DNA of 29,017 nt, taken from NCBI GenBank assembly GCA_947587565.1, contig CANPYA010000001.1, positions 1 to 29,017 of the forward strand. The letters run 5' to 3'. The DNA is from an uncultured Bacilli bacterium (GTDB lineage: Bacteria > Bacillota_I > Bacilli_A > RF39 > UBA660). The translations under genes were made by a program, and so were the position numbers. Each line of letters begins with the position of its first letter. Within the stretch, counting starts at the first letter, position 1. Of the stretch, positions 1-29,017 are shown piece after piece. The notes beneath the pieces are model-generated. The model did not search any database, was not told the origin of the DNA, and saw nothing but the letters and a program-made list of their open reading frames with translations.

Positions 1-732
<732 letters not shown>

Positions 733-742
733 GAGGGTTAAG

Positions 743-3235
743 ATGAATCAAGAAAAAGATAAAATAATTGAAAATAATATAGTTCCAGAAATAAAAAAGG
801 CATTTATTGATTATTCTGTAAGTGTTATTATGTCAAGAGCAGTTCCCGACTTACGTGATGGTCTTAAACCTGTTCATAGAAGAATTTTATGGTCAATGTA
901 TGAATCAGGATATACACCTGATAAACCACATCGTAAATCAGCTCGTATAGTTGGTGATGTTATGGGTAAATATCATCCACATGGTGATTCAAGTATTTAT
1001 GATGCGATGGTAAGACTTGCTCAAGATTTTAATTTTACTCATACACTTGTAGATGGTCATGGGAATTTTGGTAATATTTCTATTCCAAGACCAGCAGCAT
1101 CGCGTTATACCGAAGCAAGACTTTCGAGAATTTCCTTAGAATTATTAAGAGATATAAATAAAGATACTGTTAATTTTATGCCAAACTTTGATGAATCTGA
1201 ACAAGAACCAGAAGTATTGCCATCTAGATTTCCAAATATTTTAGTTAGTGGTACTATGGGTATTGCGGTTGGAATGGCGACAAATATTCCTCCACATAAT
1301 TTAGGAGAAGTTATTGATGGCTGTGTAGCTTATATTGATAACCCAGATATTGATACTGCTGGATTAATGCAATATATTAAAGGTCCGGATTTCCCAACTG
1401 GTGGTATTATTTTAGGTAATAGTGGAATTAAAAAAGCTTATGAAACTGGTCGCGGTACGATAACAATTCGTAGTAAAGCCACTATTGAAGAAAAAAATGG
1501 TAAAAATTACATTATTATTGATGAAGTACCATATGGTGTGAATATCACAGAATTAAAAGATAAAGTTGCGGAACTTGTTCATAATAAAATAATAGATGGT
1601 ATTGCTGATTATCATACTGATTTAAAAGATGGTTTAAAGATAACTATTACCTTAAAAAAGGAAGCAAATCCGCAAGTTGTATTAAATAACTTATATAAAC
1701 ATACCCAATTTCAAATGAGTTATGGTATTATTTTCTTAATGATTGATAATAAAGTACCTAGAACTTTAGGACTAAAAGATATTATATCTAAATATATTAA
1801 TTATCAAGAAGAAGTAATTATTCGAAGAACTAAATTTGAATTAGATAAAGCCGAAAAAAGAGTACATATCTTAGAAGGTTATAAAATAGCATTAGATAAT
1901 TTAGATGATTTTATTAAGATAATAAGAGAATCAGAGACAGATGTTATAGCTAAAGAAACCTTAATGAAAAAGTATGGTTTAACTGATGTTCAAGCTGATG
2001 CGATTTTAGAATTAAAACTTCGCCGTTTAACTGGTCTAGAAAGAGCTAAAATTGAAGAAGAATTAAGAGATTTATTAGCTAGAATTGAAGAATTAAAGGC
2101 TATACTTGCTTCAAGAGATAAGATATTAGAAATAATTAAGAATGAATTATTAGAAATCAAAGAAAAATATCCTGCTGATCGTCGAACAAAGATCGATATG
2201 ACTGCAATTGAATACATTGAAGATGAATCATTAATACCTGAGGAAGATTCGATGGTTGTTTTAACTAATAATGGTTATATTAAGAGAACAACAAATGATA
2301 CATTTAAAGTTCAAAATCGTGGTGGACATGGTGTTAAAGGCCTTACAACTAATGATGAAGATTATGTTGAACATTTAATTAACTTATCAACTCACGATTA
2401 TATAATGTTCTTTACAAATAAAGGTAAAGTATATCGTTTAAAAGGTTATGAAATTCCTGAATTTGGTCGTCAATCTAAAGGAATACCGGTTATTAACTTA
2501 TTACAAATTGAAAAAGATGAAAAAATTAATTCAGTAATTAAGGTTGGTAAAGATGATGAATATAAATATTTATTCTTTGCTACTAAAAAGGGTATTGTTA
2601 AGAAAACATTACTAAATGAATTTGAAAATATCCGAACTTCTGGTAAAATTTGTATTAATCTTAAAGATAATGATGAATTATTGGATGTTAAGAAGACAAA
2701 TGGTAATAGTTTAATCTTACTTGGTAGTAGTAATGGTCGCATGGTTAAATTTGATGAAAATGAAATAAGAGCTATGGGTAGAACTGCATCTGGTGTAAGA
2801 GGAATTAATCTTGGTGATGGAACTTGTATTTGTGCTGAAGTTGTTAACGAAGATTCAATGATCTTGCTAGTTACAGAAAAAGGTTATGGAAAACGGACAA
2901 AAGTTTGTGATTTCAGACAAACTAAACGTGGTAGTAAAGGTGTTCTAGCTCTTAATATTACGGAAAAGAATGGTAATCTAGTCGCATCAAAGATAGTTGA
3001 AGACGATAAAGATGTTATTATTATGACAAATGTTGGTATTACAATTAAATTACCAGTGGAACAAATTTCCATACTAGGTCGTGTTACTCAAGGATTAAGA
3101 TTGATCTCACTTCGTGAAAATCAATTTGTAGCTACTATAAGTGTTGTTGATAAAGTTGCTGAAGAAATTGAAGAAGGAACAGAAGAAGTTGAATCTGATA
3201 ATGTTCAAAACAATCAAAGTAGTGAAAACGAATAA
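743..3235 (+). CDS. gyrA: DNA gyrase subunit A
   Basis: DGLKPVHRR, GKYHPHGDS, catalytic RYTEARL, GIAVGMATNIPPHN; C-terminal beta-pinwheel repeats with GyrA-box-like QNRGGHG (argues against ParC); RBS AGGAGG at 731-736. Confidence 0.96.
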   Translation: MNQEKDKIIENNIVPEIKKAFIDYSVSVIMSRAVPDLRDGLKPVHRRILWSMYESGYTPDKPHRKSARIVGDVMGKYHPHGDSSIYDAMVRLAQDFNFTHTLVDGHGNFGNISIPRPAASRYTEARLSRISLELLRDINKDTVNFMPNFDESEQEPEVLPSRFPNILVSGTMGIAVGMATNIPPHNLGEVIDGCVAYIDNPDIDTAGLMQYIKGPDFPTGGIILGNSGIKKAYETGRGTITIRSKATIEEKNGKNYIIIDEVPYGVNITELKDKVAELVHNKIIDGIADYHTDLKDGLKITITLKKEANPQVVLNNLYKHTQFQMSYGIIFLMIDNKVPRTLGLKDIISKYINYQEEVIIRRTKFELDKAEKRVHILEGYKIALDNLDDFIKIIRESETDVIAKETLMKKYGLTDVQADAILELKLRRLTGLERAKIEEELRDLLARIEELKAILASRDKILEIIKNELLEIKEKYPADRRTKIDMTAIEYIEDESLIPEEDSMVVLTNNGYIKRTTNDTFKVQNRGGHGVKGLTTNDEDYVEHLINLSTHDYIMFFTNKGKVYRLKGYEIPEFGRQSKGIPVINLLQIEKDEKINSVIKVGKDDEYKYLFFATKKGIVKKTLLNEFENIRTSGKICINLKDNDELLDVKKTNGNSLILLGSSNGRMVKFDENEIRAMGRTASGVRGINLGDGTCICAEVVNEDSMILLVTEKGYGKRTKVCDFRQTKRGSKGVLALNITEKNGNLVASKIVEDDKDVIIMTNVGITIKLPVEQISILGRVTQGLRLISLRENQFVATISVVDKVAEEIEEGTEEVESDNVQNNQSSENE

Positions 3236-3242
3236 AAAATTC

Positions 3243-3282
3243 AAATAAAAATATTTCCCGGGAAATATTTTTATTTTGTTTT
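3243..3282 (+). terminator. Probable intrinsic terminator after gyrA (34-bp perfect palindrome followed by T-rich run); overlaps NBS 1
   Basis: AAATAAAAATATTTCCC|GGGAAATATTTTTATTT at 3243-3276, beginning 8 nt after the gyrA stop. Confidence 0.55.
3252..3267. promoter_or_regulatory. Noc-binding site (NBS) 1, perfect
   Basis: TATTTCCCGGGAAATA, identical to the established Bacillus Noc site (core ATTTCCCGGGAAAT). Confidence 0.85.
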
Positions 3283-3305
3283 TAATTATACTTATGTATC
3301 AAAAT

Positions 3306-3321
3306 TATTTCCCGGGAAATA
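3306..3321. promoter_or_regulatory. Noc-binding site (NBS) 2, perfect
   Basis: TATTTCCCGGGAAATA inside a near-perfect 30-bp palindrome (3299-3328, one mismatch). Confidence 0.85.
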
Positions 3322-3437
3322 TTTTTGAAAATTTTTATCACATTTTTATAAATTTATCAACTATAAAATAGGTAATTTTACATAAATTTTACATTTTATG
3401 ATTTAATGTTGTGCTGTTTAAAAAATTAAATTAATAA

Positions 3438-3453
3438 TGTTTCACGTGAAACA
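3438..3453. promoter_or_regulatory. parS centromere site 1 (ParB/Spo0J binding), perfect
   Basis: TGTTTCACGTGAAACA, the universal parS palindrome, in the origin-proximal gyrA region. Confidence 0.93.
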
Positions 3454-3619
3454 TAGATTATTAAAAATTAAATTAAGTAAAAAATTAAAAAGTTAGAAAT
3501 TATATAATTTATAAAAATAAGTATTGAATAGTTAAAATTATAATATATTAATAAATGCATGTGGTAAAAAAATATTAGAAACACTTTAAATGAAAAAGAT
3601 GTATTTATATTAAATTTAA

Positions 3620-3654
3620 ATAATTGATAGATATACTTATAATTGATAGATATA
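3620..3654. repeat. 16-bp direct repeat, two copies, 19-bp period
   Basis: ATAATTGATAGATATA at 3620-3635 and 3639-3654. Confidence 0.7.
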
Positions 3655-3904
3655 TTTAGCATAGATTTATTTTTTTAAAATTAATATTTTTTTAATTGCA
3701 TTTGATTGTTATAATTATTTATAAATTTTGTGTGTACTTTTATATTATTTTGTTTTATAAAAAATACTAAAAAATCTAATATTTGTGATTTTGATTAAAA
3801 ATAGATCAATATTCTTTTAAAATTATTAATAATTAATTATATAAATTTAACTAATTTAATGTTTATTATATAGTTAATAAAATAAAATGTTCTTTTTGCA
3901 TATA

Positions 3905-3920
3905 TGTTTCACGTGAAACA
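3905..3920. promoter_or_regulatory. parS centromere site 2, perfect
   Basis: TGTTTCACGTGAAACA. Confidence 0.93.
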
Positions 3921-3981
3921 TCAAAAAAAGTGTTAGTATTATATTTTTAAAAATAAATTAAATAATTTTATGATGAAAAAA

Positions 3982-3997
3982 TATTTACCGGGAAATA
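3982..3997. promoter_or_regulatory. Noc-binding site (NBS) 3, one mismatch
   Basis: TATTTACCGGGAAATA within AAAAATATTT-ACCGGG-AAATATTTTT (3977-4002). Confidence 0.75.
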
Positions 3998-4046
3998 TTT
4001 TTAAAGGAAGCCACTAATGTTAAAATATTAATTTTAAAAATTAAAA

Positions 4047-4075
4047 TTGCATAATAATAAAAATTATGTTATTAT
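4047..4075 (+). promoter_or_regulatory. sigma-A-type promoter for SRP RNA
   Basis: TTGCAT (4047-4052), 17-nt spacer, TG at 4067-4068, TATTAT (4070-4075); predicted start ~4082 coincides with the 5' end of the SRP stem. Confidence 0.7.
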
Positions 4076-4081
4076 CTAAAT

Positions 4082-4152
4082 GCACAACAAATATACTGTA
4101 AACTGGTCAGAGTTGGAAGACAGCAGCCATATCAGTTCCTATTTGTGTGTGC
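4082..4152 (+). ncRNA. ffs: Small bacterial signal recognition particle RNA (4.5S type)
   Basis: Helix-8 core GGTCAGAGTT-GGAA-GACAGCAGCC matches the SRP consensus GGUCAGGUCC-GGAA-GGAAGCAGCC; closing stem GCACAACAAATA / TATTTGTGTGTGC; T7 tract at 4153-4159; next to tadA/dnaX as in Bacillus. Confidence 0.88.
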
Positions 4153-4177
4153 TTTTTTTATATATAGGAGTGTTAAA

Positions 4178-4588
4178 ATGAATAAATATATGAAAATTGC
4201 CTATAAAGAAGCATTAAAGGCATATCGTAAAGATGAAATACCAGTTGGAGTAGTCATAGTACATAATAATAAAGTTATTGCTAAAGCTCATAATGATCGT
4301 CAAAAAAAATATAATGTTTTAGGTCATGCTGAAATAAATGCAATTTTAAAAGCTGAAAAAAAATTAAAAGATTGGCGTTTAGATAAATGTGAAATGTATG
4401 TTACATTAGAACCATGCAAAATGTGTCAAATGATAATTGAAGAATCTAGAATTAATAAAATAAATTATTTAATTTCTCAAAAAAAAGATACAAAAAATAA
4501 TATTAAATATATACAAACAAATGATTGCAATAATATAAAAGAAGAATATAAAAAAATCTTAAATAATTTTTTTAAAAAATTACGATAA
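4178..4588 (+). CDS. tadA: tRNA-specific adenosine deaminase (nucleoside deaminase family)
   Basis: EIPVGVVIV, zinc motifs HAE and TLEPCKMC. Start moved from GTG 4145 (inside SRP RNA) to ATG 4178 behind AGGAG (4166-4170). Confidence 0.88.
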   Translation: MNKYMKIAYKEALKAYRKDEIPVGVVIVHNNKVIAKAHNDRQKKYNVLGHAEINAILKAEKKLKDWRLDKCEMYVTLEPCKMCQMIIEESRINKINYLISQKKDTKNNIKYIQTNDCNNIKEEYKKILNNFFKKLR

Positions 4589-4613
4589 TTATTCCTAAAA
4601 TACTTGAATCTTG

Positions 4614-4622
4614 TGATATAAT
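4614..4622 (+). promoter_or_regulatory. Extended -10 element upstream of dnaX
   Basis: TG-A-TATAAT; no convincing -35. Confidence 0.5.
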
Positions 4623-4643
4623 TAATATGAAAGGAAACACATC

Positions 4644-6254
4644 ATGAAATATAAAGTATTATATCGCAAATATCGTCCAACTGATTTTGAAAATATTATT
4701 GGTCAAGATTATATTGTAACAACACTTAAAAATTCTGTTATTCACAATAATATTTCCCATGCCTACATATTTTCAGGTCCTAGAGGTACTGGAAAAACAA
4801 CAACTGCTAAAGTATTTTCCAAGGCAATTAACTGTTTAGAGCCAAAAGATGGAGCTCCTTGTGGTAAATGTGAATTTTGTCAAAATTTTCAAGAAAATCC
4901 TGATATTATCGAAATAGATGCGGCCTCAAATAATGGCGTTGAAGAAATTAGAAATTTAATTGATAATATTAAGTTAGCACCAACTAATGGTAAATATAAA
5001 GTTTATATTATTGATGAAGTTCATATGTTAACTGATAGTGCCTTTAATGCTTTATTATTGACATTAGAAGAACCACCATCTCATTCAATATTTATCTTAG
5101 CAACTACAAACATTGAAAAAGTTCCTATTACTATTCTTTCACGTTGTCAACGATTTGACTTTCAAAAAATAACGGTTGATTGTATTACTGATCGTTTAAA
5201 ACAAATTTGTGAATTAGAAAATATTAAAATTACATCCGACGCTTTAGAAGAAATTGCTTATTTATCTGAAGGTGGAATGCGGGATGCTTTAAGTCTTTTA
5301 GATCAACTTTCTAAAAGTGGTGAAGAAATAACTATCGAATTTGTTGATGAAAATATTCGAACTGTTTCTATAAAAAATATTAAGGAATTATTAGATACAA
5401 TTGAAAATAATGATTCAGAAAAGTGTTTAAATTTGCTTAATGAATATCGCAATCGAGCAGTAGATTATAAAACATTGGTTAAAAAATTGATTGATGTGGC
5501 AGCAAAAAGAGCAAAGAAAATTAAATTAACAAGCAAATATACAAGATTATCTTTTGAAGATTATAAAAAATTAATTTTAAATTTAGCTGATAGTATTACT
5601 AAAATTAATATTAATGTTGATTCATATACCATATTGGAAATGATTTTATTAGAATTTTTAAATCCAACCATAAAGCCATTAGAAAATAAAAAGGAAGAAT
5701 TAACTATAGAAAATGATCAAAAAAATGCTGATAGTGAGTTTATTTTTTCATCATCAAATGAAAATAGTGAAGAAAAAATTGAAAATGGTCTTAGCAAAAA
5801 TATTTCATCAAAAGAATTTAATACTGATTTAATTACTATTCGTATAAATAATTGTTTTGTAGATGCCCAAAAGAAATTACTAGAAAATACTAAAAAAGAA
5901 ATAAATGATATAATAAATGATGTTAATACATCGGGAGAGATAAAATCGATACTTCTAGATAGTGTTTTAGTTGCTGCATCACCTAAGAATTTAATTTTTA
6001 CAACACCAAATGATCATAGCGCTAATAAAGCTAATAAAATGTTAAATAAAATTGAGAATGCTATTAGAAATGCTAAAAATATGGAATATAAAGTTATTTT
6101 TATAACACCTGAAAGATGGCAAAAAGAACGAGAAAAGTATGTCGAAAATATAAAAGCACATAAAAATTATTCATATATAGAAGAATCAGAAGTCATTCAT
6201 GAAGAAACAAAAATTAGTGATGTCTTTGATCCAAGTAAAGTGGAAATTATTTAA
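4644..6254 (+). CDS. dnaX: DNA polymerase III subunit gamma/tau
   Basis: YRKYRP, Walker A GPRGTGKTT, zinc Cys cluster, EIDAASNNG, IDEVHML, SRCQRF, GGMRDALS. Confidence 0.96.
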   Translation: MKYKVLYRKYRPTDFENIIGQDYIVTTLKNSVIHNNISHAYIFSGPRGTGKTTTAKVFSKAINCLEPKDGAPCGKCEFCQNFQENPDIIEIDAASNNGVEEIRNLIDNIKLAPTNGKYKVYIIDEVHMLTDSAFNALLLTLEEPPSHSIFILATTNIEKVPITILSRCQRFDFQKITVDCITDRLKQICELENIKITSDALEEIAYLSEGGMRDALSLLDQLSKSGEEITIEFVDENIRTVSIKNIKELLDTIENNDSEKCLNLLNEYRNRAVDYKTLVKKLIDVAAKRAKKIKLTSKYTRLSFEDYKKLILNLADSITKININVDSYTILEMILLEFLNPTIKPLENKKEELTIENDQKNADSEFIFSSSNENSEEKIENGLSKNISSKEFNTDLITIRINNCFVDAQKKLLENTKKEINDIINDVNTSGEIKSILLDSVLVAASPKNLIFTTPNDHSANKANKMLNKIENAIRNAKNMEYKVIFITPERWQKEREKYVENIKAHKNYSYIEESEVIHEETKISDVFDPSKVEII

Positions 6255-6266
6255 GGAGGTGATTTT

Positions 6267-6566
6267 ATGAATATGCAAAATTTAATGGCTCAAGCCCAAA
6301 GAATGCAAAGAGAAATAACCCAAAAGAAAGAAGAACTAGAAAAGATGGAATTTACTGGTAAATCTGAATGGGTAGAAATTACTTTTAATGGTGCTAAAGA
6401 AATTAAAAATGTTAAAATAGTTAAAGATGGTGATATATCAGAAGAGGATAAAGAAATTCTTGGAGATATGTTACAAATCGCAACAAAAGATGCCTTTAAT
6501 CAAATAAACAAAGCAATGGCTGAAAAATTAGGTCAATATGCCGGGGCTTTAGATGGGTTGATGTAA
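6267..6566 (+). CDS. ybaB: YbaB/EbfC family nucleoid-associated protein
   Basis: MNMQNLMAQAQRMQ N-terminus, conserved dnaX-ybaB-recR order. Confidence 0.9.
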   Translation: MNMQNLMAQAQRMQREITQKKEELEKMEFTGKSEWVEITFNGAKEIKNVKIVKDGDISEEDKEILGDMLQIATKDAFNQINKAMAEKLGQYAGALDGLM

Positions 6567-6567
6567 T

Positions 6568-7170
6568 ATGTTGTATCCAGATTCATTATTAAAATTAATA
6601 AATTTTTATAAAAAACAACCAGGTGTTGGGGAAAAATCGGCAGAAAGAATGGCTTTAGCCACAATTTTAATGGATGATAAAGAAATAACGGATTTTGCTA
6701 CTGCTTTAGTTGATGCTAAAAATAAAATAAAAAAATGTCCAGTATGTGGTAGTTTAACGGAAAATGATGTATGCGATATTTGTAGTGATCAAGAAAGAGA
6801 CCATAATTTGATATGTGTTATTGAAGATTATAAAAGTCTTATTTCTTTTGAAAAAGTAGGAAATTTCAAAGGAATCTATCATGTGTTAAATGGTCTAATT
6901 AGTCCAATGGATAGTATAGGTCCGGAAGATATCAACATTTCATCCTTAGTTAAAAGAGTTGATGAAGCCCAAAATCCGGAACTTATTTTAGCCTTAAAAT
7001 CATCTATTGAAGGCGAAACAACAACTTTGTATATAAAGAAAATATTTGAAAAGAAAAATGTAACAATATCAAGGCTCTCTTATGGTATCCCTATGGGTGC
7101 GGAAATAGATTATCTCGATATTATTACGCTCGATAAAGCATTAGAGGATCGCAAAAGGATATCGGAATAA
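6568..7170 (+). CDS. recR: Recombination mediator RecR
   Basis: PGVGEKSAERMA HhH, C4 zinc finger CPVC...CDIC, YHVLNGLISP, TOPRIM with IEGETT. Confidence 0.96.
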   Translation: MLYPDSLLKLINFYKKQPGVGEKSAERMALATILMDDKEITDFATALVDAKNKIKKCPVCGSLTENDVCDICSDQERDHNLICVIEDYKSLISFEKVGNFKGIYHVLNGLISPMDSIGPEDINISSLVKRVDEAQNPELILALKSSIEGETTTLYIKKIFEKKNVTISRLSYGIPMGAEIDYLDIITLDKALEDRKRISE

Positions 7171-7207
7171 AATGAACTTATAAATAATATAATTTATGGG
7201 TGATATT

Positions 7208-7396
7208 ATGAAAATAAAATTAGGAACTCTAATAAAAAGAGTAATATTTGCTTTTGGTGTTATCTATGGCATAAATGTAATGTTAAATAAAGTAGGAATC
7301 TTTCTTCCTATCAATGTCATTACCATCTTAATTACTTCCGTTTTAGGAGTTCCTGGTTTGTTATCCTTATTTGCACTTTTCTTTATCATAAATTAA
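7208..7396 (+). CDS. bofA: Pro-sigmaK processing inhibitor BofA family membrane protein
   Basis: Small hydrophobic protein with PIN...LGVPG motif; follows recR as in Bacillus. Start at 7208 chosen on the RBS-like GGGTGA. Confidence 0.75.
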   Translation: MKIKLGTLIKRVIFAFGVIYGINVMLNKVGIFLPINVITILITSVLGVPGLLSLFALFFIIN

Positions 7397-7404
7397 GGAG
7401 GAGT

Positions 7405-8262
7405 ATGACAGGTAGTAAAGATTTAGAAAAATTAGTAGAATATTATCATAATAAAAAATTAGCGCATGCTTACCTTATTACAACAAATAATATTCCTAAA
7501 TGTTTAGAAGTTCTTTTAAAAGTTATAAAGAACATTTTTTGCGTGAATAATTATGAAGATAATTGTAATAAATGCTCTTTATGTCATTTAATTGATTTAA
7601 AAAATCTTCCTAGTTTGAAAATTATTGAACCAGATGGCGAATTTATTAAAAAAGAACAAATTTTAGATTTAAAGAATACTTTTGCCAAGTCTAATCAATT
7701 TACCAATGAATCAATTTATATAATTAAAAATGCTGAAAAATTAAATTCACCATCTGCAAATACAATGTTAAAGTTTCTTGAAGAACCGGAAGGTAATGTG
7801 ATTGGTTTTTTTATAACTACTGAAAAAGATAATGTATTACCAACCATTCAAAGTCGTTGTGAATTAATCAGTGCTAATTTTTTGGAAGATGAAAGTACTG
7901 ATATAACCAATGTCGAATATCAAGAATTATCTCAAAAAGTAATAGAGTATTTAAAAGATATTGAAGTTGAAAAGAAAAAATCAATATTGTGTAATAACGA
8001 ATACTTCATAGATTTAGAAAAAGCAGATGTTAAGAATTTCTTATCAATGGCGCTTTCTATATATAAATCAACATTAAATAATAAAATTAATGGTACTAAA
8101 GAAAATCCAACCTTTTTATCTAACTTAAGTATTAAAAATATTCAAAGAAAAATGCAATTAATTATCGAAATTTTACAAGAAATCAATTATAATGTTAATA
8201 TCGAACTATTATTAGATAAATTTGTTTTAGAAATGGAAGGAATAAATAATGAAGTTATATAG
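7405..8262 (+). CDS. holB: DNA polymerase III subunit delta'
   Basis: LAHAYL, Cys cluster, NAEKLNSPSANTMLKFLEEP, LPTIQSRC; degenerate Walker A typical of delta'; precedes yaaT. Confidence 0.88.
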   Translation: MTGSKDLEKLVEYYHNKKLAHAYLITTNNIPKCLEVLLKVIKNIFCVNNYEDNCNKCSLCHLIDLKNLPSLKIIEPDGEFIKKEQILDLKNTFAKSNQFTNESIYIIKNAEKLNSPSANTMLKFLEEPEGNVIGFFITTEKDNVLPTIQSRCELISANFLEDESTDITNVEYQELSQKVIEYLKDIEVEKKKSILCNNEYFIDLEKADVKNFLSMALSIYKSTLNNKINGTKENPTFLSNLSIKNIQRKMQLIIEILQEINYNVNIELLLDKFVLEMEGINNEVI

Positions 8263-9016
8263 TGTTATATTTAAAACTCAAGGCAAAAATTATTATTTCT
8301 TAAGTCCGGATGATTATGAAATCAATGATTATGTTATTGTTGAAACTGAGAAAGGCTTGCAATATGGTAAAATAAATCATTTAATTAGTGAAAATAGTAA
8401 TGAAGAAGATAAATATAAAAAAATCATCAGGAAAGCTACTAGGGAAGATACGAAAAATTATGAATATTTATTAAAAGAAAGTAACAAAGCTTTAGATAAA
8501 TGTAAGGAATTAGTCAAAGATTTAGAATTAAATATGAATGTTATCAGTGCCGATTTTAATTTTGATAAATCACAATTATTGTTTAATTTTGTTTCTGATG
8601 AAAGAGTTGACTTCCGAGAACTTGCCAGAAAACTTGCGGGTATTTATCATACAAGAATTGAACTTCGCCAAATAGGAGCTCGTGATAAAGCAAAAGAAGT
8701 TGGTGGTTATGGTGTTTGTGGTGAAAGATTATGCTGTGGTCGGTTCTTAAATCATATTGATGCTATTTCCATGAATATGGCTAAAAATCAAAATTTAGCT
8801 TTAAATCCTTCGAAAATTAATGGAGTATGTGGTCGTTTGTTATGTTGCTTACAATATGAAGATGAAAATTATTTAGAATGTAGTAAAAATATGCCTTCTG
8901 TTGGGGATGTTATTAAAACAAAAAATGGTGAAGGTGAAGTAATCAGTGTCGATATTCTAAATCGTAAATGCAAAGTATTAGTGGGTAGTAATAAGGAAGA
9001 AGTCGAATTTAAATAA
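8249..9016 (+). CDS. yaaT: PSP1-domain protein YaaT/RicT
   Basis: RVDFRELA, RIELRQIGARD, GVCGERLCC, GVCGRLLCCLQYE. Confidence 0.92.
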   Translation: MKLYSVIFKTQGKNYYFLSPDDYEINDYVIVETEKGLQYGKINHLISENSNEEDKYKKIIRKATREDTKNYEYLLKESNKALDKCKELVKDLELNMNVISADFNFDKSQLLFNFVSDERVDFRELARKLAGIYHTRIELRQIGARDKAKEVGGYGVCGERLCCGRFLNHIDAISMNMAKNQNLALNPSKINGVCGRLLCCLQYEDENYLECSKNMPSVGDVIKTKNGEGEVISVDILNRKCKVLVGSNKEEVEFK

Positions 9017-9732
9017 TGGCTAAAGAAGTATTAAACGATTTATATGATTATGGTTTAAAAATATATCAATATCCTAGTTATTTTAAATTTTCTTTAGATT
9101 CTATTTTACTTGCCGAACTAGTTAAAGTTACTAATAAAACTAAAACTATCCTTGATTTATGCAGCGGAAATGGCGCTATTCCGTTAATTTTAAGTACTAA
9201 AACTAAAGCACAAATTACCGGTGTTGAAATTCAAAATGATATTTATGAATTAGGTAGACGGAGTATTTCTTACAATAATTTAAATAAGCAAATTGAATTT
9301 GTTAATGCCGACATTAAAAACTATAGTGAGTCTATAGGTAATAAAAAGTATGATATAATAACATGTAACCCGCCATATTTTAAAGTAAGCAATTTAGATT
9401 ATACAAATAAATCAGATGGTTTAAGTATTGCAAGACATGAGTTAAAGATTACTTTAGAAGATATTTTTAAAATAGCTAGTATGCATTTAAATACGAAAGG
9501 TGAATTTTATTTAGTCCATCATATTGATCGGTTAGATGAAATAATTATTTTAGCAAATAAATATAAATTAAATGTTAAAAATTTAACTTTAGTTAAAACA
9601 AAGGAAGAAAACAAACCAACTATTGTATTAGTTAGATGTCTTAAAGATGCTGATTTAGGAATAAAAATTGGAAATATTTATAATATTGATGGGTTAAAAA
9701 CTTATCAAAATATGTTTAAGGAGGAATTATGA
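9016..9732 (+). CDS. yabB: tRNA1(Val) (adenine-37-N6)-methyltransferase family (TrmN6/YabB)
   Basis: FSLDSILLA, SAM motif LDLCSGNG, catalytic CNPPYF, ARHE. Confidence 0.85.
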   Translation: MAKEVLNDLYDYGLKIYQYPSYFKFSLDSILLAELVKVTNKTKTILDLCSGNGAIPLILSTKTKAQITGVEIQNDIYELGRRSISYNNLNKQIEFVNADIKNYSESIGNKKYDIITCNPPYFKVSNLDYTNKSDGLSIARHELKITLEDIFKIASMHLNTKGEFYLVHHIDRLDEIIILANKYKLNVKNLTLVKTKEENKPTIVLVRCLKDADLGIKIGNIYNIDGLKTYQNMFKEEL

Positions 9733-10277
9733 AATTAATTGTTGGGTTAGGTAATCCGGGTCGCGAATATAAAAATACGCGGCATAATGTTGGATTTATG
9801 GTTCTTGATGATTATTTAGGTAAAGTTGATTGGAAAAATAAAGTTGAAGCCTACCTATATAAAGAAGGTGAAGGCGATAATACGGTAATTTATATAAAAC
9901 CTTTAACATATATGAATTTATCAGGTTTAGCAGTTAGTAAGTTTGCTAAATTTTATAAGATAAAACCAGAAGATATATTAGTTATTCAAGATGATTTAGA
10001 TATGGAAGTTGGAACTTTTAAAATTAAAAGAAATAGTTCAGCCGGTGGCCATAATGGTATTAAATCCATAATTAAAGAATTAGAAAGTGAAGAATTTGCT
10101 CGACTTAAAATTGGTATTGGTAAAAGTGCTACGATTCCGACTGATAAATATGTTTTAGGTAAATTTACTAAAAATGAATTAGAAAGTATTTTAAGTAATA
10201 CAGCTAGTTATAATAAAATAATTGATTTGTTTATAAATAATGGTATAGAAAAAGCCTTAAATTATAATAATAATTAA
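9729..10277 (+). CDS. pth: Peptidyl-tRNA hydrolase
   Basis: LIVGLGNPG, TRHNVGF, KPLTYMNLSG, GGHNGIKS, RLKIGIG. Confidence 0.96.
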   Translation: MKLIVGLGNPGREYKNTRHNVGFMVLDDYLGKVDWKNKVEAYLYKEGEGDNTVIYIKPLTYMNLSGLAVSKFAKFYKIKPEDILVIQDDLDMEVGTFKIKRNSSAGGHNGIKSIIKELESEEFARLKIGIGKSATIPTDKYVLGKFTKNELESILSNTASYNKIIDLFINNGIEKALNYNNN

Positions 10278-10297
10278 GGTATAAAAATGGGTATGAT

Positions 10298-13200
10298 ATG
10301 AATTTAAGTAAATATTTTAATTTTGCAAATGGTAAAACGACATATGGGTTAACGACTGAGTTAATCGCTTTTTTCGTGAGTGAACTTTATAATCAAAAGA
10401 AAGAAAATATCATTTTAGTAGCTAGTAATCTTTATGAAAGTAATAAATTATATAATGCCATAAAATTACACCAAGCAAATTGTGAATTATTTCCAATGGA
10501 TGATTTCATTACTTCCAAGGTTGTTGCTATGTCACCCGAATTTGAAATAGGCAGACTTAATGTTTTAGAAAAAATTAAAAACGAAAAATTAATTATTGTC
10601 ACTAATTTAATGGGATATCTTAAATATTTACCGAGTATTAATTCAAAAAATAGTATAACTTTAACCCCAGACATGTCTTTAAATAGAGAAGAATTTATTA
10701 ATACTTTAAATGAATTTGGTTATAAAAGAGAATCAATGGTTACAATGAGTGGCGAGTATTCCGTTCGTGGTTTTATCATGGATATTTTTGTAATTAATGA
10801 AAATCATCCGATAAGAATTGAATTTTTTGGTGACTCGATTGAATCCATTCGTTACTTTGATGAAAATACCCAAAGGACAATATCTGATACTAAAGAGATA
10901 GTAATAAAACCTTTTCAAGAAATTGCGACCGATGAAAAAAATTCGCTATACGATTATACAAAAGGTATAGTTATTTATTATAATAAAGACCAAATTGATG
11001 TAGCGTACGAGAAACTAGCTAATGAGATAGTGGAATATCAAGAAGAAAAAGATGAACATACAAAATATATGTATGAACTTAGTGAAATAAGTCCAAGTTA
11101 TGAATTATATCTAGATACTATTAATAATCCAACTGACACAGTAGCTAAAGAAATACCACCATTTAATGAAAATTTTGAATATTTAAAAGATACGGTTTAT
11201 AAATGGGAAAAAGAAGGTAAAGAAATCTATTTTTATCTTCCTAAAGATAGTGAAATTAAAATAATTAAAGAATATATTCCACATGTCAAAATAATTAAAG
11301 AAAGAATCGGTAAAGGCTTTATTTTAAACAATATTGTTTGTATTTCAGAATATGATATCGGTATTCAAGTTAATAAAGAAGCAAAGTATAAAAATAATTT
11401 ACATATTGGTAAAAAAATTAAAAGTTATAATGATTTAGAAAAAGGCGACTATGTAGTTCATATTAACCATGGTATAGGTATTTATAATGGTTTAGTTACT
11501 TTAACTAAAGATGGAATGCAAAAAGATTATATTCAAATTTTATATGAAGGCAATGATAAAATCTATATCCCAGTTGAAAAAATAAATACTATTTACAAAT
11601 ATTCTGATAAAAATGGTGCCGAGCCAAAATTAAATAAGCTAAATTCTGCTAGTTGGGCTAAAACTAAGACTTATATTAAAGCCAAAGCCAAAGATATTTC
11701 TCAAGAATTATTAAAACTTTATACCGAAAGAGCCAAAATTAAGGGTGTACCTTATAAAAATTATGCTGATGAAGCCATATTTGCGAGTTCCTTTCAATAT
11801 ACAGAAACTAAAGACCAATCAAAGGCTATCGCGGAAATTAGTAATGATTTAAATAAAGAAACGCCAATGGATCGTTTATTATGTGGTGATGTTGGCTTTG
11901 GTAAAACCGAAGTGGCAATGCGAGCTATTTTTAAAACAGTTATTAATAATTATCAAGTAATGTATTTATGTCCTACCACAATTTTGGCTAAGCAACAATA
12001 TAATGTAATTAAAGAAAGATTTAAAGATATACCGGTCGAAATTCGCCTTTTAAATCGTTTTACTAGTCCTAAAGAAGAAAAATATATTTTAGAAAAATGT
12101 GAAACAGGTGGTATTGATGTTTTAGTAGGTACCCATCGCATATTAAGTGATGATGTTAAAATGCAAAAACTAGGATTACTCGTAGTTGATGAAGAACAAA
12201 GATTTGGGGTTAAACATAAAGAAAAAATTAAAGAATATAAAATTGATGTTAATGTTTTAACTTTATCCGCAACTCCAATTCCAAGAACCTTAAAGATGGC
12301 TTTATCCGGACTCAGAGATTTATCGATTATCGATACACCACCAGTTAATCGGTATCCAGTTCAAACTTATGTTGTCGAAGAGCAAGATTTACTTATAAGA
12401 GATGCGATTTATAAAGAATTATCAAGAAAAGGTCAAATATATATTTTATATAATCGAGTCGAAGATTTAGAAAAAGTTGTTAATCATATTAGTGAGTTAG
12501 TTCCTGAAGCAAGAATTATTTATGCCCATGGCAGAATGAGTAAAGAAGAGTTAGAAAAAGTAATGGATGACTTTGTAAGTCAAAAATACGATATTCTAAT
12601 ATGTACGACTATTATTGAAAATGGTATTGATATTCCCAATGCCAATACATTAATTGTTTATAATGCCGATAATTTTGGCCTTTCGCAATTATATCAAATT
12701 CGCGGTCGAGTTGGCCGAAGTGACAAAGTTGCTTATGCCTATCTATTGTATGATAAAAAGAAAATGCTTAATGAAATTGCGGTTAAAAGACTTCAAGCAA
12801 TTAAGGAATTTACTAATTTAGGTAGTGGTTATAAAATTGCGATGCGGGATTTGTCTTTAAGGGGTGCTGGCGATATTTTTGGAAGTGACCAAGCCGGTTT
12901 TGTTGATTCAGTTGGGATTTCTTTATATATGAAATTAATTGAAGATGAACTTAAAAAAGCCAAAGGTGAATATGTTGAAGAAGAGGAAGAAGATAAATCT
13001 AACTTAATTGAAGTTGCTACCCATATTAAAGATGAATATGTTTCTGATGAAGATGTTAAAATCGAAATTCATCAAAAAATTAATGAAATTGATTCTTTAG
13101 AAAAATTAAATGCCGTTAAAACCGAATTAGAGGACCGTTTTGGTAAGATTGATAAAGATATGGAAATCTATATGTATGAAGAATGGTTTACTAATTTATG

Positions 13201-13441
13201 TAAGATGTTAAATATAACAAAAGTTAATAAAACTGACAGATTTATTGAAATAACTTTACCTGAAGAATTATCTAAAAATATTAAAGGCGATAAATTATTA
13301 TTTGAAACAATGAGTATTTCTAATAAATTTAATTTAAAATATCTACATAATAATATAATTATTACTTTATTTTACAAAGGATTACCAGAACATTATATTT
13401 ATTACTTAGTTAAATTATTAATAGCTATTAAAGATAACTAG
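10298..13441 (+). CDS. mfd: Transcription-repair coupling factor
   Basis: GDYVVHINHGIG (RID), MDRLLCGDVGFGKTEVA, DEEQRFGV, SATPIPRTL, QIRGRVGR, MRDLSLRGAG; follows pth. Confidence 0.96.
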   Translation: MNLSKYFNFANGKTTYGLTTELIAFFVSELYNQKKENIILVASNLYESNKLYNAIKLHQANCELFPMDDFITSKVVAMSPEFEIGRLNVLEKIKNEKLIIVTNLMGYLKYLPSINSKNSITLTPDMSLNREEFINTLNEFGYKRESMVTMSGEYSVRGFIMDIFVINENHPIRIEFFGDSIESIRYFDENTQRTISDTKEIVIKPFQEIATDEKNSLYDYTKGIVIYYNKDQIDVAYEKLANEIVEYQEEKDEHTKYMYELSEISPSYELYLDTINNPTDTVAKEIPPFNENFEYLKDTVYKWEKEGKEIYFYLPKDSEIKIIKEYIPHVKIIKERIGKGFILNNIVCISEYDIGIQVNKEAKYKNNLHIGKKIKSYNDLEKGDYVVHINHGIGIYNGLVTLTKDGMQKDYIQILYEGNDKIYIPVEKINTIYKYSDKNGAEPKLNKLNSASWAKTKTYIKAKAKDISQELLKLYTERAKIKGVPYKNYADEAIFASSFQYTETKDQSKAIAEISNDLNKETPMDRLLCGDVGFGKTEVAMRAIFKTVINNYQVMYLCPTTILAKQQYNVIKERFKDIPVEIRLLNRFTSPKEEKYILEKCETGGIDVLVGTHRILSDDVKMQKLGLLVVDEEQRFGVKHKEKIKEYKIDVNVLTLSATPIPRTLKMALSGLRDLSIIDTPPVNRYPVQTYVVEEQDLLIRDAIYKELSRKGQIYILYNRVEDLEKVVNHISELVPEARIIYAHGRMSKEELEKVMDDFVSQKYDILICTTIIENGIDIPNANTLIVYNADNFGLSQLYQIRGRVGRSDKVAYAYLLYDKKKMLNEIAVKRLQAIKEFTNLGSGYKIAMRDLSLRGAGDIFGSDQAGFVDSVGISLYMKLIEDELKKAKGEYVEEEEEDKSNLIEVATHIKDEYVSDEDVKIEIHQKINEIDSLEKLNAVKTELEDRFGKIDKDMEIYMYEEWFTNLCKMLNITKVNKTDRFIEITLPEELSKNIKGDKLLFETMSISNKFNLKYLHNNIIITLFYKGLPEHYIYYLVKLLIAIKDN

Positions 13442-13443
13442 TA

Positions 13444-14262
13444 TTAATTTAACTTTTTCTTTTCTTTTTCGATATTTTTTATACTCTTAGTTGGTGTAGG
13501 TAAATCTTCTGGCATAGTTCCGCCTTGTTTGGCTATAAACACTCTTATATCTTTACCTATATTATAATGAATGTTATTTGCAGCATTTTCATTTGTTATA
13601 TTATCTCTTTTTAATTTTGCTTCAGTTTGAACTATTCTAAATAGATTATCAGCAAGTTCTTCACTTCCCATATTATCAAGTATATCTTCCCGATATCTTA
13701 AGCCTTTTCTTTTGGCAATATCATCAGCAGTTTCACCATTATAAAGACCTTTATAACCATAATTATGAAATCTATCAAAGTTTTTTACACCAGCATTTTT
13801 GGCAGTTTGATTTAAAGAAAAATTGCTTTTCTTAGTTAAATTTCTTTTATAGATTCTTTTTTCATCTTCACTTAAATTGTTATATTCTTCATCAGTTAAT
13901 TCCATTTTTCTCGTTTGAATTGCAAAATAAGTCTGACCTAAAGCAACAGTTTTAAATTTGGGATTAGCATTTTGTACTATTAAGTAGCAAGCATATCTAC
14001 TTAGTTTGTAATCAATGATTTGTTTGGCTGAAACCCCTGTTTTTACTATTTTGGGGTAAACTCCAAAATTGGAATTTATGGCATTTCCGCTTTGATAACA
14101 TGCAATTTGGGCTTTTTCGATAATAGTAGAAAATAATCGCCATTCTTTATAACCTAAAATTAATTGTAATTCCCTGGCAAGCCAAAATTCATTTCCTTTT
14201 TCATCAGTATGTTTAATTTCTTCAAATACTTTCTCTTGATATTTCATTAATTCATTTTTCAT
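13444..14262 (-). CDS. dinD: DNA-damage-inducible protein D (Bro-N-like N-terminus)
   Basis: EFWLARELQ..LGY, LSRYACYLIVQNANP, QTYFAIQTR, GYKGLYNG, ILDNMGSEELADNLFR, GGTMPEDLPTP; RBS AAGGAG on the minus strand. Confidence 0.88.
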   Translation of the reverse strand: MKNELMKYQEKVFEEIKHTDEKGNEFWLARELQLILGYKEWRLFSTIIEKAQIACYQSGNAINSNFGVYPKIVKTGVSAKQIIDYKLSRYACYLIVQNANPKFKTVALGQTYFAIQTRKMELTDEEYNNLSEDEKRIYKRNLTKKSNFSLNQTAKNAGVKNFDRFHNYGYKGLYNGETADDIAKRKGLRYREDILDNMGSEELADNLFRIVQTEAKLKRDNITNENAANNIHYNIGKDIRVFIAKQGGTMPEDLPTPTKSIKNIEKEKKKLN

Positions 14263-14363
14263 ATATTTCTTTCTCCTTCTACTTATAATATTCGCGCTTT
14301 TTAGTGAATTTTCTTTTTTTTCAGTAAAATTTCTTAAAAAAATTTAGAAAATTTAAATATTTT

Positions 14364-14392
14364 GTATAATAATCAAAAAATATTTCACACTA
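14364..14392 (+). promoter_or_regulatory. Putative forespore sigma-G-type promoter of spoVT
   Basis: GTATA (14364-14368), 17 nt, CACACTA (14386-14392), compared with the sigma-G consensus GNATA...CATACTA. Confidence 0.5.
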
Positions 14393-14413
14393 AAAATTAG
14401 GAGTGTGTAGTGT

Positions 14414-14923
14414 ATGTTAAAAAGTGGAATTACTAGAAGAATTGATGAACTAGGAAGAATTGTAGTTCCAAAAGAAATAAGGTATAACTTAGGTATTAGA
14501 GATGGTGAACCATTAGAAATTTATACAAACGATAATGCTATTATTATTAAAAAGTATTCGCAAGTCGAAAATATTAAAGATTTGGGAGAAATTCTTTGTA
14601 GTATTATAAGTGATACTTGTGATGTTGATATAATGATTACAGACCGGGAAAAAATTATTGCAACCAGTACAAATTTAAAGGATTTAGTTAATATTAAATT
14701 AGAGGAAAAACATAAAAAATTAATTGATAATCGAGAATCATATATTTCAAGTTCCTTAGAGGTTATCTATAATAAAAGTGTTTATTTAGTGGCAGTTCCT
14801 ATAATAACCCAATCAGATTGTAGTGGTCTAGTAATCGTTATGACAAATAAAAAGAATGATGAAAATTTAAAATATGCCAAAATCGTCCAAAAATTATTAA
14901 TTCAAAAATTAGATATAAATTAG
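14414..14923 (+). CDS. spoVT: Stage V sporulation protein T (AbrB-type N-domain plus GAF-like C-domain)
   Basis: SGITRRIDELGRIVVPKEIR...IRDGEPLEIY...IIIKKYS, ITDREKIIA, AVPIITQSDCSG; ~170 aa; downstream of mfd as in Bacillus. Confidence 0.85.
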   Translation: MLKSGITRRIDELGRIVVPKEIRYNLGIRDGEPLEIYTNDNAIIIKKYSQVENIKDLGEILCSIISDTCDVDIMITDREKIIATSTNLKDLVNIKLEEKHKKLIDNRESYISSSLEVIYNKSVYLVAVPIITQSDCSGLVIVMTNKKNDENLKYAKIVQKLLIQKLDIN

Positions 14924-14958
14924 AAATTCAATTTGTCTTTTTTATTTTAAATTGTCTC

Positions 14959-14987
14959 TTGAATTAAATATTAACTTATGCTAAACT
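14959..14987 (+). promoter_or_regulatory. sigma-A-type promoter of the T-box leader
   Basis: TTGAAT (14959-14964), 17 nt, TG-C-TAAACT (-10 at 14982-14987); start ~14994, just before T-box stem I. Confidence 0.65.
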
Positions 14988-14995
14988 AAACCTAG

Positions 14996-15197
14996 TTAGC
15001 GAAGAATTTGTTAAAAGATAATTATTAATACTACTATAAGAGAGTTAATGGTTGGTGTAAATTAATGGGTATGATAATTAGAGTATGGACAAAGGAGTTA
15101 AATTGCAGAAGTGCATTAAAACTATAAGCGTATGAATTTATTCATAAATAAAGGTGGTACCGCGGGTTAGCTCGTCCTTTTATTTATGAATTTTTTT
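14996..15197 (+). ncRNA. T-box riboswitch leader with Met (AUG) specifier
   Basis: Stem I ~14996-15101 with basal GA/K-turn, AGAGA bulge (15039-15043), GGTGTAA apical loop (15054-15060), AUG at 15085-15087 in the specifier loop; T-box AAGGTGGTACCGCG (15151-15164) pairing with CGTCCTT (15173-15179); metG in the downstream operon. Confidence 0.88.
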
Positions 15198-15210
15198 ATT
15201 GGAGGGATTT

Positions 15211-15828
15211 ATGAAGGCAATAATTTTTGATTTAGATAATACTTTGATACCTTGGTTAGATGATTATATAGATAAGATAATTAATGGTATGGTAAAGTTT
15301 AATGTAAAAAAAGAAAATACCTATAAAATATATGAACTAGTTGATGTTTATGAAAGTTCGCATAGTAAATTAGATAAAAAAGAATTGTTAGAATTTATGA
15401 ATGCTAAATTAGATAATAAATTAAAAATTGATTTAATTGATGATTATATTGATTTAATAAGTAGTTGTACTTATAAAGAAGAAGGAGTAGAAGAAACACT
15501 AGATTATTTATCAAAAAAATATGATTTATATGTTATAACTAATTGGTTTACCGCATCTCAAACAAAAAGATTAGAAACAGTTGGTTATGCTAAATATTTT
15601 AAACAAATAATTGGTGCTGATCAAAATTATTATAAACCTGATAAAAGAACCTTTGATATAATTTTAGAAAAATATAAATCAGAAGAATGTGTATCAGTTG
15701 GTGATTCCATAAAAAATGACATTGATTTACCTTTGTCTTTAGGAATGCAAGCCATTTGGAAGACTAATGAGACAAGTACAAAATATAAAACAATAAAGAA
15801 TATTTCTGATTTAAGGAATATATTATAG
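15211..15828 (+). CDS. HAD-superfamily hydrolase (YjjG/PynA-like nucleotidase)
   Basis: Motif I FDLDNTL, motif II ITN, motif III KP, motif IV VGDS..ND. Start moved to ATG 15211 behind GGAGGG. Confidence 0.82.
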   Translation: MKAIIFDLDNTLIPWLDDYIDKIINGMVKFNVKKENTYKIYELVDVYESSHSKLDKKELLEFMNAKLDNKLKIDLIDDYIDLISSCTYKEEGVEETLDYLSKKYDLYVITNWFTASQTKRLETVGYAKYFKQIIGADQNYYKPDKRTFDIILEKYKSEECVSVGDSIKNDIDLPLSLGMQAIWKTNETSTKYKTIKNISDLRNIL

Positions 15829-15839
15829 GGAGATAAAAA

Positions 15840-16334
15840 ATGGAAAGATATTTTGAAAAAATAAGTTTTGAACAATTTAAAAAAGATATTAAAGATGATA
15901 AGAAATTATATGAGGAATACAAATTGCCGGAGAGAAAAACGAAAAATAGTGCGGGTTATGATTTTCTAGCTATTGAAGATTTTGAATTAGCCCCTGGGGA
16001 AATAAAAAAGATACCTACCGGATATAAAGTAAAGATGCAACCTGATGAAGTATTATTTAATTTTGTGCGTAGTAGTATGGGATTTAAATATAATATTAGA
16101 CTTACTAATCAAGTTGGTATAATTGATAGCGATTATTACAATAATCCCGATAATGAAGGACATATGTTTATATCTTTACAAAATGAGGGTGATAAAGTAT
16201 TTAAGTGTCATAAAGGTGAAGGTTATGCGCAAGGCATATTTGTTAAATATTTAACTTGTGGTGAAGAAGTTAAGACAAAAAGAATTGGTGGAACAGGTAG
16301 TACCAATCAAGAAAGGAATGATAAAAATGAATAA
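15840..16334 (+). CDS. dut: Trimeric dUTP diphosphatase
   Basis: SAGYDF, IPTG, RSSMG, GIIDSDYY, YAQGIF, C-terminal RIGGTGST. Confidence 0.92.
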   Translation: MERYFEKISFEQFKKDIKDDKKLYEEYKLPERKTKNSAGYDFLAIEDFELAPGEIKKIPTGYKVKMQPDEVLFNFVRSSMGFKYNIRLTNQVGIIDSDYYNNPDNEGHMFISLQNEGDKVFKCHKGEGYAQGIFVKYLTCGEEVKTKRIGGTGSTNQERNDKNE

Positions 16335-17850
16335 AAATTTTTATATAACTACCCCAATATACTATCCAAGTGCGGAATTTCATATTGGTCATTGTTATAC
16401 GACCATAATTGCCGATGCTATTGCCCGTTATAAAAGACTAGCGGGTTATGATGTTTTCTTTCAAACAGGAACTGATGAACATGGTTTAAAGATTGAAAAT
16501 AAAGCCAAAGAAAAAGGAGTAACTCCCAAGGAATATGTTGATGTTATAATCGATAATGCCAAAGATTTATGGCAAAAACTAAATATTTCTTATGACTATT
16601 TTATAAGAACAACTGATGAACATCATATAGAAAGAGTTCAAAAAATATTTGAAAAATTATATAATCAAGGCGATATTTATAAAGGAGAATATAAAGGACT
16701 TTATTGTGTACCTTGTGAATCTTTTTGGACGGAAAGTCAACTTGTTGATGGTAAATGTCCCGACTGTGGCAGAGAAGTTAATTTAGTTACCGAAGAAGCT
16801 TACTTTTTTAAATTAAGTAAGTATCAAAAAAGATTAGAAGAATTTTATGAAGAAAATCCTAATTTTATTGCGCCAGTTTCGCGGAAAAATGAAATGTTAA
16901 ATAATTTTATTCGTCCCGGTTTAGAAGATTTATGTGTATCTCGAACAAGTTTTAAATGGGGTATTCCCGTTACTTTCGATGAAAAACATGTTATTTATGT
17001 GTGGATTGATGCTTTAACTAACTATATTACTAGTTTAGGTTATCCCGATATTACACCGGAATTTGAGAAATATTGGCCCGCCGATTTACATTTAGTAGGA
17101 AAAGAAATAGTGAGATTTCATACCATTATTTGGCCAGCTTTATTAATGGCACTAGATATACCTCTTCCAAAACAAGTCTTTGGTCATGGATGGCTTATTA
17201 TTGATGGAGGAAAAATAAGTAAAAGTCTAGGTAATTATAAAGATCCAAGAGATTATATCAATACTTATGGAGTTGATGCCGTTCGTTACTTTGCTTTAAG
17301 AGAAGTTCCTTTTGGTAGTGATGGTACTTTTTCAGAGAGTGCTTTAATAACAAGAACTAATGCCGATTTATGTAATATTTTAGGTAATCTTGTAAGTCGT
17401 ACTATTCAAATGGGTATTAAATATTTTGAAGGTAATGTAAAAAATTCAAAAGTTTATGAAGATATTGATAATGATTTACTAGATAGTGTTAAAAATTTAC
17501 GAGCTAAAGTGGATGGTAAAATTGATGAATTAAAAATTAATGAAGCTTTAGAAGAAATTTTTGATACTCTAAGAAAATGTAATAAATATATTGATGATAC
17601 AACTCCTTGGACTTTAGCAAAAGATGAAAGTAATTATCCAAGACTGGAAACAGTTATCTATAATTTACTTGAGGCCATAAGAGTATGTGCGACAATGTTA
17701 CAAGCTTTTATTCCAGAGACCGCTAATAAAATTTTTGCGGGTTTAAAAATAGATAATAATAATTTTGAAAATATTTATGATAATATTGAAGAATATCATT
17801 TAGGCTTAGAAAAACCCGCTAATCTATTTGAAAGGATTAAAGAAAATTAA
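16327..17850 (+). CDS. metG: Methionine--tRNA ligase (short form, no C-terminal Trbp111-like domain)
   Basis: FYITTPIYYPS, HIGH, GTDEHG, zinc knuckle, YVWIDAL, KISKS. Start moved from 16258 to ATG 16327 behind AAGGA. Confidence 0.96.
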   Translation: MNKNFYITTPIYYPSAEFHIGHCYTTIIADAIARYKRLAGYDVFFQTGTDEHGLKIENKAKEKGVTPKEYVDVIIDNAKDLWQKLNISYDYFIRTTDEHHIERVQKIFEKLYNQGDIYKGEYKGLYCVPCESFWTESQLVDGKCPDCGREVNLVTEEAYFFKLSKYQKRLEEFYEENPNFIAPVSRKNEMLNNFIRPGLEDLCVSRTSFKWGIPVTFDEKHVIYVWIDALTNYITSLGYPDITPEFEKYWPADLHLVGKEIVRFHTIIWPALLMALDIPLPKQVFGHGWLIIDGGKISKSLGNYKDPRDYINTYGVDAVRYFALREVPFGSDGTFSESALITRTNADLCNILGNLVSRTIQMGIKYFEGNVKNSKVYEDIDNDLLDSVKNLRAKVDGKIDELKINEALEEIFDTLRKCNKYIDDTTPWTLAKDESNYPRLETVIYNLLEAIRVCATMLQAFIPETANKIFAGLKIDNNNFENIYDNIEEYHLGLEKPANLFERIKEN

Positions 17851-18599
17851 TGTTTACTGATAGTCATTGTCATTTATATAAAGAATATTATGATGATATA
17901 GAAGAAGTAATAAATAATGCTATTAAAAATTCAGTAACTAGATATATTAATAATGGTTGTGATCAAAAATCTAATCAAGAGGTTTTAGAACTTGTCAGTA
18001 AATATTCAAATATGTATGGGACTTTAGGAATACATCCGGAAAATGTTTTAGAATATACCGAAGAAGATTTGACCTTTATTAAAGATAATTTAAATAATCC
18101 AAAAATTATTGCTATTGGTGAAATTGGTTTAGATTATCATTACGGAAAAGAAGATAAAGATAAACAAATAAAACTTTTAGAAAGACAACTTGAAATTGCG
18201 GAAGAATATAATATGCCAGTTATTATTCATAGTCGGGATGCTACTTTAGATACAATTAATACTTTAAAAAAATTTAAAGTTACGGGTGTTATTCATTCTT
18301 TCTCTGGCAGTTTAGAAACTGCCAGGGAATATATTAAAATGGGTTATTTATTAGGTATTAATGGGGTAATTACTTTTAAGAATGCTAATATCAAAGATGT
18401 TATAAAAGAAATACCTTTGGATTATTTAGTGTTAGAAACTGATAGTCCGTATCTTACTCCGGAACCATTTCGGGGTAAAAAAAATAGTCCTGCTCATATT
18501 TTAGACATTGCTAAATTTGTGGCGGATTTAAAAAATACTTCTTTAGGAGAATTAAGTAAAATAACAAATAATAATCTAAAAAGAGTATTTAAAATTTAA
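17850..18599 (+). CDS. tatD: TatD family hydrolase/DNase
   Basis: DSHCH, GIHP, AIGEIGLDY, IHSRDA, HSFSG, LETDSPYLTP; follows metG as in Bacillus. Confidence 0.94.
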   Translation: MFTDSHCHLYKEYYDDIEEVINNAIKNSVTRYINNGCDQKSNQEVLELVSKYSNMYGTLGIHPENVLEYTEEDLTFIKDNLNNPKIIAIGEIGLDYHYGKEDKDKQIKLLERQLEIAEEYNMPVIIHSRDATLDTINTLKKFKVTGVIHSFSGSLETAREYIKMGYLLGINGVITFKNANIKDVIKEIPLDYLVLETDSPYLTPEPFRGKKNSPAHILDIAKFVADLKNTSLGELSKITNNNLKRVFKI

Positions 18600-18632
18600 T
18601 GTTGAAAACTTAATGGTTATCAACATTTTTTT
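18598..18632 (+). terminator. Intrinsic terminator after tatD
   Basis: AATGTTGA...TCAACATT inverted repeat followed by T run. Confidence 0.65.
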
Positions 18633-18670
18633 ATGAATATAAACTTTTGGTAACAAACGTTATCATTTTT

Positions 18671-18699
18671 TTGACAAACCTACTAAAATTAGGTATAAT
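18671..18699 (+). promoter_or_regulatory. Consensus sigma-A promoter
   Basis: TTGACA (18671-18676), 17 nt, TATAAT (18694-18699). Confidence 0.85.
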
Positions 18700-18726
18700 C
18701 TATTATAGAAATTAAGAAGGTGAATA

Positions 18727-19257
18727 ATGAAAAGAATATTTAATTGGTTAGTTCGTTTTAGCATTATTATTCTTTTTGTTATGCTAGCAACTAGTTATGT
18801 CCATATTGTTGAAACGAAATCTTACAGTGATAATGTTAATAAAACGGTTAATTTATCAACTATGGCTTTAAAAGTTGATGAATTTCGCGCTAATGATATT
18901 TATAGTGTTAAAGATACTTATACTGGTGACTTAACTGGTTATGTTTATAATTGCCCATTATGTAATGGTACTTTAGGTTGTATGCGTAGTTATGATATTC
19001 GGGATGGTAAAACAACTTATCCAGATATGACTTATGGAAATGTCCGTATTGTGGCATCATCAACTAATTTACCTTGTGGAACAATAGTTAGATTCAATAG
19101 TTCTAGAGTATCTGAAAAACCCGTATATGCGATTGTCTTAGATCGTGGTGTAAGAGGTAATGCTTTAGATCTACTTAGTAGTGATTTAGATTATGCTTTA
19201 ACTTTAGGTCGGAGTGTAATAACTTATGATGTTTTAAGAGAAGGTTGGGGCGAATAA
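18727..19257 (+). CDS. Membrane-anchored/secreted 3D-domain (MltA-like) protein at the yabE position
   Basis: N-terminal hydrophobic segment; C-terminal IVASSTNLPCGTIVRF...VLDRG...GNALDLL resembles the 3D domain; between tatD and rsmA. Confidence 0.65.
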   Translation: MKRIFNWLVRFSIIILFVMLATSYVHIVETKSYSDNVNKTVNLSTMALKVDEFRANDIYSVKDTYTGDLTGYVYNCPLCNGTLGCMRSYDIRDGKTTYPDMTYGNVRIVASSTNLPCGTIVRFNSSRVSEKPVYAIVLDRGVRGNALDLLSSDLDYALTLGRSVITYDVLREGWGE

Positions 19258-19264
19258 CCCAATT

Positions 19265-20035
19265 ATGAAAGCCAAGAAATGTTTAGGACAAAATTTTTTA
19301 ATTAATAAAGATGTTATTAATAATATAGCAAATAGTATTAATGTGCAAAAAGATGATTTAATAATTGAAATTGGACCCGGTATGGGTGCTTTAACTAAAG
19401 AATTAAAAAAGAAAAATTCTTTTCTTTTATGTTATGAATTAGATACGGATTTAAAACCTTATTTGAATGCTTTAGAAGATGATAAAACAAAAATAATCTA
19501 TGAAGATATTTTAAAGAGTAATATAAAAAAAGATAGCAAAGATATACCTTATCAAAAATTATTTATTGTGGGTAACTTACCATATTATATAACGACACCC
19601 ATTATTAAATATTTAATAAGTTTAAATTTAGATGTGAAAGAAATGACATTTATGGTTCAAGAAGAAGTCGCCGATCGTTTTACCGCTTTACCAAATCATA
19701 AAGATTATGGCAGTATTACTTTATATTTAAAGTATTTCTTTAATGTTGAAAAATTATTTAGGGTTAGTAAAAATTCTTTTAATCCCGTACCTAAAGTAGA
19801 AAGTGCAATTATAAAACTTACAAAAAGGGAAAATAAACCAGAAGTAAATACTGAAAAATATTTTAAATTAATAAGTGATAGTTTTAAAATGAAGAGAAAA
19901 ACTTTAAGAAATAATTTAAGTAATTATGATTTTAAAAAAGTTGAGGAAGTTTTGTTAAAATATAATTTACCTTTAAATATTCGAGCAGAGGAATTAGCGG
20001 AAGAAGTATTTGTTGATATTAATAACTCTTTATAA
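19265..20035 (+). CDS. rsmA: 16S rRNA adenine dimethyltransferase
   Basis: KKCLGQNFL, IEIGPGMG, GNLPYYITTPI, MVQEEVADR, FNPVPKVESA, KRKTLRNNL. Confidence 0.96.
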   Translation: MKAKKCLGQNFLINKDVINNIANSINVQKDDLIIEIGPGMGALTKELKKKNSFLLCYELDTDLKPYLNALEDDKTKIIYEDILKSNIKKDSKDIPYQKLFIVGNLPYYITTPIIKYLISLNLDVKEMTFMVQEEVADRFTALPNHKDYGSITLYLKYFFNVEKLFRVSKNSFNPVPKVESAIIKLTKRENKPEVNTEKYFKLISDSFKMKRKTLRNNLSNYDFKKVEEVLLKYNLPLNIRAEELAEEVFVDINNSL

Positions 20036-20050
20036 TTTTAATCAAAATAA

Positions 20051-20069
20051 AAATAGGATTAACCTATTT
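20051..20069. terminator. Probable bidirectional terminator between rsmA and the toxin gene
   Basis: AAATAGG-ATTAA-CCTATTT hairpin with A/T tracts, overlapping the toxin stop. Confidence 0.55.
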
Positions 20070-20386
20070 ATCAAATAATTCGGCATGAGAACCTGTAGCA
20101 AAAAGCAATAATATTAATTCTTCATCTTGAATTTTATAAATTAATAACCAATCTGGAGCAATATGACATTCATAACAATCCTGATAATTTTTATCGTTGA
20201 TTAATTTATGATTACGATATTTTTTGGAAGTTCTTTACCATCAGCAAGCTCTTTAATTACAAATTTTAATTTGTTTAGTTTTTTGCCTTGCTTTTTAATA
20301 AGTTTATAGTTTTTATTAAATTTGCTTGTAGAGTCTACCCTATATTTTGTGTTTTTAAAATCAATGTTACTTTTTATCTTATTCAT
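20064..20386 (-). pseudogene. yafQ: YafQ-family mRNA interferase toxin, frameshifted in an A6 tract
   Basis: The ORF (20201..20386) stops early. One more A in CCA-AAAAA (plus-strand T run 20220-20225) gives ...ELPKKYRNHKL...ECHIAPDWLLIYK...LLLFATGSHAELFDK* ending at TAG 20064, a complete 107-aa YafQ. Confidence 0.88.
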
Positions 20387-20675
20387 TATCTAAATTTGCA
20401 AATAATTCATCGGGATTATTATAAGGTTTTCTTTTGCCATTTTTAATATCCTTTAATATTTGCTCTCCTTCATCTAATGCTTCCATTAATTCTTTACTAG
20501 GTTTAGGATTTACTTCTTTAACTTCAAATGGTAGTCCGCGTTCAAAAATTGCTCTTTTTAAAAAAATATTGATTGCTGTACTCATATTAAGTCCAAGATT
20601 ATTGAATAATTCATTTGCTTCTTCTTTAACATCGGTTGGAACATTAACATTAATCGCACTAGTTAGATTAGCCAT
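20379..20675 (-). CDS. dinJ: RelB/DinJ family antitoxin
   Basis: INVNVPTDVKEEANELFNNLGLNMSTAINIFLKRAIFERGLPFEV (RHH antitoxin signature); overlaps the toxin start by 8 nt. Confidence 0.87.
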   Translation of the reverse strand: MANLTSAINVNVPTDVKEEANELFNNLGLNMSTAINIFLKRAIFERGLPFEVKEVNPKPSKELMEALDEGEQILKDIKNGKRKPYNNPDELFANLDNE

Positions 20676-20863
20676 ATTTCTCTCATCTCACTTTCTATTA
20701 GTAATATACCACATTTATAAAAAAATATCAACATAAATCATTATATTATATGTATGTTATAAATAAATATGTATGTGTTGTAAAAATGTCAAGTAGGCTA
20801 AGTTCTTTTATAATATCTATAGACTTTTAAGCAATTATTTAGTAAAATTAAAATGTGATAATT

Positions 20864-21238
20864 ATGAAGAATAAAGGATTTACATTATTAGAATTACTAG
20901 TGGTCGTTGCTATTTTAGGGGCTATTGGATTAGTAGTAACAGTTTCATTAAATAAAACTTTAAAAAATACTAATCAAGAAGAATGTGATGCTTTTGTAAA
21001 AGATGTCGAAGAAGCAGCCTGTGTTTATGTGACTTTATCAAGAAGAGAGCATGCTTGCAATAGACCTGGTTGTGAACTACCTTTAAGTGCCTTAGTTACT
21101 GAAGGTATGGTTGATAGTGAAAAAAACGCTTGTACAGGTGAAGATATAACTAAATCATATAATGAAAAAGTAAAAGTAACCTGGGATAATGAAGGAAATA
21201 AAACATGTGAATATCAAGGGGTAAAAAATGCGGAATAA
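20864..21238 (+). CDS. Type IV prepilin-like protein
   Basis: Class III signal peptide MKNKG|FTLLELLVVVAILG with Glu+5; six cysteines in the globular part. Confidence 0.85.
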   Translation: MKNKGFTLLELLVVVAILGAIGLVVTVSLNKTLKNTNQEECDAFVKDVEEAACVYVTLSRREHACNRPGCELPLSALVTEGMVDSEKNACTGEDITKSYNEKVKVTWDNEGNKTCEYQGVKNAE

Positions 21239-23324
21239 AATATTGGAATATTTAGAAGATAATGATAAAGCTAAATCGTTAATTGAAATTAATGATTATT
21301 TAAATTTGCATACTAGTGATGAATTAGAAGAATTGCAAAAGGAAGTTAATAAACTTGTTACTGAAGGTTTAGTTCATGAAACGAAAAAACAAAAATATTT
21401 ATTAATGCAATATTGTAAATCTTTGCACACTGGTCATTTAGACATGACAAAAAATGGCTATGCCTTTTTAATTCAAGATAATGGTGAAGAAGATATATAT
21501 ATTAGTAAAGATAATTTAAATGGAGCAATTCACGATGACTTAGTTTTAGTGGATATTTTTATGCGTAACGGAAAAGTAGAAGGTAAAGTTTTAAAAGTAT
21601 TAGAACGTAAATTAAAACAAGTTATTGGCGAAATTTTATATGTCCAAGATAAACCAACCTTAATTTTAGATGATAAAAAGTTAGATTTAGAAATAGAATT
21701 ACAAAATAATTTTGCTAATTTAGTTGATGGTCATAAAGTTTTAGTAGAATTAACAAAACAAATTAGTTCTAAAAAATTTGTGGGAGTAGTTAAAAAAATT
21801 ATTGGCCATAAGAATGATCCCGATATCGATATTTTAACTATTGCCTATAAATATAATATTGAATTAGATTTTAGCGATGAAGTAAAAGAGGAGTTAAAAA
21901 ATATTCCCGATACGGTTTTAGAAAAAGATAAAAAAGGTCGAGTCGATTTAACAGCTGAAGAAATATTTACTATAGATGGTGATGATACTAAAGATATAGA
22001 TGATGCCATAAGTATTAAATACGCAAATGGTTTATATACTTTAGGAGTTCATATTGCTGATGTTTCATATTATGTGAGACCAAATACGGCTTTATATAAT
22101 GCCGCTTATGAAAGAGGTACTTCTTCTTATTTAGCTGATAAAGTTCTTCCAATGTTACCGCACGAATTATCAAATGGGATATGTTCTCTTAATCCAGGAG
22201 TAGAAAGACTTGCTATTTCAGTTACTATGCAAATTGATGAAAAAGGTAAAGTTAAAGATTATGATATCTTCCCATCAATTATTAAGAGTCGTAAGCAAAT
22301 GACTTATAAATGTGTTAATAAAATTTTAGAAGAAAATACAGTACCAGAAGGTTATGAAGAATTTCAAGATAGTTTATTAAAAATGTATGACTTAGCGAAA
22401 ATACTACGTAAAAGATTAGTTCAAAATGGTTATATTGAATTTGAAATTCCGGAAGCTAAAATTATTCAAGATGAAAGTGGTAAATGTATTGATATAGTTA
22501 AAAGAGAACAACATGAGGGAGAAAAGTTAATCGAGGACTTTATGATTGCGGCGAATGAAGTTGTAGCAACGCACATCTATAATATGGATTTACCTTTTAT
22601 CTATCGGGTTCATGGTATGCCAAAGCCAGAAAAAATTACAGACTTTTTAAATATGTTAAAAATTCTAAATATTCATGTGAATACTAAAGGGATAAGTAAT
22701 TCTAGTAAAGATATGCAAGTAATATTGAATGATTTAAAAGATGAAAAAGATGCACCAATATTATCTAGTATGCTTTTAAGAAGTATGCAAAAAGCCGTTT
22801 ATAGTCCGAATAACATTGGTCATTTTGGTCTTGCTTTAAAAAATTATACCCATTTTACTTCCCCAATTAGGAGATTTCCCGATACGACAGTGCATGAATT
22901 ATTAAGAACATATTTATTTAATAAACAAATTGATAATGAAACAATTGATTATTGGGCTAAATCTTTACCTAACATTGCTGATCATTCTTCCGAAAGAGAA
23001 CAAGCAAGTGTTGAAGCTGAAAGGAAAGTTGTTGATATGAAGATGGCCGAATATATGGAAAGTCATATTAATGAAGAGTACGAAGGTATTATAACAACGG
23101 TTACTAACTTTGGTTTCTTTGTAGAACTACCTAATTTAGTGGAAGGTTTAGTCCATGTAAGTACGCTTCCTGGTTTCTATAATTATGTTCCGGAATTACT
23201 CGCTTTAGTTAGTGCAGATAAAAAAGTAATGTACAAAATCGGTGATTGTGTTAAAATAAAGGTAGTCAACGCTAATAAAGAAGCACGAATGATAGATTTT
23301 GAGGTTATAAATGGAAATAATTAA
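21228..23324 (+). CDS. rnr: Ribonuclease R
   Basis: CSD domains, RNB catalytic TIDGDDTKDIDDAISI, HIADVS, YTHFTSPIRRFPD, C-terminal S1; upstream of smpB. Confidence 0.95.
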   Translation: MRNKILEYLEDNDKAKSLIEINDYLNLHTSDELEELQKEVNKLVTEGLVHETKKQKYLLMQYCKSLHTGHLDMTKNGYAFLIQDNGEEDIYISKDNLNGAIHDDLVLVDIFMRNGKVEGKVLKVLERKLKQVIGEILYVQDKPTLILDDKKLDLEIELQNNFANLVDGHKVLVELTKQISSKKFVGVVKKIIGHKNDPDIDILTIAYKYNIELDFSDEVKEELKNIPDTVLEKDKKGRVDLTAEEIFTIDGDDTKDIDDAISIKYANGLYTLGVHIADVSYYVRPNTALYNAAYERGTSSYLADKVLPMLPHELSNGICSLNPGVERLAISVTMQIDEKGKVKDYDIFPSIIKSRKQMTYKCVNKILEENTVPEGYEEFQDSLLKMYDLAKILRKRLVQNGYIEFEIPEAKIIQDESGKCIDIVKREQHEGEKLIEDFMIAANEVVATHIYNMDLPFIYRVHGMPKPEKITDFLNMLKILNIHVNTKGISNSSKDMQVILNDLKDEKDAPILSSMLLRSMQKAVYSPNNIGHFGLALKNYTHFTSPIRRFPDTTVHELLRTYLFNKQIDNETIDYWAKSLPNIADHSSEREQASVEAERKVVDMKMAEYMESHINEEYEGIITTVTNFGFFVELPNLVEGLVHVSTLPGFYNYVPELLALVSADKKVMYKIGDCVKIKVVNANKEARMIDFEVINGNN

Positions 23325-23730
23325 TAGAAAAGCAAAGTTTGATTATTTTATTGAAAGTGAAATAGAAGCCGGTTTAGTTTTAACAGGTACGGAAATAAAA
23401 TCAGTAAGAAAAGGTTCAGCAGATTTAAAAGATACTTATGTTAGAATTAAAAATGATGAAGCCTTCATTATTAATATGTATATTGCTAAATATGAAGAAG
23501 GTAATATATTTAATCATGATGAAAGAAGAGAAAGAAAATTACTCTTACATAAAAAAGAAATTAGAAAGTTAAAAGAACTTACGAAAATCGAAGGTTATAC
23601 TTTAATACCCATAAGATGTTATATTAAAGGGGAATATGCTAAAATAAGTGTAGGAATATGTAAGGGTAAGAAAAATTACGATAAAAGAGAAGCCATCAAA
23701 GAAAAAGATTTAAAAAGATTAGAAAGTTAG
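23311..23730 (+). CDS. smpB: SsrA-binding protein
   Basis: NRKAKFDY, EAGLVLTGTEIKSVR, RKLLLHKKEI, KGKKNYDKRE. Confidence 0.95.
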   Translation: MEIINRKAKFDYFIESEIEAGLVLTGTEIKSVRKGSADLKDTYVRIKNDEAFIINMYIAKYEEGNIFNHDERRERKLLLHKKEIRKLKELTKIEGYTLIPIRCYIKGEYAKISVGICKGKKNYDKREAIKEKDLKRLES

Positions 23731-23775
23731 ATATAAATTTAAGATTTTGCAATATATTTAACTAGGAGGAATAAA

Positions 23776-24258
23776 ATGGAAAAATTAATTGAATTTGTTG
23801 GTAATAATTATGCTTGGTTTTTAACTATTACAATCATTTTGTTATTTGCTCTTATTGGGTATATCTATGATACAAGAAAGAATAAGAATGATTTACTTAA
23901 AAAGAGTGAAGAAGAAATGAATGAAATGGATTTAGAGAATATTATGGTACCAGAAGGTAAAAGTTTATCTGATATGGTAACAACTTCTAAAAATATTAAT
24001 CCGGAAACTAAAGGGGTTGAATTAACTGATTCTTCAATATTACATGGAGAAAGTAGTCAAAATAATCCTAATTTCACGGCAGTTCAAGAAGAACCTATAA
24101 CCAATATTAATGCCACAGAAAATACTAATGTTATGAATACGGAAGAAAACGTTAATAATGTTGCAAGTCCCGTTAATCAAACTGTAGCACCACAAGTTAC
24201 ACCTCAAGCTGTTCAACAAAGTCCAGAAAATCCTGTAAATCCAGTAAATAATAATTAG
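23776..24258 (+). CDS. Hypothetical single-pass membrane protein with acidic, N/Q/P/V-rich low-complexity tail
   Basis: Strong RBS AGGAGG; TM segment WFLTITIILLFALIGYIY; no recognisable domain. Confidence 0.75.
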   Translation: MEKLIEFVGNNYAWFLTITIILLFALIGYIYDTRKNKNDLLKKSEEEMNEMDLENIMVPEGKSLSDMVTTSKNINPETKGVELTDSSILHGESSQNNPNFTAVQEEPITNINATENTNVMNTEENVNNVASPVNQTVAPQVTPQAVQQSPENPVNPVNNN

Positions 24259-24270
24259 CAAAAGCAATTT

Positions 24271-24288
24271 AGTCCTTAGGGACTTTTT
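24271..24288 (+). terminator. Probable intrinsic terminator
   Basis: AGTCC-TTAG-GGACT followed by T run. Confidence 0.5.
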
Positions 24289-24342
24289 ATTTTAGAAAAA
24301 ATTTGCTATAATAAATTAGCAAAGAGATAAGGAGTTGAAGAT

Positions 24343-25161
24343 ATGAATTTATCTTTTATCTGGGGAGTTTTTACTAAAGTTATTGATATTAGCATAGTTT
24401 GGTTAGCATTCTACTATATTTTAAAAAATGTTAAAAATAATATTAAAATGGTTTTAATTGTTAAAGGTGTTGTAATTATTTTACTTATTAAAATTCTAAG
24501 TGATTTATTAAATCTTTACACCGTTGGAGTTTTACTAGAATATGTTGTTGCATGGGGACCTTTAGCCATTATTGTTATATTTCAACCCGAAATTCGGAGT
24601 GTTTTGGAATCAATTGGTAGAACCCAACTTTTAGGGCGTCATAAAATTTTAACTGTTGATGAAAGAGAAAAAGTAGTATTTGAAATAATGAAGTCTATTG
24701 AATATTTTAAGAAAAATCGTATCGGTGCTTTAATTGTTATTGAAAGAGAAATATCTTTACAAGAATATATTGATAATTCCACAAAAGTATATGCCGATTT
24801 AACTGATGATTTACTTGAAACAATATTTTTTCCCAATTCACCAATGCATGATGGTGGGGTAATTATTCAAGGAGATCGAATTACTTGTGCGGGTTCGGTA
24901 TTTAAAACAAGTATGAATCCGGGTATTTCAAAAAGACTTGGTACTCGTCATAGAGCAGCCTTAGGTATTGCTGAAGAAAGTGATGCGATTGCTTTAGTGG
25001 TATCTGAAGAAAATGGGCGTATTTCAATTGCTTGCAATAACGAATTAAATTATAATTTAACATTAGATGAATTTAGAATGAAATTAATTGATGAATTAAG
25101 TCCAAAGACAGAAGTATTCTTTGAGGCCGAAGAAAATGAAAGTGGTGAAGATAATGATTAA
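24343..25161 (+). CDS. cdaA: Diadenylate cyclase CdaA (DacA)
   Basis: Three N-terminal TM segments, IFQPEIR, GALIVIER, PMHDGGVI, GTRHRAA, VSEENG; extended -10 TGCTATAAT at 24304-24312. Confidence 0.94.
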   Translation: MNLSFIWGVFTKVIDISIVWLAFYYILKNVKNNIKMVLIVKGVVIILLIKILSDLLNLYTVGVLLEYVVAWGPLAIIVIFQPEIRSVLESIGRTQLLGRHKILTVDEREKVVFEIMKSIEYFKKNRIGALIVIEREISLQEYIDNSTKVYADLTDDLLETIFFPNSPMHDGGVIIQGDRITCAGSVFKTSMNPGISKRLGTRHRAALGIAEESDAIALVVSEENGRISIACNNELNYNLTLDEFRMKLIDELSPKTEVFFEAEENESGEDND

Positions 25162-26527
25162 GTTTTTGAAAAAAATAGGTCGAATTATCTATGCTATTAT
25201 TGATTCATTCTGTAAATTTATTGATAAGATAATTATTATGCCAATAAGTAGATTAGTTTATAACATTTCTAAATCACTTGGTGGTAATAATACTAGTTTC
25301 AATAAACTTTTAAATCATCCAAGATTCTTAATTATCATTTCTTTAGTATTTGCTATTATTTGTTTCTTACTTATCGATAATAAAGTTATTAGTTTAATTA
25401 GTAATGAAGCTGAAATTATTAAAGATGTTCCGGTAAAATTAGTTTATAATGATGAAGCCTTTGTCGTAGAAAATGTTCCGGAAACAGTTAACATTACGAT
25501 TGCTGGTGGTAAATCATCCATTTATTTAGCTAAGCAACTTGGAGAATTTGAAGTTGAATTAAATTTATCGAAATATAAAGAAGCTGGTACTTACCGAGCA
25601 TATTTTACATATTCGAAAAATATTGATTCTGTAGATTACATTCTAGACCCATCATATATTAATGTCGAAATTGAAGATAAAGTAAGTGAACTTAAAACGG
25701 TTACTTATGATTTAGTAGGTACTGATAATCTAGATAAAAAATTAAGTGTATCTAGTGTTACTCTTGATAGTAGTGAAGTTGTTGTTAAAGGTAGTCAAAA
25801 ATCAATTGATAAAATCGCGACGGTTAAGGCTTTAGTATCTGTTGCTAATGATTATAAAGAAGCCGGAACTTATGAACTTAAAGATATTCCTTTAGTAGCT
25901 TATGATTACAATGGTGAAATTATAAAAAATGTTGTTATTGTAGATAAATCTTTAACTGGTACTTTAGTTTTAACTGATAATCATGTTACAGTGCCAATTT
26001 CGGTATTAACTACTGGTGATTTAATTAAAGGTAAAGCAATTGCTGATATTACCATAAATGATAAAGCTGATTATTCTGTCGATATTTATGGTGAAGAAGA
26101 TGATATTAAAGATATTAAATCAGTTCCAGTATATATTAATGTAGATGGCAGAGGTGCCGAAGCCGTTAAAACTTATACGGTTGTAATTAGTAAACCAGTT
26201 GGAGTAAGAGAATTAAGTATTAAAAATGCTACAATAAAAGTTACCTTTGGTGATGAAGAACAAAAGACTGTTGATATTAGTAGTGTTGATGGTTTAAATG
26301 TTCCAGATGGTTATGATGCTAAAATTGCTAATAAAACCATTAGTGTTCAAGTTAAAGGTGTTAGATCTAATATTGATAAGATAACCGCAGCCAATATTAA
26401 ACCATATGTTGATTTATCTGGTTTAGGTGAAGGTACTCATGAAGTAGAAATTAAAATTAATAATGATAACCCATTAGTTAATTATGTATTTACTAGTACC
26501 GCAACTGTTACAATTACAAAGAAATAA
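25154..26527 (+). CDS. cdaR: CdaR/YbbR-domain regulator of CdaA
   Basis: TM anchor followed by repeated YbbR-like beta domains (PETVNITIAG, VELNLS, YVDLSGLGEGTHEV); directly after cdaA. Start moved to ATG 25154. Confidence 0.88.
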   Translation: MIKFLKKIGRIIYAIIDSFCKFIDKIIIMPISRLVYNISKSLGGNNTSFNKLLNHPRFLIIISLVFAIICFLLIDNKVISLISNEAEIIKDVPVKLVYNDEAFVVENVPETVNITIAGGKSSIYLAKQLGEFEVELNLSKYKEAGTYRAYFTYSKNIDSVDYILDPSYINVEIEDKVSELKTVTYDLVGTDNLDKKLSVSSVTLDSSEVVVKGSQKSIDKIATVKALVSVANDYKEAGTYELKDIPLVAYDYNGEIIKNVVIVDKSLTGTLVLTDNHVTVPISVLTTGDLIKGKAIADITINDKADYSVDIYGEEDDIKDIKSVPVYINVDGRGAEAVKTYTVVISKPVGVRELSIKNATIKVTFGDEEQKTVDISSVDGLNVPDGYDAKIANKTISVQVKGVRSNIDKITAANIKPYVDLSGLGEGTHEVEIKINNDNPLVNYVFTSTATVTITKK

Positions 26528-26540
26528 AAAATAAAATTTT

Positions 26541-26561
26541 AAGGCCATTTGGCCTTTTTTT
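26541..26561 (+). terminator. Intrinsic terminator after cdaR
   Basis: AAGGCC-ATTT-GGCCTT followed by T run. Confidence 0.75.
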
Positions 26562-26562
26562 G

Positions 26563-26590
26563 TTGACTTTCGGGGGGGGTAGTTTATACT
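26563..26590 (+). promoter_or_regulatory. sigma-A-type promoter with a G8 homopolymer in the spacer
   Basis: TTGACT (26563-26568), 16-nt spacer containing G8 (26572-26579), TATACT (26585-26590). Confidence 0.75.
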
Positions 26591-26617
26591 AGAAACATAG
26601 GATAGAAGGTATGTCTT

Positions 26618-28903
26618 ATGTTGAGAAAAAATAAAAATATACTAATATATTTAAGTATAGGAATAGTACTAATAGTTAGTATGTTTTTTGTGTTTAACAA
26701 AAAGGAAGAATATAAAGAATTACCGAGAGTAAAATTAAAAGATAGTATAAATACTAGTGGACTTGCTATAATGGTAGAAAGTGATTATAAAGCCGAAAAA
26801 TATACCCAATGGGAAAATAAAGAATTTCCAACGGATGGCTATACCTTAAATAGAATTAAAAGTGGATGTGTCGATAAGAATGGTAATAATATAGATGCTT
26901 TAACTTATAATGAAAGTGATAAAACAATAAGTATAAAAACTAAACAAAGCGTTTATTGTTATCTTTATTATGATAGTTTATTTAAAGGACAAGGAACAGA
27001 ACAAGAGCCATATGAAATAAATTATATTGAAGATTTGGTTAGACTTTCTAATTCAGTAAATAAAGACAAAAATAATTATAATAGTAAATATTTCATATTG
27101 AAAAGAAATTTAGATTTTAATGAAAATGACAGTTATATGAAATATAATGATACTGGTTTTGGTGATATTAATGGAGTAAATAATATTGAAGGAATAAAAG
27201 ATGAACTAACTAATCAAGAAGGAAGTGGCTTTACATCAATTGGCAATTTAACTATTCATTTTCAAGGTAACATTGATGGTAACAATAAAAGATTAGATAA
27301 TATTTATGAAGAAAATAAGAATGATTCAACTAGATATTTAGGTTTATTTGGAACAGTTGAAAATAGTAAAATAACAAATTTGACAATAAGTGGTAATTTA
27401 GATTCCTTAGTAGCAACAAGAATTGGTGGGTTAATCGGTTTTTCATATGGTACTACAACAATTGAAAGTTGTGTTAATGAAGTAAATGCTAATAGTGCAT
27501 TTGGTACTAATAGTGTTGGGGGCTTAGTAGGAGATGGCGAAAATAATTTAACGATAAAAAATAGTGTCAATAAAGGTCAATTGTCTGGTGGAAATAATAC
27601 GGGAGGATTAGTTGGTTATATTGGTAGTAGTGCATTATTAACAATAGAAGATAGTCATAACGAGGGATTAATAACCAATGAAGTTGGAAAAAGAGTTGGA
27701 GGATTATTAGGAAGAGATAATGCTGAAACATCTAAAACAATTATAAAGAATTCTTATAATGCTGGAGATATTACTAATTCAAATTTATATGAAGGTGGAT
27801 TAGTTGGCTTTATTTATGGAACCATAGAAATAGAAAATAGTCATAATGAAGGAGTAATAAGTAATACTTTAGGAACAAATATAGGTGGTTTAATAGGTCG
27901 TGGTTATGATACTTCAAATATAACTATAAAGAATTCTTATAATAATAATGACATAGTTATTTCTCCTAATTCTGAAAATCGATTTTGGCTTGGTGGTTTA
28001 ATAGCTATGGCGTTGGGAAAAATAAATATAAACAATTCATATAATACAGGAAATATTATAAATGAAAAAACGAAATATTTAACTAGGCATGTTTTAATCA
28101 TAGGAGGTTTAATTGGAAATTTAGATTCTTATGATAATTCAATATCATATATTAACAATTCATATAATATTGGAAATATAACTAATGGCGATTTAATGGG
28201 TGGCTTAGTAGCATATAATCATAATAATCACACATTAATTATAGATAGGTCCTATAATACAGGAAATATTACAAGTAATTTAGATTATACAGAAATATCA
28301 AATGACACAGGAACTGTACTATCTGGTATAATAGGTATAAATCAATCATATTCTACGGGTATAATATTAAATAGTTATAATACAGGAATGCTAGATACTA
28401 GTAATTTAAAGCAAACAAATATTGATAATAATAATATAAGAAGAGCTGCTGGTATTACCACTGATAATAGAGGAGGAAATAGTTTAGTTATAAATTCTTA
28501 TAATTTAGGAAAGGTAGAGAATCAAGGAATTTCAGCAGGCATTTATATTGGAGAATTAACTGGTGATTTTGGAGGATATTTAAAAGAATATAATATTTAT
28601 AATGTTGGTAATATTACTGGAATCAGTAAATATGTTTTAAATTATGTAAATCATGATTATACTATTAATAATGCCTATTATTTAAATAATATTGATGGAA
28701 ACATTATGGAAGAGACAACATCGATGTCCGAAGATGATATGAAAAATACAATATTTCTTAATACTTTAAATCAAAATGTAGATGAACTTAATAATGTAGG
28801 ACTTGAAACAACTGATGAAAATTTAAAAGGTTATGAATTAAATAAATGGAAACAGGGTGATAATGGATATCCAACTTTGGATTATAATTTAGAAACTGAA
28901 TAG
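26618..28903 (+). CDS. Large surface-exposed GLUG-motif/beta-helix repeat protein with N-terminal membrane anchor
   Basis: N-terminal TM; FKGQGTEQEPYEI and FQGNIDGNNKRL motifs typical of GLUG-type proteins; ~12 repeats of GGL(I/V)G...NSYNxGxI; ends W..G.NGYPTL. Confidence 0.8.
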   Translation: MLRKNKNILIYLSIGIVLIVSMFFVFNKKEEYKELPRVKLKDSINTSGLAIMVESDYKAEKYTQWENKEFPTDGYTLNRIKSGCVDKNGNNIDALTYNESDKTISIKTKQSVYCYLYYDSLFKGQGTEQEPYEINYIEDLVRLSNSVNKDKNNYNSKYFILKRNLDFNENDSYMKYNDTGFGDINGVNNIEGIKDELTNQEGSGFTSIGNLTIHFQGNIDGNNKRLDNIYEENKNDSTRYLGLFGTVENSKITNLTISGNLDSLVATRIGGLIGFSYGTTTIESCVNEVNANSAFGTNSVGGLVGDGENNLTIKNSVNKGQLSGGNNTGGLVGYIGSSALLTIEDSHNEGLITNEVGKRVGGLLGRDNAETSKTIIKNSYNAGDITNSNLYEGGLVGFIYGTIEIENSHNEGVISNTLGTNIGGLIGRGYDTSNITIKNSYNNNDIVISPNSENRFWLGGLIAMALGKININNSYNTGNIINEKTKYLTRHVLIIGGLIGNLDSYDNSISYINNSYNIGNITNGDLMGGLVAYNHNNHTLIIDRSYNTGNITSNLDYTEISNDTGTVLSGIIGINQSYSTGIILNSYNTGMLDTSNLKQTNIDNNNIRRAAGITTDNRGGNSLVINSYNLGKVENQGISAGIYIGELTGDFGGYLKEYNIYNVGNITGISKYVLNYVNHDYTINNAYYLNNIDGNIMEETTSMSEDDMKNTIFLNTLNQNVDELNNVGLETTDENLKGYELNKWKQGDNGYPTLDYNLETE

Positions 28904-28993
28904 TATTAATTTGCTATTCTTTTTTTAACCAAATGCATATTATATTAATAATTGCAATAGATTTTTAATAGAAAATTATTTTTTGACGCAAAT

Positions 28994-29017
28994 TTGACAG
29001 AAATCACAAAATTTGCT
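28994..29017 (+). promoter_or_regulatory. Probable promoter cut by the window edge
   Basis: TTGACA (28994-28999), 17 nt ending TGC, then T at 29017 where a -10 would begin. Confidence 0.4.

What the first reader, a model, noticed from the sequence alone, without database searches (positions are those of the whole stretch)
3243..4002. Interleaved parS and Noc-binding-site hub (NBS-NBS-parS...parS-NBS) in a dedicated AT-rich spacer
Seen: a gene-free ~850 bp spacer (about 14% GC by hand count over 3241-4080) whose GC-containing islands are largely five 16-bp palindromes: NBS 3252-3267, NBS 3306-3321, parS 3438-3453, parS 3905-3920, NBS 3982-3997. Centre-to-centre distances are 54, 132, 467 and 77 bp. 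Known: ParB (parS) and its paralog Noc (NBS) are CTP-dependent sliding clamps with switched specificity; ParB recruits SMC and Noc tethers DNA to the membrane and blocks division. Inference: this is a compact combined centromere and nucleoid-occlusion loading locus, with parS bracketed by NBS, where Noc might bound ParB spreading, anchor the origin to the membrane, or where one paralog reads both sites. I do not know of a described locus with this nested layout.
Basis: partly seen in the sequence, partly recalled or inferred. Interest (0 to 1): 0.8.

Follow-up and report, generated by a model that had tools for sequence, protein, structure and literature searches.

The report
Interleaved ParB and Noc site hub
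About 9 kb from the replication origin, this uncultured gut bacterium keeps a gene-free, very AT-rich spacer holding exact docking sites for two sister DNA-clamp proteins (ParB and an unusual Noc); the layout recurs in related species and I found no published description of it.

Summary
The gyrA-ffs spacer (840 bp, 13.7% GC) carries two perfect parS, two perfect Noc-binding sites (NBS) and one NBS with one mismatch, at the stated coordinates. The assembly has no other parS. Its only other NBS lies about 6 kb away, just after dnaN.

The genome encodes Soj-ParB and, after rsmG, a Noc-type paralogue with the NBS-reading residues Q173, K179 and R201. This paralogue lacks the N-terminal membrane helix that defines Noc and has a roughly 160-residue disordered acidic linker.

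Seventeen of 18 same-genus genomes hold a site array in the same spacer, 16 of them with both site types. NBS is the outermost site next to gyrA in all 16 and at both ends in 11 (2.7 expected). The one genus member without NBS has a mutated Noc recognition helix. On a complete 1.46-Mb relative chromosome, all NBS and the single parS fall within 23.5 kb.

My reading is a two-clamp centromere in which Noc marks the origin rather than the whole nucleoid. Binding itself and the purpose of the bracketing are inferred, not shown. This is a new variant of known systems. I found no published description, but this scan has reported the same arrays in other genomes.

The parts
743..3235 (+). gyrA, left border of the hub
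   Evidence: 830-aa ORF. The same gene (76-90% aa identity) borders the site array in 17 of 18 relatives.
3236..4075 (.). Gene-free AT-rich spacer (13.7% GC) that carries the sites
   Evidence: Second-longest ORF-free gap of 636 in the assembly. No DnaA boxes and no Rfam match.
3252..3267 (.). NBS-1, perfect TATTTCCCGGGAAATA, 17 bp after the gyrA stop. With its A/T flanks it can also fold as a hairpin followed by a U run.
   Evidence: Fold of -11 kcal/mol, z -2.7. A gyrA-proximal NBS is present in all 16 relatives' hubs that have NBS.
3306..3321 (.). NBS-2, perfect
3438..3453 (.). parS-1, perfect TGTTTCACGTGAAACA
   Evidence: One of only two parS (up to 2 mismatches) in the whole assembly.
3454..3904 (.). 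451-bp inter-parS tract, 11.1% GC, with a 19-bp tandem direct repeat at 3620-3657
   Evidence: Length and sequence are not conserved among relatives.
3905..3920 (.). parS-2, perfect
3982..3997 (.). NBS-3, one mismatch (TATTTACCGGGAAATA; the C shared by parS and NBS half-sites is replaced by A), probably a weakened site
   Evidence: Relatives have a perfect NBS at the ffs-proximal end in most hubs.
4076..4161 (+). ffs (small SRP RNA), right border of the hub; tadA-dnaX-ybaB-recR follow
   Evidence: Rfam RF00169, 54.4 bits; ORFs.

Best explanation
The spacer is a dedicated, origin-proximal loading locus for two paralogous ParB-family CTP clamps. ParB, encoded with Soj on contig C82, nucleates at the two parS sites. 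A Noc-type paralogue, encoded after rsmG on contig C5, nucleates at the flanking NBS. In this bacterial family Noc has only a handful of sites, and all of them lie around the parS cluster. [quoted passage not shown] The recurring order (NBS outermost, parS in pairs inside, N-PP-N modules) and the unusually long non-coding DNA in a compact genome suggest how it works. I propose that Noc dimers on NBS bracket a short private track on which ParB clamps accumulate, and that both proteins build one mixed nucleoprotein complex. What is shown: the sites, both genes, their specificity residues, conservation, genome-wide exclusivity, and co-loss of NBS with Noc recognition residues. What is inferred: actual binding, clamp behaviour and the purpose. 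My split for purpose is: origin-restricted division control or anchoring through partners of the Noc linker about 0.4; boundary for ParB sliding about 0.25; control of replication initiation as in S. aureus about 0.15; other about 0.2.
For: Sites
- The sites are exact and non-random.
- Genome-wide there are only 3 perfect and 1 one-mismatch NBS, all within about 7 kb (window 3252-3997 plus C79:2689 just after dnaN), and both parS are here.

Proteins
- Two ParB-family genes exist.
- The Noc-type protein aligns best to solved Noc structures 7NG0, 7NFU and 7OL9. It has Q, K and R at the NBS-specific positions and intact GERR and ENxQR CTP motifs.
- PMC7383237 shows that Q173 plus R201 with a single K at 179 or 184 suffices for NBS specificity.
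- In the tree, ParBs form a 100/99 clade that excludes the Noc-type proteins.

Conservation
- 17 of 18 genus genomes carry 2-7 parS and 0-7 NBS in the same spacer. The 16-mers are perfect although gyrA is only 76-90% identical and the spacer varies from 364 to 1610 bp.
- NBS is at the gyrA end in 16 of 16 hubs and at both ends in 11 of 16, against 2.7 expected.
- 85 of 99 family genomes have 1-10 perfect NBS.
- On the complete chromosome CP091726.1, 5 NBS and 1 parS lie within 23.5 kb of 1.46 Mb.

Natural covariation
- 98 of 99 family Noc loci are Q-K-x-R.
- The exception, G002, has L at position 173 and a rewritten recognition helix. It has 6 parS and no CCCGGG-core site in the whole genome.
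- G087 and G089 also have altered residues and no NBS at up to 1 mismatch. G082 and G103 have no Noc gene and no perfect NBS 16-mer; they were not scanned with mismatches.

Context
- FtsZ, SMC, PBPs and Soj are present; no MinD scores above its cut-off.
Against: No binding data exist for any member of this family. The Noc-type protein scores 274.7 bits, below the NCBIfam Noc cut-off of 315. It lacks the N-terminal amphipathic helix that is required for Noc function in B. subtilis (PMC4331003), so classical membrane-linked nucleoid occlusion may not apply. Position 184 is never K in this family. The bracketing statistic treats related genomes as independent, and five hubs end in parS on the ffs side. 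The third NBS in this window is imperfect. The genus ParB has S instead of the otherwise invariant G at position 201, plus K or N at 184. That combination leaves room for ParB also touching NBS. One family genome with an intact Q-K-x-R Noc (G083) showed no NBS at up to 1 mismatch.
Confidence: 0.75

Rival explanations
1. ParB alone reads both palindromes. The genus ParB (R173, L179, K/N184, S201) would be a dual-specificity variant, and the NBS would be secondary ParB sites that widen the centromere. The Noc-type protein would do something else.
For: All 19 genus ParBs have S at position 201 and mostly K at 184. PMC7383237 states that G201 is invariant in extant ParBs and that dual parS+NBS binders in its deep mutational scan mostly carry S or T at 201, with K/R at 179/184 permissive.
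Against: The same paper also lists S at 201 among parS-specific variants. A Noc-type protein with Q-K-x-R is kept in 98 of 99 loci. NBS disappear exactly where that protein's recognition residues change, while ParB stays S201 (G002). Family members with G201 ParBs still have NBS-type sites with 0-1 mismatch, for example G056 and G091.
Confidence: 0.08
2. The CCCGGG palindromes are structural RNA or DNA elements (bidirectional intrinsic terminators or cruciforms at operon ends), not protein sites.
For: NBS-1 with its A and T runs folds at -11 kcal/mol directly after gyrA. Satellite NBS in relatives sit right after dnaN and right after recR, which are operon 3' ends. Flanks are A-rich on one side and T-rich on the other.
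Against: A terminator tolerates compensatory change. Here 16 of 16 bases are invariant in 55 sites of the genus, and 85 of 99 family genomes carry the perfect 16-mer. That 16-mer equals the experimentally defined NBS (PMC8429893, PMC7383237). There are only 1-10 copies per genome, all near parS, often several in tandem inside an untranscribed spacer. The terminator scan found none. The sites vanish together with Noc recognition residues. A secondary terminator role for NBS-1 remains possible.
Confidence: 0.04
3. The Noc-type clamp is mainly a KorB-like transcriptional silencer. Loaded at NBS, it would slide to and repress neighbouring promoters (ffs, tadA-dnaX, dnaA-dnaN, or promoters inside the hub).
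For: In relatives, 23 of 42 hub NBS are followed on the ffs-facing side by a conserved promoter-like element, TTGGTTTACATAAT. KorB is a ParB-family clamp that silences at a distance (PMC11790492, listed). The Noc-type protein lacks the membrane helix.
Against: The element is absent from this window's hub. The tight association is with parS rather than with particular promoters. No KorA-like partner was sought or seen.
Confidence: 0.1

Closest known systems
Noc-NBS nucleoid occlusion system of Bacillus subtilis and Staphylococcus aureus (Wu et al. 2009; PMC4331003; PMC8429893; PMC5540599)
   Same: The 16-bp site is identical. The protein is a ParB-family paralogue with the same NBS-reading residues (Q173, K179, R201) and intact CTP motifs. 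The gene follows rsmG. The organism is a Firmicute.
   Different: There are about 70 scattered sites in B. subtilis and 41 loci across the origin-proximal half in S. aureus. Here there are 4 sites within about 7 kb, interleaved with parS. The N-terminal amphipathic membrane helix, said to be conserved in all Noc homologues examined, is missing. A roughly 160-residue acidic disordered linker with conserved short motifs is inserted before the C-terminal domain. The score is below the NCBIfam Noc cut-off.
Chromosomal ParABS centromere of Firmicutes (Spo0J/Soj with origin-proximal parS; SMC loading)
   Same: Perfect consensus parS lie about 9 kb from dnaA. A soj-parB operon and SMC are present. 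ParB has the N-terminal ParA-contact motif and R173.
   Different: The parS are clustered in one gene-free spacer instead of being dispersed in genes over hundreds of kb. They are bracketed by sites for a second clamp. ParB carries S instead of the otherwise invariant G at position 201.
KorB-KorA of plasmid RK2 (ParB-family clamp that also silences promoters; PMC11790492)
   Same: It is a ParB-family CTP clamp whose specific sites sit next to promoters and partition functions on the same DNA.
   Different: It is a plasmid system with one protein and one site type. No evidence of promoter control was obtained here.

Membership tests
Noc (nucleoid occlusion protein, TIGR04285) | ParB/Noc fold with CTP-binding motifs (GERRxRA, ENxQR) and a ParB-type HTH | tested here: met
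   Pfam ParB_N 5e-35 and HTH_ParB 4e-34. Motifs align to the Noc structures 7NG0, 7NFU and 7OL9 and to Spo0J 6SDK. The AF2 model is confident over residues 1-206.
Noc (nucleoid occlusion protein, TIGR04285) | NBS-specificity residues Q173, R201 and K at 179 and/or 184 (PMC7383237) | tested here: met
   Q, K, T and R in this genome. Q-K-x-R in 98 of 99 family loci.
Noc (nucleoid occlusion protein, TIGR04285) | N-terminal amphipathic membrane-targeting helix (residues 1-14; F5, F8 and F9 essential; PMC4331003) | tested here: not met
   The protein starts about 10 residues before the first conserved strand, and its residue 5 aligns to residue 25 of B. subtilis Noc. All 34 aligned family members have equally short N-termini. 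A similar [SN][KR]FF motif sits in the linker instead.
Noc (nucleoid occlusion protein, TIGR04285) | Curated NCBIfam score cut-off (315 bits) | tested here: not met
   274.7 bits, covering model positions 1-198 of 255.
Noc (nucleoid occlusion protein, TIGR04285) | Many NBS spread over the origin-proximal half to two-thirds of the chromosome | tested here: not met
   4 NBS-type sites within about 7 kb. 5 NBS within 23.5 kb of a complete 1.46-Mb relative chromosome. 1-10 per genome family-wide.
Noc (nucleoid occlusion protein, TIGR04285) | Gene directly downstream of rsmG (gidB) | tested here: met
   mnmG-rsmG-noc order on C5.
Noc (nucleoid occlusion protein, TIGR04285) | CTP-dependent clamp closure, spreading, membrane recruitment and inhibition of division | not testable with these tools
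   Needs biochemistry and cell biology.
ParABS chromosomal partition system | Consensus parS near the origin | tested here: met
   Two perfect TGTTTCACGTGAAACA about 9 kb from dnaA.
ParABS chromosomal partition system | ParA and ParB genes; ParB with R173 and G201 | tested here: inconclusive
   soj-parB are present and R173 is kept, but position 201 is S in all 19 genus genomes.
ParABS chromosomal partition system | SMC condensin available for loading | tested here: met
   977-aa SMC above the TIGR02168 cut-off.

The most novel reading that the evidence does not exclude
In this family Noc has been converted from a genome-wide nucleoid-occlusion factor into a centromere component. It would have lost its membrane helix and gained a long disordered linker with conserved docking motifs. 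Its few sites would fence a private AT-rich track on which ParB clamps are confined. The result would be a two-clamp bacterial kinetochore that couples origin segregation to division or initiation in a Min-less cell. The ParB with S at position 201 might additionally cross-read NBS.
Probability: 0.3. Interest if true: 0.85.

Novelty: new variant of a known kind. Interest (0 to 1): 0.72.

Why it matters
ParB and Noc are the two model CTP-switch DNA clamps. So far they have been studied as separate systems acting on separate parts of the chromosome. Here evolution has placed their loading sites side by side, as little as 7 bp apart in relatives, and has restricted Noc to the centromere.

This gives a natural system for three open questions: what happens when two kinds of sliding clamps meet, whether a site-bound paralogue can bound ParB spreading, and what Noc does without its membrane helix.

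It also supplies natural tests of the published specificity code. One is a ParB with S201. Others are Noc variants that lost Q173 together with all of their sites.

The hub is small (under 1 kb) and both genes can be synthesised. The key experiments can therefore be done in vitro or in B. subtilis even though the organism is uncultured.

Tried and rejected
- oriC or a DNA-unwinding element: rejected. No DnaA box with up to 1 mismatch occurs in this hub, and almost none in 16 relatives' hubs, whereas boxes occur around dnaA on C79.
- A hidden gene or RNA in the spacer: rejected. The only ORF (3468-3662, minus strand, 64 aa) is unconserved AT-rich noise. Rfam finds nothing before ffs.
- Terminator-only reading: rejected as the main explanation (see rivals).
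- Recent duplication of the genus ParB as the source of the Noc-type gene: rejected by the tree.
- Looking up fitness values for the exact residue combinations (RLKS, QKTR, QKSR, QKNR) in the supplements of PMC7383237: the variant table is not held as text.
- Whether outgroup Bacilli with canonical Noc have scattered consensus NBS: four such genomes had no TTTCCCGGGAAA at all. This is left unexplained.
- Literature searches for a described NBS-parS array found none.

Full report
**Observation**

The window is contig C1 of a 1.19-Mb, 143-contig, 27% GC metagenome-assembled genome, 92% complete. An 840-bp stretch at 13.7% GC lies between gyrA (743-3235) and the small SRP RNA gene (4076-4161, Rfam 54.4 bits).

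It holds the following sites:

| Site | Coordinates | Sequence | Status |
|---|---|---|---|
| NBS-1 | 3252-3267 | TATTTCCCGGGAAATA | perfect |
| NBS-2 | 3306-3321 | TATTTCCCGGGAAATA | perfect |
| parS-1 | 3438-3453 | TGTTTCACGTGAAACA | perfect |
| parS-2 | 3905-3920 | TGTTTCACGTGAAACA | perfect |
| NBS-3 | 3982-3997 | TATTTACCGGGAAATA | one mismatch |

Two details are overstated. The third NBS is not a perfect palindrome. The five sites hold only 29 of the spacer's 115 G/C bases. Each 16-mer is expected 0.0003 times in the whole assembly. The spacer is the second-longest ORF-free gap of 636 in this compact genome, where the median is 65 bp.

**Genome-wide distribution**

The assembly has no other parS, even with 2 mismatches. 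It has only one other NBS, at C79:2689. C79 carries dnaA-dnaN-NBS-orf-recF and the 5' part of gyrB, so it adjoins the start of the window. All four NBS-type sites and both parS therefore lie within about 7 kb, and the hub is about 9 kb from the start of dnaA. The hub has no DnaA boxes, so it is not oriC.

**The proteins**

The genome encodes two ParB-family proteins.

- On C82, soj is followed by a 297-aa ParB. It has the usual N-terminal ParA-contact motif and R at position 173.
- On C5, mnmG-rsmG is followed by a 405-aa Noc-type protein.

The best solved-structure matches of the Noc-type protein are Noc of Geobacillus and Bacillus (7NG0, 7NFU, 7OL9). The GERR and ENxQR nucleotide motifs are intact. 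At the four positions that set parS or NBS preference it has Q173, K179, T184 and R201. Jalal et al. showed that Q173 reads adenine 1 and R201 reads cytosine 6 of NBS, and that a single lysine at 179 or 184 is enough to permit this (PMC7383237). A maximum-likelihood tree puts all ParBs in one clade (support 100/99) that excludes the Noc-type proteins, so the gene is not a recent ParB copy.

The protein nevertheless departs from Noc in several ways.

- It scores 274.7 bits against the NCBIfam Noc model, whose cut-off is 315.
- It begins about 10 residues before the first conserved strand. It therefore lacks the N-terminal amphipathic helix that B. subtilis Noc needs for membrane binding and function (PMC4331003; alignments).
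- The AlphaFold model is confident for residues 1-206 and 366-405. The roughly 160 residues between them are disordered and acidic.
- That linker holds two conserved short motifs. One has an invariant FF in [SN][KR]FFN, which recalls S6-R7-F8-F9 of the B. subtilis helix.
- The linker motif is flanked by acidic residues. I therefore rate a relocated membrane motif at only about 0.3; a protein-docking motif is at least as likely.

**Conservation**

In 17 of 18 other species of the genus, the same gyrA-ffs/tadA spacer carries 2-7 parS and 0-7 NBS. Almost all are perfect 16-mers, although gyrA is only 76-90% identical, tadA is 49-71% identical, and the spacer ranges from 364 to 1610 bp. The 18th, G015, has no assembled array: only its dnaN-proximal NBS was found.

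Read from gyrA to ffs (N = NBS, P = parS), the orders include NNPPN (this window), NPPN, NPPNPPN, NNNPPNN and NNPPPPNN.

- NBS is the gyrA-proximal outermost site in 16 of 16 hubs that have both site types.
- NBS is at both ends in 11 of 16, against 2.7 expected under random order. That test treats related genomes as independent.
- Hetero-site gaps are as short as 7-9 bp in relatives.
- Extra NBS recur just after dnaN and just after recR.

Across the family, 85 of 99 genomes from 66 genera have 1-10 perfect NBS, mostly clustered on one contig. On the complete 1.46-Mb chromosome CP091726.1, five NBS and the single parS lie within 23.5 kb. Public records name these organisms only as uncultured gut Bacilli from rabbit, goat and human samples, related to Coprobacillus sp. 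CAG:605 and Firmicutes bacterium CAG:321.

**Natural covariation**

Of 99 Noc-type loci, a few of which duplicate the same genome, 98 have Q-K-x-R.

- The exception is G002, the one genus member whose hub has six parS and no NBS. Its whole assembly has no CCCGGG-core site. Its recognition helix is rewritten, with L at position 173. Its closest relative in the tree, G007, has four NBS.
- Elsewhere in the family, G087 and G089 have altered specificity residues and no NBS at up to 1 mismatch.
- G082 and G103 have no Noc-type gene and no perfect NBS 16-mer; they were not scanned with mismatches.
- Six of seven genomes with intact residues but no perfect 16-mer do have clustered NBS-type sites with 0-1 mismatch.

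This is the strongest computational evidence that the Noc-type protein, and not ParB, maintains the NBS.

**Context**

The genome has FtsZ, SMC, five penicillin-binding proteins and Soj, but no MinD above its cut-off. It is therefore a walled, FtsZ-dividing, Min-less cell.

**Mechanism**

I conclude, with confidence of about 0.75-0.85 for this core, that the spacer is a composite loading locus. ParB loads at parS and the Noc-type clamp loads at NBS.

In B. subtilis Noc has about 70 scattered sites. In S. aureus it has 41 loci over the origin-proximal half, and each spreads 8-10 kb (PMC5540599). Here, the same spreading from four sites would cover only dnaA to recR. Noc would then mark the origin rather than the nucleoid.

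Two features suggest that NBS-bound Noc fences a short track for ParB clamps: the outermost position of NBS, and the long gene-free DNA kept between the sites in a compact genome. This step is inference.

Alternative or additional roles are origin-specific control of division or anchoring through the linker motifs, and control of initiation as reported for S. aureus Noc.

**Rivals**

- A terminator-only reading fails on the invariance of all 16 bases, the low copy number and the co-loss with Noc residues. NBS-1 may still double as the gyrA terminator (-11 kcal/mol).
- A ParB-reads-both reading draws on an unexpected fact. All 19 genus ParBs have S at position 201, where G is reported as invariant, and dual binders in the published scan mostly have S or T there. 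However, NBS vanish in G002 while ParB stays S201.
- A KorB-like silencing role is hinted at by a promoter-like element beside 23 of 42 NBS in relatives. That element is absent from this window.

**Novelty**

Four literature searches found no description of interleaved NBS and parS, or of origin-restricted NBS. Earlier findings of this scan, on other genomes of the same group, describe the same arrays and reached the same reading. My results agree with them and add several points:

- the covariation cases;
- the S201 ParB;
- the order statistics;
- the satellite NBS sites;
- the distribution on a closed chromosome;
- the linker motifs.

I class this as a new variant of known systems.

Noticed in passing
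G000 contig C82 (locus L004:1378-2271) and loci L160-L175: All 19 same-genus ParBs have S at the position equivalent to Caulobacter G201, and K or N at 184. The literature calls G201 invariant in extant ParBs and links S/T there to dual parS+NBS binding.
   Followed up: partly
Relatives' hubs, e.g. L007:4097-4140, L008:7861-8290, L018:8018-8060: 23 of 42 perfect NBS are followed on the ffs-facing side by TTGGTTTACATAAT (up to 2 mismatches), and only 3 on the gyrA side. In a few places the element flanks both sides, giving a palindrome of about 46 bp. It could be a promoter overlapping the NBS or a third protein site. It is absent from this window's hub.
   Followed up: partly
L011, L013, L018, L008 (hubs of G007, G009, G014, G004): Further palindromes of the form taCCAAttcttannagaatTTGGca recur just upstream of NBS in some relatives. 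Their function is unknown.
   Followed up: no
window 3620-3657: A 19-bp tandem direct repeat (ATAATTGATAGATATAYTT, two copies) sits in the middle of the inter-parS tract. It was not seen in relatives.
   Followed up: no
Outgroup genomes G022, G023, G026, G028 (loci L042-L044, L047): These Bacilli encode Noc proteins with Q-K-x-R (three of the four with a hydrophobic N-terminal start, two shown next to parB). Their genomes contain no TTTCCCGGGAAA at all, so their Noc sites must differ from the consensus or be very degenerate.
   Followed up: no
Family genomes G073:C21:59182-59508, G056, G065: A recurrent one-mismatch NBS variant, ATTTCCTGGGAAAT, is used repeatedly. In G073 four copies lie about 105 bp apart, which suggests a tolerated central-base variant.
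   Followed up: no
L003:1477-2694 (Noc-type protein, residues 207-365): The disordered acidic linker carries two conserved short motifs, PNKFFNFLEDE (FF invariant in 34 aligned relatives) and E[ML]LDF.AP. More distant relatives carry a second NKFF copy.
   Followed up: partly
window 4145-4180: The listed tadA ORF start (GTG at 4145) overlaps the SRP RNA. An ATG at 4178, preceded by AGGAG, is the more likely start.
   Followed up: no

What the first reader, a model, noticed from the sequence alone, without database searches (positions are those of the whole stretch)
26563..26620. Poly-G tract in the promoter spacer: candidate phase-variable switch for a surface protein
Seen: the only long G run I noticed in this AT-rich window (G8, 26572-26579) lies exactly between TTGACT and TATACT, giving a 16-nt spacer; G9 would give the optimal 17 nt and G7 only 15 nt. 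It is insulated by the cdaR terminator and drives a 761-aa surface protein. Known: homopolymers in -35/-10 spacers tune expression by slipped-strand mispairing (Neisseria porA, Mycoplasma hyorhinis vlp). Inference: a contingency locus in a probably uncultured gut lineage.
Basis: partly seen in the sequence, partly recalled or inferred. Interest (0 to 1): 0.75.

Follow-up and report, generated by a model that had tools for sequence, protein, structure and literature searches.

The report
Poly-G promoter switch, 41-copy family
The run of eight G's sits inside a near-perfect promoter, one of 41 such promoters in this small genome of an uncultured rabbit-gut bacterium. Nearly all of them stand before surface-protein genes, so this is probably a slippage-driven on/off or volume switch of a known kind, used here on an unusually large scale.

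Summary
TTGACT (26563-26568), G8 (26572-26579) and TATACT (26585-26590) give a 16-nt spacer just after the cdaR terminator. A 761-aa membrane-anchored beta-helix protein follows.

The locus is one member of a family. In this 1.19-Mb, 27% GC assembly, G/C runs number about 210 at length 5, 13 at length 6, 3 at length 7, 34 at length 8 and 6 at length 9. Of the 43 runs of 7 or more, 41 lie between a consensus -35 and -10. They stand ahead of three unrelated surface-protein families and a glf gene.

Poly-G promoters mostly have 16-nt spacers (28 of 35). Other consensus promoters in the same genome use 17-18 nt (32 of 41; Fisher p = 6e-11).

Eight of 18 sampled congeners carry 2-35 such promoters, with G7-G10 mixed behind identical flanks. 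Between sister species the tracts are never interrupted, but 4 of 9 differ by one G.

Length variation at this locus could not be tested. Only low-depth contigs from one sample were available, and both spanning contigs show G8.

The mechanism is known from porA, tp0126 and vlp. The lineage and the scale are new. This scan has flagged similar poly-G promoter families in other uncultured gut bacteria.

The parts
26541..26562 (+). Intrinsic terminator of the cdaA-cdaR (ybbR) operon: 6-bp G+C-rich hairpin plus T run. It insulates the promoter from upstream transcription.
   Evidence: terminator scan; sequence.
26563..26568 (+). -35 hexamer TTGACT.
   Evidence: Homology among the paralogous cassettes starts at this hexamer.
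26569..26584 (+). 16-nt spacer (TTC + G8 + TAGTT).
   Evidence: Other consensus promoters of this genome have 17-18 nt spacers.
26572..26579 (+). G8 homopolymer, the proposed slippage-prone element.
   Evidence: Contigs from two runs of one sample also show G8.
26585..26590 (+). -10 hexamer TATACT.
26594..26622 (+). Leader hairpin at the predicted 5' end of the mRNA: 11-bp stem, with the Shine-Dalgarno GAAGG (26605-26609) in the loop and the AUG (26618-26620) in the 3' arm. It is conserved in most cassettes.
   Evidence: dG -7.8 to -13.2 kcal/mol, z -4 to -5; conservation. Its function is inferred.
26618..28903 (+). Gene for a 761-aa surface protein: N-terminal membrane helix (residues 6-26), disordered linker, small beta domain (49-120), long GLUG-type right-handed beta-helix (about 218-690).
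   Evidence: Pfam GLUG; AlphaFold2 pLDDT 90; best fold matches are IgA1-protease beta-helix domains; 1626 homologues, all unnamed.
28994..29017 (+). TTGACA plus 17 nt plus T, at the contig end. It matches the promoter that directly follows cdaR and precedes OLE RNA in related species, so it marks the right-hand edge of the inserted cassette and gene.

Best explanation
The G8 tract is the mutable element of a promoter-spacer switch. The -35 and -10 hexamers are near consensus, so spacer length is the feature that limits promoter strength. With G8 the spacer is 16 nt, one short of the 17-18 nt that the organism's other strong promoters use. Slipped-strand mispairing during replication would add a G (17 nt, full activity) or remove one (15 nt, little or none). 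This would turn transcription of the 761-aa membrane-anchored beta-helix protein up or down, heritably and reversibly. The same module, running from the -35 hexamer through the G tract, -10, leader hairpin and signal-anchor codons, precedes about 40 genes in this genome. Each gene could therefore switch independently and give a combinatorial, bet-hedging surface coat. Shown here: the anatomy, the family, the off-optimum spacing, tract retention with +/-1 changes between species, and mixed G8/G9 behind identical flanks. Inferred: the slippage rate, the effect on transcription, the transcription start near 26597, and which tract length is the ON state.
For: G/C runs spike at length 8: 34 observed against about 0.1 expected from the decay 210, 13, 3. 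Of 43 runs of 7 or more, 41 lie between TTGAC[A/T] or TTGATT and TATAAT or TATACT. Two cassette layouts place the tract differently yet keep the same total spacer: TTGACT-G8-8 nt and TTGACA-3 nt-G8-5 nt. Among strict TTGAC[AT]/TATAAT promoters, spacers of poly-G promoters are 16 nt in 28, 17 in 3, 15 in 2, and 19 and 20 in one each. Non-poly-G promoters have 17 nt in 17, 18 in 15, 16 in 3 and 15 in none; Fisher p = 5.6e-11. G004 shows the same picture: non-poly-G promoters peak at 17 nt. Congeners without poly-G tracts have the same protein family behind ordinary promoters with 17-nt spacers. Eight of 18 sampled congeners, plus a goat-rectum genome reached separately, carry 2-35 such promoters with G7-G10. 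G004 has 12 G8 and 13 G9 behind identical flanks, and four tandem genes with G10, G9, G9, G8. In G000 against sister genome G031, of 9 aligned tracts 5 are equal, 4 differ by one G and none is interrupted. Of 26 A/T runs of 7 or more in the same alignments, 8 have decayed. The downstream genes encode predicted surface proteins: GLUG beta-helix, ALK/LTK glycine-rich and DUF285/LRR families, plus UDP-galactopyranose mutase. The mechanism is established for poly-G in the tp0126 and porA spacers, where 17 nt is optimal (PMC7864442).
Against: No heterogeneity was seen at this locus, but the test had almost no power. Two Logan contigs from one rabbit sample, probably the source sample, both show G8 at about 4x depth. 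The length distribution peaks sharply at G8 in several species; for example, about 30 of 35 listed tracts in G018 are G8. A fixed functional length would also produce this. In other species G8/G9 give 15/16 nt and almost no locus reaches 17 nt, so the ON length is uncertain. MutS and MutL are present, so slippage is not boosted by loss of mismatch repair. There are no RNA data, so the transcription start and promoter use are unverified.
Confidence: 0.65

Rival explanations
1. The tract is a fixed promoter element rather than a switch. Under this reading G8 is a conserved spacer feature, such as a contact for a dedicated regulator or for RNA polymerase, or a DNA-structure element that sets a constitutive or regulated strength. 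The G7-G10 differences among loci and species would then be slow evolutionary drift.
For: G8 is the mode in every species examined, even though the flanks differ and the spacer comes to 15 nt in some species and 16 nt in others. The tract is never interrupted between sister species, which shows selection for the tract itself. Only G8 was seen at this locus. Mismatch repair is intact.
Against: G8 and G9 occur in roughly equal numbers behind identical flanks within one genome (G004). Tandem paralogues carry G10, G9, G9 and G8. Four of 9 orthologous tracts differ by exactly one G. The tract sits at different positions within the spacer, which argues against a fixed protein contact. An uninterrupted G run of 8 or more is intrinsically slippage-prone in every system tested (PMC7864442; PMC6321876).
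Confidence: 0.22
2. The cassette is mainly a recombination handle. The conserved block from the -35 hexamer to the signal-anchor codons would serve as 5' homology for gene conversion or for moving surface-protein genes, with the G tract incidental or acting as a break-prone hot spot.
For: Homology among paralogues starts exactly at the -35 hexamer. Between G000 and G031 the upstream flanks are orthologous, but homology ends about 60 nt before the tract and a different family member follows. The window's cassette and gene are absent after cdaR in G031 and four other relatives. Promoter subtypes are shuffled relative to the genes: C4:10558 and C95:2400 have genes 98% identical but different -35 contexts.
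Against: This reading does not explain the off-by-one spacer statistics or the selective retention of an uninterrupted G run. It is compatible with the switch model rather than an alternative to it. No flanking inverted repeats or recombinase-type sites were found.
Confidence: 0.1
3. The tract is a sequencing or assembly artefact, such as a poly-G artefact of two-colour chemistry or a homopolymer miscall.
For: None specific. The assembly is a fragmented metagenome-assembled genome of 143 contigs, and many contig ends fall inside cassettes.
Against: The tract is embedded in a conserved promoter context on both strands at 41 loci. It recurs in independent assemblies from rabbit and goat studies. 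It is reproduced in contigs from separate runs.
Confidence: 0.01

Closest known systems
Neisseria meningitidis porA promoter (poly-G between -35 and -10) and Treponema pallidum tp0126 (poly-G in the spacer)
   Same: A G homopolymer inside the -35/-10 spacer of a surface-protein gene, where one-base length changes move the spacer toward or away from the 17-nt optimum (PMC7864442).
   Different: Those are single loci, or a handful, in cultured or well-studied pathogens, and variation and its effect on transcription have been shown experimentally. Here there are 41 promoters in one 1.19-Mb genome of an uncultured gut commensal-type bacterium, and neither variation nor effect has been shown.
Mycoplasma hyorhinis Vlp system (from my own knowledge of Yogev et al. 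1991 and Citti & Wise 1995; Rosengarten & Wise 1991 is cited in PMC11868660)
   Same: A multigene family of surface proteins in a small, low-GC genome of the Bacilli/Mollicutes branch. Every member shares a conserved promoter, leader and signal region, and the spacer holds a homopolymer, which allows independent, combinatorial switching.
   Different: Vlp uses poly-A, has 3-7 clustered lipoprotein genes, and also varies in size through coding repeats. Here the tract is poly-G and about 40 genes are dispersed around the genome. They belong to three unrelated families with uncleaved membrane anchors or SipW-type signals (no lipobox), and a glycan gene (glf) is included.
Campylobacter jejuni poly-G phasome
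   Same: Dozens of G/C tracts of 8 or more per small genome, controlling surface structures. The median is 20 tracts per C. jejuni genome (PMC6321876).
   Different: In Campylobacter about 80% of tracts are intragenic and act by frameshift, and mismatch repair is lacking (the latter from my own knowledge). Here 41 of 43 tracts are in promoter spacers, and MutS and MutL are present.
Poly-G promoter families noted earlier in this scan in other uncultured gut bacteria (e1-1166271, e1-4478073, e1-4878803)
   Same: G7-G10 tracts in the -35/-10 spacers of paralogous surface-protein genes.
   Different: Those are unchecked AI notes on other DNA, and no sequence overlap with this window was found. They report 3 to about 9 copies, against 41 here.

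Membership tests
Promoter-spacer homopolymer phase variation (porA / tp0126 / vlp type) | Uninterrupted homopolymer of about 7 or more bases lying between the -35 and -10 hexamers | tested here: met
   G8 at 26572-26579 lies between TTGACT and TATACT. The same holds at 41 loci.
Promoter-spacer homopolymer phase variation (porA / tp0126 / vlp type) | One-base length changes move the spacer across the optimum used by the organism's RNA polymerase | tested here: met
   Non-poly-G consensus promoters have 17 nt (17 cases) or 18 nt (15), 16 nt in 3 and 15 nt in none. Poly-G promoters have 16 nt in 28, 17 in 3 and 15 in 2 (Fisher p = 5.6e-11). This is indirect: it rests on the genomic spacing preference, with no activity data.
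Promoter-spacer homopolymer phase variation (porA / tp0126 / vlp type) | Tract length is polymorphic within a strain or population at high frequency | tested here: inconclusive
   At this locus only G8 was seen, in two contig sets from one sample at about 4x depth. No raw reads or other samples were available. Indirect support: G7-G10 among paralogues behind identical flanks, and 4 of 9 orthologous tracts differ by one G.
Promoter-spacer homopolymer phase variation (porA / tp0126 / vlp type) | Tract length changes transcription, and the transcription start lies just downstream of the -10 | not testable with these tools
   No RNA runs hold this sequence. This needs 5'-end mapping and reporter assays.
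Promoter-spacer homopolymer phase variation (porA / tp0126 / vlp type) | The controlled gene encodes a surface-exposed or surface-modifying product | tested here: met
   The predicted product has a membrane helix at residues 6-26, a linker and a GLUG beta-helix (pLDDT 90), with fold matches to IgA1-protease beta-helix domains. The other cassettes drive glycine-rich and DUF285/LRR proteins and Glf. All of this is prediction only.
Mycoplasma Vlp-type variable multigene family | All members share a conserved promoter, 5' leader and signal-peptide block | tested here: met
   Homology among paralogues begins at the -35 hexamer.
Mycoplasma Vlp-type variable multigene family | Products are lipoproteins (lipobox cysteine) with tandem-repeat size variation | tested here: not met
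   The N-termini have no lipobox. They carry an uncleaved hydrophobic anchor or a SipW-type signal. No coding tandem repeats were examined. The system works like Vlp but is not a member of that family.
Invertible-promoter (inverton) phase variation | The promoter is flanked by inverted repeats recognised by a recombinase | tested here: not met
   Only weak AT-rich inverted matches (72-87% complementary, arms 51-2427 nt apart) were found, and none brackets the promoter.

The most novel reading that the evidence does not exclude
A subclade of an uncultured, genome-reduced gut Bacilli genus may run the largest promoter-located phasome yet seen. About 40 independent poly-G spacer switches would cover about 5% of a 1.2-Mb genome. 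One portable promoter, leader and anchor module would be grafted onto three unrelated surface-protein families and a galactofuranose gene. Most copies would be parked one G from the optimal spacing despite intact mismatch repair, and a leader hairpin would add a second layer of control. This would be a Mycoplasma-like variable surface coat that evolved independently in commensal gut bacteria.
Probability: 0.45. Interest if true: 0.7.

Novelty: new member of a known kind. Interest (0 to 1): 0.55.

Why it matters
Phase variation through promoter homopolymers is textbook biology for a few pathogens. Its extent in the uncultured majority of gut bacteria is barely charted. In this case roughly 5% of a minimal genome appears to be devoted to individually switchable surface proteins. 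That would imply strong, fluctuating selection from host immunity, phages or attachment niches on a commensal-type lineage. There is also a practical point for metagenomics: consensus assemblies hide such switches and break at their repeated cassettes. Per-locus G-tract counts in raw reads would give a direct read-out of which surface genes are ON in a given animal.

Tried and rejected
- **Read-level test.** Only Logan contigs were available, not raw reads. One rabbit sample shows G8 in two runs at about 4x depth; a third run has no contig across the tract; the fourth is a relative. This says nothing about minority alleles.
- **Other samples of the same locus.** The 761-aa and CdaR proteins are not on record elsewhere. 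CdaA is found only on the sister genome's contig, which lacks the cassette.
- **Family members seen in several assemblies.** Look-ups were collapsed to one place each, so tract lengths could not be compared. One of the three (L051) has a TTGACC-T-G7-8 nt-TATAAT promoter.
- **JGI metagenome scans with two cassette patterns.** The first gave no hit. The second gave one unrelated contig, L052, with similar G8 and G9 promoters and no homology to this genome.
- **Invertible promoter.** No flanking inverted repeats were found.
- **Known RNA family for the leader.** There was no Rfam match.
- **Loss of mismatch repair as the cause of instability.** Rejected, because MutS and MutL are present.
- **Near-identical duplicate loci within the assembly, as strain pairs.** None reached 93% identity or more across a tract.
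- **Earlier notes of this scan.** Searches by sequence or place found nothing that overlaps this DNA.

Full report
**Observation.** The sequence reads TTGACT (26563-26568), TTC, G8 (26572-26579), TAGTT, TATACT (26585-26590), which gives a 16-nt spacer. The promoter scan lists this pair with 10 of 12 consensus matches. It also finds a terminator hairpin at 26541-26556 with a T run, directly upstream. The upstream genes are cdaA (DAC domain) and a YbbR/CdaR gene. Downstream lies a 761-aa ORF, 26618-28903. The G8 is the only G or C run of 6 or more in the window. The promoter match alone is not above chance in this AT-rich DNA: 11 sites were found against 14.2 expected.

**Genome-wide context.** The window is contig C1 of a 1.19-Mb assembly with 143 contigs, 27% GC and 92% completeness.
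- G/C runs number about 210 at length 5, 13 at length 6 and 3 at length 7, then 34 at length 8 and 6 at length 9. This is a spike of more than two orders of magnitude over the decay trend.
- Of the 43 runs of 7 or more, 41 sit between TTGAC[A/T] (or TTGATT) and TATAAT/TATACT.
- Two layouts occur: TTGACT-G8-8 nt-TATAAT and TTGACA-ATC-G8-5 nt-TATAAT. The window's copy follows the second layout, with TTGACT-TTC. The tract therefore sits at different places while the total spacer stays the same.
- The two exceptions are a G8 inside a RhuM-like gene fragment and a G7 in a ribosome-binding region.
- Many contigs end inside cassettes, so the true number is probably higher.

**What the promoters drive.**
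- Downstream ORFs fall into three N-terminal families. One is the window's family, with an uncleaved hydrophobic anchor followed by ELPKVKLK. The second begins MRLKYRKILITILL. The third carries a SipW/TasA-type signal.
- Pfam finds GLUG in the window's protein. It finds the ALK/LTK glycine-rich domain in the second family and DUF285 plus LRR in the third. One cassette (C28) drives UDP-galactopyranose mutase.
- AlphaFold2 on 53 homologues gives pLDDT 90: a membrane helix at residues 6-26, a disordered linker, a small beta domain and a long beta-helix. The best PDB matches are the beta-helix parts of IgA1 proteases, and no protease domain is present.
- The family has 1626 database homologues, all unnamed. 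Some homologues in other taxa carry prepilin-type N-termini.
- Of about 49 family genes with readable upstream DNA, 37 have a poly-G promoter. Another copy (C76) has its tract cut by the contig end. The rest have ordinary promoters or other upstream arrangements without a G tract.
- ORFs behind poly-G promoters make up about 5% of the assembly.

**Spacing test.**
- Among strict TTGAC[AT]-N-TATAAT promoters in this genome, those without poly-G have spacers of 17 nt (17 cases) or 18 nt (15). Only 3 have 16 nt and none has 15 nt.
- Those with poly-G have 16 nt (28), 17 (3), 15 (2), and 19 and 20 (one each). Fisher's exact test for 16 nt or less against 17 nt or more gives p = 5.6e-11.
- Poly-G promoters therefore sit, in the consensus, one base short of the spacing that this organism's polymerase evidently prefers.
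- Congener G004 shows the same pattern. Its non-poly-G promoters peak at 17 nt. Its poly-G class 1 gives 15 or 16 nt. A second class, with the tract abutting the -10, gives 18-20 nt.
- Congeners that lack poly-G tracts have the same protein family behind ordinary promoters with 17-nt spacers.

**Evidence on mutability.**
- A narrow pattern search found 2-35 cassettes in 8 of 18 sampled species of the genus and none in 12 other families. A goat-rectum genome carries 26.
- Within single genomes, flanks are identical while the tract varies. G004 has 12 G8 and 13 G9. The tracts listed for G018 range from G7 to G10. Four tandem genes in G004 carry G10, G9, G9 and G8, and two copies have interrupted tracts.
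- Sister genome G031 is about 92-96% identical to this genome in flanking DNA. Of 9 aligned tracts, 5 are equal, 4 differ by exactly one G and none is interrupted. Of 26 A/T runs of 7 or more in the same alignments, 8 have decayed.
- The tract is therefore preserved as an uninterrupted run while its length shifts by single bases, which is the expected signature of a contingency locus.
- Direct evidence is lacking. Only Logan contigs of one rabbit sample cover the locus, at about 4x depth. The two contigs that span the tract both show G8. Other routes to independent samples failed.
- MutS and MutL are present.

**Mobility.**
- Homology among paralogues begins at the -35 hexamer.
- Between the sister genomes the upstream flanks are often orthologous, but the homology ends about 60 nt before the tract and a different family member follows.
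- The window's cassette and gene are absent after cdaR in G031 and in four other relatives. In three of these (L012, L013, L014) cdaR's terminator is followed directly by a promoter and an RNA; L015 has an extra hairpin between them. In L012 this RNA scores as OLE RNA. The window's last 24 bases match that promoter.
- The locus is therefore an insertion of promoter, gene and terminator into an intergenic region.
- No inverted repeats bracket the promoter.

**Leader.** The predicted 5' end of the mRNA folds into an 11-bp hairpin (26594-26622). It shows GAAGG in the loop and holds the AUG in the stem (z about -4 to -5). The hairpin is conserved in most cassettes. A second leader class has a 14-bp hairpin followed by a U run. 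These may stabilise the mRNA or damp translation; that is inference. Rfam has no match for the leader.

**Comparison and verdict.**
- The mechanism matches poly-G spacer switches in N. meningitidis porA and T. pallidum tp0126, where 17 nt is optimal (PMC7864442).
- The family organisation matches the M. hyorhinis Vlp system (from my own knowledge; reference list of PMC11868660).
- In scale it exceeds the median C. jejuni phasome of 20 tracts, which are mostly intragenic (PMC6321876).
- Literature searches found no description for uncultured gut Bacilli.
- Earlier notes of this scan report similar but smaller poly-G promoter families in other uncultured gut bacteria. I did not test those notes.
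- I rate the switch reading at 0.65, a fixed-element reading at 0.22 and a recombination-handle reading at 0.1. The last is compatible with the switch.
- It is a new member of a known kind, notable for its scale.

Noticed in passing
L012:5498-5980; window 28994-29017: In related species cdaR is followed directly by OLE RNA (Rfam RF01071, 225 bits). The window ends in the matching promoter (TTGACA plus 17 nt). OLE itself was not found in this 92%-complete assembly. OLE RNA in a genome-reduced gut Bacilli genus may merit its own look.
   Followed up: partly
G000:C16:10392-10399 (L073:693-700, minus strand): The only intragenic G8 lies in a RhuM-like N-terminal fragment. With G8 the frame stops after ...KAIGGGTI; with G7 or G10 it would read on into the conserved ELFNTTRNNITMHINEIY stretch. 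This is either a frameshift-type switch or a decayed gene.
   Followed up: partly
G000:C28:7917-7924 (L071): A poly-G promoter (TTGATT-TC-G8-7 nt-TATAAT, spacer 17) drives UDP-galactopyranose mutase (Glf). The same switch type may therefore control a surface glycan (galactofuranose) as well as proteins.
   Followed up: partly
G000:C4:1558, C8:4525, C11:18130, C21:201, C54:657, C84:5301, C140:42: A second leader class follows these poly-G promoters. A 14-bp hairpin plus U run (dG -15 kcal/mol) starts right at the predicted transcription start, and about 60 nt more precede the start codon. It looks like an attenuator or a 5' stabiliser.
   Followed up: partly
G004:C9:10451-13783 and G004:C39:6768-8694: A different poly-G promoter layout has the tract abutting the -10 (TTGACA-10 nt-G8..G10-TATAAT, spacers 18-20). 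It precedes four tandem genes with G10, G9, G9 and G8. Two copies have tracts interrupted by an A, which may be locked states.
   Followed up: no
L061, L063, L066 (congeners G006 and G012): In species without poly-G tracts, promoters of the same surface-protein family carry conspicuous palindromes around the -35/-10 region, for example ACGTATA...TATACGT. This suggests repressor control where the poly-G species use slippage.
   Followed up: no
L052 (JGI contig Ga0256829_1011004): An unrelated metagenome contig carries TTGACT-G8-TAATATTT-TATAAT and TTGACT-G9-TAATAGT-TATAAT promoters before other genes and has no homology to this genome. The same promoter design may therefore occur in another lineage.
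   Followed up: no
window 26611-26634: An out-of-frame ATG at 26611 in the leader hairpin opens a 7-codon mini-ORF that overlaps the real start. In most paralogues the equivalent upstream ATG or GTG is in frame and adds MCLM- to the protein.
   Followed up: no
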